Positions 1-64,000 of a DNA stretch of 64,000 nt are shown piece after piece. Source of the DNA: a virus; IMG/VR virus record IMGVR_UViG_3300042540_000949, positions 15,061-79,060 of that record; one strand, written 5' to 3'. The translations under genes and the position numbers were made by a program. Numbering within the stretch: position 1 is the stretch's first letter; each line of letters opens with the position of its first letter. Below the pieces are notes generated by a model. The model was not told where the DNA came from. It did no database searches and saw nothing but the letters and a program-made list of their open reading frames with translations.

Positions 1-453
1 TTGCTCGGCATGCAATTTACTCAATGAATATGGATTAAGGCAATCTGGTTTATTGATTTCTTTCTGCTCTTTTGAAGAATTTCCGTATATAGCCGATGTG
101 CTTGATAATATCAATTTTGAAACTGAATATTTTTTGCACAATGACAACATTGTCAGTGTCCCCATTGCATTTACTTCAAACGCTTTTTGTGGATCTTCAA
201 TGCATTTTTGTATTCTGGCTTCTGCTGCAAAATGCAAAACTATATCAGGTTTATATTTGTTAAAAATATCTGAACACATTATATAGTCTGAAACATCATA
301 ATGGTAATAGATTGCTTTATCATTATAATAAAAATTATCATGAACATCAGAAGAAAGATTGTCTATAACAACAACTCTATGACCTTCGTTGATAAGCAAA
401 TCAACTGCATTTGAACCAATAAATCCACAACCACCTGTAATTATACACTTCAT
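1..453 (-). CDS. NAD-dependent epimerase/dehydratase (partial, runs off window start)
   Basis: Manual translation MKCIITGGCGFIGSNAVDLL...HFAAEARIQ; Rossmann TGGxGxxG motif; not in ORF track. Confidence 0.85.
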   Translation of the reverse strand, partial: MKCIITGGCGFIGSNAVDLLINEGHRVVVIDNLSSDVHDNFYYNDKAIYYHYDVSDYIMCSDIFNKYKPDIVLHFAAEARIQKCIEDPQKAFEVNAMGTLTMLSLCKKYSVSKLILSSTSAIYGNSSKEQKEINKPDCLNPYSLSKLHAEQ

Positions 454-462
454 ATAAATTTT

Positions 463-1449
463 TTATTTCCAATACGAATATATTCCCTTTTCAACTTCAT
501 AAGAATCCCATTTTTTTTGAATTCTATTGGGTTGGGTTTTGGCCCAATTCCACATTTCTGTCAAGCCATTTTTTAAACTAGTTTTATCTTCATAAAAAAG
601 TATATCTTGTGATTTTTTCCAAGTTGACCAAGCATATTTTACTTCGTGTCTTTCTTCAAGATAAACTTTTTTACCATAACCCATAACCTCTAAAATAATA
701 TCTGCAGTATCATTTATAGAATATTCTTTAATGCCACCCAAATTTATTATTTGTTTTGATGCCAACTTACTTGTTCCAGCCAACCATAATGGATTTAAAC
801 AATCATCAATATAGCTAAATGCACGTTTTTGATCGCCACTACCGTATATTGTTATAGGTTGATTATTTAAATTTTGATACATCCAAATACCCAAAACGTT
901 TCGGTATTTGTCCCATATATTTTGGTTTTTTCCATAAACATTATGAGGTCTTATTATACACCAATCTAAACCATGCTGTATTCCGGCTATTTCAATATCT
1001 TGTTCACAAGCAGCTTTGGCGACTCCATAAGGATCTATAGGATTTCTAAGCATGATTTCATCAAATGGTGGTACATTATTTCCATATACTGCCATCGAAG
1101 AAGTAAAAATTAATCTTTTTACATTATGGTTTATACAATTGTTTACTATATTAGCTGTAGACAAAAGATTATTGTTATAATTAAATTTACGAATAAATGG
1201 ACTAAGACCTTCTGCGGCATAGGCCGCAAAATGATAGACTAATTCCGGTTTTGTCTCTTTAAAAATTTTATTAATTTTATCATCTAAACAATTAACTTCA
1301 TAAAATTTAATTTTAGGATCAATATTTTCTATATAACCACCACTCAAATCATCTATACCAATTACATTTATATTTTTATTTTGTTCTAAAAGCCAAGACG
1401 AAAATCTTGACCCCAATAATCCAGAAACACCTGTTACTAAAATATTCAT
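463..1449 (-). CDS. NAD-dependent sugar epimerase/dehydratase (extended SDR)
   Basis: TGVSGLLG, FTSSMAVYG and YGVAK (YxxxK) motifs. Confidence 0.9.
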   Translation of the reverse strand: MNILVTGVSGLLGSRFSSWLLEQNKNINVIGIDDLSGGYIENIDPKIKFYEVNCLDDKINKIFKETKPELVYHFAAYAAEGLSPFIRKFNYNNNLLSTANIVNNCINHNVKRLIFTSSMAVYGNNVPPFDEIMLRNPIDPYGVAKAACEQDIEIAGIQHGLDWCIIRPHNVYGKNQNIWDKYRNVLGIWMYQNLNNQPITIYGSGDQKRAFSYIDDCLNPLWLAGTSKLASKQIINLGGIKEYSINDTADIILEVMGYGKKVYLEERHEVKYAWSTWKKSQDILFYEDKTSLKNGLTEMWNWAKTQPNRIQKKWDSYEVEKGIYSYWK

Positions 1450-1464
1450 TGTATGTTCTCCATT

Positions 1465-2439
1465 TTACCTTTTACAAATTTTTAAATTATGTTCAATCAT
1501 ATCATCCATAAGAGTTTGAAAAGTATATTCGGGTTTCCAGTTAAGAATTTGTCTAATTTTTGTGGAATCACCCCTTAAATACTTTAATTCTTCTGGTCTT
1601 AAAAATTTTTCATTTTGGACCACATGTTTGGTATAATCTAAATTCAATTTTGTAAACACATATTTTACCATATCCAATACAGAATGTGTTTGCATTGTTG
1701 ATACAACAAAATCATCGGGTTTATCATGATTTATTATTAAATGCATTGCTTTAACATAATCTTTAGAGTGACCCCAATCTCTGTATGAATCCATATTTCC
1801 TAATTCTAAAGTATTTTCATAACCATATTTAATATTAACAGCAGTTTTAATAACTTTACTAGTAACAAAACTTGACCCTCTTCTTGGAGACTCATGATTA
1901 AATAAAATTCCATTTACTGCATGTAAATTATAAGAATTTCTATAATTTCTTACCAAAGAATAACCAAATAATTTAGAACAGCCATAAGGACTTACTGGGT
2001 GCATTGGAGTGGTTTCTCTTTGAAATCCATCATCGTCAACAGAATTACCAAACATCTCAGAAGAACTTGCTTGATAAAATTTTGCATTTGGACAAGATCG
2101 CCTGTATGCTTCCAAAATATTCATGACACCCAAACCATTTGTCTGTGCTGTAAATTGTGGAATTTCAAAACTTACTTTAACATGGCTTTGTGCTGCTAAA
2201 TTATAGATTTCATCTGGTTGTATTTTATCTAATAAACGTTCTAAACTAGATTGATCTAATAAATCGCCATAACTAATATTTAATTTTTCTCTAATTTCAT
2301 TAGAAAATCGGTTTTGTTGATTTTCTGCAACAGAATTTCTTCTAACAATTCCATAAACATCATACCCTAAACTTAAAAGATATTCTGCTAGATATGATCC
2401 GTCTTGACCGTTTATTCCGGTAATAAAAGCCTTTTTCAT
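1465..2439 (-). CDS. gmd: GDP-mannose 4,6-dehydratase
   Basis: ITGINGQDGSYLAE, YNLAAQSHV, YQASSSE, GILFNHESPRRG, RDWGH signatures. Confidence 0.96.
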   Translation of the reverse strand: MKKAFITGINGQDGSYLAEYLLSLGYDVYGIVRRNSVAENQQNRFSNEIREKLNISYGDLLDQSSLERLLDKIQPDEIYNLAAQSHVKVSFEIPQFTAQTNGLGVMNILEAYRRSCPNAKFYQASSSEMFGNSVDDDGFQRETTPMHPVSPYGCSKLFGYSLVRNYRNSYNLHAVNGILFNHESPRRGSSFVTSKVIKTAVNIKYGYENTLELGNMDSYRDWGHSKDYVKAMHLIINHDKPDDFVVSTMQTHSVLDMVKYVFTKLNLDYTKHVVQNEKFLRPEELKYLRGDSTKIRQILNWKPEYTFQTLMDDMIEHNLKICKR

Positions 2440-2442
2440 AAA

Positions 2443-3033
2443 TTACTTTCTAAAAATATCCATCTCTGTTAAATCCGGCCAATCTTGGATAGTCCATTGA
2501 ACCGGAGGTGTTTCGATTGCTTTTGGTAATTTTTCTAATCCCAACTTTGCTGTTTCTGGTGTCATATAATAATGATATCCAACAGTGGATATATTTTGAT
2601 CTCTCCACGGAACATTGTGTTCTCTTCCATCATATGACATTTTTTTAAGTTGGTTTGCCGCTTCTAAATTATCTGTAAGAATTATACCACCTCTGCCAAG
2701 CGAAAGATGTTTTTTGTATTGAAAACTTACATTCATGTAAGTATTTTGAATATAACTATTTTTTTTCCATAATACTGCTGCGTCAATTATATCTTCAGTA
2801 ATATAATAATAATCTTTCCAATTTTCATCTTTCCACTCAAGCATAATATTTAATTTTTTGGCTAAAAAAGGAATAGAAAGATACGTGTGTTTTGGCACAG
2901 ATATCTTTTCATTTTTTTTATATCTTAAACACAGTTCTACACCGTGTGTACATGAATCCACGGCTATTGCGTATGGAGCTCCAAAAAAATTTTTAATTTC
3001 ATTTTCAAACTGTGTTATTAAATCAAAATCCAT
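2443..3033 (-). CDS. Short DegT/DnrJ/EryC1-family PLP aminotransferase-like protein
   Basis: FENEIKNFFGAPYAIAVDSCT, DAA, SFQYKKHL (PLP lysine), GGIILTD; only about 196 aa. Confidence 0.75.
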   Translation of the reverse strand: MDFDLITQFENEIKNFFGAPYAIAVDSCTHGVELCLRYKKNEKISVPKHTYLSIPFLAKKLNIMLEWKDENWKDYYYITEDIIDAAVLWKKNSYIQNTYMNVSFQYKKHLSLGRGGIILTDNLEAANQLKKMSYDGREHNVPWRDQNISTVGYHYYMTPETAKLGLEKLPKAIETPPVQWTIQDWPDLTEMDIFRK

Positions 3034-3060
3034 AAAAATTAACAATCTAGTTATTTATGT

Positions 3061-3088
3061 AATATAATATATTATTTTATAATGTCAA
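3061..3088 (-). promoter_or_regulatory. 16-bp-spacer promoter TTGACA-16-TATATT, followed by TAAATA
   Basis: -35 at 3088-3083, -10 at 3066-3061; very AT-rich context lowers specificity. Confidence 0.5.
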
Positions 3089-3092
3089 AAAA

Positions 3093-3623
3093 TTATATTT
3101 CAGAATAACCCAACTTTTTTGCATTATTTAATATTATTGATGGGTCTATTTTTTTAACCAAAACTGCTGGATTACCTTTATACACTCCCCACTCTTCTGT
3201 TTCACCCCTAAGCAAACTTCCTGCGGTTAATAGTACACCCCTTCTTAAAATCGATCCGGGAAGAACTATTGCATTGGTGCTAACATTTGAAAACTCTTCC
3301 ATCGTGACAGGTTTATTTATTTGTGTTCCTTTATATTCATTTGGAATCATTGCCCCAAATAATCCGCTTCCATCAAATCTATCTGAAGCACAAATTATTC
3401 TGGCACCAGCCATAATATTATTAAATCCTTTAACTTCAAAATAAGAATTTTTACCACCTATAATAGTAACATACGGTCCAATATGAACATACGAACCAAT
3501 TTTAATATTGGGTGTGCAGTAAAATCCTTTATCTATTGCAATGTTTGATCCATTTATTGATAGAGAATTTTTTACAAAATTATCATTATCAATTAGTACA
3601 TTTGTACCTTTTATATCAATCAT
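3093..3623 (-). CDS. Hexapeptide-repeat (LbH) O-acetyltransferase
   Basis: IKIGSYVHIGPYVTI repeats; C-terminal GVYKGNPAVLVK. Confidence 0.85.
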   Translation of the reverse strand: MIDIKGTNVLIDNDNFVKNSLSINGSNIAIDKGFYCTPNIKIGSYVHIGPYVTIIGGKNSYFEVKGFNNIMAGARIICASDRFDGSGLFGAMIPNEYKGTQINKPVTMEEFSNVSTNAIVLPGSILRRGVLLTAGSLLRGETEEWGVYKGNPAVLVKKIDPSIILNNAKKLGYSEI

Positions 3624-4204
3624 AAGGATTTTACGAAGTCGTCAACTGTTATAAGATTTAATAGTTTTGTTCTATTTAAATTAAAAAATTCATAATTTAA
3701 ATTGTAGGGGTCTTCTACGTCTATAAGATCTTGGTATCCTTCAGAGATTATACCACACCCGTAATCCGTATCAATGACTCTCATGTACAAATCTTTTCTT
3801 TCAGTTTTTAATTTGACCCAAGCTTTCCAACAATCTCCTGTCCATGGAGCCCCAGACATTGGTTCGGGATACCTTTGTACAAATTCATTGTAAGGATTCA
3901 TGTCGTGGCAAATAATATATCCATTTGTATTTAATATTTTTAAAGAATTTATTATATCAAAATATACTTGTTTGCACCAGTGCAAACCATCAATAAAGAT
4001 TATATCAAATTTTTCTGTATTTTGTTTAAAAAAATCATCGGATGTCATTTTAAACGAAACTGGAACACATGGATTTGGATCTACTGATATTTTATAATCA
4101 CAAACTATCGAATTAAAATTTATTCCGGGCCCCATTCCTATTTCTAGATAGGATTTAGCATTTATCTTGTTTATTAAACGTTGTATTATTTCTGTTCTTA
4201 ACAT
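3620..4204 (-). CDS. Class I SAM-dependent methyltransferase
   Basis: YLEIG, FDIIFIDGLH, GYIICHD motifs. Confidence 0.85.
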   Translation of the reverse strand: MLRTEIIQRLINKINAKSYLEIGMGPGINFNSIVCDYKISVDPNPCVPVSFKMTSDDFFKQNTEKFDIIFIDGLHWCKQVYFDIINSLKILNTNGYIICHDMNPYNEFVQRYPEPMSGAPWTGDCWKAWVKLKTERKDLYMRVIDTDYGCGIISEGYQDLIDVEDPYNLNYEFFNLNRTKLLNLITVDDFVKSL

Positions 4205-4205
4205 A

Positions 4206-5090
4206 TTATGCCTTAAACACTTTCTTTATATTTTCGTTCCACAATATTCCCCCACAAAATAATCCAGATATTTTTCCAAAAAGATAATCGCATTTTCCTA
4301 ACAATTTAGTTTGTATTATAGCTTCTTCACCCAATAAACGGCGATGATTTTCTCTTTTTGTGCTAATTTCTATCCAGCAATGTACTTTGTTATAGTACTC
4401 CGGTGTTTCATCAGTTTTTCTAAAGACATCGGGAATATAATAAGAATTTGGAAAAGTTTTTGACAAGGTTTCTATATAATCACTATCTTCGCTAACAAAA
4501 AATAATTTATTTATTTGAGGATTTTCATCTAGTATTGTTTGTATTTTTTTTACATAATCTTGAATAGTAAAAATTCCATATTCTGGATGAATAGCATCAA
4601 ATTCTGTTCCCCGTATCATCATACCTAGAGTAGTATAGCCTTTTAATTCTTTTTCATAGATTTCATTAACTTTATCTAAAATAAATTGTTTTGGTTTTAT
4701 ATACAATTTATCAACCGTTTGTTGTCTGATAAGTTGATCCGGCTGATCAAAATAATGTTTTGAATGATCTATTATTTCTGATCTCCTTGGAACAGTACAA
4801 TCTATGATAATATCGTCTGGCTGTGGAATATCTTGATCAAACCAATAATCAAATGGGTTACCGTTTGGAACCAATATGCTGGTTTGTCTAGTTTGTCCCG
4901 ATATATCACTCATGTTTGGTGTAAAACCTTCAACCCATGTAGTTCTACCCCAATCAATATATGGGATTCCTTCTCCTTTAGTTTCATGATGGTGGATAAG
5001 ATGCTCTAGACAAATTCTATAATTTGAAAAAAATCCATAACCGTAACCCCATCCATGGTAAATTGGCTGTATTCTATAATATTTTTTCAT
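4206..5090 (-). CDS. Putative fucosyltransferase (NodZ/O-FucT-like GT-B fold)
   Basis: GFFSN, LGMMIRGTE, FFVSED, LLGKCDYLFG motifs; gene context. Confidence 0.6.
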   Translation of the reverse strand: MKKYYRIQPIYHGWGYGYGFFSNYRICLEHLIHHHETKGEGIPYIDWGRTTWVEGFTPNMSDISGQTRQTSILVPNGNPFDYWFDQDIPQPDDIIIDCTVPRRSEIIDHSKHYFDQPDQLIRQQTVDKLYIKPKQFILDKVNEIYEKELKGYTTLGMMIRGTEFDAIHPEYGIFTIQDYVKKIQTILDENPQINKLFFVSEDSDYIETLSKTFPNSYYIPDVFRKTDETPEYYNKVHCWIEISTKRENHRRLLGEEAIIQTKLLGKCDYLFGKISGLFCGGILWNENIKKVFKA

Positions 5091-5503
5091 TTTAAAAATT
5101 CTTTATCTAAGGCCAGTCCTTCATATGGTCCAGTTTTATATTCATAAACAATTGTATTTGGTTCAAGGATAAGGTAATTGTGACCACCGTATAAAGTAAA
5201 ACTTGCATCACCGGGATTTAAAATAACTTCTGTTAACATAGAATCATCAATATCATAAAAAATTGATTTAATTTTACCTTTAATTACAATCCAAGATTCT
5301 TGTGCTATCTGATTTGTATAACTTCTACTTTTTTCTATGTGCTTGTGGGCTTTAAATGTTTGATTATTTTCTAGACACATAAACGAACATTGTAAAAAAT
5401 TATCTTCAGGAATAATGTTTACCCTCGCAGATACATTTTCTAGTCTATGGACAAGATGAAGTAGTTTATTTGGTTCAACTTTAGAATAATATTTTTCAAT
5501 CAT
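5087..5503 (-). CDS. WbuC-like cupin protein
   Basis: HKH, QESWIVIKG, GGHNY, YEYKTGPY; ATG overlaps upstream TGA. Confidence 0.7.
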   Translation of the reverse strand: MIEKYYSKVEPNKLLHLVHRLENVSARVNIIPEDNFLQCSFMCLENNQTFKAHKHIEKSRSYTNQIAQESWIVIKGKIKSIFYDIDDSMLTEVILNPGDASFTLYGGHNYLILEPNTIVYEYKTGPYEGLALDKEFLK

Positions 5504-6297
5504 GCGTCTATTTTTTCCCACCTATTAGGTATAATATCACTTATGTTGTGATAAGATAATACTGGACCAAACCATTGTTTTGGAGCGATCACTCTATTTA
5601 TGTCTTCATTCATCCACGCACCCCACCAACTAAAACTAGAATTAGACATTATACAATTTTTTCCTTCTTTCATTAAAAATAAATCTATGTAATCTTTATT
5701 ATTTTCCATAAAAATATATTGATCACCGATAAAATTATTTTTACATGTTTGAATGTCATCGCTAAAAATAATATAAGGTAACTTAGAATTTAAAAGTTTT
5801 ATACCATTTAAAAAATATGAAATTGGTAAGTTATTGTGAGAATAAGAATTTTTAACATAATCCCCGAGACGGATGTGTATAACATTAAATTGTTTTGGTA
5901 ATGTTTTTAAGATTAGACTTATTTTATTTTTTATATCATCTGTGGGTTCAAAATATTTTAATATTTGATCTCTGTATTTGTAAAAATACTTTTCACTTTG
6001 AAAAAAACCGTTTACTATTGAATTATCTTGTGGTATATGGGGATCATAGTGAAAAGGGTATTCATATTTTGGAATATTATTTTTTGGTGATTCTACTATA
6101 CATTTTTGAAATAGATGCAAGTAGTCATTGGCATAATTTATTTTTGGGTTATGATATTGCTCATCATTTAAAAATTTTAAATGATCAAATAAATTTGGAA
6201 AAGATGGTTGCGTATTATTTTCTTTTGCAAATGCATATGTTGCTGCCATTTGAAAAAGCATATTACACAAACCACCTTTTAAATAACAATATATCAC
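5500..6297 (-). CDS. Alpha-1,2-fucosyltransferase (GT11)
   Basis: GGLCNMLFQ, GFFQSEKYF, HIRLGDY, FSDD, NSSFSWWGAW. Confidence 0.92.
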   Translation of the reverse strand: MIYCYLKGGLCNMLFQMAATYAFAKENNTQPSFPNLFDHLKFLNDEQYHNPKINYANDYLHLFQKCIVESPKNNIPKYEYPFHYDPHIPQDNSIVNGFFQSEKYFYKYRDQILKYFEPTDDIKNKISLILKTLPKQFNVIHIRLGDYVKNSYSHNNLPISYFLNGIKLLNSKLPYIIFSDDIQTCKNNFIGDQYIFMENNKDYIDLFLMKEGKNCIMSNSSFSWWGAWMNEDINRVIAPKQWFGPVLSYHNISDIIPNRWEKIDA

Positions 6298-6301
6298 AGT
6301 A

Positions 6302-6949
6302 TTAACGCTCTACAGAAGTTCCCAAAGAGTAAATATAAAGTCTTTCTGGTAATTGATAAAATTTATAACCACTATTTGCAGCACGTTTCCACAAATCCCA
6401 GTCTTCAGCACCTTTTACATTATTATAAAAATTTAATTTTTTAAGTGCGGACATTTTAATTATCATAGAACCATGAGTCAAAACATTTTGTTTTGGTAAA
6501 ATTTTTACTATATCTTCATGAGAATTATACATATTAATATCCAAACAACTAGGATATAATGTTTTATCTCTATTAAAGATATTATATGCATGAGTTCCTA
6601 AAAAATCTACATTTTCATTTTTTAAAAAATTAAATTGCTTTTCAATTTTATCTGGCACATATAAATCATCAGCATCTAAAAAACCAACATATTTTGTATC
6701 TACTTTTGTTAAACCATAATTTTTAGCACTTGCTAATCCAGTTTTTGTATTTTTTTCTAAAATAATATTATTAAAAAATTTTAATGAATCTTGTACAACT
6801 ACTTTTGTATTATTCCAACACTCATCCAACACTACAACAACTTTAAAATTTTTACAAGTTTGTTCACACAATGAATCTATTGCTTCTTTTAGATAACAAT
6901 CATTCGTATCGTTATTGCTGTGAACACAAATTAAAATAGTTAAATTCAT
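6302..6949 (-). CDS. Glycosyltransferase family 2
   Basis: GLASAKNYG, FLDADD, EDWDLW. Confidence 0.9.
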   Translation of the reverse strand: MNLTILICVHSNNDTNDCYLKEAIDSLCEQTCKNFKVVVVLDECWNNTKVVVQDSLKFFNNIILEKNTKTGLASAKNYGLTKVDTKYVGFLDADDLYVPDKIEKQFNFLKNENVDFLGTHAYNIFNRDKTLYPSCLDINMYNSHEDIVKILPKQNVLTHGSMIIKMSALKKLNFYNNVKGAEDWDLWKRAANSGYKFYQLPERLYIYSLGTSVER

Positions 6950-7773
6950 ATTGAAAATAATAAATTTAAACGTTCTATGTAAGAATGTTTTTTAGATAAT
7001 TCGTAACCTCTACTACTTATATCAAGTAAATCGTTATTTTTTACATATTGTATTTTGTCAATAAGTTCTGATGTATCTTTATACATCAAGCAATTTACAT
7101 TATCTTTAAAACCTAATTCTATATACTGTGGATTGTAATTCGTCAATAATATTGTCCCACATCCTATAGTTTCAAACGACCTATAATTTATATCATTTGA
7201 TATATTCAGATTAAACTGACATTTATATGAGTTAACAGTTTTAACCATTTCATCACCAATTACAAATATATCTAAATGTAAACCAAAAGATTGTTGTAGC
7301 CATTCCAATACTGATTTTCTGTTTACATAATTTCCACAGAATCCAATATCATATTGTTTTGGTACATCTAACTTTTTAATTAATAAATTATCAAAAGAGT
7401 TTGGAAACCAAATGTGGTATGGCTTTTTTACAAAATTTTTTGTTGAGTGCAGTAAATAATCATATTTACCTAGTGTAAATGTTTGTTCGTATATATCTTC
7501 ACCGCGACAATGAGCATCTATACTCCATAAAAATTTTTTAGGATTTTTTACATTAGATATATTTGGAACCCAATTAGATTCATCATAATTTTCTAAATTG
7601 ATTATCCAATCATATGATTCATAATCCGGAATTGTATTGTAGTTTGTGTGACCTAATCCCCAAACATCACATAGATGATTATGTGATATAAATGCTCGCT
7701 GTAAGCAAAAACATTCTCTATAATTTCTATTAACATCATGCCGACCATTTTCTTGTATTAATAATATTTTCAT
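6946..7773 (-). CDS. Glycosyltransferase (CgeB/GT-B-like)
   Basis: YDIGFCG, NYRSFETIGCGTILLTN. Confidence 0.75.
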   Translation of the reverse strand: MKILLIQENGRHDVNRNYRECFCLQRAFISHNHLCDVWGLGHTNYNTIPDYESYDWIINLENYDESNWVPNISNVKNPKKFLWSIDAHCRGEDIYEQTFTLGKYDYLLHSTKNFVKKPYHIWFPNSFDNLLIKKLDVPKQYDIGFCGNYVNRKSVLEWLQQSFGLHLDIFVIGDEMVKTVNSYKCQFNLNISNDINYRSFETIGCGTILLTNYNPQYIELGFKDNVNCLMYKDTSELIDKIQYVKNNDLLDISSRGYELSKKHSYIERLNLLFSI

Positions 7774-8372
7774 CTATTTTTTTTAAAAAAAGTATTATCT
7801 GTTTTATAACAAATTTCATAATTATTATTTTTTAAAACATTAACAGCAGTTTCATTTATATTTTCTACACAAATTAAATTTATTGTTATTTTATCAAAAT
7901 TTAATCCTAATATGACATTAGAATCATATGCTTCAGTATCTATGGATAGAAAATCAATATTTGTAATATTATGTTTTAACAACAATTCCGATGTATTATA
8001 AACATCAACTATATCTTCTACAAATGGACAATTAAACAATTTTTTACACAATAAATGTTGTTCATGACTAAAAGTTGAAATCTGTTCGTATTCGTCGTTT
8101 TTATCTATATAAAAAATTTGATTTAATTTTGTTTCTGATGAACAACCCACATTTTCTAAAATAATATTATTATTTAATGTGTATAAATTTTTTAATTTAT
8201 TATAATTTTTTTTATTTGGTTCTACTAATAATCCACTCCAACCTAATTCTATTAATTTTTTACTATTGGAATTATTAATACCATCGGCTGCGCCAATATC
8301 AACTAAAAATCCAGTATTATTATTTTTAAAATAATTTAATAAATAAATTTCTTCATAGCCTTGTGAATACAT
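7770..8372 (-). CDS. FkbM-family methyltransferase
   Basis: YSQ, VDIGAADG, SNS, GLLVEPN, IDFLSIDTE. Confidence 0.88.
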   Translation of the reverse strand: MYSQGYEEIYLLNYFKNNNTGFLVDIGAADGINNSNSKKLIELGWSGLLVEPNKKNYNKLKNLYTLNNNIILENVGCSSETKLNQIFYIDKNDEYEQISTFSHEQHLLCKKLFNCPFVEDIVDVYNTSELLLKHNITNIDFLSIDTEAYDSNVILGLNFDKITINLICVENINETAVNVLKNNNYEICYKTDNTFFKKNR

Positions 8373-8373
8373 A

Positions 8374-9435
8374 CTAACTTCCTTTTTTGTTGTATAAATT
8401 ACAATATACTTTTTCCCATTCTTTTACAATTTTATTTTCGTTAAAATCTTGTGCTCTTAATTTTGCATTTTGTGAAATTACAGAATAAAATTCTTTATTT
8501 TCAACCAACGACACCAAATAATTCGTATAATCATCCACATTGTATGCTACATATCCACCATTATCTATAATTTCTTTTTGTGCATTAAATCCAGCGTAGT
8601 GGGATATAATTGGTACACCGTACATCATACCATGTGCTATTGCAACACCAAACGATTCTCCATCAATTCTATAGTGCAAAAATACTTGAATAGTATTATA
8701 TAATTGATGTATAAAATTATCGTCATTTGTTGGTGGAATTAAAATACAATTTTGCGATAAATTCAACTCATTTATCATTTGAATTGTTTTTTCACAAGGT
8801 CCAAGTATAATATATTTGAATTTATATCCCATATTTTTAAACTTTACCAAAGATTTTAAAGCTATATCATGAAAATTATCTGGTCTTCCAACTCTACCAA
8901 AAATATGATATTCTTCAGGAATATTTAATTCGTGTTTTAAATTTTTATTGTTATTTAGAGGTTGTGGTATGGGATTATAAATTTTATAATCAGAACCCCC
9001 ACGCAACTCTGTTATTCTGTCGGATACAGAAACAGAACAATCTAAAAATGGACTATAATCTCTACCAGCAAAAATATTAGTTTCTATTTGCACTGGAGCC
9101 AATCGTTCGATGAATGGCCACTCATAATATCCACTTCTTGCAAAATGAATTATATCAAACTCATATTTTTTTGCTAGTTCTGAAAAATTTGTTGTTAAAT
9201 AGGAATAACCATTTTCTGGACCAGTTTTTTGATTTGACGCTTCAAATGGTATTATATTTGATTCTATAAAATTATTTTTAAGATATTCTAATCTATTGTT
9301 ATTTTTTTTAAAGTTATAAAATACATATGGATCAAATATTTCTCTATTTAAATTCATCAACACTCGTTCATGTGATCTCCATGTACCACCATAATCTATG
9401 GTATGTGAATAAAATAATATTTTAATTTTTTTCAT
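8374..9435 (-). CDS. Glycosyltransferase (GT4-like)
   Basis: YGGTWRS, FGRVGR, GESFGVAIAHGMMYGVPII. Confidence 0.85.
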   Translation of the reverse strand: MKKIKILFYSHTIDYGGTWRSHERVLMNLNREIFDPYVFYNFKKNNNRLEYLKNNFIESNIIPFEASNQKTGPENGYSYLTTNFSELAKKYEFDIIHFARSGYYEWPFIERLAPVQIETNIFAGRDYSPFLDCSVSVSDRITELRGGSDYKIYNPIPQPLNNNKNLKHELNIPEEYHIFGRVGRPDNFHDIALKSLVKFKNMGYKFKYIILGPCEKTIQMINELNLSQNCILIPPTNDDNFIHQLYNTIQVFLHYRIDGESFGVAIAHGMMYGVPIISHYAGFNAQKEIIDNGGYVAYNVDDYTNYLVSLVENKEFYSVISQNAKLRAQDFNENKIVKEWEKVYCNLYNKKGS

Positions 9436-10087
9436 AATATTTTATAATTTGATAATGATCTGGATGTCTTTGATCTTTATGATCAAAGACTTCACCAACA
9501 AATTCATAATTTATTCGTTTTGTTGGAAAAGGTTTTGTGTTTGGTTCAATTTTAAAAAAAGAATCATGAATATATGCATTATTTACTACTTTATCATAAA
9601 TTTGCTCTCTTAAAAAATTTTGATCAACTTGCCAAAAATCACCTTTAACATAGTCATCAATCATTTTATTTATTCCTTTTAAAATACCATTTCTAGCGCC
9701 CCACATACCGCCTAATATTTCTGTTCTATGATATGGGTGATCTCTCATAATATGAAAATCAAAAGAAGAATTTAACCAATCATCTACAGCATCTTTTTCT
9801 CTTTGAGATAATCTAGAATCAGTATCTCTTGAAATAACAATATCATCGCCATCTGCTGCTTTAAATCTCCAAAACATACCTGTCCAATTTCCTTCTTCTG
9901 GCATTTCTACAACTTCAGTATATTTTATTCTTTTTAACGCATCAATATAACTTTGGGGAGTATTTTTTCCAATATAAAATCTAGAAATCCAGCCAGGATA
10001 TATGTCTAAAGCCAGATGAGCATTTTTTATTGCTCCCAAACAATATTTTGAAGAAGACCCCCATAAACTGTACGATATTATTTTCAT
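9422..10087 (-). CDS. Conserved glycan-locus protein (putative GT-A)
   Basis: IISYSLWG, MFWRF, SRDTDSR, HIMRDHPYH, LGGMWG, DQNFL. Confidence 0.65.
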   Translation of the reverse strand: MKIISYSLWGSSSKYCLGAIKNAHLALDIYPGWISRFYIGKNTPQSYIDALKRIKYTEVVEMPEEGNWTGMFWRFKAADGDDIVISRDTDSRLSQREKDAVDDWLNSSFDFHIMRDHPYHRTEILGGMWGARNGILKGINKMIDDYVKGDFWQVDQNFLREQIYDKVVNNAYIHDSFFKIEPNTKPFPTKRINYEFVGEVFDHKDQRHPDHYQIIKYYEKN

Positions 10088-10713
10088 GACAAATAAACTC
10101 CAAATGGTACAGATGTGACGGCATTATTATGCCCATCGTCTTGATAAAATATTGGGTTATTTACACAATATACTTTATGATTGATCATATCCTCTGCGAT
10201 ACACTCATCACAATAACGATTTATTTCTATACAATTTTCAAGATTTTTTATAGTTGTGTTTACATAATTTTCAGTAATGTAAATTACTGAATGAATGCCC
10301 AACATACCCCATACTTTACTAAAATTATGATTTATTTTTTGACCTCTTGAACCCCCACCAACAGAATTGCCATTTAACATACCCCACACAGAAGTTCCCA
10401 AATAAAACGCATCAGCATCATCTGGAATATTGAATTCTTTTGTAAAGTTGTTTGTGATATTTACATCATCTTCTAAAATCAAAAATGGTGGTTTTGTTTT
10501 TTTAAGTGCTTCAATATGAGCTTTGGCAACCAACGAAGATTTTTGTGTTTGAATCTCCATAAAACTTAAATTGGTTTTATCTAAAATTTCACCATAGATG
10601 TATTCAACATTTAAAGAATGTTTATCAAAAATACTTTGCAATTTTTTATGATTTTGCGTTGCAGTTTTGATTGTTATGAGATAGATTGGTATTGTTGAAA
10701 TATTAATATTCAT
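10084..10713 (-). CDS. Glycosyltransferase (GT25-like)
   Basis: IYLIT, AHIEAL, LILEDD, FYLG, FYQ; start moved to MNINIS. Confidence 0.65.
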   Translation of the reverse strand: MNINISTIPIYLITIKTATQNHKKLQSIFDKHSLNVEYIYGEILDKTNLSFMEIQTQKSSLVAKAHIEALKKTKPPFLILEDDVNITNNFTKEFNIPDDADAFYLGTSVWGMLNGNSVGGGSRGQKINHNFSKVWGMLGIHSVIYITENYVNTTIKNLENCIEINRYCDECIAEDMINHKVYCVNNPIFYQDDGHNNAVTSVPFGVYLS

Positions 10714-11317
10714 AACCTGAATTCGGGGTTGTTCCCCAGTATTGTTTTGCGTATATCTTGTCTGACCCAGCGTACTCAATACCACTATAATGTTTGGGTA
10801 TGAAATACCAACTTGGATAAACTGTTATAGGATATGTGTTTAAGTATACTGTATTAGTCAAAAGAAGTGGTCCTGTGACTGTCCAAGTTTCTAATGGATG
10901 ATAACTCATATTTTCATATGTCGATATTCGATTCATTATGAGTTTCATCAAACGACAGTCCTTAACTGATGCCAAATAACCATTTGACATCAATCCTTTT
11001 CGACACTCTTCATTTTCCCAACAACAAAAAGAATCATTATCAAGAAAAAAATCATCTAAAGGATTTACGCATTCTGCATCTGCATCAATAAAAAACCCTC
11101 CTTCATCGTGAAGAAGTTGATAACGCAAAATATCGGCTTTACCAGCCAAAGATGGACAAAGATCAAATTGCTTCTTGCATTTTATTTCGGGTAAGTTATC
11201 ATCAGTCCATAACTTATGTTGCCAAGAAGGATTTTTGTCTATCCAAGTTTCTATAAATTTTTGTGGTCGTTTTGATTGGTCGCCTAACCAAATTTGATGA
11301 ATAATTTTTGGGATCAT
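10703..11317 (-). CDS. GT32 (OCH1-like, DxD) glycosyltransferase
   Basis: MIPKIIHQIW, ADILRY, GGFFIDAD, TGP. Confidence 0.9.
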   Translation of the reverse strand: MIPKIIHQIWLGDQSKRPQKFIETWIDKNPSWQHKLWTDDNLPEIKCKKQFDLCPSLAGKADILRYQLLHDEGGFFIDADAECVNPLDDFFLDNDSFCCWENEECRKGLMSNGYLASVKDCRLMKLIMNRISTYENMSYHPLETWTVTGPLLLTNTVYLNTYPITVYPSWYFIPKHYSGIEYAGSDKIYAKQYWGTTPNSGYEY

Positions 11318-11330
11318 AAGTACTCACAAT

Positions 11331-11358
11331 AATATAAGACGTATTAAAGAAATGTCAA
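11331..11358 (-). promoter_or_regulatory. 16-bp-spacer promoter of the glycosylation island (TTGACA-16-TATATT)
   Basis: -35 11358-11353, -10 11336-11331; divergent from the uvsY promoter. Confidence 0.65.
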
Positions 11359-11368
11359 ATATATTTAT

Positions 11369-11396
11369 TTGACTTTATCTAAAGATACTCTATAGT
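11369..11396 (+). promoter_or_regulatory. 16-bp-spacer promoter of uvsY (TTGACT-16-TATAGT)
   Basis: -35 11369-11374, -10 11391-11396. Confidence 0.7.
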
Positions 11397-11431
11397 TCTC
11401 TTAAAAAGAACTTTAAAGAACAATACTAAAG

Positions 11432-11869
11432 ATGAATCTAGAAGAACTAAAGAACTCTATAACTAAAGACTCTCAAATAGACTCTACAGAACTAGGTATA
11501 GAGTCTCTTAAGATACCTCAAATACACTCCAAGTATCTTAATCAACTTACGGATCTTAAATTACTTTTGACGAAGTACCAACATGACTTTGCCATTTTGC
11601 GTTTGCGTAAATGGAAAATTTATACTGGTAAGGCTTCCGAAGAAGAACTTACAGATTGGAAAGAAGAACCATTTGAACTGGATATTCTGAAGACAGATGT
11701 TGATAAGTTTATGGATGCAGACCCAAAACTTATAGAGCTCAAGTCTAAAATTTCTGTTACGGAGATCAAAATTAAGATGGTTGAAGAATTTTTAAAAGCA
11801 CTCAACAACAGAAACTTTGCCATAAAGTCTGCCATTGAGTGGAACAAAATGATGAATGGTATAGTCTAA
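11432..11869 (+). CDS. uvsY: Recombination mediator UvsY
   Basis: DSQID..L..ESLKIPQIHSKYL, R.FAIKSAIEW; next to uvsW. Confidence 0.9.
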   Translation: MNLEELKNSITKDSQIDSTELGIESLKIPQIHSKYLNQLTDLKLLLTKYQHDFAILRLRKWKIYTGKASEEELTDWKEEPFELDILKTDVDKFMDADPKLIELKSKISVTEIKIKMVEEFLKALNNRNFAIKSAIEWNKMMNGIV

Positions 11870-11876
11870 ATATTAT

Positions 11877-13385
11877 GTGGATATTGAAGTTGATTCTATT
11901 GATGAAGTTCGGTATTATGTGAAGACCGACAAAGGCATAAAACAAGAGTTAAGGGACTATTTTTCATTCATGGTCCCAGGTGCTCAATATATGCCTTTAT
12001 ACAAAAAAAGAATCTGGGATGGTAAAATAAGATTGTTCGACATTCTTTCTTCCACTCTTCCCCGTGGATTGAAAACTTATCTAGAAAAGTTTTGTAAAGA
12101 ACGACAATACCAACTAAATATTAAAGAGACAAAAAATCCTCTATGCATCACGGAGGACAAACTTTTACAGTTCTACGATACATTGCAGGTTTCGGTAAAG
12201 AAACAAGCAGTGAAAATGCACCCACACCAACAGCAGGCCATACTGCATGCTTTGAATCAACACAGATGCGTGTTGATTTCGCCTACTGGTTCGGGCAAAA
12301 GTTTGATCATATACGTCTTGGTCCGGTTTCTTCAATCCGTATTAAAGTCAGATCGGAAAATACTTATTTTAGTTCCCACGGTTGGTCTGGTCAATCAGAT
12401 GGAATCCGACTTCTTTGACTATTCAAAGAACGACAAGTCTTGGTCCTGCAAGAAGTACATTCAAAAAATCATGGCTGGGGCAGAAAAGGAACTCAACAGA
12501 CAGGTTGTGGTTTCTACATGGCAGTCGATATACAAACTCCCAAAGACTTGGTTTGACCAGTTCGATGCTGTCTTCTTCGATGAGTGTCATCAAGCCAAAG
12601 CCGAATCAATCAACTTCATTGGTCAAAAACTCTCAAAGGCTTGGTTTCGAATTGGTACTACAGGTACGCTAGATCAGGCACAGGCTCATCGACTTAGCAT
12701 CGAAGGCATTCTTGGTCCTGCGATTCAGTTCATTCAAACCAAGGGATTGATGAACAAGGGTTTGCTTGCAAAACTCGGGATAGATTGCATAATTCTTAAA
12801 TATAATGATGAGGAGAAGCAATTCATCAAGAAACAAAAATACATTGATGAATTGAAATGGATCGTAACGAATGAAAAGCGAAACGAATTCATCAAAGAAC
12901 TCGCCCTCCGCACCAAGGGGAATACCCTTGTCCTCTTTAATTACGTCGAAGACCACGGTAAACCACTCGCAGCTCTCTTGGAAGCAGCGGGAACGGATCG
13001 CAAAATATATCTCATACACGGAAAAACAGAAGCAGATTCAAGAGAATACATCCGTAAAGTCATCGACAAAGAATCAAACGCCATTCTGGTGGCCAGTTTT
13101 GGTACGACTAGCACTGGCATCAACATTGTCAATCTTGACAATATTATTTTTGCTTCACCTACTAAATCGATTATAAGATTGCTTCAAAGCATTGGCCGTG
13201 GTCTTAGAGTGTCAGAGAAGAAGAAAACACTCAAAGTATATGACATTGTTGACGATCTTTGCTGGAAGTCACACAAGAATCATATCTACAGACATTTCGA
13301 AGAGCGTGTGAAGATTTACAAAAAAGAAAAGTTTGATTACACCGTTCATTCGATGTCTTTTACAGACCTAAGAAAAAATAAATAA
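11877..13385 (+). CDS. uvsW: SF2 helicase UvsW
   Basis: WDGKIRLF, SPTGSGKS, DECH, QSIGRGLR; GTG start 4 nt after TAAATA. Confidence 0.95.
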   Translation: MDIEVDSIDEVRYYVKTDKGIKQELRDYFSFMVPGAQYMPLYKKRIWDGKIRLFDILSSTLPRGLKTYLEKFCKERQYQLNIKETKNPLCITEDKLLQFYDTLQVSVKKQAVKMHPHQQQAILHALNQHRCVLISPTGSGKSLIIYVLVRFLQSVLKSDRKILILVPTVGLVNQMESDFFDYSKNDKSWSCKKYIQKIMAGAEKELNRQVVVSTWQSIYKLPKTWFDQFDAVFFDECHQAKAESINFIGQKLSKAWFRIGTTGTLDQAQAHRLSIEGILGPAIQFIQTKGLMNKGLLAKLGIDCIILKYNDEEKQFIKKQKYIDELKWIVTNEKRNEFIKELALRTKGNTLVLFNYVEDHGKPLAALLEAAGTDRKIYLIHGKTEADSREYIRKVIDKESNAILVASFGTTSTGINIVNLDNIIFASPTKSIIRLLQSIGRGLRVSEKKKTLKVYDIVDDLCWKSHKNHIYRHFEERVKIYKKEKFDYTVHSMSFTDLRKNK

Positions 13386-13402
13386 GAGTAGGAGGACATC
13401 CT

Positions 13403-14062
13403 ATGTCCGATTCACTTCCTGAAAATCCTCTTTCAGGCACACTTAGAGTTGTTAGGTTGCTTACGGGAGAGGAATTAATTGGTCTGGTCAAGGATGTGTC
13501 CCAACACGAAATTAGTTTGAGAATGCCTGCCTTGATGGAAAACTATGCAACAAAGACTCCTGAAGGCGATATCATGGAATTCGTCAAACTTGTCAATTAT
13601 CTTTACAACATTAAAGGGTTTGAAATTTTGGTTCCTCGTAATTCAATTGTCTATATGGGAACACCAACAGATGAACTGACATCAATGTATGAGGCATACT
13701 TGATTTTGATTCAAGACAACCCAAAATCAGCCATTGCACCCAATAATGTTTATAGTACAGGAAACCAACAAGGTTTAGAACTTTTAAACGAGCTTTTCAA
13801 CAATGATGATTTTGTTGGTTTCATCAATGATTTGATGGAAAATTTTGAGGCTGCTGGAGTGGATCTTGGAGATGATGATGCAGAAGAGGAAGCTGACGTA
13901 GAATCGTTTATAAGCCCCGAGGAGGAAGAAACGCCCCCGAAGCCACCCAAGCGAAAGAAACGCCGTAAAACGAAACCAGAGACCAATAAACTGCCTTATA
14001 AACCGGAGAGCCCACCAGAGGATCCGGAAAGTTGGTCAGATAACCCTAATGACTATCTTTAA
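13403..14062 (+). CDS. Conserved T4-like hypothetical (Sm-like N-terminus, acidic tail)
   Basis: VRLLTGEELIG motif; GGAGG SD; TAAATA at 13379. Confidence 0.7.
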   Translation: MSDSLPENPLSGTLRVVRLLTGEELIGLVKDVSQHEISLRMPALMENYATKTPEGDIMEFVKLVNYLYNIKGFEILVPRNSIVYMGTPTDELTSMYEAYLILIQDNPKSAIAPNNVYSTGNQQGLELLNELFNNDDFVGFINDLMENFEAAGVDLGDDDAEEEADVESFISPEEEETPPKPPKRKKRRKTKPETNKLPYKPESPPEDPESWSDNPNDYL

Positions 14063-14598
14063 CGGTTTTGTTTCAAGTTTGATGGGACAGCATCTTCCCC
14101 ATCAACCCACATGTCATAATATGAATATTTGAAACTGCATGTGGCCTTTTGAATTACGGCATCACTACTATCGGCTTGAAATACCAAACCATTCAATTTT
14201 ACTGGTATGATGTAGTGAAAGGTTGTTTGCAAAATTGAGCAATTATTGGATGGATCAAAAAGATACAAGTTTGCTGAGTGATGCCAATCTTGATACATCA
14301 AATTGTGATCGATATCATTTTGAATATTTGTGATATTTCGAATCCAAGAATACAAATTTTTCCAGTTTGTCAGATCAGAATCTACGATGAATTCAACATT
14401 TAATAATTCAAAGTTTGCACTCATGGTGGGAACAGGGATGGTCACACCAAGAACTGTTGGCTGATTTTGATCGGGGACTGCAATACCTGGCAAATTTGCA
14501 CGCTGACACATGAGTTCCATTTGCTTGGTTCCACGACCAAAGATAAGACGAAAATAACTGTTGTAGAGTGGATTGATGTTTGATGAACAAATGCTCAT
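14059..14598 (-). CDS. Tail completion / tube terminator gp3
   Basis: CQRANLPGI, LNVEFIVDSDLTNWKNLYSWI, FKYSYY. Confidence 0.85.
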   Translation of the reverse strand: MSICSSNINPLYNSYFRLIFGRGTKQMELMCQRANLPGIAVPDQNQPTVLGVTIPVPTMSANFELLNVEFIVDSDLTNWKNLYSWIRNITNIQNDIDHNLMYQDWHHSANLYLFDPSNNCSILQTTFHYIIPVKLNGLVFQADSSDAVIQKATCSFKYSYYDMWVDGEDAVPSNLKQNR

Positions 14599-14619
14599 AG
14601 AAATATTTATGGTAAAACA

Positions 14620-14647
14620 AAAACCTCCCGATTTCTCGGGAGGTTTT
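14620..14647 (-). terminator. Intrinsic terminator after gp23
   Basis: AAAACCTCCCGA-TTTC-TCGGGAGGTTTT. Confidence 0.85.
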
Positions 14648-14670
14648 CGAAGGTTTGGTTAACTGAATAA

Positions 14671-16122
14671 TCAGTTGATGGCGTTGCCGTGTAGATTCTT
14701 GACTTGAGTAATACGGTAGTATTGGTTCAAGCCTCTGGTCAACTTCTCTCCATCAGGAATATTGCTGCTGTCAAGGACGTATGGGTTGGCTACAACACCA
14801 TAACGGGTCTTGAATGCAATACGTGGTTGGAAAGTGTTGGGATCTACTGCACGGACCATTTGTAGCGGTACGTATGGGCAGTAGAACAAACCAGCATCGT
14901 ATGGAGACTCACCCTTATAGCCAGTTACGAAGAAGTTCATTCCAACTGGGCTGTAGGGATCGATGTATACGCGGATCTTGCCAGAGAGGATACCAGCAAA
15001 GGTGTTTTGGGTATCATCAGCATTGATCTGAGGAGCGATTGCGGGGCTGAGGCTCATGAAGCCAGACATGGCTAGAGCAGCAGCGGTATCGCTGTCACAG
15101 ATGATGAAGTTACCCTTGCCACGGCGGGTTTCCTTGGCGATGGTGTTGCACTCACGTTCGATTTGGAAGCTGAGGCCACGGAAGCGTTCAGCGGACCAAC
15201 GACCGTCTGAGTCAACATCAAGATCATATACACCAGGAACTGCTAGGTCAATTTGTTGTGATCCATCTTTGGCTACATAGTAGATGCTGCGAACGACTTC
15301 GCGGTTGATCTCAGCGAGAATTTCGGTGCTGAGAAGATTAGCGAGTTCGGCTTCAGCGTCTAGACCGTGAACAGCCTTGAGGTCTTGTGCCAATTCGACG
15401 GTGTAGTTGCTGGCAAGAGCGCGGGTCTTGGCTTGTACGGCAACACGGTCGATTGAGAAGGCCATTTGGTTCCAGTTAGCATATGCATTGCTGCTGTCTG
15501 GTTGATAGAAACCACAAGCACCAACAACTTGATTGCTACCAATTGCTTCGCCTTTATTGGTCAAAATACCACGAAGGTTATTTAGAGTATTTAAACCACG
15601 GTATGCGGCTGAAAAACCAGTTGCACAGTTTCCATTAAAATTCCAACCAGCGGATAGACCGTCATAACCAGTGGGCAATGTCCAACCACAACCACCGAAT
15701 TGTGCGGCGGGCTCTTGGAACATAGCTTCAACCGATGAAGAGTATTGTGAAGCTTTATTTCCACCAAGTTGATATTGAGCGCGCATTGCAAAGATGAGGC
15801 CAGTTGGGGCGGTCATTGGCTGAACGCCGCAGATGTCATAGGCCATCAAGTTTGGCATAGCACGACGAACCAAGGAGATGAGCACGGGATCATAACCAGC
15901 AACGTTTGGTGTGTTGCTGTAATCCATGGGCATTCCGAGGTTGTTGGAGCTCATGGTCTCAGTGAGGTGCTGAGAACGAAGAGCCTGCTCTTGGTTTTCT
16001 AGAAGGACGGCAGTGACTTTCTTGCGATAGTCATCTTGAATCTTGGGGAGTGCATCGTGGCCGAGCACGGGATCCCATTTTTCTGTTAAAACGTCATATG
16101 GTGTATTTTCTGCGAATTGCAT
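14671..16122 (-). CDS. Major capsid protein gp23
   Basis: LLENQ, DPVLISLVRRAMPNL.AYDICGVQPM, ELAQDLKAVHGLDAE, FYCPYVPL, FKTRYG. Confidence 0.98.
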   Translation of the reverse strand: MQFAENTPYDVLTEKWDPVLGHDALPKIQDDYRKKVTAVLLENQEQALRSQHLTETMSSNNLGMPMDYSNTPNVAGYDPVLISLVRRAMPNLMAYDICGVQPMTAPTGLIFAMRAQYQLGGNKASQYSSSVEAMFQEPAAQFGGCGWTLPTGYDGLSAGWNFNGNCATGFSAAYRGLNTLNNLRGILTNKGEAIGSNQVVGACGFYQPDSSNAYANWNQMAFSIDRVAVQAKTRALASNYTVELAQDLKAVHGLDAEAELANLLSTEILAEINREVVRSIYYVAKDGSQQIDLAVPGVYDLDVDSDGRWSAERFRGLSFQIERECNTIAKETRRGKGNFIICDSDTAAALAMSGFMSLSPAIAPQINADDTQNTFAGILSGKIRVYIDPYSPVGMNFFVTGYKGESPYDAGLFYCPYVPLQMVRAVDPNTFQPRIAFKTRYGVVANPYVLDSSNIPDGEKLTRGLNQYYRITQVKNLHGNAIN

Positions 16123-16168
16123 TTTAGTGTTTTCTCCTGTGAGTGTAAATATTTAGTAATAGTGAAAT

Positions 16169-17221
16169 TTAGACCTTTTTATTGAGTCTACCCAACGCAC
16201 CGACGTAACCTTCTACGAGGGTAGTCGGGGCAGTTTTGACTGGTGCAAATGTTTGCTCTGGCTCAACGGAACGAGCAGGAGCGCGAGTTGCGGTGTTTAG
16301 ATAATTTTCCTTGATGGCTGTTAGTTTTTCACGGTATTCATCAACTGTACCGAAAGAAACATTTTCCATTAGGTTTTGAAGTTTGGCGATTTGAGTGTCT
16401 GCAAGGTCTCTTGTCTCAGCGACAAAGATTCCAGCACATTCAGTCAATTCGATTTGCTTCTTGAGTTCAATGCTGACATTTACGGACTCGTTGAGTTTAT
16501 TTTCCAACTCACGATTTTGAGCGTAAAGTTCATCAAGAACGTTGTACTTCTCGTTGGGAACGTCAATGTAGTGGTTCTCAAAGAGGTTCTTTAGACCACT
16601 GATGAAGTTCTCGGCAATTTGAGTCTTGATACCTTGTTCAACGGCCACAGCGTTCTCTGTCATCCATTCTTCGACTACGTAGTCAAGATAGTCATCTACC
16701 TTCTCTACGAGTGATTCGGTGACATTCTCAAGATATTGCTTGACGTTGCCGTCAACACCTTGAACGATGTGGGCAACGGTCTTTTCAACGCGGTCGGTGA
16801 CAGCGGCTTCAAAGATTGCCTCTAGTTTGCTGACGAGTTCTTCTGAAGCGACTTCTTCACCGAGCAATGAAGCGAGAGCAGCGCGGAATTGTGCGCGGGC
16901 TTCTGCGATCATTTCCTGATCTTCAACGCTTTCTTCGACTTCGGTGGGCTCTTCTTCTTCTGTTTCCTCTGTCTCCTCTTCCTCTCCGGAAGATTGAGCA
17001 GGAGCGGACATTGCTGGAGCAGCCTTACCCATCATGCCCATTGAGTTGGGGACGATTGGGGCTGGAACTCCGGGAACGGCAACAGCGCCCGTGGCAACTG
17101 GTGGGGCGGTCATTGAGCCCTTTCCGGTTGCATCGACGGAACCCTTGCCGGTTGCATCGTAATCGCCTAGACCCATGGCTTGCATGGCGGCTTCTGAGAT
17201 AGTTTGTTTCTTATTTTTCAT
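16169..17221 (-). CDS. Prohead core scaffold gp22
   Basis: IFEAAV, KVDDYLDYVVEEWM.EN, GLKNLFENHYIDVP; start moved to MKNKKQ behind TATAAATA and SD. Confidence 0.92.
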   Translation of the reverse strand: MKNKKQTISEAAMQAMGLGDYDATGKGSVDATGKGSMTAPPVATGAVAVPGVPAPIVPNSMGMMGKAAPAMSAPAQSSGEEEETEETEEEEPTEVEESVEDQEMIAEARAQFRAALASLLGEEVASEELVSKLEAIFEAAVTDRVEKTVAHIVQGVDGNVKQYLENVTESLVEKVDDYLDYVVEEWMTENAVAVEQGIKTQIAENFISGLKNLFENHYIDVPNEKYNVLDELYAQNRELENKLNESVNVSIELKKQIELTECAGIFVAETRDLADTQIAKLQNLMENVSFGTVDEYREKLTAIKENYLNTATRAPARSVEPEQTFAPVKTAPTTLVEGYVGALGRLNKKV

Positions 17222-17270
17222 ATTAAAAGGATCCTTAAGTGTAAAATTATTTATACTCCAAAAAAGTTCA

Positions 17271-17891
17271 TTATGGTGTTCTTCTTCTTGATGTTGATGG
17301 TACACCAGACCCACTTAGTAGAGAAGAAATCCAATTTTGCTGTGAATATTGAGTTTGTGGTGTGTAAAGTGTAACGGGTGGACTTCCTGCACCAGAAACA
17401 ACATTACCAGCATATTCTGGTCCAAATGCTTGTTTTTGTAAATCTAAGTACGATAAGCCAGTAAGATCACGCAAAGTAGGTAATAACGATGTACCTAAAA
17501 ATGCAAAAGGTTTGGCTGCAGAACCAATTTTTTTCATTGCAGAACCTGCTTTTGATGGATCAACAAAACGTTTCATAAGTCCTTGCCCCAAACTTACTGC
17601 AGCAGCTATATCTCCTAGCCCAAGATCCAAGGGATTGGGAGAATTGGTAATCCCAGTTCCTGCACCACCAAAAGCCACTTTATCCAAATCAATTTTTTCA
17701 CCCTTTTTTGCTTTTAAATCCAAAGGACTTTTTATAACTCCTGTGGTGCTGAGATCGGAGCGTGCTTCGGCAAAATAACGTTTTCTGTATTCCTTCAAAT
17801 GTACATAAACATTGTCATTTGGATTGCTTTCATTTTTGTGTTCAAGCAATGCACACAGATATGTTTTTGTGTTTGAAGGAATGTTATTCAT
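17271..17891 (-). CDS. Hypothetical protein between gp21 and gp22
   Basis: Open frame, ATGA-coupled to gp21. Confidence 0.6.
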   Translation of the reverse strand: MNNIPSNTKTYLCALLEHKNESNPNDNVYVHLKEYRKRYFAEARSDLSTTGVIKSPLDLKAKKGEKIDLDKVAFGGAGTGITNSPNPLDLGLGDIAAAVSLGQGLMKRFVDPSKAGSAMKKIGSAAKPFAFLGTSLLPTLRDLTGLSYLDLQKQAFGPEYAGNVVSGAGSPPVTLYTPQTQYSQQNWISSLLSGSGVPSTSRRRTP

Positions 17892-18535
17892 GACAATTTC
17901 TTAAAATAGTTATTGAAAACCTTTACAATGTTTTCTTGAAGATCTCTTTTGGGAGAATTTTTGATCAGTTTGACGGATTGTTCACGATCTCTTTCGGTCC
18001 ACATTCCGTTTTCAAAAATCCATTCCTTGCCTTCCATGATTCCATTGACAAAAGCATTTGGAGCAGAAGGATCTGCAACAATGTCAATTGCGGCAAGCAT
18101 GAAGTCTTCTTGAACTTCTTGGTAGCCGTTCTTGGGACGAAGCGAGCCCATTCCACGGGTGGAAACACCGAGTTGAGCACCTTCATCAATCAAGTTTTTG
18201 ACGATTCTTCCCATTGGAGTGTCAAGGACTTTTGCCTTTCCGTAGACATTCTTGCCGTCTTCGTGAAGGGTCTTGATCATGTGTGAAACCCTATCAAGAT
18301 TGACTGTTGGGCCTGTGGGGTGATTTAATTCTCCCATTGCACGGCCCTTTTCAACATACTCGGTAATATAACGACCACATTCCTTTTTGAGTATGCCGCT
18401 TGGATAGACTCTGCCGTTGCGATTCTTTACATCAGATTGCATGAAAACACCTTCGATGAAATATGTCTTTTCACCGTTTCCGATGTTCTCCTTGATGTAC
18501 TTGATATCTTCAGTTAGTTCCGTTATCAGTTTCAT
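17888..18535 (-). CDS. Prohead protease gp21
   Basis: MKLITE, NRNGRVYP, GELNHP, GVSTRGMGS, DIVADPSAPNAFV. Confidence 0.96.
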   Translation of the reverse strand: MKLITELTEDIKYIKENIGNGEKTYFIEGVFMQSDVKNRNGRVYPSGILKKECGRYITEYVEKGRAMGELNHPTGPTVNLDRVSHMIKTLHEDGKNVYGKAKVLDTPMGRIVKNLIDEGAQLGVSTRGMGSLRPKNGYQEVQEDFMLAAIDIVADPSAPNAFVNGIMEGKEWIFENGMWTERDREQSVKLIKNSPKRDLQENIVKVFNNYFKKLS

Positions 18536-18689
18536 TGTTTGTTCCTAGAATTTTTTTGGCAACGGTCTTGTATTGCTCTTCAAGTTTGCTTCCAATCTTG
18601 GAATAAAGAACTTTTGAGGTTGTTTCCTTGAAAGAAACCGCATTTTCTTGAATTGCATTTTTTAACATGTCTCTGATTTCGTTTTTCAT
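18510..18689 (-). CDS. Small prohead core protein (gp67/68-like), 59 aa
   Basis: Manual ORF MKNEIRDMLKNAIQENAVSFKETTSKVLYSKIGSKLEEQYKTVAKKIL...; ATGA-coupled; synteny. Confidence 0.6.
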   Translation of the reverse strand: MKNEIRDMLKNAIQENAVSFKETTSKVLYSKIGSKLEEQYKTVAKKILGTNNETDNGTN

Positions 18690-19096
18690 TGTAATTTCCT
18701 GGTTTCTTGTGCAAACTTAATGTGCTGTTTGAATGCTTTCGTATTGTTAAAAATTTCTTGAGTCATTTTTTTTCTGTTTTCCGAATTCAGAGACTCAAAC
18801 AAATTTTTAACCAATTCTTTTTCATTTTCAGTAATATTTATAACAGAATGATCCTTCAGTATTACTTTTCCGCCTTCAAAATTTTCCATAAAATGAATAA
18901 ATTTTTGTAGTTCGGGTGTTTCTTCGGTTGTCTCTTCGTTTTCAAAAAGACGGTTGGAAACTTCTTCTCGGACTGAAAAAATGGATTCATTGAGTTTGAC
19001 AGCCAATGCTTGTTCAATGTTTTGCTTGAAGTATGCTTCATTTTCAGAAAGCATTTCTTTGATTCCATTTTTTAAAAGTGTTTTTGAGATATCCAT
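18686..19096 (-). CDS. Prohead core protein (gp67/68-like)
   Basis: Between portal and protease; LFESLNSENRKKM. Confidence 0.6.
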   Translation of the reverse strand: MDISKTLLKNGIKEMLSENEAYFKQNIEQALAVKLNESIFSVREEVSNRLFENEETTEETPELQKFIHFMENFEGGKVILKDHSVINITENEKELVKNLFESLNSENRKKMTQEIFNNTKAFKQHIKFAQETRKLQ

Positions 19097-19097
19097 T

Positions 19098-20663
19098 TTA
19101 ACCCTCTGGTTGCTGTTGTTGTGCTTCTTGAGCCTGTTGTTGAGCCATCATTGCCAACTGCTCTTGTTGCATTCTTTGTCTATCAACTTCCATTTGTTTG
19201 TCCATTACACGCATGTCTTCCTCGCTTTGACGAAGAATGTTTTTTCTGACATAATCGGAAGAGAAGTATTTGCCGATGTAGGGATCAACAAATTGAACCA
19301 TCTTAAGACGCTCTGCAAGAATTTCTGCTTCCTTGAGATCCCAGAAGTAATTGTCGGTATTGAAGACATAATTGATGTCTCCCTTCAATTCTCTCCAGTC
19401 ATCATCAGTCATGACACCCTTGAGAAGAAGCTGAACTCTCAACATGTCAGCAAATAATTTGGTGAAATGATGACGAATTCTGTCAATGAACTTGTAAAAC
19501 TTTACCTCTTCTCTCGTTATTTCAACGGATCGACCCATGTTGAAACCCGTGGACTCAGATGTCAATCTGCTGACTGGAACATTCAATGCCATGTACAATT
19601 TCTTCTTGAAGTAGTCAACGTCTTCGATCTGGGACATGGCCTGACCACCGGGAAGAGTGGAAATCTCGGTTCCTCTTGAACCTTCACGACGAGGAAGCCA
19701 GTAATCCTCAAGCACGGACAGATGGTTTCTTTCATCACGAACTTCTCCGGTTGCTTGATTGTAGATGACACGATTGCGGAAGCGGCTCATCATGTCCCGC
19801 ATATACTGCTCGGCCTTTTGCTTTGGCAACTGTCCTACGTCAACGTAGAACACTCTGCGTTCAGGTGCGCGAGCGATGCGGTAAACTAGAAGAGCATCTT
19901 CTAGTTGTCTCAACATGTTCAACGGACGAATGGCTTTGTGAAGATAGCCAAGAACACGCTTAGTATTGAGATCTACGATTCCTGAAGGAACATAGACAAT
20001 GCTGTCCAACGACAGCTGAAGACCACCTGGACCAGTCAACATGTAGGATTCTTTGTCCGTATTTGTATAAAGGTAATACTCCTCAATGTCCGTGATCAAG
20101 GAAACGGATTGACCCTCCAAACGTTCCATTTCCTTTTTTACTTTGCGAATCTTCTTGATTTTCAAAGGATCGACAGGAAGTATTTCCTTAATTCCGTCAG
20201 TTGGTTTTTCCTTGTCGATTACAATATTATAATACACTTTTGAATCGATGTACCATCTTCGAAATATTTCGTATGACTTGTTGTTAAAATCAAGAAGATG
20301 AAGAATTCTTTCAAACTCTCTGTAAATTTTGTTCTTGATCACATCAGAAACCGGAAGATTGCCCAAATCCAATTTTACGGGTTTGCGGTCACTTCCCAAG
20401 ACAATTGATGCATTTACGATTTCATCAACCGCATTGTCAACTTCCGGGTAAATGGACATGTTTCTATATTGAACTACCGAAGCACTTTCATCACGCATGC
20501 TCGCAGCGTAATCAAGCGCAGTTCCAAAGAATCCACCAGCCTCTACTGTTACTGTACCATCATAAATTTCAGGAGCAGTAAAAGATTGTAATGATCTTTC
20601 CTGTTTCTCCTGTTTTGGAGTTCTTTTCTTTCCAAATTCAAATCCAAAAAGTTCTAATTCCAT
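19098..20663 (-). CDS. Portal protein gp20
   Basis: YRIARAPERRVFYVDVG, EDYWLPRREGSRGTEISTLPG, ITREEVKF. Confidence 0.97.
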   Translation of the reverse strand: MELELFGFEFGKKRTPKQEKQERSLQSFTAPEIYDGTVTVEAGGFFGTALDYAASMRDESASVVQYRNMSIYPEVDNAVDEIVNASIVLGSDRKPVKLDLGNLPVSDVIKNKIYREFERILHLLDFNNKSYEIFRRWYIDSKVYYNIVIDKEKPTDGIKEILPVDPLKIKKIRKVKKEMERLEGQSVSLITDIEEYYLYTNTDKESYMLTGPGGLQLSLDSIVYVPSGIVDLNTKRVLGYLHKAIRPLNMLRQLEDALLVYRIARAPERRVFYVDVGQLPKQKAEQYMRDMMSRFRNRVIYNQATGEVRDERNHLSVLEDYWLPRREGSRGTEISTLPGGQAMSQIEDVDYFKKKLYMALNVPVSRLTSESTGFNMGRSVEITREEVKFYKFIDRIRHHFTKLFADMLRVQLLLKGVMTDDDWRELKGDINYVFNTDNYFWDLKEAEILAERLKMVQFVDPYIGKYFSSDYVRKNILRQSEEDMRVMDKQMEVDRQRMQQEQLAMMAQQQAQEAQQQQPEG

Positions 20664-20669
20664 AATTTA

Positions 20670-21221
20670 TCACGTCCTTCTGGTGATTGGAGTTGTTCCA
20701 CTTAAAATTTCCATATAATCAAACATTATCATGACTTCAAAACTGTTCATAGTATTGGGTGACATCATATTTAGAGTCAATTGGCCGATCTTGGCTGGCC
20801 AACAACCATGCAATACAAATTTTTTCAATACAGTTTCACCGTTTAAATCAAGATGTTGAATTTCCCAATCTGTGGCTTTGTATGTTGAGGCTTGATTTAT
20901 CAAAGATGAAACATTTGTATTGTTGTTGTTTATGTTGTTTTGCCAATTTTGAAACGCTCTCCACAAATTTTTGTCACCAGTATCATCCAAAACAACAACA
21001 GCCCAACTTGTATATTGCTTTTCACCAGGATAAAAATACTTTCTTCCAAAGTGATCGTATGTCAAGGTTGTTGACATTACCTGTGGAAGAATTGTTGATC
21101 TTATGTGAAATTTGGTAAATCGCGGTGTTCCTACGCTATTGCCACCGGGAATTACACCATTTACCAAAAATCTGTTTGATCTTGTTCCACCAAAAAAGTT
21201 TGTCTTGAATTCGTTTAACAT
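20670..21221 (-). CDS. Tail tube protein gp19, paralog 2
   Basis: GGTRSNRF, GRKYFYPGEKQY, GCWP. Confidence 0.85.
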   Translation of the reverse strand: MLNEFKTNFFGGTRSNRFLVNGVIPGGNSVGTPRFTKFHIRSTILPQVMSTTLTYDHFGRKYFYPGEKQYTSWAVVVLDDTGDKNLWRAFQNWQNNINNNNTNVSSLINQASTYKATDWEIQHLDLNGETVLKKFVLHGCWPAKIGQLTLNMMSPNTMNSFEVMIMFDYMEILSGTTPITRRT

Positions 21222-21222
21222 A

Positions 21223-21753
21223 TCAGAGTCCTTCTATCTTGATGTTATCAAATGTCAAGGTCGCTGAAAAAGAAACAAAATCATTTTCACCCATGTTTAA
21301 GCCAATTTCACCAATAACGCTTGGCCAGCATTTATAAAGAAAAATTCGTCTTAAGACTTGATTTGCATTTACGTCTAACTGATCGATTCTCCATGTAGTT
21401 TGCAAAGTTTTGTAAGCAAAATCATTGTTGGCTACTCTATGTGTCCAGTGGCCATCCAATGCTTCTTTCCATCTTTGCAATGCAGTCCATATGTTTTGTG
21501 AATTTCCATCATCATAAATTCCAACAACCCAAGGGCTATATTGACGATCTCCTGCAAAATTTATGAGTCTTCCACGATAAGGAATGCTGATGCTGTTCAC
21601 TGTTGCCATTGGCAAAGATGCAGACACAATCTTGAATTGTGCATCGGTAATCGGAACACTTATGCCACTTGGCCAAGAGGGGTAGACGATAAACCTATTG
21701 GCTCTTGTGCCTCCATTGAAGTTATTCTTGAAATCGATTATCGAATTTGACAT
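21223..21753 (-). CDS. Tail tube protein gp19, paralog 1
   Basis: GGTRANRF, YRGRLINFAGDRQY, CWPS.IGEI. Confidence 0.9.
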   Translation of the reverse strand: MSNSIIDFKNNFNGGTRANRFIVYPSWPSGISVPITDAQFKIVSASLPMATVNSISIPYRGRLINFAGDRQYSPWVVGIYDDGNSQNIWTALQRWKEALDGHWTHRVANNDFAYKTLQTTWRIDQLDVNANQVLRRIFLYKCWPSVIGEIGLNMGENDFVSFSATLTFDNIKIEGL

Positions 21754-23036
21754 TATTGTGTGTATGTGAAGTTAACCACAAATGAGTCTGTTCCTAGCAA
21801 TGGCTTGACTACCAAATCAATTTTTAATTGTGCTGGGTCGGTATTATTTCCCTGATTGCAGATAATTTGCGTGGCTGTTGTATCCAAGTAGGAAGCATAT
21901 GTATCCAAGGCAGTTTGCACTTCACTTACAACCTGATCTCTGGTTGTTTGGTTGTTTATTTCAAAGATGTACTTAAATGCAACAGTGTTTACTGAATTGA
22001 TGATCTCAGAACGAAGTCTTGCTGGCCCTATTCTGTCGTTTACAGTGATAGGGCCACTTGCGGCAGTTGCACCAACCAAATCAGATCCTAAAAACTTTGG
22101 AATGTAATTTACAAAAAAATTGACTTTGTTTGATCTCAAATAGTTTTTAAGATTTCCAGACCATTCTATTGGATTTGTGATGCTACCGTTCAATACTGTG
22201 GCACGATCTAACCCAGCTATTGTCAAATATTGTTCATTTCTGTTTTTTGCTCTTGCAAAAAATCCACCAAGATCGGAAACGGCAGGAATGGTGTAATTGA
22301 TTGTGGAATCGCTTTTTAATAGTTCCACATTTAGAGTATTTGTTTTCAATCCATACAGATTAAAGAATTTGATACCTTGAGTCGATCCAGCAACATTAGA
22401 TACACCAAGTGCAGCAAAGTTTGCCATTGTGTAACCGTTTCCAGAGACACCAGTGGCAGAGTCAAGAATAGAAGGAAAGAATCCAACGGCGTATTCTTGA
22501 CCAGCAACCCAAGTTGCAATATCAGAAGAAATGTAAGGATCGATTACACAATCAATCAAATTTTCTGAATTGGCACCCAAATAAGAATTGAACCCAGCAA
22601 CACTTCCTGTAAGTACAAGTGTACCGCCGTAAGCCATATAACTTATGGCATTCAAAAAATCTTCGCCATTTCGCGTATATAAAAGTTTTGTATTTCCTTC
22701 ATCAACAAACAAAGAGTAAGTAGAACCACTTACTGGAGCCAGCAAGCAATTTGTAATTCCACTTAACTTATTTAAATCTTGCACCAAATCTGAAGGATTG
22801 GTATAAACAATGAACGGATCTGAGGTTGTTCCTTTTACAGGACCAAGAGCAGAATTTCCTCTTGAATAGATCAACCAACCGAACAAACCACCCGGATCTA
22901 CGCTAGTGGCGTTGTTCACTCCGTTGAAAACCGGAGCGGTGTAAGTAGATCCAACCTTCATTGCAGCCACGAAAGGTATTGCTAAATTTTCTTTTGAATA
23001 TTGATTTGAGCTAATAAATGAACTGAGTGATGGCAT
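21753..23036 (-). CDS. Tail sheath gp18 (short, divergent)
   Basis: Synteny; AISYMAYGG, AGLDR, YIFEINNQTTR. Confidence 0.8.
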   Translation of the reverse strand: MPSLSSFISSNQYSKENLAIPFVAAMKVGSTYTAPVFNGVNNATSVDPGGLFGWLIYSRGNSALGPVKGTTSDPFIVYTNPSDLVQDLNKLSGITNCLLAPVSGSTYSLFVDEGNTKLLYTRNGEDFLNAISYMAYGGTLVLTGSVAGFNSYLGANSENLIDCVIDPYISSDIATWVAGQEYAVGFFPSILDSATGVSGNGYTMANFAALGVSNVAGSTQGIKFFNLYGLKTNTLNVELLKSDSTINYTIPAVSDLGGFFARAKNRNEQYLTIAGLDRATVLNGSITNPIEWSGNLKNYLRSNKVNFFVNYIPKFLGSDLVGATAASGPITVNDRIGPARLRSEIINSVNTVAFKYIFEINNQTTRDQVVSEVQTALDTYASYLDTTATQIICNQGNNTDPAQLKIDLVVKPLLGTDSFVVNFTYTQ

Positions 23037-23068
23037 AGGATCCCTTTTTATCTAAAATATTTAGAATT

Positions 23069-24727
23069 TCATGTGGGATACCAAACCACTCCTCCCTGAG
23101 AAAATGGCTCCTTATCATCTAGTTCATCCTTGTTATCCATCATAAAAAGCACATTATCATCTTCAGGTTTTTGTGCTTCTTCGTAATTAAATTTTGCACT
23201 TTCGATCAAATCAGCATAATATTCTTGCCTTGAAAGCCATGCAAAGAACACCAAAGACATTACCAAGTCATCATTATGACCTTCTTCGGCCTTGTATGTA
23301 TTGGCTTTTGATACAAATGTGAATAATTCAGAAATTATTCTTTCATCGTTCAATAAAATTTTGTCTTCTTCTATTAGTCTTTTTAGAATCGCACATCCCA
23401 ATTTTTTAGTCTGTGTGGTGGTTCTAAGACCCATTTCGCTTTTTCCAGAAGCAAAACCTTGAGAAAGCATTTGGCCTTTTCTTCCCATCATACGAGTCAT
23501 CAATACATTTTCATAGCCCAGATCGTTGTAAAGAATAGAAGAAACCTGACCACCAATGTCATTTGTTTCAATCAAAGCATAGGCATTGTTATACTGCTCA
23601 CATATTTTTTTGATAATCGTGGGAAAATTGAATGGGCTGATTGTGTTGTTTCTGAACGAAGCAACAACTTTATATGGTGCTGATGTTCCATCAATCAGTG
23701 TAAATGCCGAAAAGTCAGAGCCCTGACCCCGAGAAACGTCAGCCTGCAAGAAGTAAATTTGATCTTTTTCTGGTTTTGCAAATACTCGCAAACCTTCTTT
23801 ATCTTCTTGCAAATATTCTTCTGGTGCCAAGACACTCAATTTTGAAGTTGATATAAGAGTGTTGGAAGAGCCCAAGAAACTACATCCATATTCTTGCTCA
23901 AATTGTTCTGGACTTGTGTTTGCAATTTGTTCAGCGGCCCATTCATCATCTCTTAATTTGGGGCTTCCGGGACTGACTGGGGTTTCTCTCCAACCCACCT
24001 CAACCGGAACGAACATGTTTTTTAACTTATGACCTGTAGTTCGATTAGCATCCACCCAAAGTTTATGGAAATGGTTCATTCCATTTGGGGTGGAAACAAT
24101 GATAAGTTTGGTGGTTGTACCAGCCGAAATGGTCGGGTATGTGGATGTATAGAATTCTTCTGCTACATGGCTCGGCAAGAAGGCGTACTCGTCCAACAGG
24201 AGCAGGTTATATGAGCCGCCACGGATCGCTGTAGACGATGTAGCGTCGCACATGACCCTGGAGCCGTTTTCCAATTTAAAACTCGTCTTATTCCATTCTA
24301 CGACTCCTTGTTGCAGGAAATGTGGTAAATTTTCATAAGCAAGTTGAAGTTTGGAGAATAATTCCTCTTTTGCCGTCTTCAAACGGTTTGCTAGAATTGC
24401 CACGTTCACGCTTTGGTTGAAAGTCACATAGTGGCAAATGTAACTGGTCACACAAGTAGACTTACCGCACTGGCGAGGCCACTTGGAGATCACGAATCTA
24501 TTTTTATGCAATTCGTTTATAAATTTTTTCTGGTATGGATAAAGTTTAAACGGAACAACGCCCTTGTCCAATGTTTTGACTTTGATGTATTTTTCACAAA
24601 AGTAGACAGGATCGTTTGCACATTTTACATATTCCTCAAACTCCTCTTTGGTGTATTGCATCTCCACACCGGGAAGTTTGAGTTTGGAATTGTTTCGATA
24701 ACCCTGATTATTGTTGTTTGGGTTCAT
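23069..24727 (-). CDS. Terminase large subunit gp17
   Basis: PRQCGKST, LLDEYAF, STPNGMNHF, DVSRG, HNDDLVM. Confidence 0.97.
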   Translation of the reverse strand: MNPNNNNQGYRNNSKLKLPGVEMQYTKEEFEEYVKCANDPVYFCEKYIKVKTLDKGVVPFKLYPYQKKFINELHKNRFVISKWPRQCGKSTCVTSYICHYVTFNQSVNVAILANRLKTAKEELFSKLQLAYENLPHFLQQGVVEWNKTSFKLENGSRVMCDATSSTAIRGGSYNLLLLDEYAFLPSHVAEEFYTSTYPTISAGTTTKLIIVSTPNGMNHFHKLWVDANRTTGHKLKNMFVPVEVGWRETPVSPGSPKLRDDEWAAEQIANTSPEQFEQEYGCSFLGSSNTLISTSKLSVLAPEEYLQEDKEGLRVFAKPEKDQIYFLQADVSRGQGSDFSAFTLIDGTSAPYKVVASFRNNTISPFNFPTIIKKICEQYNNAYALIETNDIGGQVSSILYNDLGYENVLMTRMMGRKGQMLSQGFASGKSEMGLRTTTQTKKLGCAILKRLIEEDKILLNDERIISELFTFVSKANTYKAEEGHNDDLVMSLVFFAWLSRQEYYADLIESAKFNYEEAQKPEDDNVLFMMDNKDELDDKEPFSQGGVVWYPT

Positions 24728-25157
24728 TCACAACCTCAGCCTCAACTATATCTTTATCCGTACTTCTTTCCTTGTTTATCAGATTTTGCAGATCTTTGGT
24801 AGATCCAACAAAGACAGAATTGTTTGTCTGCTTGACTTCAATCTTTGTACCAGTTGTATCCTTTGCTTTTTTATGCACATCCAACACATTGTTGTTTAGA
24901 TCAGACATTGTCTTTAAAAGAATGGCAACAACCTCAAAGGCTCTAGGACTATCGGATTCTGTGGCCACTTTCAAAGCACTTTCCAATGCCACATTTCCAC
25001 TGCCAATAAGAGACTTCAGATTATCTTGAACCAGTGCATAATCTTTTTGAAAATTAGCAATATCAAAGGTTCCACCTGATTGGGGTGGTTTATCCAAAGA
25101 ACTATTTTGTCCTTCAGGGACATTAAAAAGTTTTGCCAAATTTTTATTAATATTCAT
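24708..25157 (-). CDS. Terminase small subunit gp16
   Basis: DY...DNL, SDSPRAFEV, NNSVFVGST.DLQ. Confidence 0.9.
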   Translation of the reverse strand: MNINKNLAKLFNVPEGQNSSLDKPPQSGGTFDIANFQKDYALVQDNLKSLIGSGNVALESALKVATESDSPRAFEVVAILLKTMSDLNNNVLDVHKKAKDTTGTKIEVKQTNNSVFVGSTKDLQNLINKERSTDKDIVEAEVVNEPKQQ

Positions 25158-25159
25158 GT

Positions 25160-25819
25160 TTATTCAAAATCAATCTCAGTCGCCGTAGTATTAATAGTCG
25201 TTACACTGTTCACACCACCAAATATGTATGATTTGGCCAAGAAGTTAAATGATGCGATATGCATTCTTCTGCTGTTAAAATCACCCTCATATCGGTCTGT
25301 CAGGTTGTTTGAAACCATTACGATTGGGATGTTTAATTTATCACCATCCTCTGTAAGTTCAATCTTTATCATGTGATCTGGAACAAAGAATGGCATGATT
25401 TGCTCAACAATTTGCAACATGTCATCAATATGTCTTGTGTAGACAAAGAGGTTTATTCCAACATTTACAGGTTGTTCATTGGCTATTTGTGATCCAGTAT
25501 TTGTACAATTTCCACCAGATTGATTTAATGCAATTGATGAAGAAAATCTTGCACGCCGTCTTGATGGGTCTGGGAGAATGTTATTTACATGATAACTTAT
25601 TCTTGGCAACTGATTCTCAATTCTTGTTCCATCAGTTATTGAAGAGGGATTTAAAAGTCTTTGAATAAATTTTTCTTGTGATGCATATGTAATTGGAACT
25701 CTTAAAGTAGTATTTGGATCAGCACCATTGTTGTCGTGGGAAACATAAATGTTGTTGAACAAAGTTCCAAATCCCACCACTAATCGTCTTAAACTTTTAT
25801 TATAGTAGTATCCAAACAT
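25160..25819 (-). CDS. Tail sheath stabiliser gp15
   Basis: FGTLFNNI, VPITY, LPRIS, QIVEQIMPFF. Confidence 0.92.
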   Translation of the reverse strand: MFGYYYNKSLRRLVVGFGTLFNNIYVSHDNNGADPNTTLRVPITYASQEKFIQRLLNPSSITDGTRIENQLPRISYHVNNILPDPSRRRARFSSSIALNQSGGNCTNTGSQIANEQPVNVGINLFVYTRHIDDMLQIVEQIMPFFVPDHMIKIELTEDGDKLNIPIVMVSNNLTDRYEGDFNSRRMHIASFNFLAKSYIFGGVNSVTTINTTATEIDFE

Positions 25820-25832
25820 CGTTTTACCTCAT

Positions 25833-26495
25833 TTAAGATCCACAGTTGTTTGCGGGATTGTTTTCGTCAAATTCATACAATGCAGCTTCGGTGTCTAAAA
25901 TATCATTGATTCCAGCAGTAGTTCCAAGAATGTTGTTTCTTGGAATCATGGTTGCACCAGTAAAACCAAATGTGGTTGTATATGGTGAGTTTACTGCAGG
26001 ACTTGGTGTGGCAATCTTTTCGTAACTGTATGTGAAGAGTTCTGCGGTTATTTGATAAGAATAAAGTTTGCCCAATGGGTATAGGGGGTTTTCATGTTCT
26101 ACAAAGTTTATTTCAAACAAAGATTTTGAGAGAGGAAAGTAGATTAAATCACCTTCTCTGGGTCTTATGATTGTTGGATCAACATTTGTAACCTGCTCTT
26201 TGAATCTTCTCCGAGCCATCAACAAAGATATTTTATCTTTGATTTCAATGCCAAACTGAGTAACGATATCAGTTCCCTCAAATCCCTTGTAAGATTGAAT
26301 ATACATTTCTATTGTATATGTCTTATCAAAAAAAGAACTGGGATCTTCTCCAAATAGTCTGTCTATGTTTAAAGCATTTCTCGGAACATAGAGACAATCT
26401 TGACCAACTCCTTGAATCAATTCAACAGTGATATCCTCAACCAAATTTTGTTCAGGATTGTATGAAGTTAAATTGATATAAGGATTGATTGCCAT
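25833..26495 (-). CDS. Neck protein gp14
   Basis: EQNLVEDI, RPREGDLIYFP, FVEHE.P.Y.LG, ELFTYS.E. Confidence 0.93.
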   Translation of the reverse strand: MAINPYINLTSYNPEQNLVEDITVELIQGVGQDCLYVPRNALNIDRLFGEDPSSFFDKTYTIEMYIQSYKGFEGTDIVTQFGIEIKDKISLLMARRRFKEQVTNVDPTIIRPREGDLIYFPLSKSLFEINFVEHENPLYPLGKLYSYQITAELFTYSYEKIATPSPAVNSPYTTTFGFTGATMIPRNNILGTTAGINDILDTEAALYEFDENNPANNCGS

Positions 26496-26497
26496 TT

Positions 26498-27325
26498 TTA
26501 TCCAATCAATGGATCCACGGGGAGTTCGTAGTTTCTCAACAATGTATTTTCTATTTCAGTTATCTCACGCACAGCATCTTGCATTATGGCAGGAGCATTC
26601 AACTGAGCCCCACCGGGCAATGGAACACCAGCAAACTTCATCAAGTTTTGTGCCCATTGTTTTTTCACCAAGGCCGCAAAATATCTTTGGAACAATCGAT
26701 CTTGCCAAACTTTTTCAAATTTATCAGAATCAATTTTTACATAGGCTTCAACCAAAAGATATGATTTGCCTTCAAGGTTACTGTAATCGGTATCCAAAAA
26801 CAATCTTTGCGTTGTTTTGGTGTAAGTATAAGACATCGGATAATTGAATACATCGTTTATCAACTTAACATAAGACATCGCTTCCATATAAGATGCCATG
26901 GGCGCTGATGGATAGCCTGACTGATTAAAATAAAGACCGAAGAAATCAAAAAGAGTCATTTGATATCTAAGGTCAAACATGTAATCACCGACTTGATTGT
27001 CTGCCGTATAAACCTTAGATATCGAAACGATGTCTTGGCCCGTTGGATAATAAGAAGTTGCTCCGCTACTATCAGTTCTTATTTGAGCACCCAAAGCAGG
27101 GCCAAACGTGCTCACATCGAAATAGTTGCGTGCAATGTCTTGTGGTTGCATTTGATAGGAAAACAGGGCTCTTTGATTGAAGTCAAAGTGCCTTTCTTCC
27201 ATGTAACGAAGGGCTTCTTCCAAACGATCCTCAACCTGCTGAGGATCTACATTGATTTGAACGACTGGAGCACCTAAAGTTCTTAATGTGTAGTCAATGA
27301 ATTCTTGACGGGTGGTAATTGGCAT
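26498..27325 (-). CDS. Neck protein gp13
   Basis: LGAPVVQINV, KKQWAQNL.KF, LPGG. Confidence 0.93.
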   Translation of the reverse strand: MPITTRQEFIDYTLRTLGAPVVQINVDPQQVEDRLEEALRYMEERHFDFNQRALFSYQMQPQDIARNYFDVSTFGPALGAQIRTDSSGATSYYPTGQDIVSISKVYTADNQVGDYMFDLRYQMTLFDFFGLYFNQSGYPSAPMASYMEAMSYVKLINDVFNYPMSYTYTKTTQRLFLDTDYSNLEGKSYLLVEAYVKIDSDKFEKVWQDRLFQRYFAALVKKQWAQNLMKFAGVPLPGGAQLNAPAIMQDAVREITEIENTLLRNYELPVDPLIG

Positions 27326-27336
27326 CTTAGAAATAT

Positions 27337-27783
27337 TTATGAATCTTCAATTACCTTATTTAAGTCTTCCATAATCTTTTCTTGCAAAGGATTCGATCCA
27401 ATCGTAATTTGAATAAATTGGAGTTGATCTGGGTCAAAATTTTCTATATCTTGTTTTCTGGCCTTGGTTTCGGGTTCATATGCATTCGGGTCATAATTGG
27501 AAAACCCAGGCATTTTTAATGGACAATCTAGTTTTGGATAATCCAGCTTGGAGTAATATTTTGACTCCTTTATCAACCAAGTGTGGCGATGGTCACCACA
27601 ACCACATTTACCGCAATAATGCTTTCCCTTGATTTTACTTGGTTTTAGATGAATACATGCTGGTATTTCCCCGTGACCGAAACAAGACAGAGCCCTCAAT
27701 TTTTTTGTTGATTCATCTATCTTTTTGGAATTAAATCCACGCGATGCGATTGATGCCGCAAACATAACCATTTTTGAAAACAT
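27337..27783 (-). CDS. Cys-rich hypothetical protein
   Basis: CGKCGCG...CPLK; paralogous motif in 41937-42488. Confidence 0.65.
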   Translation of the reverse strand: MFSKMVMFAASIASRGFNSKKIDESTKKLRALSCFGHGEIPACIHLKPSKIKGKHYCGKCGCGDHRHTWLIKESKYYSKLDYPKLDCPLKMPGFSNYDPNAYEPETKARKQDIENFDPDQLQFIQITIGSNPLQEKIMEDLNKVIEDS

Positions 27784-28418
27784 CAGAACTCTCCATAAAT
27801 AACGCTCATTCCGGCAGGCAACACATGTTCTTCTAGGAATGGTCTAAACTGCTTTAGTCTTTCAGAATTTGCACTGGTAGTGTTTACTTGTATGACAGCT
27901 GCGTTTACAGTAAAAACATCAACTGAATCCCAGTCAAATCCCAAAAGTGTGCAGATTAGATATTTTGTTGCTTGAGGTGTTCCCTTTTCATTAAAATAAT
28001 TGGCATCCGCATTAATCAAAAATTTTCTTATGTTTGGCAGTATAGAAGCATATGGTTCTTGGGAAAAGTCCACATCCGGAAAATAAAAGTCTGCGTATGC
28101 TTCCAAAAATTTTGAATTTGTTTTTAATGAATAGCGAAGTGTCTCCCAGTTTAATTGGGCACCGTATCCATATTCCAATGAAAATAGCCAACGAAGATAA
28201 TTTTTGATTATAGGAACAACCAAAACTGTATCTGGCTCATTTTCATAGGCATCCATTATCCATGATGGAAATAGAGCCCTTACAGTAAGATTGTCTCCAA
28301 ACCAGTAAGAATCATCGATATCATAAAAATCTGAACCATAAAGTTCTTTGGCTCTTTCGATCAAATATGAAATTTTTACCTGTTCCGAAACAGGTTGACT
28401 GTTAAAAAATAAAATCAT
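27783..28418 (-). CDS. Baseplate wedge subunit (gp7-like, short)
   Basis: YFNEKGTPQATKYLICTLLG; follows gp6. Confidence 0.55.
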   Translation of the reverse strand: MILFFNSQPVSEQVKISYLIERAKELYGSDFYDIDDSYWFGDNLTVRALFPSWIMDAYENEPDTVLVVPIIKNYLRWLFSLEYGYGAQLNWETLRYSLKTNSKFLEAYADFYFPDVDFSQEPYASILPNIRKFLINADANYFNEKGTPQATKYLICTLLGFDWDSVDVFTVNAAVIQVNTTSANSERLKQFRPFLEEHVLPAGMSVIYGEF

Positions 28419-29488
28419 TGTTTATAGACCACTGATATGCCAACAGGCACACGATTGGAGATGTAATCGATCAATTGGGATTGTTCGGCAAACCCAAGAC
28501 CATCTACATATATCTTCACTTGTCCTGGAAGAATGTCATTTCCCACGCTTATTGAAGATTCATTTTCGGTTCCACTGATTCCTGAACTCATTATTGCATT
28601 CTTGTAGTCTCTCAATGTAACACATCTTTCTTGACCAGTTGCCTTGAACAAAAGAGATGCTTTTGCTGTTTTCATTGAAATTTGATTGTATCCACCATTC
28701 GGTGTTGCAGATGTGCCAAAAATTACATTTGATGGAGCACCAATCGTACCGTTGTTTCCCACTGAACCATTGCTTATAACTGCTTTGACAATTACTTTGC
28801 TAGAAGTTGTTATTTGTCTGGATGATGCAAAGTTGTTAGTAACAACATAACCTTGAGGACCATTGATTACAGAAAAATGAGTATTATTCTTGGTGGTGGT
28901 TGTGTTTGCTTTGTCAACTCTCGTCCATTTGGTTGTTACGTTTGTTGCAACGTCTGTTTCATAAAATCCGATGGTATCCGGATTTACGCTGTAAGGTAGT
29001 TCACAAGACTGCGTGGTAAAATCATAGTTTGTGTAAAACACGACTTCCAAACCAGAATAAAGATTTATGGATTTTGAAGTATTGGCAGCTATCGATTCAA
29101 TATTGTAAAAAAACAAATCTGCACCATTTGTAGCCGTACCTCTGAATGCACTATACTCGTCAAGTGCAGAAGTTACTGTAACAGTACGATTGCAGGAAGC
29201 CGATTTGGTTGGAATGACCAACACCGAGTTGTTTGAGGCAATTCCGAGCAAGGATTCCATTACTGTTGCCGTGGTTGCAAAACTATTGATAAACCCGTAT
29301 TGTGCATACACACCATTATAAGCAGTAGCGGTGCATAATATGTTCAACAACATATTTACTGCACTTGCTTGATTTTGAAAGTCTAGATTTTTTAATTCTT
29401 CTTGTTGTTGTAAAAAAGCAACCATTGAAGTTTTGATGTCATCAAAATCCAAGGAGGCTACATTTAAGTTTTTTATGTTATATGTCAT
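28415..29488 (-). CDS. Baseplate wedge gp6 (short)
   Basis: LNVASLDFDDIK, QERCVTLRDY, GQVKIY. Confidence 0.8.
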   Translation of the reverse strand: MTYNIKNLNVASLDFDDIKTSMVAFLQQQEELKNLDFQNQASAVNMLLNILCTATAYNGVYAQYGFINSFATTATVMESLLGIASNNSVLVIPTKSASCNRTVTVTSALDEYSAFRGTATNGADLFFYNIESIAANTSKSINLYSGLEVVFYTNYDFTTQSCELPYSVNPDTIGFYETDVATNVTTKWTRVDKANTTTTKNNTHFSVINGPQGYVVTNNFASSRQITTSSKVIVKAVISNGSVGNNGTIGAPSNVIFGTSATPNGGYNQISMKTAKASLLFKATGQERCVTLRDYKNAIMSSGISGTENESSISVGNDILPGQVKIYVDGLGFAEQSQLIDYISNRVPVGISVVYKQ

Positions 29489-29865
29489 CAGATTGGGACC
29501 TCTATGAAGCAACTCATTTGATTTTGAAATTTGATTCCATCATAAAAACTGAATCGTACCTCAAATTCCATTTCTGTTTCTGTACGAGAACGAAGAACGA
29601 CTTTGACATTCGTAAGTTTTCCTAGTGCTGCCTGAATGTATGAAGCCAATTCAAACTCCAAAGTTCCTACATCATTTGTTCCAAACAAGTAACTGTAATA
29701 ATTTGAACCCAAATTCATATTTGAGACAACTTCATTTTTTTGAGTTTTTATCACATTTTCTATGTACTGAACATAAGCATTGTAACCACTGACCATGGAA
29801 ATGTCTTTTTTGGTCGTTGTGGTGTTTACTGGTTCAAGAAATATAGAAAAATCTCTGGCTATCAT
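29488..29865 (-). CDS. Baseplate wedge gp25-like
   Basis: DISMV, IENVIKTQKNE, LGS..YSYLF; directly upstream of gp6. Confidence 0.7.
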   Translation of the reverse strand: MIARDFSIFLEPVNTTTTKKDISMVSGYNAYVQYIENVIKTQKNEVVSNMNLGSNYYSYLFGTNDVGTLEFELASYIQAALGKLTNVKVVLRSRTETEMEFEVRFSFYDGIKFQNQMSCFIEVPI

Positions 29866-29879
29866 ACCAAATATTTAGA

Positions 29880-30677
29880 TCAAGGATAATCAGACGCAAA
29901 TGTGCTTCCTGCAAGAGCGGGAGTTGTATTTTGTGGAATCTGAGACAATGCAAGGGCCGTTTCATGTGTTCCAGAGTTTGTTATAACATGCTTTACGCCA
30001 ATTATGTAATAATGACCGTTCAACAATGACTGGCCCGGATAATATGGATAACCGCTAGCAGCATTTACATTCAGGAACACCAATTGTCCTATTTTGAGAT
30101 TGAAATCACCAGCCACAGTGATATTCATCTTTTTTCCATATTTTAAACCATCCAAAAATTCTGCACGCAGAATTGGAGTTTCTTTTGGTGTATTCCAGAA
30201 TGTGGCGACATTTAATCGTAATTTTACATAGGCATGAAAATCTGGACCGAGATCAGGACATGTACAACTAAATGGTGCCGAAGGTGTCCCCCAAAGACAA
30301 CCTAGCCACGATTCACCCAAATTGGATACAATTTCTTCACATTCATATTGTGGTTCATCCAAATATAAATCAATAGGAGCAAAAGTATCTTCTATTCCAC
30401 TTGCTGGTTTTGTTGCCCCTTTCCAAAGATCTAAAATGTATGCTGGAGGTCCACACGGTCCAGCAGGCCCAACCGTCATGCCTTTGATAAATCCAATTTT
30501 TTCTGCTATACCTTTTACACTTGGAAATCTATCAAAGCATTCAGCAAAAGTATCTGGTGATCCACATAAGCCTCTTGTAATGGTAGAGTTGGCGCATTCA
30601 TATGCACCCTTTGAATTGGGTGCATAAAAAGCATTCTTTGAGTCAGTGGATCCATATGTTATGATTTGTTTTGACAT
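29880..30677 (-). CDS. Baseplate hub protein, C-terminal part (gp27-like)
   Basis: ITVAGDFNLKIGQLV...LNGHYYIIGVKHVIT resembles hub C-termini. Confidence 0.5.
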   Translation of the reverse strand: MSKQIITYGSTDSKNAFYAPNSKGAYECANSTITRGLCGSPDTFAECFDRFPSVKGIAEKIGFIKGMTVGPAGPCGPPAYILDLWKGATKPASGIEDTFAPIDLYLDEPQYECEEIVSNLGESWLGCLWGTPSAPFSCTCPDLGPDFHAYVKLRLNVATFWNTPKETPILRAEFLDGLKYGKKMNITVAGDFNLKIGQLVFLNVNAASGYPYYPGQSLLNGHYYIIGVKHVITNSGTHETALALSQIPQNTTPALAGSTFASDYP

Positions 30678-30678
30678 A

Positions 30679-32652
30679 TTATGGTGTTCCTGTATCGCAG
30701 CATCCGTCAACTACGTTTTCTGCTATAAAGTAATACAAAACATTTTCACCATCGGTATATTTGCATATTTTGGCTATGTGATAAATGTCACCACCAGTTC
30801 CCGGTGTAAATGTACTTGATGATTCACCGATAGGTCTATAATTAAACCCACTGGGCAAACAAGAAGGAACCCAACCAGGTGCCAAATAATTTCCTGTTGT
30901 ACCACGTTCATTTAGATTTATAGCCCAAGTTTCATCTTGAGTTGGAGAAGACGCTAACCCCGAAGGCTTCCAATTTTCAATTTGATGGAAGTAAATTCCT
31001 CCACATGCGCCACACGCCCCGCATGCACCTCCCGCCCCACAAGCACCACACGCACCAGAACTTCCAGAAAACTGCAATTCGTTCCATCTATAACGATATA
31101 TATTTGCCCCTGACGTTCCTTTAGTTGAATCTAATTCATATCTAGTTAATGCGGCAAAGAAACAGTTTTCTCCACTTTCTTTTCCCATGCAACATAGTAC
31201 ATAACCAACAAAGTTTTGTAATTCTATTTTTCTGTATAACTCTAATTGCTTTTGTGCACCACAAAGACCCTTTTCAAATGAACGATATCTTCCGTTAATG
31301 ACTTTTTGTAAATTTGTATTTACACCAATAATTCCGCCAGCATCTGGATAATTTGGATCCAGTGGAGTCAAATCAAACATATTTTTCCACATTTCGGTGT
31401 TGTCAACGTAAGGCATATAACCGGAAGATCCCATCAAATTCATATTTTTATATGCCGAATCAGTTCCAAATACTTGTCCTATGTGAGTTAAATGACTAAC
31501 ATGATTCATGGAGTCTAGATCGTCATAATAACCCCAGTGATTTGTATAGTGCAATTGATCTGATCCTGGGATTGCAGTCGCCCCCGGTGCTGTTGTTATC
31601 AATTCAATGTTATATTTTTGTCCTTCATCTTGGTATTGATATGACAAATCAGAATAAATTCGTAAATCTTTTTCTCCATTATCTGCACACAAACCGGGTG
31701 GCAAAACATCCAACACCTTTGGAGTTTTTCTAATGTAATAGTAATTTTTTGAAATGAATTGATATGCTGGATCTGTACTGAAGAAATAAATTTTTCTATA
31801 CAGTTTTGTTGGATCTATTCCAGAGCCTGCTGGTGGTGTCATTTTTTGCAAAACAGCTTCACCATCATAGATACCAAAATTTCTATTATTTGTATAAACT
31901 ATTCCATTTACAACAGATGTTGTTCGATTGTCTATATTTCCAAAAGAAGGATCGGAATTTAGTTTATCATCATATCTAAATGCCTTAAAATTAACTGTTC
32001 CATCAAATTCAGTCCAAAACATGTAAGTAGGTAATCTACTATTATATTCTAAAGCATTTGTAGTAAGATAATTTAAGTAATTTAACGCATTGTCCGATAC
32101 CATTTCTTCGCGGGAATCCATGGTATTAATTGGGCGATACAAAACATAGTTTGAAGTAATATCATTGTATCCACCACTGTAACCAAAAAAACTGGATTTT
32201 ACTCTAGCAACAAAATCATGAATAAATTCTACTGATGGTTTTTTGTTTCCCAATAGTTGGTTTAAAGAAGTTTGTTGTGCTTTTTTGTAATAGGTGTTTG
32301 TAAAATATATGCCAACAAAGTTTTCTTCTGTTTCCGATGCTGCGTTGTTTAAGTAACTTACGCTAGTGATATCTAAATTCCACACATTTGAATTAAAAAA
32401 TTCAACATAAATTTTAGATATTTCAAATTGTTTTATTCTTGAGACAATGTCCTTGGTATCTCTTACAATCAAAACTCCATTTGGAAAAATGTCATTGACA
32501 TTTTCAACAAACTCAATTCTTTCAAATTGACATTCTGTGTTTTGTCTTAAAATATTAAGTCGAACAGTAGTTGATGGAATAGACTCATCATCAAGGTAAA
32601 TGGCCTTAATAGTAGAATATGCAGGATTATACTGTGATTGTGTGTTTGCCAT
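30679..32652 (-). CDS. Baseplate hub protein, N-terminal part (gp27-like), with GAC repeats
   Basis: IEFVENVNDIFPNGVLIVRD, YMFWTE...NFK; GACGACGAGGACGACGACGG tract. Confidence 0.5.
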   Translation of the reverse strand: MANTQSQYNPAYSTIKAIYLDDESIPSTTVRLNILRQNTECQFERIEFVENVNDIFPNGVLIVRDTKDIVSRIKQFEISKIYVEFFNSNVWNLDITSVSYLNNAASETEENFVGIYFTNTYYKKAQQTSLNQLLGNKKPSVEFIHDFVARVKSSFFGYSGGYNDITSNYVLYRPINTMDSREEMVSDNALNYLNYLTTNALEYNSRLPTYMFWTEFDGTVNFKAFRYDDKLNSDPSFGNIDNRTTSVVNGIVYTNNRNFGIYDGEAVLQKMTPPAGSGIDPTKLYRKIYFFSTDPAYQFISKNYYYIRKTPKVLDVLPPGLCADNGEKDLRIYSDLSYQYQDEGQKYNIELITTAPGATAIPGSDQLHYTNHWGYYDDLDSMNHVSHLTHIGQVFGTDSAYKNMNLMGSSGYMPYVDNTEMWKNMFDLTPLDPNYPDAGGIIGVNTNLQKVINGRYRSFEKGLCGAQKQLELYRKIELQNFVGYVLCCMGKESGENCFFAALTRYELDSTKGTSGANIYRYRWNELQFSGSSGACGACGAGGACGACGACGGIYFHQIENWKPSGLASSPTQDETWAINLNERGTTGNYLAPGWVPSCLPSGFNYRPIGESSSTFTPGTGGDIYHIAKICKYTDGENVLYYFIAENVVDGCCDTGTP

Positions 32653-32655
32653 TAC

Positions 32656-33498
32656 TCATGAATATTTAGTGGTCACATACAAACCCTTCAGAACACCAAT
32701 CTGTTCTGGGAGGTAGGCATTTATGTTTTTTGATTGTTGTTCCACTACTTGAACTTCAGTGACATCTATGGGCGTAGAAGATGTCGTTGTAGTAGTTGTT
32801 GTCGATTTAGTTGATGATGTTTTTGTTTTTCTGGAAGAAACCAGTTCTTCAATTTTTCCTTCTTCTGAAAGTTCTACTTTTACAACTTCCTTTGTAGCAC
32901 TTTTTGAGTTGGTTGGATAAAATTGTTTTTGAATCGTATATGTTCCACCAGAAGTTGGAGAGATGATAACAATGTTTGAACCAGTTAATCCATCTTGCAA
33001 AATAAATGAATATGTTGCACCCCTTTGATCCTTGATGATCATCGTGTCTTTGTAGTAATGAACACTTTCAATTATTGAGAGTGGACCATTTAAGTCAAAG
33101 TTTCCAACCGACTTATAGGAATAAGATCCACCAGTATTTAAAACATAGGGAGCTATGATGCTTCCTTTTGGGAAGGTAAATGCAGTTGCTCCTGTTGGTG
33201 AATCTGTAATTTTTAAAGTTGTCTTTACTTCATTTTCTTCAATGTAAATTGTTGTATTCGGAACAGGCAAAGTAAATGGATTAATTGTTTTATTTGCCAA
33301 GACAAACATCCAAAAGGAATTAATGTCAGAATAAACCGTGTATGCTTTTTCAAGAAGAGTCGATTTAGTATCAATTGTTACGGGAGAAACACTGATGTTA
33401 GCCAAATTTGGATCAATGTAAGTAAAAAAATCAGATATGGAAAAAGTTCCAATCGTTGATTCAAATGGCTTTGATGGAATATTTGCAAAATATTTCAT
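32656..33498 (-). CDS. Baseplate wedge gp53-like
   Basis: MKYFANIP, AYTVYSD..FWMFVLAN..INPF. Confidence 0.7.
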   Translation of the reverse strand: MKYFANIPSKPFESTIGTFSISDFFTYIDPNLANISVSPVTIDTKSTLLEKAYTVYSDINSFWMFVLANKTINPFTLPVPNTTIYIEENEVKTTLKITDSPTGATAFTFPKGSIIAPYVLNTGGSYSYKSVGNFDLNGPLSIIESVHYYKDTMIIKDQRGATYSFILQDGLTGSNIVIISPTSGGTYTIQKQFYPTNSKSATKEVVKVELSEEGKIEELVSSRKTKTSSTKSTTTTTTTSSTPIDVTEVQVVEQQSKNINAYLPEQIGVLKGLYVTTKYS

Positions 33499-33500
33499 GA

Positions 33501-34340
33501 TTATGCACTAGGCCCAAAGACGGCATAAGAAATTTCAGATTTGGACAAAATTGCACCTTGACCATATTCTGTAGGTATTCCGGGTGCATATGTTCCGGTT
33601 TCGAATTCAGTAAAGAGCAATCCAAGAAGGGTGACTGAAGATGCACCGTTTGGGAGATATCGTACCACGCTGTCAGCATCATCGTTCTTTTTGACAAACA
33701 CGTTTTGGAGAACACAAACCAATGGCTCTCCAAGCCAATTTGCGGTTAAATTTCCTTCACCACCAAATGCAGGAACGTTTCCTTTAGTTACAGCCATAGT
33801 CCAAAGACCTTGTGGATAAGTTCTTTCGGGCAGATCAGCAACTTGTGGATAAGATGCTTTTCTAAATGACCCAACAATTTGTTCTACATTCAATGATTCT
33901 TCTGGGGTTTTTGGAACAAAGATATATTGAAAGGAATATTGTTTTCTTCCTTCAGATACCATGGTGGCTTCGGCTATATTGCTAAATCTTCGGTAGGTTG
34001 ATGTGGCAAACATTCTTTCATGGAAGAAAAGCATTGGTTGCAACATTCTTGACAACATTTGAACTCCACCTTCACCAAACATGTTTCCACCCATATTGGC
34101 AACACCAGCGCGAGTTAAAATGGGTCCAACAGGATTGTTGTTGCTTTCACCAAAGTTATGTTGGATTTGGTATCCGGGTTCCTTTGGCATGGGGAGTTTA
34201 ATGTGAATTTGAGCCCGGTCAACCACCCCTGCACGGGTTCTTTCACTATTTTTTAATGAGTAAGGTGCAGCGTAAAAGTTCAACCATAATGGTTGTTCTT
34301 GTTCATATATTCCCAATGGATACTGATATCTTGAAGCCAT
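33501..34340 (-). CDS. Baseplate tail tube cap gp48-like
   Basis: IKLPMP, RKQYSFQYIFVPKTPEES, FTEFE. Confidence 0.75.
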   Translation of the reverse strand: MASRYQYPLGIYEQEQPLWLNFYAAPYSLKNSERTRAGVVDRAQIHIKLPMPKEPGYQIQHNFGESNNNPVGPILTRAGVANMGGNMFGEGGVQMLSRMLQPMLFFHERMFATSTYRRFSNIAEATMVSEGRKQYSFQYIFVPKTPEESLNVEQIVGSFRKASYPQVADLPERTYPQGLWTMAVTKGNVPAFGGEGNLTANWLGEPLVCVLQNVFVKKNDDADSVVRYLPNGASSVTLLGLLFTEFETGTYAPGIPTEYGQGAILSKSEISYAVFGPSA

Positions 34341-34348
34341 CTCTATAC

Positions 34349-34372
34349 TATTTAGATAAAATTACCTAAATA
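34349..34372. promoter_or_regulatory. Divergent late-type TAAATA promoters (gp48 / gp4)
   Basis: Minus TAAATA 34354-34349, 8 nt before ATG; plus TAAATA 34367-34372, 5 nt before ATG. Confidence 0.65.
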
Positions 34373-34377
34373 TTTTT

Positions 34378-34809
34378 ATGGCATATAAGACCAAATTTAT
34401 ACCCACAAACAAGGAAAAATATGTAGGGGATGTAGGCAAGATAACATGCAGATCCTTGTGGGAAAGGAATGTATGCAAATTTTGTGATCAAACCCCAAAT
34501 GTATTAAAGTGGTCTTTTGAAGAAATTATAGTACCTTATACAAGCCCTCTTGACAGAAAACAACATAACTATTTTCCAGACTTTGTAATTCAATTCAAAA
34601 ATGATTCTGGAATAAACACTTGGATGGTTGAAGTTAAACCTAAAAAACAAACAGTATTGAAAGAAAATGCATCAAAGAAGGAAAAAATTACTTGGATTAT
34701 CAATAATGCAAAGTGGGATGCTGCCAAGAAGTATTGTGAAAAAAACAACATGGAATTCAAAATAATCACAGAAAAAGAAATTTTTTCAAATGCCAACACC
34801 AATTATTGA
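34378..34809 (+). CDS. Head completion nuclease gp4 (TnsA-like)
   Basis: KYVGD, RSLWE, W..EE..VPY, YFPDF, EVKP, N.AKW.AA. Confidence 0.93.
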   Translation: MAYKTKFIPTNKEKYVGDVGKITCRSLWERNVCKFCDQTPNVLKWSFEEIIVPYTSPLDRKQHNYFPDFVIQFKNDSGINTWMVEVKPKKQTVLKENASKKEKITWIINNAKWDAAKKYCEKNNMEFKIITEKEIFSNANTNY

Positions 34810-35368
34810 TATCAAACAATTTTTTGATCGTCATAATGGCCTTCAAAGAGATAATCGTTTCTCAGTGAGTTTTGAAGGACTGCCTCAAGGTTTGCCTAGT
34901 TTAGGTGAACCCGGAAACAGTTTAAAAACAGCAATGGTTGAAATGGGAACCAGAGCAATGGACACGGTGGCAGATAACTTAATTGGTTATGGTCCGGGAA
35001 GAATGGTTCCTCGGTATCAAAAATTTCCAGGTGGAGTATTATTGACCATACCTGTAACAAACGATCACCATGCAACAAATTTTTTCAATGCTTGGTTTAA
35101 TCTTCTTTACGGTGGTGGAAGACTAAGAGGGGCGCTTTCATCACCATTTCAATTGACATGGTACCACGAAACCATCTATCCAACAAAAATGATTGTAGAT
35201 GCCTTAGATCCAAATGGAAATGTCAATCGCAAATTTACGTTTTTTGAAGTGTACCCCATGGAAACAATTCCATTTCAATTTTCCATGGAAAACAATAATC
35301 AGTTTTTAAAATATAGTATTTTGATGAACTATAGAGAATTTACAATGAGTGAGCAATTAAATGCCTAA
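34790..35368 (+). CDS. Baseplate tail tube initiator gp54-like
   Basis: GLQRDNRF, FFNAWFN, EVYP, YRE; tube-like fold motifs. Confidence 0.7.
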   Translation: MPTPIIDIKQFFDRHNGLQRDNRFSVSFEGLPQGLPSLGEPGNSLKTAMVEMGTRAMDTVADNLIGYGPGRMVPRYQKFPGGVLLTIPVTNDHHATNFFNAWFNLLYGGGRLRGALSSPFQLTWYHETIYPTKMIVDALDPNGNVNRKFTFFEVYPMETIPFQFSMENNNQFLKYSILMNYREFTMSEQLNA

Positions 35369-36032
35369 TACAAATATATTCGATAATATTAATAATTTTA
35401 TTCAAACGTATGAAACAACTTTGCCTTTTTCTCAAAAAAAGGTTTCATTTAGACCCTTTAGAGTAAAGGATGCCAAAATACTTGGTCTGATTCTTCAGGA
35501 AGACAACAAAAAATTGGCTTTCAAAAACATGGTAGAATTGTTGAAAAACACAACTACCGAAGCTGAGATTGATGATCTTTGTTTAGCCGATGCAGAATAC
35601 TTATTCCTGCAAATAAGATCCAAAAGTGTCGATGAGATATTGAATTTGGTGTACCAAGAAGAAAAGATACAAGTTCAAATTGCAGACATAAAGTATAGAA
35701 ATCAAATTGCAGAACAGGAAATTTCAATAGGTCCAAACATTTCTTTGGTATTGAGAACACCAACTGTAAAAGATTTGCTAAGACTTGAAACCTTTGACAA
35801 ACAAGAATATGGTAAAGCCTGCATTGAAAAAATTATCGCAAATGGTGAAATATACAAACTAAACAAGTTTGTTACCGAAGACATCAAATCATCAATAGAC
35901 AATCTTCCTCTTTCCGTATTGTCAAAAATAGATGTATTTTTAAAGAAACAACCTGAACTATACATCAACTTGCAGTTGACTGATGAACAAAAGGAGGTAT
36001 CTGGTCTTCTAAATTTTTTTACCTTTCGGTAA
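35361..36032 (+). CDS. Baseplate hub assembly protein gp26
   Basis: YETTLP, FRPFRVK, D.EYLFLQIRSKSV.E, C-terminal GLLNFF. Confidence 0.88.
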   Translation: MPNTNIFDNINNFIQTYETTLPFSQKKVSFRPFRVKDAKILGLILQEDNKKLAFKNMVELLKNTTTEAEIDDLCLADAEYLFLQIRSKSVDEILNLVYQEEKIQVQIADIKYRNQIAEQEISIGPNISLVLRTPTVKDLLRLETFDKQEYGKACIEKIIANGEIYKLNKFVTEDIKSSIDNLPLSVLSKIDVFLKKQPELYINLQLTDEQKEVSGLLNFFTFR

Positions 36033-36226
36033 AGTTTATTGATCTGAGAGATTATTTCAGCACAAACTTTACCATGATGAACAATTTTTCTTGGTCTTTG
36101 CAAGACATAGAAAACATGGTTTATTGGGAAAGAGAAATATATGTTAAGTTGATTGCTGAATTCAAACAGAAAAAAGAGCAGCAAATGATGGAACAGATGT
36201 ACAAACAAAATTACAATAGCCTATGA
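36011..36226 (+). CDS. gp51-like hub assembly catalyst in the -1 frame of gp26 (first ATG at 36074)
   Basis: Manual translation ...DLRDYFSTNFTMMNNFSWSLQDIENMVYWEREIYVKLI...; slippery AAATTTTTTT at 36011-36020. Confidence 0.75.
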   Translation, partial: KFFYLSVKFIDLRDYFSTNFTMMNNFSWSLQDIENMVYWEREIYVKLIAEFKQKKEQQMMEQMYKQNYNSL

Positions 36227-36672
36227 ACGAAGAAAAAGAACAAATTACAGAAAATAGATTCTCTTTGGATATGCAAACAGAGATTCAGGCAATGACTCCA
36301 CTTATTGAGCCTGATCCATTATTGCCTTCCGATATTGTAAACATACTTCCTAGCATTGAACTTTCTGAGAGTGTTCCGTTTACGGCAACCGAAATCAAAA
36401 TAGGAAGTGCTGCAAAAGCACAATTTGCAGAAATTAGTGGGTTGGACTATTCTGTAACCGATACTGAAATGCTAACCAAGCAGTTTAGTGGCATGGAAAC
36501 CAAAATCAAAGAACTTCAAGGTGGTTTTCAGGATTTGTACAGCAATGCAAAAAATCCAAATTTACCAAATAGTGAAACAGATGATTTTGAGGAAAGACCG
36601 ACTACTGAACCAAGAAACTTGATATTTGATGAACGGCGTGCCAAAATGAGTGAGCCACCAAGTTGGGCATAA
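36223..36672 (+). CDS. Hypothetical protein
   Basis: ATGA-coupled to gp51; ends before a terminator. Confidence 0.65.
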   Translation: MNEEKEQITENRFSLDMQTEIQAMTPLIEPDPLLPSDIVNILPSIELSESVPFTATEIKIGSAAKAQFAEISGLDYSVTDTEMLTKQFSGMETKIKELQGGFQDLYSNAKNPNLPNSETDDFEERPTTEPRNLIFDERRAKMSEPPSWA

Positions 36673-36674
36673 AT

Positions 36675-36703
36675 AAAAAAAGCCCCCTTTCGGGGGCTTT
36701 TTT
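36675..36703. terminator. Bidirectional intrinsic terminator
   Basis: A7-GCCCCC-TTTC-GGGGGC-T6 between convergent genes. Confidence 0.9.
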
Positions 36704-37560
36704 CAATCGTTCTCCATTTCGGAGAAGTACTGCAGAGGATCTTTCTCTTCAACATTTTCCACAACTGAAGATTCCTCCACATCGTCTTCGATGCTCTTGG
36801 ACTCAGTAAACTGAGCGCGAATATCGTCACCGACAGACTTCTTGAACCTAGCGTTCAGTTCATCAAAGCTCTTGAACTGGCTCTTGTCCACAAACGGCTT
36901 GAGGGGATATTGCTTCTTCCATAGTTCCTCAAGTTTCTTGTCATCACCACCAAGAAGTGGTGCAGGGGTTGCAAACTCGCTGCGATCATAGTTTACATAC
37001 CCACCGACATTACGGATCTTGATCTTAAAATCCGCACCTGTCCAGAAGTTGAACGGATCAACCGCAACCTCATCCTGAAACTCGGGATGGGCGAGGCTCT
37101 GAATCTTCTGGAAGATCTTCGTTCCATACTGGTAGAGGAAGACCTTGCCCTTGTTCTCGGGGTTTGCAGGATCTTCAACGACCAAGATATTGGAAATATA
37201 GGTCAACTTGCGCTTTCTCTGACGAGCAATGTTCTTGTCGTCTTCGATACCACTGTTCCACAGTTCTGTGTTTGCGGCACAGACTGGGCATTTCTCGCCA
37301 ATCGTAGTAGGGCAGTTCTCGTAGAACCACCCACCCTTGCCCTTAAAGGTGTGGCTATAGACAGCCACGAAGGGAGTCTCCTCTCCTTCGACTTCGGGAA
37401 GAAAGCGGATAACAGCGTATCCGTTTCCAGCCTTGTCGATTCCCGGCTTCCAAATCCGTTCATCCTTGTAACTTTCCTTTGCGTTCATCTTCTCCAAACG
37501 CTCAGAAAGTTGTGCGACCGAGTTCTTACTCTTCTTTTTAAAATCTGAAAAATTTCCCAT
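36703..37560 (-). CDS. Single-stranded DNA-binding protein gp32
   Basis: DKAGNGYAVIRFLP, ENCPTT...CPVC, Y.SNILVV.DP.NPEN.GKVF, NYDRSEF. Confidence 0.96.
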   Translation of the reverse strand: MGNFSDFKKKSKNSVAQLSERLEKMNAKESYKDERIWKPGIDKAGNGYAVIRFLPEVEGEETPFVAVYSHTFKGKGGWFYENCPTTIGEKCPVCAANTELWNSGIEDDKNIARQRKRKLTYISNILVVEDPANPENKGKVFLYQYGTKIFQKIQSLAHPEFQDEVAVDPFNFWTGADFKIKIRNVGGYVNYDRSEFATPAPLLGGDDKKLEELWKKQYPLKPFVDKSQFKSFDELNARFKKSVGDDIRAQFTESKSIEDDVEESSVVENVEEKDPLQYFSEMEND

Positions 37561-37605
37561 ACTGTTCTTTCCCCAAGGATCTACCTTGGCCTAAATGACT
37601 GACGA

Positions 37606-37633
37606 ATTATACAAGCAACTCCAGGTCAGTCAA
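37606..37633 (-). promoter_or_regulatory. 16-bp-spacer promoter of gp32 (TTGACT-16-TATAAT)
   Basis: -35 37633-37628, -10 37611-37606; leader hairpin CCAAGG-TAGAT-CCTTGG. Confidence 0.7.
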
Positions 37634-37859
37634 CTGGAAGTTTTTTGTTTTTGTTTTTTTTCAATAGATGCAAATTTTTGGCTTCCTGTTCAATCTTCTC
37701 AACAAGAGGCTTTGTCAAAAGTTTGCCAGCAGCAATAGGATCAAGACTCATTTCATCTGCCAGTTCAAGTACACAATCCATAAACGACAGATTGGTGCTT
37801 AAAGTTCGCTCTATCACCTTGTTTGAAAATTTTTCCTTTGCTGTGTCGTCTATATACAT
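37626..37859 (-). CDS. Late transcription coactivator gp33
   Basis: FS..V, SFMDCVL, L.EKIE.EA..L.LL, KLP; upstream of gp32. Confidence 0.8.
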   Translation of the reverse strand: MYIDDTAKEKFSNKVIERTLSTNLSFMDCVLELADEMSLDPIAAGKLLTKPLVEKIEQEAKNLHLLKKNKNKKLPVD

Positions 37860-37865
37860 GTTTAT

Positions 37866-37893
37866 ACTATATGTCGAATTAATAAAAAAGCAA
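37866..37893 (-). promoter_or_regulatory. 16-bp-spacer leaderless promoter of gp33 (TTGCTT-16-TATAGT-6-ATG)
   Basis: -35 37893-37888, -10 37871-37866, ATG 37859. Confidence 0.65.
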
Positions 37894-37948
37894 TAATTGA
37901 ATCCATCTAAATATTCTAGAACTATTTATACCACTTTAAGGAACAAAA

Positions 37949-38932
37949 ATGGCATTTGACTCAGACCCAAACGTATTAATTGAATCAGGTGGAAACACCT
38001 TCAATGTAGCAACAGACGCAATTGTGTTCTCTGGGGCAACCTCTCACTTCCAATACATGAAGTTGGCATATGGGCCTACTGGCTCCGTATCCATCGTAAG
38101 CAACTCCAACGGTCTTCCTGTCAGTGTTATTGGAGGAGGTATTACAGCCAATCTAGTGGGCTTCTGTGGGGCCGTACAAGGTATTCCCGGTGGAACTCCG
38201 GTAACCGTGAGTGGAACCGTATATGCAACAGGAATCACATCTGCACCTGTTTATGTCAGAACTTCAAGTGGTTATCAAGTAGAAATTACAGGTGGGACAC
38301 CGCTATCAAGAACCAAGGATTCTATTTCTGTTTGGGGTCCAAATGGCATAACTTATGTTTATGCTAATTTTGTAGATTCAACTGGAACAGAAAAAGGAAC
38401 TGTAAGTAATCCTTTTTATACCAATATAATTGGTGCAACAATTAATGTAACAGTAAATCCAACTGTTGGTGTAACAAACGACTCTCCAAATAATGGTCTG
38501 CGTGTTCAAGGGATGAGCGGTGGTGATAATGTCCGAGTACAAGTTCAAAATACTGTTACAGTCAACGACACAAATATTCTTTCTAGTCTTTCAGGAATAT
38601 GCGCCGCAATCGGGGCATTGAATACTAATCTTTCAACTGTTGGGGCAGCAAGACCTACAACAATAAAGACTGGTAGAGTTTCTTCAGTTTTTTCAACTCC
38701 TCAACAAATTGATTCATCTGGATTTACTTGCCAAAGTGGAATTAATTTCAAAGCACTTTCAACAAATACAGATTTTGTCTATCTTGGAAATACCGCCACA
38801 TCTTCAGCACTCATTGCTAACGGAATTGCTTTGGATCCGGGCGACCAAGTATTCGTGTCAATAACCAATACAAATAACTTCTACATGGTTGCTGCAAGCG
38901 GAACACAAACAATAACTTACATGGCTTCGTGA
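37949..38932 (+). CDS. Putative virion structural protein (G/T/S/V-rich)
   Basis: TAAATA at 37908, SD; beta-rich composition; many GxT/S/C-G/A motifs. Confidence 0.7.
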   Translation: MAFDSDPNVLIESGGNTFNVATDAIVFSGATSHFQYMKLAYGPTGSVSIVSNSNGLPVSVIGGGITANLVGFCGAVQGIPGGTPVTVSGTVYATGITSAPVYVRTSSGYQVEITGGTPLSRTKDSISVWGPNGITYVYANFVDSTGTEKGTVSNPFYTNIIGATINVTVNPTVGVTNDSPNNGLRVQGMSGGDNVRVQVQNTVTVNDTNILSSLSGICAAIGALNTNLSTVGAARPTTIKTGRVSSVFSTPQQIDSSGFTCQSGINFKALSTNTDFVYLGNTATSSALIANGIALDPGDQVFVSITNTNNFYMVAASGTQTITYMAS

Positions 38933-38933
38933 A

Positions 38934-40232
38934 ATGCCTTTTAATAATACCCTTAACAATGTAAGAACATATAAAAATTATGGCCTCATTGTTGAAGGCA
39001 ACACTTATGATCCAATTTTTACAAAAGGTTGGATTCAATCATCCCCAAACATTTTAATTAATGGTCAAACATGTTATTTGGATTATTCACATTCATATGA
39101 CACTTCTGATGTTGTTTATTTAAAAAGAACCTTTGGAAAAATTGCAGTAGGAAATACCTTTTACTTTCAAGATACAAATTATTTTGATCCAAAAACCGAT
39201 AATAAATTCAATCTAGGTGGAACATTAACTTTTCAAAGCACACTAAACAATGGAAAAATTGTAATTGCAAATATTGTTTCTGGAATGACACCCGGAACAA
39301 ATTATAATTTTTTTGACAAAGAAAACTTTTTAAAATCACCACAGTATACATTTACTAATACAACAGGATATACAGCAAATTATATTTTAAATAGTTTACC
39401 AAATGTAACCCATACAAGTTTTAAAACCATGGGAATTTTGGGAAATGAGTTGGGCTTTGAGGAATACATAGATTTTTCCGGTGCTACTGGAATTAACTAT
39501 GGAAGATTACAGGTTTCCGGAACAGTCACACTAAAAGATGAACAAGAATTATTGTATATCTTGAGTGGCGTTACATCACAATCATTGATTAATAATACAA
39601 CTTTGATTAAACATTATATTCGTGGTTCATCAAGTGTAGAGGAAATACAACAACCAGAAAGTGTTTTAGGTATTTACAGAATTCATGATGAATCAAATAA
39701 ATTAATAGAATGTTATGAAAATCAAAATTATTATCAAACTTTTTTAAGAAAACAAATTTTAGGTTCTACTTACTCTGGTTACTGGGTACAATGTGAAACT
39801 TGTCCGAATGACATTTATGGAGAAAATATTTCTACAGATGGAGTTCAGTCAAATTTATTATTTGATAATAACGTATTTTTGTTTATCAATCAAATATCAA
39901 GAAATGTCGCTACAAGTATAATACCAACAACTTCTTACGGAGTCTTTACACAAAGACTCTTAACTGGAACTCCACAAAGCGCCTCAAGACTTTCTTTTTC
40001 TGTTTCAGTCGGTCTCAAAATAGATTTGAGCCATGCATCATTGCAGGGGTGGGATTTTCAAATTTATATCGATCCAAACTATACCATTCCTCTTACTACA
40101 AGCATGTATATATCAGGTAAACCTGGATACGATCAATCGTATGTATTGATCAAAAATAATCAAGATGTTCCCAGAACACTTTATTGTAAATTAGTAGGAT
40201 TTACAACTCTTACTATGGTATTCAACATTTAA
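38934..40232 (+). CDS. Hypothetical, probably structural protein
   Basis: Long ORF co-oriented with the previous gene. Confidence 0.65.
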   Translation: MPFNNTLNNVRTYKNYGLIVEGNTYDPIFTKGWIQSSPNILINGQTCYLDYSHSYDTSDVVYLKRTFGKIAVGNTFYFQDTNYFDPKTDNKFNLGGTLTFQSTLNNGKIVIANIVSGMTPGTNYNFFDKENFLKSPQYTFTNTTGYTANYILNSLPNVTHTSFKTMGILGNELGFEEYIDFSGATGINYGRLQVSGTVTLKDEQELLYILSGVTSQSLINNTTLIKHYIRGSSSVEEIQQPESVLGIYRIHDESNKLIECYENQNYYQTFLRKQILGSTYSGYWVQCETCPNDIYGENISTDGVQSNLLFDNNVFLFINQISRNVATSIIPTTSYGVFTQRLLTGTPQSASRLSFSVSVGLKIDLSHASLQGWDFQIYIDPNYTIPLTTSMYISGKPGYDQSYVLIKNNQDVPRTLYCKLVGFTTLTMVFNI

Positions 40233-40235
40233 AAT

Positions 40236-40263
40236 AAAAAACCCCGATTGCTCGGGGTTTTTT
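40236..40263. terminator. Bidirectional intrinsic terminator
   Basis: A-tract-CCCCGA-TTGC-TCGGGG-T-tract. Confidence 0.88.
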
Positions 40264-40287
40264 AGTCCAACAACTACTATCAAAAAT

Positions 40288-40524
40288 TTAGCGAGTTCTG
40301 TTTCGCATCACACGGTAATAGGAGCGGCCATTGCGGACCTCTCGGATCACGGTGTAGTTCATGTCGAAGCGGTCAAATGCCTCGCGCAGATCGTGCATCG
40401 TTGCACGCATGTTCTGCACACGGAAGCGCTTACGAGCCACGCCAGCCGTAAGAGGCGAACCGGAACGCATGAAATCAAACACTCTCTGAATCTTCGTCGG
40501 ACGATCAACTGTAGTAATTTCCAT
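40288..40524 (-). CDS. Small basic winged-helix-like DNA-binding protein
   Basis: RVFDFMRSG..LT...ARKRFRVQNMRATMHDLR...YYRV; SD AAGGA. Confidence 0.65.
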   Translation of the reverse strand: MEITTVDRPTKIQRVFDFMRSGSPLTAGVARKRFRVQNMRATMHDLREAFDRFDMNYTVIREVRNGRSYYRVMRNRTR

Positions 40525-40553
40525 AAAACATTCCTTTCTTAAGAAGTTGCTAA

Positions 40554-40583
40554 ACTATACACCCTAATCCTTGACTGTCAAGG
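40554..40583 (-). promoter_or_regulatory. 16-bp-spacer promoter (TTGACA-16-TATAGT) inside palindrome CCTTGAC-T-GTCAAGG
   Basis: -35 40581-40576, -10 40559-40554; inverted repeat 40569-40583. Confidence 0.7.
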
Positions 40584-40617
40584 AATTCCCTAAATAATAT
40601 GGACTGAGGAGTCACCT

Positions 40618-41217
40618 ATGAACACTAGGAACCATCAGTTTGTCAGTCATGTGAAAGATCATCTGGCACAGTACGGCATGCGGCTAGTAATAGGTCGTGG
40701 AAAATTGTTAAATTGTGGTGGCTACCGTTGCGAAGGTTATTTTTCAGATAAAGAAAAAATCATCAAAATTGCAAGACATGGAACAAATTTTTTGGAAACT
40801 TTGGTCCATGAATATTGCCACTTTTTGCAATATATCAGCAACTCAAAAATTTACATCAAATCCGACAAAGCAATTTTGATGGTTGATGCATGGTTTTCTG
40901 GTCAAAATTTTGATCAAGAAAAACTTCGCAAGGCATTTTTTATAGTTCGTTCTATGGAACGTGATTGTGAAAAACGAGCAATTCGAATGATTAAAAAGTT
41001 CAATCTTGAAATAGATACCAAACTCTATGCCAAGAGAGCCAACTGCTATATCTATAGTCACTTCTTGATGGAGAAGACTCGTAAGTTCTACGCCTACAAG
41101 AAGAGCCCTTATAGGAGTCCCTTGGTGCTTAAAGTAATGCCATCATCGATGGCAGTCTTGAGTCACCGCAGCATTCCACCAAAAATTTATTCTATGTTGG
41201 AATCATTCACTATCTGA
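40618..41217 (+). CDS. Zincin-like metallopeptidase domain protein
   Basis: TLVHEYCHFLQ with downstream ERDCE; TAAATA at 40591 and GAGGAG SD. Confidence 0.7.
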   Translation: MNTRNHQFVSHVKDHLAQYGMRLVIGRGKLLNCGGYRCEGYFSDKEKIIKIARHGTNFLETLVHEYCHFLQYISNSKIYIKSDKAILMVDAWFSGQNFDQEKLRKAFFIVRSMERDCEKRAIRMIKKFNLEIDTKLYAKRANCYIYSHFLMEKTRKFYAYKKSPYRSPLVLKVMPSSMAVLSHRSIPPKIYSMLESFTI

Positions 41218-41552
41218 GACTTCAGATACTTCGACACAAACTTTTTGAACGGTTGATCGCCGTAAGGCCATCTGTCGTCTTCGGCCAAAAACTTGTAGTG
41301 AACCAAAGCATCCAAATGTTCATCAAGCATTTTTAGTGTCACATCGTCAATACACCACTTAACTTCATCATCTCTATTTTGTGCTGGTGCTTCTGCAGCA
41401 TTGTGTTCGGCAACTGCAAGATCTGCAATCTTTGCGATGTTCCCAAGAATCTCCAATGACTTGGCGCATTGATAAAAAAGATCCCGCTTTACAGGATCTT
41501 CTTCTTTGCGAGCCAAGTTTCGTACTTCATAAACTAGCTCAGGGATTTTCAT
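41187..41552 (-). CDS. Hypothetical protein
   Basis: Start MKIPEL with AAGGAG SD. Confidence 0.65.
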   Translation of the reverse strand: MKIPELVYEVRNLARKEEDPVKRDLFYQCAKSLEILGNIAKIADLAVAEHNAAEAPAQNRDDEVKWCIDDVTLKMLDEHLDALVHYKFLAEDDRWPYGDQPFKKFVSKYLKSQIVNDSNIE

Positions 41553-41562
41553 GATTGTCTCC

Positions 41563-41919
41563 TTACGACAGTGTGAGGAGATACTTGGTCTTTTGTACCA
41601 ACGCAAGCATCTCGTCCTTAATATTTAACAACGAGGAATGGTTGGTTTCTTTGGGAAGTTCTTGGTTTAGATAATCTTCAAACGAATTTAATACGGAGTT
41701 TGTAGAGATTCTGGACGGTCCGTTCAGACGCAAATCCGTGACTTCCTTAATATCGTCTTTTCCATGAACACCAAAATAAGTCTCGGCAAAGTTGTCAATC
41801 ATTGGATCCAAGGCTTCATATAGTTGACCGAGAGCCATATGCTCGGCATAAGAAGGCGTACCCCAATGATGGAGTTTGATTTCGTTTTGGAAGTTCATTA
41901 GTACTTTAATGCAAGACAT
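41563..41919 (-). CDS. Ferritin/Dps-like protein (DUF5856-like)
   Basis: KLHHW.T.SYAEH.AL..LY, D.FAE.Y.G, NIKDEM...KYLLTL. Confidence 0.8.
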   Translation of the reverse strand: MSCIKVLMNFQNEIKLHHWGTPSYAEHMALGQLYEALDPMIDNFAETYFGVHGKDDIKEVTDLRLNGPSRISTNSVLNSFEDYLNQELPKETNHSSLLNIKDEMLALVQKTKYLLTLS

Positions 41920-41936
41920 TTGATATACCTTTAAAA

Positions 41937-42488
41937 TTATTTATCATTTGAATTTAATGTTTCTTTTATTGATGTAACTAGTCCCGAAATGCTTTCAGTA
42001 GCGGATTTTAAGTTAAATCCTGAACCCAATTCTGGACCAAATTTTTTCAATGGACAGGAAATAGTTGGTATGTATAGTTTTTGTGATAAAGCAGCCCTGG
42101 TTTTCCAACCACAACCACATGCGTTACACCAACCGATTGATTCTGTTTCTGGATTTATATTTTGTCTTTTCTCACAAGACATGCATATTTGTTTTCTTTT
42201 TTCAAAAACCTCTTCACTAACTTTGCCTTGAATCATCTGTGATGTTTCAGCTTTTATGTATTTTTTTGTATTTTCTATTGTTATTTGCTGTGGTAGTTGC
42301 GCATTTGGGATTTTGCTTCTTTCCTTGCACATATAACAATCCAAATCCTTTGGATTGATATTCTTTAAAGAACAAGAAACCGAACAACCAGATGATTCTT
42401 GACTCCAGTGAATACAGTTGATTTTTCTTTTAAAAATACGATTGTTGTTGCAATCATAACGATCATTTAAAAATAAATCATCTTTCAT
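41937..42488 (-). CDS. Cys-rich hypothetical protein
   Basis: KRKQICMSC, CNACGCG, CPLKKF. Confidence 0.65.
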   Translation of the reverse strand: MKDDLFLNDRYDCNNNRIFKRKINCIHWSQESSGCSVSCSLKNINPKDLDCYMCKERSKIPNAQLPQQITIENTKKYIKAETSQMIQGKVSEEVFEKRKQICMSCEKRQNINPETESIGWCNACGCGWKTRAALSQKLYIPTISCPLKKFGPELGSGFNLKSATESISGLVTSIKETLNSNDK

Positions 42489-42495
42489 ATAATTC

Positions 42496-45400
42496 TTACG
42501 TTAATGTTATTGTGCAAGTTTGTGAACCATCATAATCATCATACATTTCAGGGCAAATAAATCCATCCGAACAGATCCAACATCTTGGATTTACCATTGT
42601 TACGTTTGGATTTTCCTCAAATTGTTGCAAAGTTCTCCAAGTTCTAACCACATTTCTTTCAATAACTTCACATGGACCCGGAACAGGATCGCATGCATAT
42701 GACAGTGGACGAGCCAAACCACATCCACTTTGTCCCCAAGCCATACATGGTTGTTCTACACAACATTTTGGTAAAGGTTTTCCTTGATAATATACTGTGA
42801 TAGAATGTAACTGGGAAGCAAAATATACAATCATTTCTTCTCTTTGAATAATCTTATTTCCTTGTGGTATAAAAGATGTATTATATTCAGCAGAAATAAA
42901 AACATCACCCGGAATATTATTGTCCAAACTTCTTTTTCCACCAATCCAATAACTGTCTGGTCCTAATTGTGTTGCAACATATTTGCCACCAGAATATTGA
43001 TTGAGTTTTTGAACATAAGTACTTAACCGACACCCTGCTGCAATAATTCGTGGACCTTCATTAGAAGGTTCTCCTGTATCATTTTCACAACCCGGTCCAA
43101 AGTCTCCATATTCTCTATAAATTGGTATATATCCTGCCGGAATTGAACTATATGGTACACAACCAGGATTATCTGGATCAACTACAACACATTCAGCCAC
43201 AATAGAATAACCAGGATCTCTAAATGTTCTTTCATTTATTGCTGAAGCATCTGGTATTCCCGTTATATCTGGGACTATTCCACATGAAGCAATATAATCA
43301 AAACAACCCTCAGCCCACCCAGAACCTGCTAAACCACCAATACCAGCCGAGCCTTCATTATTAAATGAAAAATTATTTCCAAAATTATCTATTGGAAATG
43401 GGCAGTATAAAAAGAAAGTCGGAGAACCGGGTGTAGTTGGTGGATTAAAACATCCAGGTACTGGTGGTAAGTCACAATTTCCACTATCTCTGGATTCTGT
43501 ATATGTTCCAGTATTGGGATCTAAATAAGTCACATTATAAGAAGCACTGTCACTATAGGAGCCATCAAAATCACAATCACATAGTTCAATTTTGTTACAA
43601 CCAGCATCAAATGGTAATCTACCATTAAAAGAAATGCTTACATCAACTGTAGCCCTGTATGGTGATGTTCCACTCCAATATTCACGAACTTCCACGCAAC
43701 AATTTGGAGGATTTCCTTGGCCACCAGTATTGTTTTCAGGATTTGTTCCACCTTCTTGATTTTCACAATCATTGTTTTGTGGTCCATCGCCAAATGGATT
43801 AGAACAAGAATCACATGGATTTTCTAATATTACTTCTCCTATCGAACCTCTGTTATAAAATTGATCACCAAAAGGTTCCCATAAAGAAGTTTTCCAAACT
43901 AAGTAGTACCAATTGTCTTTCTTTGTATAAAATATGTCTGGATAATCATCTGGATTTTGACAAGAAATAAATGGTTCGGGACAAATTTGAACAGGTTGGC
44001 AAGGACAATTGTTTACGTTAAAGCAATTAATTATTTTGTCATCTTCATTTGTAATTTCGCATATAGGCAGAGCATACAAACCTTTGCAACAATCCGCATA
44101 AGGTCTGCAACCAATATCTGTAAATACTGCATCCTCGGGAACCAAGTAGTCGGGATCACACAAAACACCACACTGATAAGAAAGATAATACAATTCTCCG
44201 TCATACTTAAATGTTCTGTATTTTACTTCTTGAACTTCTCCTGTTGGTGTTTCGTTTGGTAAAGTAAAACCAGAAGGACCACAAGATCCACAGACACCAG
44301 TGCAAACAAATGCACCAACCCAAGCACCACCACACCCTCCACCGATTGGAAAGTCTTTTGCAGGACCCGAACTACCTCTATTTACTGCTCCCGTTGTACC
44401 CCTTCCATCTATAACTGTATCAAATCCAATTAAAGACGATCCACCACACGGATAATAACCAGATGCACCACATGAACCACATGTTCCGCAACAATTGTTT
44501 ATTTTATCACAGATATATCCAGCCTGCTCATCAGTCAAACAAATATAGGTTTTATCTGGAATCTCTGAAAGAGATTCATTACAGGGACATCGTAATGCAG
44601 CAAATTGAATGGCAATTTTTCCGGGCATTCCATTTTCTGAATTATTTTTAGGAACATAACCAACCACTCCATTTATTTGCTCCAACCCCCCAATGCTTGA
44701 AACATCAGTGGTCCAATACATAGGATCACACATATTTGGTGGACCATTATCAGTTCCTGACCTTGCCAAAGGATCTATGGTGCTGCTTCCACCACCTCCA
44801 CCAAATCCCGTTTTTCCTCCACCTCCACCACCTCTCAATCCACCGCCACCACCACCGCCACCAACAATAGATCCACGTCCACCACTAGATACTATTCCAC
44901 TTTGGGCACCACATCCACCACAACCACCCTGTGTTTGATTTCCACCAAATCCCCCATCTGGTCCGTTTGCTTTTTTTCCTGCAGTAACTCCACCATGACC
45001 TCCACCACTGCTGTCGTTTCCTGCACCACCACCTCCACCAGCAATTAAAAATGCACTTTGTGGTTGCATCATATTCTCAGAAACAAAAGCAGCACCACCA
45101 CCCCATGAACCAAATCCTTGTCCACCACCACCGGGGACGGTGGAAATATTTCCAGTCCATCCAGTTACGCTTCTGGTGGTATTTGCACCCAATCCACCAA
45201 AGCCAACACAGGCAACATAATTTTTATTGTATGGTCCTCTTTTTTGGGTATACGCTCCATTGCCTCCGGGAAGGTTTATGATTTTTCCACCACCCCCAGC
45301 ACCCCATGCTTTGTAAAGCAATCCTCTTTCTTCATCTAAAATTAAATCATAACATTTTTGCTGAATGCAGCCACCAAATCCACCATTGTAACTACCAAAT

Positions 45401-45693
45401 GCACCTCCAGAACTTTGATCAGCACAACTTATTCCTTTAATTTTAATTGGAACACTTGTATAACCAAAATCAAAATCTGGAAAGGGAAAATATGGATGCA
45501 ATATACCAAAAGGACCACAAATCCCTAAAGCAGGATTGTTTTTTAAAAGTTGTTCTATTTGGGACATTGAGGCATTACCAGCAAAACCAGTAAAGCCATC
45601 GTCATTATAACCACCAAAAAATTTAGTACCCCAATATCTACAGGGTATTGCTATCCAATGTCCTTTACCACAACAACAAGCTTTTGTTGGCAT
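42496..45693 (-). CDS. Large Gly-rich and Cys-rich protein (putative tail fibre/adhesin)
   Basis: WGAGGGG, IAGGGGG, GGGGSS glycine-rich domain; about 60 Cys; TATAAATA upstream. Confidence 0.6.
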   Translation of the reverse strand: MPTKACCCGKGHWIAIPCRYWGTKFFGGYNDDGFTGFAGNASMSQIEQLLKNNPALGICGPFGILHPYFPFPDFDFGYTSVPIKIKGISCADQSSGGAFGSYNGGFGGCIQQKCYDLILDEERGLLYKAWGAGGGGKIINLPGGNGAYTQKRGPYNKNYVACVGFGGLGANTTRSVTGWTGNISTVPGGGGQGFGSWGGGAAFVSENMMQPQSAFLIAGGGGGAGNDSSGGGHGGVTAGKKANGPDGGFGGNQTQGGCGGCGAQSGIVSSGGRGSIVGGGGGGGGLRGGGGGGKTGFGGGGGSSTIDPLARSGTDNGPPNMCDPMYWTTDVSSIGGLEQINGVVGYVPKNNSENGMPGKIAIQFAALRCPCNESLSEIPDKTYICLTDEQAGYICDKINNCCGTCGSCGASGYYPCGGSSLIGFDTVIDGRGTTGAVNRGSSGPAKDFPIGGGCGGAWVGAFVCTGVCGSCGPSGFTLPNETPTGEVQEVKYRTFKYDGELYYLSYQCGVLCDPDYLVPEDAVFTDIGCRPYADCCKGLYALPICEITNEDDKIINCFNVNNCPCQPVQICPEPFISCQNPDDYPDIFYTKKDNWYYLVWKTSLWEPFGDQFYNRGSIGEVILENPCDSCSNPFGDGPQNNDCENQEGGTNPENNTGGQGNPPNCCVEVREYWSGTSPYRATVDVSISFNGRLPFDAGCNKIELCDCDFDGSYSDSASYNVTYLDPNTGTYTESRDSGNCDLPPVPGCFNPPTTPGSPTFFLYCPFPIDNFGNNFSFNNEGSAGIGGLAGSGWAEGCFDYIASCGIVPDITGIPDASAINERTFRDPGYSIVAECVVVDPDNPGCVPYSSIPAGYIPIYREYGDFGPGCENDTGEPSNEGPRIIAAGCRLSTYVQKLNQYSGGKYVATQLGPDSYWIGGKRSLDNNIPGDVFISAEYNTSFIPQGNKIIQREEMIVYFASQLHSITVYYQGKPLPKCCVEQPCMAWGQSGCGLARPLSYACDPVPGPCEVIERNVVRTWRTLQQFEENPNVTMVNPRCWICSDGFICPEMYDDYDGSQTCTITLT

Positions 45694-45720
45694 ACAATAA
45701 TCCTTACACTTACAGATTAT

Positions 45721-46095
45721 TTATATCGTATGTATACCATCATCCATGGTGTAATAAATTTTGTGGAATACTTCCTCACACCACTTTGTGCAAACACAAC
45801 ATGGCTTTGAGTTTCTAAAGTTTCCAAATCTATTGAATCTAAAATTCAAAAGAATCAACTTTTCACCACGAAGATTCTTTGGAACTTTTCGATATGCATC
45901 CAATTCCGAATGCATATCGGAGCACCTATAACCCAAGCGCAAAGTATCGGGGTGGGTCTTAAAAACATTCTGACCCACCGCGATAACTTTGCGCTTGTAA
46001 ATTACTAGTGAAATGTGCTTCTTCTGTCTTTCCATTGCCATCGAAAGCGGCTTGGCAATGGGCATGTAATTTTGGATTACAGTATCAATGTTCAT
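45721..46095 (-). CDS. Cytidine/deoxycytidylate deaminase-like protein
   Basis: HSELDA and PCCVC zinc motifs. Confidence 0.7.
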   Translation of the reverse strand: MNIDTVIQNYMPIAKPLSMAMERQKKHISLVIYKRKVIAVGQNVFKTHPDTLRLGYRCSDMHSELDAYRKVPKNLRGEKLILLNFRFNRFGNFRNSKPCCVCTKWCEEVFHKIYYTMDDGIHTI

Positions 46096-46098
46096 TCA

Positions 46099-46404
46099 TC
46101 ACTTCGTCAGCTTCAGCTCAGGACCCTTCAGGCTCCCGCTGGGCGTGGCGATTCCCTTGTTCAAGGAATTGTCATACTGCGTCTTGAGTTCGTCAAGAGG
46201 CTCAATGCTGAAAGCAATGAATGACAGAGGAACTTGTACGCCATTCTTTGCCTTGGTGTACATCATCCATGGCATTAGACCGATTTGGCCCTGACCCACT
46301 GGAACCAAAATTGCTGGATCCTTGAGGGTGACATGGCTGTCAGTCATTTCGTAGCGTGCTAAGATCTCTTCGCCTGATACAAGTCTAAATACTTTTACGT
46401 TCAT
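46099..46404 (-). CDS. Small Sm-like T4-type conserved protein
   Basis: VKVFRLVSGEEILA, L.PW; AAGGA SD. Confidence 0.7.
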   Translation of the reverse strand: MNVKVFRLVSGEEILARYEMTDSHVTLKDPAILVPVGQGQIGLMPWMMYTKAKNGVQVPLSFIAFSIEPLDELKTQYDNSLNKGIATPSGSLKGPELKLTK

Positions 46405-46426
46405 GTGAATCCTTTTGTTAATGAGA

Positions 46427-46454
46427 ACTATACTACTTATCCTACTTTTAGCAA
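46427..46454 (-). promoter_or_regulatory. 16-bp-spacer promoter (TTGCTA-16-TATAGT)
   Basis: -35 46454-46449, -10 46432-46427. Confidence 0.6.
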
Positions 46455-46465
46455 GCATTAATACT

Positions 46466-47107
46466 ATGAAATCTTTCAAAGAATACCTAATAGAAAATCA
46501 ACAAATAAAATGCGATGTAAACGGTATCTGCAAAATTATCAGAGAATATGAATCTGCAGGCAATGAAGAAAAAATATTGGGTGTCTATAAAGACAGCAAA
46601 GGTTTGGATACCATAGGACATGGTCATTTAATTACAAAAAATTCTCCAGCAATTATTGGCAAAGCAATCAAAGACCCCAATCGTGTTAGTAGAATTTTGG
46701 CAAGCCAAGACCGAATGACTCCAGAAGAAGCAGAAAGTTTGCTGAGAATAGATGTCGAATCAAGATTGCCAACTGTTAAAAAATTAGCACCTGATTTTGA
46801 AAATTATTCACCAGAACTGCAAGCAGAACTTGCTTCAGAAACATTCAGAGGAATGACAGGCAAATCTCCAAAAGCAATGCAACATCTTCGTGCAGGACGA
46901 TTTGAAGACGCTGCACAAGAATATTTGAATGCTAAAGATTACAGAGAATCTGTTCGTGATGAAACTGGAATTGCAAACAGAATGAAAAATCTATCTGATG
47001 CAATCAGAAGGGAAGGTCAGCGTAGAGCAAAAAGTCAGGCTGCTTCAACTCAAACCACTCAGGCACCTCGCAGTTCTTCCACTTCGCAAACCGCGCCTTC
47101 TCGTTGA
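46466..47107 (+). CDS. T4-type (GH24) lysozyme with capsid-targeting-like N-terminus
   Basis: E...YKDSKGLDTIGHGHLI, AAQEYL, NR; starts MKSFKEYLIE. Confidence 0.8.
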   Translation: MKSFKEYLIENQQIKCDVNGICKIIREYESAGNEEKILGVYKDSKGLDTIGHGHLITKNSPAIIGKAIKDPNRVSRILASQDRMTPEEAESLLRIDVESRLPTVKKLAPDFENYSPELQAELASETFRGMTGKSPKAMQHLRAGRFEDAAQEYLNAKDYRESVRDETGIANRMKNLSDAIRREGQRRAKSQAASTQTTQAPRSSSTSQTAPSR

Positions 47108-47567
47108 TGTAATAATTGCGATAAGCAATAACGGCATCTGAATTTCGATACTGATCTGGCATGGCCTGAGCAAACGGAGTAAGTTTGCCTTTAGTAATGT
47201 TCGCAGGCGGATCATAAAGTTCATCCATGAGCATTTTTTCCATGACATGCACTTTGCCATAACGACGAGTGTATTCTTTGCATAGAGCGTGTGCATGCTT
47301 CCACAACCAAAGATAATTTGCACGGGTTTCTCTTGCCCAGATGGTGCAAGGATGGTTGATCATAGTGCAACGACAAATGTTTGTGTTGCCGTTGCTGAAT
47401 GTCTTGTATTCTTTCTTCTTGCCTTTGGTCATAACTGGCTCACCGTCAAGAACATGGTGAGCAGTTGAAAGCAACTGACAAGATTCTAAAATCATTTTTA
47501 CGACGTGTTTGTTACACATCATGCGAGCAGAAGTTGCTGCGTCAGGATCAAGAACAAAAATATTCAT
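47004..47567 (-). CDS. DenV-like pyrimidine dimer DNA glycosylase family protein
   Basis: MNIFVLD, HVVKM.LE..QLLSTAH, NHP..IW, EYT.RYGK.H, FAQAMP, AYR.YY. Confidence 0.85.
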   Translation of the reverse strand: MNIFVLDPDAATSARMMCNKHVVKMILESCQLLSTAHHVLDGEPVMTKGKKKEYKTFSNGNTNICRCTMINHPCTIWARETRANYLWLWKHAHALCKEYTRRYGKVHVMEKMLMDELYDPPANITKGKLTPFAQAMPDQYRNSDAVIAYRNYYINEKARFAKWKNCEVPEWFELKQPDFLLYADLPF

Positions 47568-48598
47568 ACTTCGTTGGTCTCAAAAATGCTGTTAATGGTG
47601 CGATTGACTTTGATTAGTTTACCATTGGAATACAGAGAAGGCAAGTCAAAAGCGCCAACATAAGAACAAGCCGAGCGAATACCACCAAAAATTTCTTGTA
47701 CCGTATTGCGTACAGATCCACGATATGGGACCTCCACAGTGCGTCCTTCGGATGCACGATAATCGGAAAGCCCACCGCTGTATTTTTCATTCGCAGTTCG
47801 ACTGCTCATTCCATAATGCAACATTGTGAGCTCTCCATGCTCCTTGTGTCGAATCTCTCCACCACACTCGTCATGGCCAGTGAACATCCCACCAGCCATG
47901 ACGAAAGCCGAACCAGCGACAAATGCTTTTGCAAAGTCACCGGGATAATTTATTCCGCCGTCAGCAACGATCCCAATACCGTATGCTTCGGCTGTTTCCA
48001 CACACTCTAGCACTGCGGAGAGTTGGGGATATCCCACCCCTGCCACTCGCCGGGTCAGACACATCGATCCCGAGCCGATTCCCACTTTTACTAGGTCTGC
48101 GCCAGCCGTTGACAACGCCTCTACCCCCTCTGGGGTCACAACATTCCCTGCAATCAATATTGACTTGGGCCATTTCTCTCTCACCTTTCTTGTAAAGTTA
48201 TGAAACTCCGTCATGTAACCATTTGCCACATCAAGGCAAATGAAAGTCGGGTCATGAATCTCGGATGTATCAACGAACAGTTTGCTGTCGGAATCCAATC
48301 CAAGAGTCAAAGAAACATAGGGTTCTTTTTCAGGATGCATATTCACAAAAGCAGAATAATAATTTCCACCCTTGCGAAGGCAAGTGATCATTTTGTACTC
48401 CGCAAGAACCTCTGCCATCTTGTGAGTTCCAACTGTTGACATGTTTGCTGCCATGATTGGAATTCCTCTCCAAGAAGATCCACACTTAAATGTGGTCTCC
48501 ACTTCAAGATTCACTTCTTTGCGAGACTTAACATCCGAAAGCGATGGCACGATAAGCACATCGGAATAATCCAATTTGGGTTCGTAGTTGACAATCAT
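47564..48598 (-). CDS. guaC: GMP reductase
   Basis: LDYSDVL, AANM, DVANGY, AGNVVT, KVGIGSGSMC.TR, YRASEG. Confidence 0.93.
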   Translation of the reverse strand: MIVNYEPKLDYSDVLIVPSLSDVKSRKEVNLEVETTFKCGSSWRGIPIMAANMSTVGTHKMAEVLAEYKMITCLRKGGNYYSAFVNMHPEKEPYVSLTLGLDSDSKLFVDTSEIHDPTFICLDVANGYMTEFHNFTRKVREKWPKSILIAGNVVTPEGVEALSTAGADLVKVGIGSGSMCLTRRVAGVGYPQLSAVLECVETAEAYGIGIVADGGINYPGDFAKAFVAGSAFVMAGGMFTGHDECGGEIRHKEHGELTMLHYGMSSRTANEKYSGGLSDYRASEGRTVEVPYRGSVRNTVQEIFGGIRSACSYVGAFDLPSLYSNGKLIKVNRTINSIFETNEV

Positions 48599-48605
48599 TT
48601 TTCAA

Positions 48606-48633
48606 AATATATCACTCAAAACAGATCTGTCAA
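48606..48633 (-). promoter_or_regulatory. 16-bp-spacer leaderless promoter of guaC (TTGACA-16-TATATT-7-ATG)
   Basis: -35 48633-48628, -10 48611-48606, ATG 48598. Confidence 0.7.
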
Positions 48634-48813
48634 TTATTTGTCGTAGTTTTCGATTCTCATTATTGCGTCCCGAAGATTCAACATCTTCTGTGCTAGTTCT
48701 TTGGACGTAATTTTACCCCGAAGATAATCCTCATATTTCGAAAGAATGATCTTCGATTCTCTGAAGAGAACAGCATGAAGGTGAGTAATGCTTTGGGAAT
48801 CATCGGATGGCAC
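48634..48813 (-). CDS. Hypothetical 59-aa protein (GTG start)
   Basis: Manual ORF MPSDDSQSITHLHAVLFRESKIILSKYEDYLRG...; GTG 5 nt after TAAATA; fills the gap exactly. Confidence 0.55.
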   Translation of the reverse strand: MPSDDSQSITHLHAVLFRESKIILSKYEDYLRGKITSKELAQKMLNLRDAIMRIENYDK

Positions 48814-48821
48814 AAAACTAT

Positions 48822-49373
48822 TTATTCAAGTTCGATTGTGTCATCACGAACAAACTTGATAACACGGTCCATGTAGAAAGAACGCCATCCTTGTTTGTCA
48901 ATGTCCCAAACAACAACCCTGTCACCCTTCAACGGACTGAAAAAGTTCAATCTTGTCTGATATTCGCTTGTAGGCATTGCAGAACGATCAAGTGTTCCGG
49001 TAATTCTTCCAACAGAGCCATCTATTTTCATGAAAATGACTGTGCAAACACCAGAAAGTGCTTCCATTATGACTTCTTGCGGTGAAATGTGGTCTGTTTT
49101 GTATGATGCGTCCTCTGTTATAACAGTAACATCCATGATATAATCGACCGAAGGGTCATATATAGTTGAAGTTTGACCAATTTTATGGTGTCTTAGGTAA
49201 TGTTCGTATGATCCATACGCCTTTTCAATGTATTTGATGTAAGTTTGATCGTGACTTTTTAATCTTTCATATGTTTTTTCTTGTTCTTGACTTCCCGCGT
49301 AATCACCAGCAAAGGATTTTTCAAATCCTTCTCCTTGAAACTGCCTGTCAAAGTTTGGAACTTGCTCTGCCAT
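48822..49373 (-). CDS. WYL_2 (DUF2693, SH3/Sm-like) domain protein
   Basis: V.FMKIDGS...GTL, VWDIDKQGWRSF..DRV. Confidence 0.75.
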   Translation of the reverse strand: MAEQVPNFDRQFQGEGFEKSFAGDYAGSQEQEKTYERLKSHDQTYIKYIEKAYGSYEHYLRHHKIGQTSTIYDPSVDYIMDVTVITEDASYKTDHISPQEVIMEALSGVCTVIFMKIDGSVGRITGTLDRSAMPTSEYQTRLNFFSPLKGDRVVVWDIDKQGWRSFYMDRVIKFVRDDTIELE

Positions 49374-49618
49374 CAGAACTTAATAAGGAACATGTCCTTA
49401 CGAGTCTCCATTTCTTCATACTTTAAGTCAGCGCTTCTGACTTCAGCCATAAATTTTTGAAAAAGAAACACTGGAATCTTTACATAGACGGTAGTGAATG
49501 GAAATTTTTTGTCTTCCATCACTGAAAGAACAAGATTCTGCATTTCAGATTGAATGTCTTTGATGTTTCCCCCAACAACGTAGCTGATTCCGTAAATATT
49601 TTGGAAACGATGAACCAT
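49373..49618 (-). CDS. Hypothetical protein
   Basis: TAAATA 7 nt before ATG. Confidence 0.55.
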   Translation of the reverse strand: MVHRFQNIYGISYVVGGNIKDIQSEMQNLVLSVMEDKKFPFTTVYVKIPVFLFQKFMAEVRSADLKYEEMETRKDMFLIKF

Positions 49619-49641
49619 TCTATGATATTTATTGAAAAAAC

Positions 49642-49830
49642 TCAGTGAAATCTGTGTTCTTGTGGTTTAAAATCTTGAAGCAATGCCCCTCTAGCGTCAG
49701 TTTTTGGCGTTACTTGCTGAGGAGACATTGCCATTGGCTTCTCTGGATCAATAAATTGCAAAGGAGATGGACGATTTTTATGCTTTTGATGCACTGCACG
49801 AATGGTATCTTCCAAAGATTTGTTCTTCAT
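49642..49830 (-). CDS. Hypothetical protein
   Basis: ATG 5 nt from palindromic late promoter. Confidence 0.55.
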   Translation of the reverse strand: MKNKSLEDTIRAVHQKHKNRPSPLQFIDPEKPMAMSPQQVTPKTDARGALLQDFKPQEHRFH

Positions 49831-49835
49831 ATGAA

Positions 49836-49847
49836 TATTTATAAATA
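49836..49847. promoter_or_regulatory. Palindromic bidirectional late promoter TATTTATAAATA
   Basis: T4 late consensus TATAAATA on both strands, ATG 5 nt away on each side. Confidence 0.75.
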
Positions 49848-49852
49848 CTTTT

Positions 49853-50386
49853 ATGGATTATTTGGCTAATTATTACAAAAATCTTTGTGAACAACTTCAA
49901 GGGAGAATTGATCTTCTTGAGGCTGGTCTTAAAACAGCCTTACGAACAAAAGATACAGCCCTTCTTCGAAGAGAACAACTAAAAGCACAGGCCAGAGAAG
50001 AACGAGGTTTGGAATCCGTAGAAGTAGCAGGAAGAAGAACATCCCAAGCAGTGCAAACTTATGGTGCATCAAGCAACGAGGCTGCTCTCGCATACGACCA
50101 ACAAAATAGAGCACACACATCAAGATTACAAGTGCTTGCAAACCTCACAGACATAGAAAGAAAAATGGAAGAGCCATCTTCGGTAGCCGAAAGAGTTTGG
50201 AGCAACAAAAAACCTTTGGCCCAGATGACTGACGAGGAAGCCTACCGCCATGGTCAAGACATGGCCAGAATTCAATCGGTAACACCTCATCCAGACATGT
50301 TCAAGAATCCACACTTCCATAAAGGATTCCAAGATGCATTGTCTTTGTCTTCTTCAAGATCCACCACCGGGTCACAACCATATTAA
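49853..50386 (+). CDS. Putative internal head protein
   Basis: N-terminus MDYLANYYKNLCEQLQ..I..LE shared with next ORF; late promoter. Confidence 0.55.
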   Translation: MDYLANYYKNLCEQLQGRIDLLEAGLKTALRTKDTALLRREQLKAQAREERGLESVEVAGRRTSQAVQTYGASSNEAALAYDQQNRAHTSRLQVLANLTDIERKMEEPSSVAERVWSNKKPLAQMTDEEAYRHGQDMARIQSVTPHPDMFKNPHFHKGFQDALSLSSSRSTTGSQPY

Positions 50387-50401
50387 TAAAATAGGAAAAT
50401 T

Positions 50402-51568
50402 ATGGACTACTTAACAAAACATTACATGAATCTTTGCGAACAACGCCAACAACAAATAAAAGTTTTGGAAGAAAACCTTTTACGCAGAGGACTTTACAAA
50501 GTTGGTGATATTGTTGGCCAAGGAATTGATAGCATTACTAGAGCCAAAAGTGGAATAGGTGGAATGGCTGGTGAAATTGGAAGAGGAATTGGTGAAATTG
50601 GAAAAGGAATTGCTGGAGCAGGACAATCACTAAGTGATTGGGGTGGAAGAAAGCAAGAAGAAGCACAATATTCCTTGGAAAGATTCAGAGAACGGGATCC
50701 AAGAAGAATTCAACATGAAAGAGCAATAACAGATTGGATGCAGAGTGGTGGAAGTGAATATAACCCACAAAGAACCAACATTGCAAGAGTTGTAGAAGAT
50801 GCTGTCAGTCATTTGGAAGGATTTAGATCACACGTAAGATTTAGTGCTGACGAGGCTGCAAGACAAAAACATCCACACAAAGAACTAAAAGAAAGAAAAA
50901 AACCGTATACAGAAGCTGAATTTGCAAAATTGGATGATGCTAACAGAAAAATACTAGAAAAAAGAAGAAAACTTGTTGACTCTGCAGTTGCTGATTTTGA
51001 TGCAAAACACGGTGCAAATATCGCTTTGGGTTACATTGCTGCTCAATTGTCTAAAAAATCAGGGGAGATTAATGCTGACGAACGCGCTGGGTTCAACAAA
51101 AGATATGATATGGTTACAGGACAACAAGAAGATCGTTCTGGCCGAACACAACATTCCGGTGGCCACCATATAGGTCACATAGAACAGGACCCATATAACC
51201 AAAAATTAAATCCAGTCGAACATTCTGATGTTGCCGCATACAGAAAATGGTACAATGGTGGTGGTCACAGAGTGGAAAGCGCTGTTCACCCTGACGAATT
51301 GTTCGGACACCATACAGCCCACGTTGATTACGCCTTTGAATCCTATCTTCCAGATTCTTCTCTTCAAATGGCCAACCAACGAAACCGCAAGGCATTTGAT
51401 GCTGCCGTTGAAACATCAAAGCAATTGATGTCAAGACCAGATCCATTGGAAGGACAAGTTTCAGCAAGTGGCGGAATAAAAACATCCACCTTGCGTCCAG
51501 CATTTGAAAGTTATTCAGGATCTAGAAAAAATTTATTGAATGAGAAAATTAATAAATTTTTGATCTAA
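50402..51568 (+). CDS. Putative internal head protein
   Basis: N-terminus MDYLTKHYMNLCEQRQ..I..LE; charged low-complexity body. Confidence 0.55.
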   Translation: MDYLTKHYMNLCEQRQQQIKVLEENLLRRGLYKVGDIVGQGIDSITRAKSGIGGMAGEIGRGIGEIGKGIAGAGQSLSDWGGRKQEEAQYSLERFRERDPRRIQHERAITDWMQSGGSEYNPQRTNIARVVEDAVSHLEGFRSHVRFSADEAARQKHPHKELKERKKPYTEAEFAKLDDANRKILEKRRKLVDSAVADFDAKHGANIALGYIAAQLSKKSGEINADERAGFNKRYDMVTGQQEDRSGRTQHSGGHHIGHIEQDPYNQKLNPVEHSDVAAYRKWYNGGGHRVESAVHPDELFGHHTAHVDYAFESYLPDSSLQMANQRNRKAFDAAVETSKQLMSRPDPLEGQVSASGGIKTSTLRPAFESYSGSRKNLLNEKINKFLI

Positions 51569-51590
51569 TCATACAAAGATTTAAAAGAAG

Positions 51591-51621
51591 AAACGGGTCC
51601 CCCCAAAAGGGACCCGTTTTT
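51591..51621 (+). terminator. Intrinsic terminator
   Basis: AAACGGGTCCC-CCCAAAA-GGGACCCGTTTTT. Confidence 0.85.
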
Positions 51622-51640
51622 CGTTGGGCCCGAATTATTC

Positions 51641-51668
51641 TTGACTTTGAAAAACTGAAAGATATACT
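51641..51668 (+). promoter_or_regulatory. 16-bp-spacer promoter (TTGACT-16-TATACT)
   Basis: -35 51641-51646, -10 51663-51668, ATG 51677. Confidence 0.65.
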
Positions 51669-51676
51669 TGATCCAA

Positions 51677-52198
51677 ATGTGCGACCAAGTAAAATATTGC
51701 AATAAATGCAAGAGAACACTTCCGTTGGCTACCTCTTTTCATAAAAGAAGTAATAGAAAGAATGGTTACAAGTCAATTTGCAAGGAGTGTCAAAAAAAAT
51801 ATCCTAGATCAAAACAATGTGCCATTAACAAAAGAAATTATCAGAAAAAAAGATATCACGAAGATCAACAGTACAATATATCCAAAAAATTTAGAAGAAA
51901 GGTAAGAAAAATTTTAAAACTATTTTTGGAAGGAAAATTAAAATCAACAAAAGATCAACACCGTGATTATCTGGGATGCTCAATAAGTTACTACAAAGAT
52001 TATATTGAGTCAAAATTTCAAGAGGGAATGACTTGGGAAAATTATGGTGTTCATGGTTGGCACCTAGATCACATCATTCCATGTACAGCATTTGACCTGA
52101 CAGATCCCGAACAGATCAAAAAATGCTTTCACTACACCAATACACAGCCACTGTGGGCAAAAGACAATATAAACAAATCAAATACCATTCCGGTCTAA
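51677..52198 (+). CDS. Free-standing HNH (endonuclease VII-like) nuclease
   Basis: N-terminal CxxC...CxxC; GMTWENYG, WHLDHIIP, HYTNTQPLW..DN..K. Confidence 0.88.
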   Translation: MCDQVKYCNKCKRTLPLATSFHKRSNRKNGYKSICKECQKKYPRSKQCAINKRNYQKKRYHEDQQYNISKKFRRKVRKILKLFLEGKLKSTKDQHRDYLGCSISYYKDYIESKFQEGMTWENYGVHGWHLDHIIPCTAFDLTDPEQIKKCFHYTNTQPLWAKDNINKSNTIPV

Positions 52199-52261
52199 TC
52201 CCGTTTTTATTCTAAGAACGCCGTATAAGCGATCCTAGCACGATAGAAAGGGTTTTAAATA

Positions 52262-52366
52262 TCAACCCTTGACCAGATTGACGACCAAAATTACGACGCA
52301 GAGGCCGAGAGTGATCCAAGGGAGTGTGAGGTACTTGTTCTTAAAATTTTGAAATTTTTGTAGCAT
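52262..52366 (-). CDS. 34-aa single-TM membrane peptide
   Basis: Manual ORF MLQKFQNFKNKYLTLPWITLGLCVVILVVNLVKG; TAAATA at 52388-52383 and AAGGA SD. Confidence 0.5.
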   Translation of the reverse strand: MLQKFQNFKNKYLTLPWITLGLCVVILVVNLVKG

Positions 52367-52406
52367 AAAGTTTCCTTTTTAGTATTTAGGGATAGGGATG
52401 TGGGAA

Positions 52407-52541
52407 GGGACCCAAAAAGGGACTCGTAAAGAGCCTCACATGGGACCCAATTTTCTGGGACTCCAGAAGGGACTCCAAAGAAGGGACCCAAAAAGGGACC
52501 CAGAATATTCAAAAATATTTGAGAATATTTGAGAATTTTGA
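52407..52541 (+). repeat. Seven GGGAC(C/T)C direct repeats followed by four AT-rich 10-mers
   Basis: GGGAC at 52407, 52419, 52442, 52457, 52469, 52483, 52495; GAATATTCAA/AAATATTTGA/GAATATTTGA/GAATTTTGA at 52503-52541. Confidence 0.85.
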
Positions 52542-52700
52542 GGGGTGTGTGGCTAGCCCGACGATTCTTTAAGATTTCTAGGGGGGCCCCATTTCACTGT
52601 TCTGGACCTTGACACATCGACTCCCCCCTCTCACCATACCACAAGCCCCCACCACTAGGGTGAGGGCTCGGGCTTCCGGGGGATCTGTCAAGTCAGCTCT

Positions 52701-52895
52701 TCACATCTCGCCCCATCCCGCACTGGCCAGCCAGTCGTTGTCCGCGTCCCAGTCCTCGCGGGTCATCTGACCGCAGGCGTCAGCGAACGCATCGTTGTCC
52801 GCGTCGCGTTCGATGTCCTCCATGTTTGAGCAGTTCGGGCAGGCACGGTCATCATCGAATCCGCAGTCGCAGTCACGGTTGGGGGTGTTGGTCAT
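52701..52895 (-). CDS. Small acidic Cys-containing early protein
   Basis: Promoter TTGACA(52930)-17-TATCAT-6-ATG; C-terminal DWLASAGWGEM. Confidence 0.7.
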   Translation of the reverse strand: MTNTPNRDCDCGFDDDRACPNCSNMEDIERDADNDAFADACGQMTREDWDADNDWLASAGWGEM

Positions 52896-53010
52896 GCCCG
52901 AATGATACCACACCCTGGCAGATGTGTCAACCTACATGGTCGAAAGATTTCAAGATTTCTGCCGGCCCCATTGGTTGACACATCCCCGACCATCGGATAC
53001 AATCCGTCCC

Positions 53011-53418
53011 ATGAAGATCCCCGCCCTGCTCATCCCGGCTGATATCACCCGCCCCATGACCACCGTGGAAATCGACACCGACTGCGGCAACCTCGCCTCG
53101 CTCATCGGCTGCGACCTCGTTACGGTTGTCCGTCCCTCCGCGTCCCTCCGCAACATGGTCGATGGCGACTGCACGGTGTGGGTCGATGACGAGGGGCTGC
53201 TGCGCGAGAACCCCCGTCAGAACATCCGGGCGTTCCTGATGACCGAGCAGCACCTCGTCGGCAATGCTCTCCTCACGGGCGTTGACAACGCAGCAGGCAC
53301 GATCACCCCGCTCCAGTTCGTGCTGCCTGCCTGCACCGTCCTGAACATCATCGAACAGAACGCGCAGGGGCTGCACCGCATCTATGCGGCCATCGACGCG
53401 GCCAACGCCAACGCTTGA
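53011..53418 (+). CDS. DUF3846-like early protein
   Basis: LIGC..V, WVDDEGLL, N..A, LVGNALL.G; promoter 52975-53003. Confidence 0.8.
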   Translation: MKIPALLIPADITRPMTTVEIDTDCGNLASLIGCDLVTVVRPSASLRNMVDGDCTVWVDDEGLLRENPRQNIRAFLMTEQHLVGNALLTGVDNAAGTITPLQFVLPACTVLNIIEQNAQGLHRIYAAIDAANANA

Positions 53419-53449
53419 CACATCCCCGCCCATCAGGTACAATCCTCCC

Positions 53450-53782
53450 ATGCACACCACCCGCTCCTCCATCGCCCTCCCCGTCGCCGCCAACACCGCC
53501 CGTCGCTACGACGAGGCCATGACCTACCTCGCCAACGGGTGGGTCGAGCTGACCTACCGCAAGGTGGGCGGCGAGGTGGTGACGCGCCTCGCCACGCGCA
53601 ACCCCACGCTCATCGACACCTTCGGTGATCGTTGGTCGCTTGAGGCGGTGCGGAAGTCCGACGATCCGTGGGGCGACAACATCGTCTACTGGGATCACGC
53701 AAAGGGCGGCATCCGCTCCTGCCGCGCCGACGAGGTCGTGGGCATGGCGATCCCCGGCGACTGCCCGGAGGTCAACCACTAA
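53450..53782 (+). CDS. WYL_2 (DUF2693)-like protein
   Basis: V.LTYRK..GE...R.ATRN, YWD..KGGIRSC; promoter 53415-53443. Confidence 0.75.
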   Translation: MHTTRSSIALPVAANTARRYDEAMTYLANGWVELTYRKVGGEVVTRLATRNPTLIDTFGDRWSLEAVRKSDDPWGDNIVYWDHAKGGIRSCRADEVVGMAIPGDCPEVNH

Positions 53783-53819
53783 GGTTGACACATCCCGCCT
53801 CTCACGGTACAATCCTCCC

Positions 53820-54035
53820 ATGACCATCACCCCCGCCGACAACCCCTGCAACTGCCGCGCCTGCGGTGCCCTCATCCTCAACGAAGTGTCCTCGTTGTGC
53901 GAGGACTGCGAGGCCGATATGAACGCCTACTACGATGAGCGCGAGGACGCAGAGCGCGACCGTCAGATGACCGAGGACAACTACATCCGCGAGAACTACG
54001 AAACCCCCATCGGTGAGCTGTACGGGGGAGACTGA
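53820..54035 (+). CDS. Small acidic CxxC...CxxC protein
   Basis: CRACG...CEDC; promoter 53785-53813. Confidence 0.7.
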   Translation: MTITPADNPCNCRACGALILNEVSSLCEDCEADMNAYYDEREDAERDRQMTEDNYIRENYETPIGELYGGD

Positions 54036-54040
54036 GCCAA

Positions 54041-54106
54041 GGGTGCATGGGATAGCCGAAAAGGATTCGTCCCTGCTCCGATTCGTTCGGAGCTAGGCTC
54101 CCACCC
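54041..54106 (+). ncRNA. Candidate structured RNA (three-way junction, TTCG loops)
   Basis: GGGTG..GGGA.AGCC / GGCTCCCACCC closing stem; GGA-TTCG-TCC; GCTCCGA-TTCGT-TCGGAGC. Confidence 0.35.
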
Positions 54107-54238
54107 AAGCCCAGGTCAACCAGGTCGAACCCCGGACAGGACGCAGAAACTTCAAACCGTTTGCTTGACACATCCCACCCGATACGGTACAATCACCGTA
54201 ACACCCAACCGCCCCATAGGGGCAAAGAGACTGAACCC

Positions 54239-54610
54239 ATGCCGACCGACTACACGCAGCCCGTCACCCTCGTCCGCCTCGCTCACCCCACGAACCCCTC
54301 CATCGTTGAGTTCGCGTACACGCCCCGCTACTCGCGGTGGACGATGCTGAAGTTCAACCCCGCGAAGGCGCAGACGGCATCGGACGCTTGGATCCGCTAC
54401 TGCGAGGACAACCTGTTCAAGCCCTCGCACTTCGATTCGATCAGCCACGGGGCGACCAACCTGTTCCACACCGACATCCTGAAGATCGTCGGCCACCTCA
54501 CCCTGAACGGGTGGCAGATCACGCAGAACCGCCCGTACAACGGGCCGAGCGGGTACTACGAGTGCAACGCTGCGGCAGCAGCGGAGAGCGAAGACCTCGT
54601 CCTGTTCTGA
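54239..54610 (+). CDS. Hypothetical early protein (leadered)
   Basis: Promoter 54165-54193; leader hairpin GCCCC-ATA-GGGGC; GC3-biased frame. Confidence 0.7.
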   Translation: MPTDYTQPVTLVRLAHPTNPSIVEFAYTPRYSRWTMLKFNPAKAQTASDAWIRYCEDNLFKPSHFDSISHGATNLFHTDILKIVGHLTLNGWQITQNRPYNGPSGYYECNAAAAAESEDLVLF

Positions 54611-54702
54611 TCCACGGTCTAGGAACGGAGGGGGGCCGGGGCGTTCCCGGTTCCCCTCTCCCTTCCCTTGACACATCACCCCGAACCTGATACCATCCAC
54701 CC

Positions 54703-54915
54703 ATGAAGAACGAAACCCTCTGCATCATCTCTGCCGTGTCCCTCTTGGCCCTCGCAGCCGTGATTGAGTATGCCCCTGCTTTCAGCGGGATTGAGCGGTG
54801 GATGAACCGCAACCCCGTTTGGATGCTTGGCATCCTCGCAGTCTGCTTGATCCCGTTTGGAATCGGCCTCTACCGTCAGGTCATCACCCCCATCCTCGTC
54901 AACCGGAAGGGTTGA
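54703..54915 (+). CDS. Small two-TM membrane protein
   Basis: Promoter 54668-54696; two hydrophobic segments. Confidence 0.7.
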   Translation: MKNETLCIISAVSLLALAAVIEYAPAFSGIERWMNRNPVWMLGILAVCLIPFGIGLYRQVITPILVNRKG

Positions 54916-54946
54916 CTCATCACCCCCAACCAGGTACAATCCCACC

Positions 54947-55147
54947 ATGCCCTCTCTCTCCACCAGAAACCTCGTCAGCCACTACCTCGTCATCGGCACG
55001 GACAACGAAGGAAACTTCCGCCGTCTGAAGGTGTTCACCCGAGCTGATGCCGAGGTCATCGGCAGCACCTACATGATCCGCGCCCGTGTGTGGGCCGTCA
55101 ACCCCCACGGCAAGAAGCGTCTAGAGCGTCGATACGTTTCGTATTGA
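54947..55147 (+). CDS. Small basic early protein
   Basis: Promoter 54912-54940, ATG 6 nt later. Confidence 0.7.
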   Translation: MPSLSTRNLVSHYLVIGTDNEGNFRRLKVFTRADAEVIGSTYMIRARVWAVNPHGKKRLERRYVSY

Positions 55148-55178
55148 CACATCACCCCGAACCTGATACCATACACCC

Positions 55179-55436
55179 ATGAGCAATCCCAACACCAACC
55201 CCGCATTGGATCGCATCCGTTCCTACACCATCATCCACGCCACCGCCCTGCGCGAGTGGGTGAACGACAGCCCGACCGACTCCCGCAGCGCCGAGCTGAT
55301 GGAGATCGTCCGAGACTGCGAGAGGAACTACCTGATCCTCGCCCTGTTCCGGACGATGGAGCCGACGCTCGCAGACTTCAACGATGCGTTCGACGCATTC
55401 TGCGCCGCAGCGGATCAGGCGATCACGAACAACTAG
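55179..55436 (+). CDS. Hypothetical early protein
   Basis: Promoter 55144-55172 (29 nt identical to 54668-54696). Confidence 0.72.
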   Translation: MSNPNTNPALDRIRSYTIIHATALREWVNDSPTDSRSAELMEIVRDCERNYLILALFRTMEPTLADFNDAFDAFCAAADQAITNN

Positions 55437-55522
55437 GGTGGTTGGGACGGGGGAGACTCCCAGGGTGCGGAGTCTCCCCCAACACCCTTGACACAACCTC
55501 CAACACAGGATACAATACTCAC

Positions 55523-55786
55523 ATGACAACCACCGCAATCAAGACCGCCCGTGAACTTCGCGCCTCCCTCTCCACGGGGGCCGTCTGCCTCGTCGCCTTC
55601 CGCAAGATCAGCGGCGAGATCACCGAGCGCTACATCACCCGCAATCAGGACTACATCCCCGAGGATGCGCGTCCGCAGTATGTGAAGGCCGAGAACCCCC
55701 ACTACATCACCGCATGGGATGTGGAGGGAAAGCATTGGATTTCCTTCCACGAATCGAACGCCCTCGCGTGGGAAGAGCATCAGTAA
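55523..55786 (+). CDS. WYL_2 (DUF2693)-like protein
   Basis: VAFRKISGE..ER..TRN...IP, AWDVEGKHWISF; promoter 55488-55516. Confidence 0.78.
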   Translation: MTTTAIKTARELRASLSTGAVCLVAFRKISGEITERYITRNQDYIPEDARPQYVKAENPHYITAWDVEGKHWISFHESNALAWEEHQ

Positions 55787-55824
55787 GCCTTGACACATCC
55801 GCACCCCAACGGTACAATACACCC

Positions 55825-56097
55825 ATGACCACCCGAACCACCAAGCAGGATCTTGAACTCCGCGTCGAAAACCTCCGCAAGATGACGGGTAGGAAGTTCT
55901 ACCTGACGGGAGCCTACGGAGGCTGGCAGTTGGCCGAGGAGGTCGATGGCGGAAGCCACGGCATCACCCCCGGATTCGTGAGCAAGCGCCAACTGGAAGA
56001 TCGCCTGAACTCCATCCTCACCGGGCTGCTCATCGGGGAGCGGATGGAGAAGGAGCGCAAGCGCCGCGAGGACGAGCACCCCTATGCGTACAACTGA
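55825..56097 (+). CDS. Hypothetical early protein
   Basis: GAYGGWQL, GFVSKRQL; promoter 55790-55818. Confidence 0.72.
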   Translation: MTTRTTKQDLELRVENLRKMTGRKFYLTGAYGGWQLAEEVDGGSHGITPGFVSKRQLEDRLNSILTGLLIGERMEKERKRREDEHPYAYN

Positions 56098-56266
56098 ATC
56101 GCCCCAGGCGAACATCCGCCTTGCGATCACCTTGTGCCGAGACATCCGGCACATCCTCGCATCCCGAAACTTCCCTTCCAAGAATCTTCAGGAGCGAGTC
56201 CGCAAGGCAATCGAACGGGTGTCGCAGACGGAAGAAGAAATCGAAAACCTTGAAGTCGGTGCTTGA
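56084..56266 (+). CDS. Hypothetical 60-aa protein
   Basis: Overlaps previous stop; its TGA lies in the next -35 box. Confidence 0.6.
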   Translation: MRTTESPQANIRLAITLCRDIRHILASRNFPSKNLQERVRKAIERVSQTEEEIENLEVGA

Positions 56267-56297
56267 CCCAACCCCCCGGACAAGATACAATCAACCC

Positions 56298-56522
56298 ATG
56301 CTATTCGACAAACTCAATCAGTCAGGGATTCACCGTGGCGTGTTCGCCGTCCTGCTTGGCATCATGTGGCTCATGCCCGTAGTGCTTGGATGGATCGCCT
56401 ACGAAGCTGCTCACCACCACATGAAGATCCTGCTTGGGTTCTGTGCGGTGGGATGCCTGCTTGAACTCTACGCGATCACCTTCCTGCTTGGGGGCCTGAA
56501 GTTCATTCGCTCACGGGCTTGA
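56298..56522 (+). CDS. Small two-TM membrane protein
   Basis: Promoter 56263-56291; hydrophobic segments. Confidence 0.7.
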   Translation: MLFDKLNQSGIHRGVFAVLLGIMWLMPVVLGWIAYEAAHHHMKILLGFCAVGCLLELYAITFLLGGLKFIRSRA

Positions 56523-56553
56523 CACATCCGGAAAGAAAGAATATAATCCGGAC

Positions 56554-56691
56554 ATGAACCACAGGCCGGCAAAGTTCGTACACGACGCCTTCCGCGAAGG
56601 GCAGCGGCTCCGCTCCAAGACTTGGGGAAAGAAGAGCCGCTGCCCTCGGAAGGACAGGCGCGAGGCACGGAAGGAGCTGCAGCGGGCCTGA
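56554..56691 (+). CDS. 45-aa basic peptide
   Basis: Manual ORF MNHRPAKFVHDAFREGQRLRSKTWGKKSRCPRKDRREARKELQRA behind TTGACA-17-TATAAT (56519-56547). Confidence 0.65.
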   Translation: MNHRPAKFVHDAFREGQRLRSKTWGKKSRCPRKDRREARKELQRA

Positions 56692-56835
56692 ACTACTATC
56701 AGGCGGCTCAGAACACTAGGATGGTACAAAGACCTTGGATGGTGCGGGGCCTGATAGTAGCTCCCCGCGACCTGGACGGCACTCAGCCGGTCATCGGACG
56801 GCACACAAAAACTTCAAAAACTTTGCCCATGTCAC
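56692..56835. repeat. Inverted-repeat module, copy 1
   Basis: CTACTATCAGGC 56693-56704 / GCCTGATAGTAG 56749-56760; ATCGGAC 56793. Confidence 0.8.
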
Positions 56836-56870
56836 TTGACGTATCCAGCTCTACCCCTTATACTACGCAC

Positions 56871-57083
56871 ATGGATCACACCCCCTACGACGATGCGACC
56901 GAGGAAATCACCCGAGAGGAGGCCATCCGTGAACTCATGGATGAAGGCTACTCGCGTGACGAGGCTACCCGCATGATCGGGGACTACGAGGCTGATGAGT
57001 ACGAGCCCAAGTACCTGTCGGACTTCCCCGATGAGTGGTCTGATGACATTGCCCTGTTCGTTGACCCGGAGGACTTCGAATGA
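56871..57083 (+). CDS. Highly acidic 70-aa protein (DNA-mimic candidate)
   Basis: 26 D/E versus 5 K/R; promoter 56836-56864. Confidence 0.72.
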   Translation: MDHTPYDDATEEITREEAIRELMDEGYSRDEATRMIGDYEADEYEPKYLSDFPDEWSDDIALFVDPEDFE

Positions 57084-57382
57084 TCTGCATTCGCATGAAG
57101 TACCTGCACACTCCAATCGCCAACCAAAGCTGGAAGCGCAGGCGTGAGCGGGAGATTCTTCGCATCGTGACGGGAGCCGTGGCATATGCGTTCGTGGCCC
57201 GTGACTTTCCCCGAACGGAGGCCCAGTTCGACTGCAAGCAAGGATTCGCCCTCACTTCCATCCGGGTGTTCGTGGACGGGATTGACGAGGAGATGGCCAA
57301 GCGTGTCGTGAACTACCTGAACAACAACAGGAATGTCTACGCAAACTACTTGACGCAACCCGAACTATGTGATACCATGTGA
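57080..57382 (+). CDS. Hypothetical protein
   Basis: ATGA coupling to the previous gene. Confidence 0.6.
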   Translation: MICIRMKYLHTPIANQSWKRRREREILRIVTGAVAYAFVARDFPRTEAQFDCKQGFALTSIRVFVDGIDEEMAKRVVNYLNNNRNVYANYLTQPELCDTM

Positions 57383-57384
57383 CC

Positions 57385-57615
57385 ATGCACCGACCCAAGA
57401 ACCCAACCACGACCAATGTGAGCGACCTCATCAATGCGATGTGGAAGTTCACGGACGAGAACCCGATGTGGTACGAGAACCGCGATCAGTTGTCGCGGGT
57501 GTCCGCAGCGTGGAGCATCCTCACCAAGATGTGCGAACCGCTTGACTTGACGGAGGAAGAGTACGCCTTCGTCACCGGAATCTTTGAGACTTGCAAGGAG
57601 AACGAACTGCCATGA
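57385..57615 (+). CDS. Hypothetical early protein
   Basis: Promoter 57350-57378, ATG 6 nt later. Confidence 0.68.
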   Translation: MHRPKNPTTTNVSDLINAMWKFTDENPMWYENRDQLSRVSAAWSILTKMCEPLDLTEEEYAFVTGIFETCKENELP

Positions 57616-57965
57616 ACCCGCAAAACGACTTCGACAACTTCTTCACGGACGAGAACCACCCCGCCATGAACTTGGCCAAGCCGACCCCGGAAGCGGTGTT
57701 GGAAGCCCTGATCCGGGTGGTGGGCCTGCGTCCCTTGTGGTACCGGGATCCGACCCTGCGCCTGATGGTCGTGAAGGGGCTGGACTTTCTGACGCAGGAA
57801 CTTCACGCTGCCCTTGAGCGTGGCGAGAAGCCCACCGTCGATCTGATCGGTGCAGCCTTCTGCATGGTGCTTGCGGAGAGGATCGAATCGTCCAAGCGAT
57901 TCGCCTCCCCGGAAGAGGAAAAGTGGTCGCCCAAGATGGACAATCACCCGCAGGACAACGAGTGA
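57612..57965 (+). CDS. Hypothetical protein
   Basis: ATGA coupling; GC3-biased frame. Confidence 0.65.
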   Translation: MNPQNDFDNFFTDENHPAMNLAKPTPEAVLEALIRVVGLRPLWYRDPTLRLMVVKGLDFLTQELHAALERGEKPTVDLIGAAFCMVLAERIESSKRFASPEEEKWSPKMDNHPQDNE

Positions 57966-58006
57966 CTTGACAGCACCGTGTCCCCCCGGTTATAATAGGG
58001 GGATGA

Positions 58007-58079
58007 GCCTCTGTGGCGCAGCTGGTAGCGCAGTAGACTTTTAATCTATTGGTCGTGGGTTCGAACCCCACCGGAGGCA
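58007..58079 (+). tRNA. tRNA-Lys(UUU)
   Basis: Acceptor GCCTCTG/CGGAGGC, anticodon loop CTTTTAA, GGTTCGAACC; no encoded CCA. Confidence 0.93.
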
Positions 58080-58081
58080 TT

Positions 58082-58609
58082 ATGAACGACGAGATCGAAC
58101 AACTCAAGAAGAAGATCGCCTACCTTGAGGAACAAGTAGACCGATGGGAAGATGATGTCCTGCGTCTGATGAAGGAACGCAACGAAGCACGGAAAGAGGT
58201 TTGCCTTTGGCAAGGACTTGATACAGGAAAAAAGTCCGAAGAAGTTGCTAATGTTCGTGGTTGGGATTGTTTCAACCAACCCAAAACAGAACAGGACAAG
58301 GCAATGGATCGCCTCGCAGAACTTGATGAGGAACTTGGTCTGAACCCCATTCCGGAATCTCACTACATCAAGACCCTTCAGGCATATGATCGCCTCGCCA
58401 TCGTCATGGAGGCCATCATGGAACATTGGTTGGAAGGCAATGCCAACCCACCGAAGGAACTCATCGATGCCTATTACGATGTCAAGGAGGACATCAACGA
58501 CCATCTGAACGTGGATCGTCTGCATGAGCAGGTGATCCCGGCGAACTCTGAATTTTACGACAAAATTCAGAAAAAGTTTTCTGTTGACGACACCCCGAAT
58601 CTGTGGTAG
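58082..58609 (+). CDS. Hypothetical coiled-coil protein
   Basis: ATG 2 nt after the tRNA-Lys discriminator; ERNEARKEVC..RGWDCF; stop TAG forms the next -10. Confidence 0.7.
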   Translation: MNDEIEQLKKKIAYLEEQVDRWEDDVLRLMKERNEARKEVCLWQGLDTGKKSEEVANVRGWDCFNQPKTEQDKAMDRLAELDEELGLNPIPESHYIKTLQAYDRLAIVMEAIMEHWLEGNANPPKELIDAYYDVKEDINDHLNVDRLHEQVIPANSEFYDKIQKKFSVDDTPNLW

Positions 58610-58619
58610 AATGTGTTAC

Positions 58620-58704
58620 GGGATTGTGGCGGAATCGGCATACGCAGCAGACTCAAAATCTGCCGACCCTTAAAGTCTTGTGGGTTCAAGTCCCACCAAT
58701 CCCA
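58620..58704 (+). tRNA. tRNA-Leu(CAA)
   Basis: Acceptor GGGATTG/CAATCCC, loop CTCAAAA, long variable arm, GGTTCAAGTCC. Confidence 0.93.
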
Positions 58705-58707
58705 TTT

Positions 58708-58781
58708 GTTCTCGTAGCTCAGTTGGATAGAGCAGCCGCCTTCTAAGCGGCAGGTCGTTGGTTCGAATCCAACCGGGAACG
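58708..58781 (+). tRNA. tRNA-Arg(UCU)
   Basis: Acceptor GTTCTCG/CGGGAAC, loop CTTCTAA, GGTTCGAATCC. Confidence 0.94.
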
Positions 58782-58817
58782 CTTGACAGACCCCGAAAGA
58801 CAGGATACAATACACCC

Positions 58818-58991
58818 ATGAGCAAGACCAAGACCAAGAACCAAACGATCTCTGAAAAGTTGACTCGCATCGATGATTATGTCTGCGACATCTGGAACGA
58901 TGTCGATGAAGGCAGGCTATCCCCGAATCAGATCGGGGATCGACTTGACAAGGTCATCAGGATGCTTGGCGAACTTCAGGATTCCCTGTGA
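58818..58991 (+). CDS. Hypothetical 57-aa protein
   Basis: Promoter 58783-58811, ATG 6 nt later. Confidence 0.68.
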   Translation: MSKTKTKNQTISEKLTRIDDYVCDIWNDVDEGRLSPNQIGDRLDKVIRMLGELQDSL

Positions 58992-59098
58992 GGACACACA
59001 TGAATATTATATAAGGAGTGTTTGGTGGAAACATCAAAAACCGCACAGAGGCATTCTGCGAATGCACGGTTGACCGCTAGCCGTACAACTAGCGATTC

Positions 59099-59174
59099 GG
59101 GAAGGTGGCTGAAAAGTAGTTAGAGCGCGTGCCTTATAAGCGCGAATATGTGGGTGCAACTCCCGCCCTTCCCA
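59099..59174 (+). tRNA. tRNA-Ile(UAU) with atypical T-loop
   Basis: Acceptor GGGAAGG/CCTTCCC+A, stem CGTGC/GCGCG, loop CTTATAA, T-loop TGCAACT. Confidence 0.78.
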
Positions 59175-59210
59175 TTTGACACAACCCCAAACAGAGAGTA
59201 GAATATAACC

Positions 59211-59510
59211 ATGCCAATCGCACTACCAAAAGAAGAATATCTCGCCCCGCAGATCTTCTCATCGTTCATGATCGAAAACAACGATCTCATCGTCCGCGTC
59301 GAAGAGCCCTTCGGCATCATTGAGATGGATCTGTCGTTTGCTGTCCGTCTGGATCCCAAGACTGGCTTGGCGTCCACGGACTCAGATGACATTCTCTTTT
59401 CCATTGCCGATGACTCGGAAGGCAATGAGCATGAGGTAGACCCGGATTGGGTTATGGGTTGGATCATCCGCACCCTGAACCCATACCTCCGCGAGAAGTT
59501 CTCCGTCTGA
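59211..59510 (+). CDS. Acidic hypothetical protein
   Basis: Promoter 59176-59204, ATG 6 nt later. Confidence 0.72.
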   Translation: MPIALPKEEYLAPQIFSSFMIENNDLIVRVEEPFGIIEMDLSFAVRLDPKTGLASTDSDDILFSIADDSEGNEHEVDPDWVMGWIIRTLNPYLREKFSV

Positions 59511-59548
59511 CACTTGACACAACCCCGAACAAGAGGTACAATACACAC

Positions 59549-59833
59549 ATGGAAATGACCTTCGACACATCTTACTTCGGTTGGATTCTCGCAGTCTCTT
59601 TCGGTCTGTACATGGTGTATCGCCACATCATGAACAGGATGCATGAACTTCAGCGTTCCCTCCACGACGATATGCGTGGGAACATGGAGTACGGCAAGGA
59701 GGAAATGGAGTTCATCCGCAATCGCATCGACGGCATTGAGCGCAGGATCTCCACCCTTGAGGTGGCTCCCAAGCCGCAGAGCAAGGACAAGGCTCCCTAC
59801 AACTCAACCGCCTACTACAACACGGAAGCCTGA
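59549..59833 (+). CDS. Protein with N-terminal TM segment and coiled coil
   Basis: Promoter 59514-59542; YFGWILAVSFGLYMVY. Confidence 0.72.
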   Translation: MEMTFDTSYFGWILAVSFGLYMVYRHIMNRMHELQRSLHDDMRGNMEYGKEEMEFIRNRIDGIERRISTLEVAPKPQSKDKAPYNSTAYYNTEA

Positions 59834-59859
59834 CCCGCTACCAGGCTTCCTCTCATAAC

Positions 59860-59896
59860 CAGGGACTCCCACGCTTCGGGGAGTCCCTGTTCTTTT
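59860..59896 (+). terminator. Intrinsic terminator
   Basis: CAGGGACTCCC...GGGAGTCCCTG-TTCTTTT. Confidence 0.85.
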
Positions 59897-59906
59897 ATAT
59901 TCTTTT

Positions 59907-60060
59907 ACTACTATCAGCCAGCCTTAAGGCTGGCTGATCTTTCGCATGGACGGCAAGGACAATAATAATATTCTGAGTTGATTGATAGTAGCTCTGGGAC
60001 TTGGGACCTGGTGCCGGTTATCGGACGCAAAACAATCTTCAAAAATATCGAAGAAGTTTG
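59907..60060. repeat. Inverted-repeat module, copy 2
   Basis: ACTACTATCA 59907 / TGATAGTAG 59983-59991; 26-bp perfect palindrome 59913-59938; ATCGGAC 60020. Confidence 0.8.
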
Positions 60061-60095
60061 TTGCAGCATCCCCGGAAATGTCGTACCATATGCGT

Positions 60096-61370
60096 ATGAG
60101 CAACATCGACAACCGTAAGGCAAACTTCCTCGCAGCCCTGAAGCAGATCGCAGGCGAAGCGACCAGCGTGGCCGATGCCATCTTCAGCCGTGACGATTGC
60201 ATCACCGCCTGCCGTGACTCCGCTGCGCCTGCCTACACCGTCCTTCCTGCTTGGCTCGTCCAAGACCCGTCCCGCCGCGCAGGTCGCGGCCTATACAGAA
60301 TCCCGGAAATGGTTTCCGTGGAAATCGAAACGGACGGGATGGAAGATTCGTCCGAAAGTTCCTTGACCGATCCCCAAACTTGTGATACCATTACGAACAT
60401 GAGCAGCAGCAACTACAACCTCGTCGCATCCATGCCCGATGTCTCCCTCGTCCCGATGAAGAACGACACTTTCGTTCCGTGGGGCCACTACGATGACATC
60501 AGCACCATCCTCGCGTCCAAGCAGTTCGCGCCCGTCTACATCACGGGTCTGTCGGGCAACGGCAAGACCACGATGATCGAACAGATCTGCGCCAACACCG
60601 GGCGTGAGTGCATCCGCGTCAACATCACTGCCGAAACCGACGAGGACGATCTCATCGGCGGCTTCCGACTCATCAACGGCGAAACCAAGTTCGTCTACGG
60701 TGGCGTGGTTCAGGCCATGCAGCGCGGTGCCGTCCTGCTGTTGGACGAGATCGACTTGGGGACGGAGCGGATGATGTGCCTTCAGCCCGTGCTTGAGGGC
60801 AAGGGAATCTTCATCAAGAAGATCGGCGTTTTCGTCAAGCCCGCGCAGGGGTTCAATGTGGTCGCCACGGCCAACACGAAGGGCAAGGGCGAGTCTGATC
60901 GGTTCGTCGGCACCCGCTGCTTGAACGAGGCGTTCGTGGATCGGTTCTCCTATTGGTTTGAGCAGGAGTACGCGGATCGCAACATCGAAGCGCGCATCAT
61001 CATCCGCAAGATGAAGGCGTATGGCAAGGAGGACAAGGAGTTCGCGCAGTACCTCGTCAAGTGGGCGGAAACGATCCGCTTGGGCTTCAAGGAGGGCGGC
61101 TTGGATGACATCATCACGACCCGCCGCTTGGAGGAGGTCTGCAAGGCGTTCGCCATCTTCAACGACAAGCAGAAGGCGATCAAGTTGACGCTCACGCGAT
61201 TCGACGGTGCTACGCAGGAGGCGTTCTTCACCCTCTACACCAAGATCGACCCGACGATCCTCCCGACCCCGGAGGGGATGGACAAGAACAACCTCGGCCC
61301 GTCCGAAGCCTATCGTGCAGAGCAGGCGAATCAGAATCCGCCTGACACCAACTACGCCCTCAACGCCTAA
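60096..61370 (+). CDS. MoxR/CobS-like AAA+ ATPase with an N-terminal accessory domain
   Basis: GLSGNGKT, RVNIT.ETDEDDLIGG, LLLDEID, ATANTKG.G, NEAFVDRF, TRRL; promoter 60061-60089. Confidence 0.92.
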   Translation: MSNIDNRKANFLAALKQIAGEATSVADAIFSRDDCITACRDSAAPAYTVLPAWLVQDPSRRAGRGLYRIPEMVSVEIETDGMEDSSESSLTDPQTCDTITNMSSSNYNLVASMPDVSLVPMKNDTFVPWGHYDDISTILASKQFAPVYITGLSGNGKTTMIEQICANTGRECIRVNITAETDEDDLIGGFRLINGETKFVYGGVVQAMQRGAVLLLDEIDLGTERMMCLQPVLEGKGIFIKKIGVFVKPAQGFNVVATANTKGKGESDRFVGTRCLNEAFVDRFSYWFEQEYADRNIEARIIIRKMKAYGKEDKEFAQYLVKWAETIRLGFKEGGLDDIITTRRLEEVCKAFAIFNDKQKAIKLTLTRFDGATQEAFFTLYTKIDPTILPTPEGMDKNNLGPSEAYRAEQANQNPPDTNYALNA

Positions 61371-61388
61371 AGAAAGGAGGAACCAACA

Positions 61389-61616
61389 ATGCCGTACATG
61401 AACAAGCGCAATCGTTTCATCGCTGCTGCCAAGCAGTACGCAGAGGCAAACCTGAACGGAGACTTCAGCAACTTCAAGAAGTCCGATCTCATGGTTGTGG
61501 CACAGTCCATCAACATGAAGGGAATCCCGACTTGGGTTGTCAAGGAGTACGCGAGTGCCGTGAGCCGTGGGATCTACGATCTCTCGTCGCTCATCAACAA
61601 CACCGCAACCGTCTGA
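61389..61616 (+). CDS. Stand-alone paralog of the AAA+ N-terminal domain
   Basis: NKRNRFIAAAKQ...IPTWVV...SRGIYDL versus NRKANFLAALKQ...LPAWLV...GRGLYRI; AAGGAGG SD. Confidence 0.75.
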   Translation: MPYMNKRNRFIAAAKQYAEANLNGDFSNFKKSDLMVVAQSINMKGIPTWVVKEYASAVSRGIYDLSSLINNTATV

Positions 61617-61677
61617 GCTGTTGCCATGAGGGGAGGGGCGGACTAAACATCCCCCCTCCCCATTCGCAGGAATAAAA

Positions 61678-61765
61678 TCCGTTGGAGCTAAACTACACCC
61701 TCTGGGTGACGGCTAGCCTAATGCTCCCGAAATGCTTGGTGTTCTGCAGCACCAGGTTGAACGGA
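61678..61765 (+). ncRNA. Candidate multi-stem structured RNA
   Basis: TCCGTT/AACGGA enclosing GGAGC/GCTCC, CACCC-TCT-GGGTG and TGGTG/CACCA. Confidence 0.35.
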
Positions 61766-61783
61766 AAGGAACGGAGCCTTTCC

Positions 61784-61809
61784 CCCCGGATTCTTATCCG
61801 GGGTTTTTT
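61784..61809 (+). terminator. Intrinsic terminator
   Basis: CCCCGGA-TTCTTA-TCCGGGG-TTTTTT. Confidence 0.85.
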
Positions 61810-61812
61810 ATT

Positions 61813-61965
61813 ACTACTATCAGCGGGTCTCTAAGGACCCGCTGATTCTCGCAGGACACGAAATAATTTTAAGGACGCTCCCTGATAGTAGCTCGTACCT
61901 GCGCCTGGAGTTGCCGGCCAGCTTATCGGACTCACAAAAAAACTTGTAAACTTCGACTATGTGGG
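61813..61965. repeat. Inverted-repeat module, copy 3
   Basis: ACTACTATCAG 61813 / CTGATAGTAG 61882-61891; inner stem 61819-61846; ATCGGAC 61925. Confidence 0.8.
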
Positions 61966-62000
61966 TTGCAGCTTCCCCCGATATGTGCTACCATATGCGT

Positions 62001-64000
62001 ATGAACACCTCTCTCTCCATCTTTGCCCGTGCCCTCGCAAGCGAGAACCTGACCTTCGCGTTCGACCCGAAAGCGGAGACTGCTTCGTTCGATGTCAAGG
62101 CGCGGCACCTCGTCATGCCCATGTGGGATGTCTCCGACACCCTCCGCACCATGCTCGTCGCGCATGAGATCAGCCACGCGCTGTGGACTCCCTACGAGGT
62201 GTCCAACCGTCTGTTTGAGGCGGCGACCGCAGAGGGATACAACGAGAAGTTGCTGCACCACATCTGCAACATGATTGAGGATGTCCGCATCGAAAAGTTG
62301 ATGAAGGTGAAGTACCCCGGTACGCGCCGCGACTTCTTCTTGGGCTACCGCGAGATCATCGACAAGAATCTTTTCAACCTTTCCGGGTTGGATTGGAACA
62401 AGGTGGACATGATCTCCCGTCTGAACGGCCACTTCAAGTGGGGCGTTCCGGGCTTCCTCACCATCCCGCTGACCGACGAGGAGCGGGACATTGCCGAATT
62501 GGTGGACGGGGTTGAAACCTTTGAGCAGGCGTTTGAACTTGCCAAGTTCCTCTACGGCCACCCGTCGATGGAGAAGGCGCGTCAGCGGTTTGAGGCGGAA
62601 GCGCAGGACATTGGGAACGGCAAGGGCAAGGGCAAGGGCGACGAGGAGGGTGAGACTCAAGAGGGTGACGGTGGCACCGACCTGACCAACATGGGCGGCG
62701 CGTTTGCCCGGAAGAACGGCGAGACTGTCACCATCGACAACATCACGATCAGCCCCCTCGCTGACTTCGGCAAAGCGATCATCAGCGCGGACAAGATCCG
62801 CGAGAACTACGGGCGCATCTACAACCACATGAACCGCAACATCGACCTTGACGGCTACCGCAAGTATGTCAAGGAGTCCGATGCGTTCGTCCGTCAGTTG
62901 GTCGCGCAGTTTGAGCGCCGCAAGGCAGCGGACGAGATCCGCCGTGAGCGCCCCAAGCAGACGGGGATGCTCAACCTTGACCGCCTGCACCAGTACCGCA
63001 CCCACGATGACATCTTCCTCTCCAAGATCATCAAGCAGGACGGGAAGAACCACGGCATCATGTTCCTCATCGACTTCTCCGGGTCGATGGGATCAACCAT
63101 CGGCAATTGCATCCATCAGGTGTTGCAGTTGGTGTGGTTCTGCGAGAAGGCCAAGATCCCGTTTGAGGTCTACGGCTTCACGAACCTCGGGCATTGGGGC
63201 TTTGAGGCGCAGATGGAAGCGGAGCGCAAGGCGTACATGGACGCGAACCCGGATGACACTTGGGGCAACGGCTTCCGCAGCCCGACCGTGAACCTCGTCG
63301 CCATGAACCCCAAGCCCAACAGCATCCACTACGGGGATGCGCGGCTCATCAACCTCGCATCGTCGCGTGACTCCGCTGCGGATCGGGAGCGCCTGTTGGC
63401 CTGCTTGTGGGAGCAGTATTGCGCGGGTACTGGTGTCTGCTGCATTCCCTTCGGTGGCACTCCGACCGTGGAATCCGTTGCCATCGTCAGTCAGGTGATG
63501 AAGAAGTGGGTGGAGGCGAACGACATTCAGATCCCGACCCTGATGGTCGTTACCGATGGTCAGCCCGGTGGGATCTACACGGAAGATCGTTCCTGCTGCC
63601 ATGCGTTCATCAACAGCAACCACGGGCTCTGCGTCACCAACGAAATCTTCGGGACGGTTCACTACTCCGATGGTTCCGCCAACGAGATCGACATTCCCAA
63701 CGCCATCATCGGCACCATGCTTGACTCCCTGCGGACGGGATTGAACGCCCGCTGCGTCGGAATGTATGTGGATCACTCCCGCAAACTTTCGGAGCATATG
63801 TTCCGTTCCATGTGCGTCACCCGCAAGGAGTACCGGGAGCAGATGAACAGCCGCCAGTACGCATACGATTCGATTGACGAAAGCCCCCGCTACGAGGCGT
63901 GTTCGGAGCAGTACGAAAGCGGTGCGCTGATCCTGCCCAAGTCCACCTACCCCGGATACGATGCGTACTTCCTCATCCGCAGCATGAAGGCGGTGAGCGA
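62001..64000 (+). CDS. CobT-like metallopeptidase/VWA-domain protein (partial, runs off window end)
   Basis: Manual translation MNTSLSIFARALASENL...HEISHALWTP...N.IEDVRIE...IDFSGSM (MIDAS)...GGTP...TDG; promoter 61966-61994; missing from ORF track. Confidence 0.9.
   Translation, partial: MNTSLSIFARALASENLTFAFDPKAETASFDVKARHLVMPMWDVSDTLRTMLVAHEISHALWTPYEVSNRLFEAATAEGYNEKLLHHICNMIEDVRIEKLMKVKYPGTRRDFFLGYREIIDKNLFNLSGLDWNKVDMISRLNGHFKWGVPGFLTIPLTDEERDIAELVDGVETFEQAFELAKFLYGHPSMEKARQRFEAEAQDIGNGKGKGKGDEEGETQEGDGGTDLTNMGGAFARKNGETVTIDNITISPLADFGKAIISADKIRENYGRIYNHMNRNIDLDGYRKYVKESDAFVRQLVAQFERRKAADEIRRERPKQTGMLNLDRLHQYRTHDDIFLSKIIKQDGKNHGIMFLIDFSGSMGSTIGNCIHQVLQLVWFCEKAKIPFEVYGFTNLGHWGFEAQMEAERKAYMDANPDDTWGNGFRSPTVNLVAMNPKPNSIHYGDARLINLASSRDSAADRERLLACLWEQYCAGTGVCCIPFGGTPTVESVAIVSQVMKKWVEANDIQIPTLMVVTDGQPGGIYTEDRSCCHAFINSNHGLCVTNEIFGTVHYSDGSANEIDIPNAIIGTMLDSLRTGLNARCVGMYVDHSRKLSEHMFRSMCVTRKEYREQMNSRQYAYDSIDESPRYEACSEQYESGALILPKSTYPGYDAYFLIRSMKAVS

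Follow-up and report, generated by a model that had tools for sequence, protein, structure and literature searches.

The three repeated non-coding units of the window, a 64,000-nucleotide stretch at the end of a 79-kb contig from an uncultured, T4-like lake phage, can with moderate confidence be considered as a composite terminator-promoter cassette marking transcription-unit boundaries in the early region of this phage clade. In the best reading, the cassette is of the same kind as the promoter-early stem-loop (PeSL) cassettes of T4-type phages, with putative extra docking words for proteins. The anatomy of the units was established as follows, and the starts proposed in the initial annotation (56692, 59907 and 61813) were recovered:

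56554-56691, gene of a 45-aa basic protein, stop codon directly 5' of the copy 1 left box
56692-56702, plus strand, copy 1 left box (core CTACTATC, 56693-56700)
56751-56760, plus strand, copy 1 right box CTGATAGTAG (core GATAGTAG, 56753-56760)
56791-56799, plus strand, copy 1 TCATCGGAC box, -35 element 36 nt further on
about 56804-56823, copy 1 A-rich tract, 3' of the TCATCGGAC box
56836-56873, plus strand, copy 1 promoter, TTGACG-17-TATACT, with a leaderless ATG at 56871 (acidic 70-aa protein)
59860-59906, plus strand, intrinsic terminator upstream of copy 2 (11-bp stem, 59860-59889, T-rich tail)
59907-59917, plus strand, copy 2 left box (core 59908-59915)
59913-59938, plus strand, copy 2 perfect 26-bp palindrome (11-bp stem, centre TTAA)
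59982-59991, plus strand, copy 2 right box TTGATAGTAG (core 59984-59991)
60018-60026, plus strand, copy 2 TTATCGGAC box, -35 element 34 nt further on
about 60029-60050, copy 2 A-rich tracts, 3' of the TTATCGGAC box
60061-60098, plus strand, copy 2 promoter, TTGCAG-17-TACCAT, with a leaderless ATG at 60096
60096-61370, AAA+ ATPase gene, with the predicted copy 2 promoter
61784-61812, plus strand, intrinsic terminator upstream of copy 3 (8-bp stem, 61784-61803, T-run)
61813-61823, plus strand, copy 3 left box (core 61814-61821)
61819-61846, plus strand, copy 3 inner palindrome (12-bp stem, 4-nt loop)
61882-61891, plus strand, copy 3 right box CTGATAGTAG (core 61884-61891)
61923-61931, plus strand, copy 3 TTATCGGAC box, -35 element 34 nt further on
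about 61934-61950, copy 3 A-tract, 3' of the TTATCGGAC box
61966-62003, plus strand, copy 3 promoter, TTGCAG-17-TACCAT, with a leaderless ATG at 62001
from 62001 past the contig end, gene of a VWA-type protein, with the predicted copy 3 promoter

The left box reads ACTACTATCAG at 56692, 59907 and 61813, and the right box (C/T)TGATAGTAG at 56751, 59982 and 61882. The inner stems previously proposed for copies 2 and 3 are those listed above, and the palindrome of copy 2 starts inside the left box, at ATCAG. Both copies indeed lie between a terminator and a promoter, directly 3' of the only two strong plus-strand terminators of the early region, and the AAA+ and VWA promoters share TTGCAG...TACCATATGCGTATGA as described, with 79% identity over 48 nt. 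Because its interior (56703-56750) is devoid of palindrome, copy 1 is degenerate; it has neither an inner hairpin nor an upstream terminator, and its counterparts in two relatives carry a normal hairpin.

The phage was identified through profile matches for portal, major head protein and TerL. Its gp23 is 53% identical to cyanomyovirus gp23, and the contig was found not to be chimeric. The early region bearing the modules is GC-rich and contains about 22 early promoters. Contigs from a single RNA run lay over genes only, and nothing supported the minus-strand RNA that had been suggested for the units.

Conservation was demonstrated in about 20 related viral contigs, which carry 58 distinct modules at at least 18 loci (3-7 per genome). 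Four places are syntenic, namely the 5' sides of the acidic-protein operon and of the AAA+ gene and both sides of the VWA gene, with further modules at extra upstream sites, and synteny is kept down to about 71% AAA+ protein identity. This synteny and the strong covariation of the inner stem bear out the proposal of a genuine, selected cis-acting module. The module had also been called unrecognised, which holds insofar as an Rfam search matched no family, but its general kind has already been described as PeSLs (PMC2839356, PMC4122927).

As judged from sequence comparison, module copies undergo mosaic exchange. In one relative (L020), the module has the flank of L016 and the interior of L019, the exchange falling at the left box. 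Upstream of module 1, gene order is shuffled and the joints carry modules. In addition, the AAA+ and VWA promoters resemble each other within a genome (0.53; 0.79 in the window) more than orthologues do between genomes (0.43-0.44). Exchange at the left box, the presence of several units in each genome, a unit length of 55-100 bp and inverted repeats of 8-11 bp at the ends would suit a selfish MITE-like inverted-repeat element, or recombination linkers without regulatory role. This is highly improbable, since target-site duplications and a transposase are absent, the interiors of the copies are unrelated, positions remain syntenic despite the AAA+ divergence, orientation relative to transcription is constant and the boxes are restricted to a single 10-12-kb region. 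MITE identity, previously named as speaking against the module, is thus not what was found. The AAA+ and VWA modules are syntenically fixed, so their main role is not shuffling.

Integron attC sites and Correia-type repeats likewise combine conserved inverted termini with a variable interior in which pairing is kept. The cassette has the same conserved inverted termini around a sequence-variable, pairing-conserved interior. Unlike these elements, it has its palindrome in part of the interior only, comes with no integrase or transposase and occupies syntenically stable sites, and its boxes appear to function without a partner.

No other 8-mers are as over-represented in the early regions as GATAGTAG (67x) and CTACTATC (43x), with GTTATCGG (31x) next, and the 8-bp core does not vary across modules. 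Allowing at most one mismatch, ACTACTATCA was matched 10 times versus 2.9 expected, a count as high being reached in 0 of 100 shuffles, and the paired-box pattern occurred three times in forward orientation in the whole 79-kb record and never in the control. The lone half-site noted at 40273 turned out to be at chance level, the sequence outside the early region (52 kb) having two exact 8-mers versus about 1.6 expected; stray box matches in relatives are equally scattered. The strict pattern had no match in 596 Gbp of prokaryote genomes. In viral sequences it was found in 21 stretches on 14 contigs, 11 of them already known relatives.

In the relative L012, the left box and the palindrome are absent, and three sites have the right box in two to three directly repeated copies spaced by 12-18 nt. 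Lone left boxes were found at a fifth conserved site, and in two cases they form tandem direct repeats with a spacing of about 11 nt. Because such direct-repeat and lone-box variants exist, the boxes need no mutual pairing, and they seem to behave as duplex DNA words, not as RNA stem arms. Alternatively, the boxes could pair on read-through transcripts, the outer stem closing a forked structure with the inner hairpin and serving as a processing, stability or termination-switch signal. The folds of the three copies do combine an outer stem with a shortened inner hairpin (-28.0 to -28.3 kcal/mol, z -2.8 to -3.6), box position 9 is complementary in 48 of 58 modules versus about 35 expected, the inner hairpin covaries and a T-run is frequent, on the transcribed strand only. 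We consider such an RNA element distinctly unlikely, given that the outer core, being invariant, shows no covariation, that complementarity reaches just 36/58 at position 10 and 14/58, the chance level, at position 11, and that the L012 direct-repeat modules and lone boxes are unable to pair. Besides, the terminator to be influenced precedes the right box, G-U pairs are near zero, an Rfam match is absent, and little RNA is expected over the modules because efficient-looking terminators precede them. The inner and outer pairings had been thought to exclude each other. Their overlap is real, but they have just 5 nt in common and are therefore not fully exclusive, and the single-strand MFE fold holds both.

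Operator or iteron arrays, such as the omega heptads of plasmid pSM19035, are read in either orientation by small repressors. Like them, the boxes are a short word found inverted, direct or single upstream of several promoters of one replicon, whereas here they stand 25-94 bp apart, unphased, and flank a palindrome. Neither a ribbon-helix-helix protein nor another box reader was found. The neighbouring small proteins contained no DNA-binding Pfam domain; the predicted folds of a conserved 75-aa protein and of the AAA+ N-domain gave middling helix-turn-helix or winged-helix-like matches only (Z 5-6).

The inner palindrome is present in 53 of the 58 modules, with exactly 12 bp in 33. Its sequence varies freely while pairing is kept (96.8% of palindrome cells), and covariation was evident from double changes in 182 cells versus 45 in shuffles, none of 500 shuffles being as high. 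Palindrome length is nearly fixed, loops have 3-4 nt, mismatches do not occur, and 626 pairs are Watson-Crick and 11 G-T (11/637), versus 47/535 G-T pairs in the adjoining ordinary terminators (p = 2e-8), which are variable with 9% G-T. Because a T-rich tail follows only 26 of the 53 palindromes, few of them among those 5' of the AAA+ and VWA genes, termination cannot account for the palindrome everywhere. The scarce G-T pairs and near-fixed length point to a constraint on both DNA strands, which the cassette reading leaves unaccounted for. A DNA-structure element might be considered, in which the palindrome forms a cruciform or folds as single-stranded DNA during replication or recombination and is read with the boxes by a structure-specific factor. 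Such an element might be, e.g., a hot spot for recombination or for the initiation of replication, or an insulator that responds to supercoiling and lies upstream of strong promoters. Besides the fixed, mismatch-free stem, this would fit the absence of a T-run from half of the palindromes and the signs of exchange at modules, and AT-rich flanks and a site 100-150 bp 5' of strong promoters may favour extrusion. However, L012 keeps boxes without palindrome at three sites, copy 1 of the window is palindrome-free too, and perfect stems are explicable by templated quasi-palindrome correction or by strong RNA-hairpin selection, which leaves a DNA-structure role quite unlikely.

Localized single-strand interruptions have been described in T5/BF23, phiKMV-like and LUZ24-like/tf phages, with nick words on one strand only (PMC3517423). 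Like these words, the boxes are short, phage-specific, strictly conserved and present in a handful of copies, and TACTATCAG has 7 of 9 positions in common with the LUZ24-like nick word TACT/ATGAC (tf consensus TACT/RTGMC, PMC3517423). The units could thus be programmed nick sites, where a phage enzyme would act at the palindrome foot and cut one strand at each box (top strand, left box; bottom strand, right box), the resulting nicks or staggered breaks punctuating the early units. In line with this, the palindrome starts right after CTACT in 28 of 53 cases (offset 5), the predicted tf-type cut position, the scarcity of G-T pairs suggests that folding is needed on both strands, and the box is apparently functional alone and in either orientation. 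This reading nonetheless appears unlikely. Known nick words are neither palindrome-flanking pairs nor located at terminator-promoter junctions, known localized nicks affect a single strand only (PMC3517423), and a nickase gene was not identified here. Moreover, about 12 IMG/VR contig ends in the region all fall outside the boxes, the closest at distances of 9, 64, 90 and 108 nt, and in the contigs of the sequencing runs, ends at the modules occur at several bonds (59909, 59938, 59949 and 61824). At 61364, where a box is absent, contig ends of X1, X2 and the RNA run X18 coincide as well, so that shared ends can reflect graph branching among co-existing strains.

In the favoured terminator-promoter cassette, the order of elements is the ordinary terminator of the upstream unit, the box CTACTATC, a perfect palindrome, typically of 12 bp, starting inside this box, often a T-run and a first TTATNGGAC word, the inverted box GATAGTAG, whose distance varies, GGAC-type repeats, the phased TTATNGGAC box, a UP-like A-tract, and a sigma70-type promoter with a leaderless ATG. 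We infer that such a cassette acts in termination, protein binding and regulation. The hairpins would stop or attenuate read-through from the many early promoters upstream, the two 8-bp boxes would be putative duplex-DNA sites for a sequence-specific boundary protein, and the phased box with the A-tract may act via RNA polymerase or an activator to determine how strongly, or when, the restart promoter fires. Because they are repeated, the cassettes may double as homologous-exchange joints, as PeSL cassettes do.

PeSL cassettes are known from the T4-type phages RB49/phi1, T4/PST and KVP40/nt-1 (Arbiol et al. 2010, PMC2839356; Comeau et al. 2014, PMC4122927). They share with the present units the T4-type host genome, an intergenic composite in which a stable stem-loop and an AT-rich tract accompany a strong early promoter of the sigma70-like type, repetition in the early variable region, conservation over about 100 bp or more, and rearrangement joints with exchange between copies. 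However, PeSLs have one stem-loop versus two here, the second being a near-fixed-length perfect palindrome flanked by inverted copies of an invariant 8-bp box, and they lack the helically phased TTATNGGAC box. Their start has a Shine-Dalgarno site instead of a leaderless ATG. Furthermore, the cassette stands here before just 3-7 of at least 20 early promoters, and its AAA+ and VWA copies are syntenically fixed whereas PeSLs are hyperplastic.

The initial annotation described one element at a fixed distance from the promoters. The 36, 34 and 34 nt measured from the end of ATCGGAC to the -35 in copies 1, 2 and 3 were reproduced, but phasing to the promoter is confined to the TTATNGGAC box, the inverted boxes lying 29-101 nt from the -35 without phasing. 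Between the TTATNGGAC box and the -35, 14 cases have a gap of 23-27 nt and nine a gap of 33-36 nt, i.e., two registers one helical turn apart on the same helix face, with centres near -63 and -74, and the box is followed 3' by the A-tract, the sigma70-type promoter and the leaderless ATG. Class I activator sites of sigma70 promoters are similarly placed, with CAP at -61.5 and -72.5, and the TTATNGGAC box with its A-tract is in line with class I/UP-element promoters in taking two positions one helical turn apart. To our knowledge, the TTATNGGAC word matches no known regulator. The same word also occurs directly after the palindrome, and is clustered downstream of the fourth module in relatives.

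Direct reading of positions 56400-62400 bore out the three units described in the initial annotation, with the motifs in the claimed order. An A-rich tract and then a promoter lie 3' of the (T/C)TATCGGAC-type box in all three copies.

Elements of copies 1, 2 and 3, respectively
56692, 59907, 61813: left box ACTACTATCAG, by direct reading
56751, 59982, 61882: right box (C/T)TGATAGTAG, by direct reading
36, 34, 34 nt 5' of the -35: end of the (T/C)TATCGGAC-type box

Across the whole 79-kb record the paired pattern has three occurrences, all at these units. The 10-mer with at most one mismatch gives 10 matches for 2.9 expected, a number equaled in 0 of 100 shuffles. The repeats are genuine and greatly exceed chance; the earlier interpretation is right in part, the element being a variant of a kind already known. 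Copies 2 and 3 lie directly 3' of the region's only two strong predicted + strand terminators, hairpins with T-runs, and they precede the AAA+ gene (60096-61370, with an AAA_5 domain) and a VWA-type gene starting at 62001, respectively. Copy 1 has neither an inner hairpin nor an upstream terminator. Within the basic-protein gene just 5' of copy 1, a 13-bp perfect inverted repeat with a 23-nt spacer is present at 56598-56646. The lone half-site at 40273 occurs at the level expected by chance.

The word pair was found in two further viral contigs by a pattern scan, and a search with the AAA+ protein gave 21 related loci (38-87% identity), at least 12 of which share four syntenic module places.

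Syntenic module places
Place 1: before the small acidic-protein operon, corresponding to window copy 1
Place 2: before the AAA+ gene
Place 3: before the VWA gene
Place 4: after the VWA gene; the window contig stops short of it

A lone left box stands about 450 nt beyond place 4 (fifth site), and longer contigs carry two or three additional modules further upstream. The number of modules is three in the window and three to seven per relative, with conservation over about 100 bp. Exact boxes are concentrated in one 10-12 kb segment, which holds 7 of 12 matches in the related viral contig G001, 13 of 14 in G003 and 14 of 16 in G005. No 8-mers of the early regions are more over-represented than the two boxes (67-fold and 43-fold); next come GTTATCGG (31-fold) and the GGACAGGA/CTGGACGG family (about 11-fold). 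A strict pattern (box, 17-20 nt, CTGAT, 2-32 nt, box) gave 21 matches, spread over 14 viral contigs of which 11 had been recognised as relatives before, and none in the genomes of 185,579 prokaryote species (one genome each; 596 Gbp); a host transcription-factor site was rejected on the same zero count. The module is absent from more distant AAA+ relatives, which are 47-53% identical and carry Shine-Dalgarno leaders. No match to the region was obtained by megablast among 50,697 phage records, and a literature search on the box words returned primers only. Because a loose palindromic scan of viral contigs (16 specified bases, 31 gap lengths) gives mostly chance matches, only multi-hit loci were used from it. 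The module set comprises 58 distinct modules from 18 loci.

Between the boxes, a stem of at least 8 bp starting in the left box is present in 53 of the 58 modules, most often beginning right after CTACT. There are 51 distinct stem sequences; 33 stems measure exactly 12 bp, the loops are mostly 3-4 nt, the stem base is AT-rich (ATCAG/CTGAT) and the module hairpins range from -13 to -31 kcal/mol. With a covariance model trained on 30 copies, 53 matches were retrieved, and in their alignment 96.8% of cells pair, compared with 67.9% after shuffling and at most 50% when the partner is slid by 1-3 columns. Double changes affect 9 of the 12 pairs, in 182 cells against 45 in shuffles, and none of 500 shuffles scored as high; as the alignment was fitted to the covariance model these figures lean towards structure, while the slide control is clear. 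Orthologous palindromes drift apart stepwise through compensatory changes. With one identical stem finder applied to both sets, the upstream terminator stems (8-18 bp) contain 488 Watson-Crick pairs, 47 G-T pairs and 8 mismatches, against 626, 11 and 0 for the inner palindromes (Fisher p = 2e-8). A T-rich tail (at least 5 T in 10 nt) follows 26 of 53 inner palindromes, and few of the palindromes before the AAA+ and VWA genes have one. Such a near-G-T-free palindrome of nearly fixed length points to a constraint beyond ordinary termination.

The box core, CTACTATC or GATAGTAG, is invariant by construction of the search, but its flanking extension is informative. Left and right boxes are complementary at position 9 in 48 of the 58 modules, at position 10 in 36 and at position 11 in 14, which is the chance level, and complementarity past the core is not kept when one side changes. 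Within a genome, the bases immediately internal to the right box are usually alike (CGG throughout loci L009, L014 and L103, TTG throughout L011), whatever the left box carries; the left-box bases are in every case paired with the near arm of the inner palindrome. In a further related locus, L012, the left box and palindrome are missing at three sites (1000-1030, 3820-3855 and 7915-7960), where two or three direct right-box copies, 12-18 nt apart, replace the box-palindrome-box arrangement. The fifth site has the left box alone, which in two phages forms a tandem direct repeat about 11 nt apart. The direct repeats of L012, the lone box of the fifth site and the rapid decay of complementarity beyond the core argue that the boxes are duplex words. 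L012 also has no module before its VWA gene.

A role at the RNA level is less likely. The outer stem does form in single-strand folds (z -2.8 to -3.6), and the inner pairing, which had been said to exclude the outer one, overlaps it by five bases only, the two being able to coexist in a fold; outer box-box pairing may occur, but is not needed across the family. At the gathering score, Rfam identified four tRNAs only, and relaxing the cut-off to E up to 1 brought no match over a module, although a weak sub-threshold anti-hemB match lies at 61725-61811, just 5' of copy 3. Parts of the window occur as contigs in 16 DNA and 4 RNA-labelled public runs, and in the four runs compared the RNA contigs cover genes only and none covers a module.

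Those four runs contain no contig with a strand-changing (inversion) joint, and in every oriented locus the module faces the same way relative to transcription, the stem of at least 8 bp being found from the upstream box in 53 of 58 modules, which argues against an invertible DNA switch; moreover, the spacers, at 25-94 bp, would leave very little room for synapsis. Contig ends at modules fall on different bases (59909, 59938, 59949 and 61824), and the end shared by three runs (two DNA and one RNA), at 61364 just before the AAA+ stop codon, has no box. Given this box-free coincidence, contig ends are not readable as molecule ends. Shared ends are most simply explained by graph branching among co-existing strains, and 61364 probably marks the place where strain-variable sequence meets conserved sequence in the assembly graphs. 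A selfish element is unlikely: as a MITE it was rejected since the flanks are not direct duplicates, the interiors are unrelated and the sites are syntenic and within one region.

The spacing of the TTATNGGAC box from the promoter is phased. In 14 modules it stands 23-27 nt before the -35 (exactly 23 nt in nine of these), and in nine modules 33-36 nt before it. These are two registers that differ by about one helical turn and have their centres near -63 and -74; the A-tract is always 3' of the box. The three copies in the window have gaps of 36, 34 and 34 nt. For the right box, the distance to the -35 ranges from 29 to 101 nt and shows no phase. On the + strand of the window the TTATNGGAC box is found only at the three modules. 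The word often stands directly after the palindrome as well, and in relatives it is clustered 3' of the place-4 module. Other known signals were considered for these words and rejected. The boxes are absent near structural genes, unlike a late (gp55-type) promoter; TACTAT as the -10 of a sigma70 promoter has no -35 at the right spacing; a DnaA box has TTATC alone in common; the stems are too variable in sequence for an N4-type hairpin promoter; and triple stop codons in TGATAGTAG would serve a single frame, with no ORF entering. A presumed likeness to the operator of P22 Arc was set aside.

The region in which the cassettes stand is the early region of a T4-like myovirus. The IMG/VR contig (79,060 bp, estimated to be 44% complete), of which the window is the last 64 kb, encodes a portal, a major head protein, TerL (large terminase) and a helicase matching T4-type profiles, with a gp23 53% identical to cyanomyovirus gp23, and near-identical DNA was found in lake-water metagenomes from many studies. 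The G+C content of the window is 25-32% in the first 12 kb, 35-45% between 12 and 52 kb and 57-60% from 52 to 64 kb; the jump at about 52 kb falls where the array of leaderless early promoters begins. The contig is not a chimera, since the AT-rich part encodes a 1065-aa protein with a full-length homologue (49%) on the module-bearing contig G001 (135.8 kb). The GC-rich part holds about 22 near-consensus TTGACA-17-TAcAAT early promoters and four tRNA genes. Nearly all of these promoters have an ATG 6-7 nt after the -10, and leaderless transcripts are therefore predicted. Two paralogous small early proteins (53450-53782 and 55523-55786) match the WYL_2 (Sm-like SH3 barrel) family and a DUF3846 protein is encoded at 53011-53418, the order of these genes relative to the modules varying among phages.

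Repeated intergenic elements made of a stem-loop terminator, an AT-rich tract and a sigma70-like early promoter have been described in T4-type phages as PeSLs (promoter-early stem-loop cassettes), which mediate modular shuffling (PMC2839356, PMC4122927). At the sequence level, all such features are found here, namely a T4-type genome and repeated copies of an intergenic stem-loop with an AT-rich tract and a strong sigma70-like promoter, the module promoters having the form TTGACN-17-TANNNT. In contrast to PeSLs, our cassette adds a box-palindrome-box clamp, a phased extra box and a leaderless start, and it is confined to few boundaries and syntenically stable. No other conserved extra signal is present in the early region, where the AAA+ gene and the VWA gene are each bracketed by copies of the cassette. 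We regard it as a PeSL-type element in a variant form with a palindrome constraint, worth a bench test.

In the related locus L020, the gene upstream of the module is near-identical to that of L016, whereas the box-to-box interior is identical to that of L019, the upstream flank of which is unrelated. Gene order 5' of module 1 differs among phages, with modules standing at the joints: for instance, a module directly adjoins the basic-protein gene in the window, G003 and G005, and in G003 three genes and one further module separate it from the acidic-protein operon. The likeness between AAA+ and VWA promoters averages 0.53 within a genome (0.79 in the window, where both share a private TTGCAG/TACCATATGCGT), against 0.43-0.44 for orthologues between genomes. 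The mosaic of L020, the shuffled joints and the within-genome promoter likeness together indicate that copies exchange sequence. Joints of this type are a PeSL feature, yet the modules flanking AAA+ and VWA hold their places in every relative.

We give an even chance to the cassette working as a boundary-and-restart element of the PeSL kind. Its anatomy, conservation, covariation, phasing and mosaicism are established, the roles in termination, binding and regulation being inferred from sequence. In such a mechanism, the hairpins would stop read-through out of the upstream promoter array, the phased TTATNGGAC box with its A-tract would tune the restart promoter, the invariant boxes would be putative sites of a sequence-specific DNA reader, and the repeated cassettes would double as exchange joints. 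The strict conservation of the words implies at least one such reader. Pfam found no DNA-binding domain in 22 neighbouring proteins. A 75-aa protein encoded between the AAA+ and VWA genes (61389-61616) is a stand-alone paralogue of the N-terminal domain of the AAA+ protein (60096-60320), shares its P-x-W and R-G-x-Y motifs and is highly conserved in all relatives. Its AlphaFold model (pLDDT 78) is a small helical domain with weak Foldseek matches only; structural matches at Z 5-6 mix helix-turn-helix/winged-helix domains with EF-hands, and the protein atlas returned hypothetical viral clusters only. Compared by eye, the box variants (CGG, CTG or TTG before ATAGTAG) did not track residues of this protein. 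A very basic 45-50-aa protein, the gene of which ends right at the left box of a module (window 56554-56691; 5790-5942 in locus L141), may be a nucleic-acid binder.

The constraint on the palindrome also keeps alive two alternatives at the DNA level, programmed nick sites at the boxes and a cruciform or fold-back DNA element, both of which would fit a G-T-free palindrome of fixed length, half of the copies being without a T-run. For nicking, the box also matches 7 of 9 positions of the LUZ24-like nick word (PMC3517423), a lead only. Known localized nick sites (T5, phiKMV and tf type) have their word on one strand only, but nearly every module here has boxes in both orientations, a single orientation being found only in L012. 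A dedicated phage enzyme cutting or binding the invariant boxes at the foot of the perfect palindrome is improbable on the present evidence. If the cutting version were true, paired opposite-strand nicks or fold-back ends would turn the early-unit boundary into a programmed DNA-structure switch, which could act as a topological insulator, as an entry site for clamp loading or recombination, or as a protein-gated terminator; this would be a mechanism not known from T4-type phages.

The cassette offers a concrete and cheap experimental handle on the insulation and timing of early units in an abundant uncultured phage group, and bears on the question raised by the PeSL papers of whether such elements are passive homology patches or sites of active enzymes. 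Its parts could serve as compact insulator-promoter units.

Several further features were observed around the modules. Within the AAA+ gene, a full cassette promoter (TTGACC-17-TACCAT, 60363-60401) with an in-frame ATG at 60399 predicts a 323-aa isoform lacking the N-terminal domain; the same arrangement exists in G001 (locus L006, about 1565-1612). A hairpin 3' of the VWA gene (L006 5268-5300, same place in all relatives) has a covarying stem and a conserved 10-nt loop, AAGGAGAGAG, which is Shine-Dalgarno-like. Further 3', past place 4 and beyond the end of the window contig, about 1 kb of G001 without ORFs (L006 5380-6200) is dense in TTATCGGAC-type words in both orientations, CTGGAC(A/G)GGAT repeats, AT-rich runs and promoters; its repeats include CAGGAT-type GGA motifs, and the segment may be origin-like or specify a non-coding RNA. 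Finally, both ends of the G005 contig (126 kb; loci L142 and L143) overlap inside a module, consistent with a circularly permuted genome assembled as a circle.
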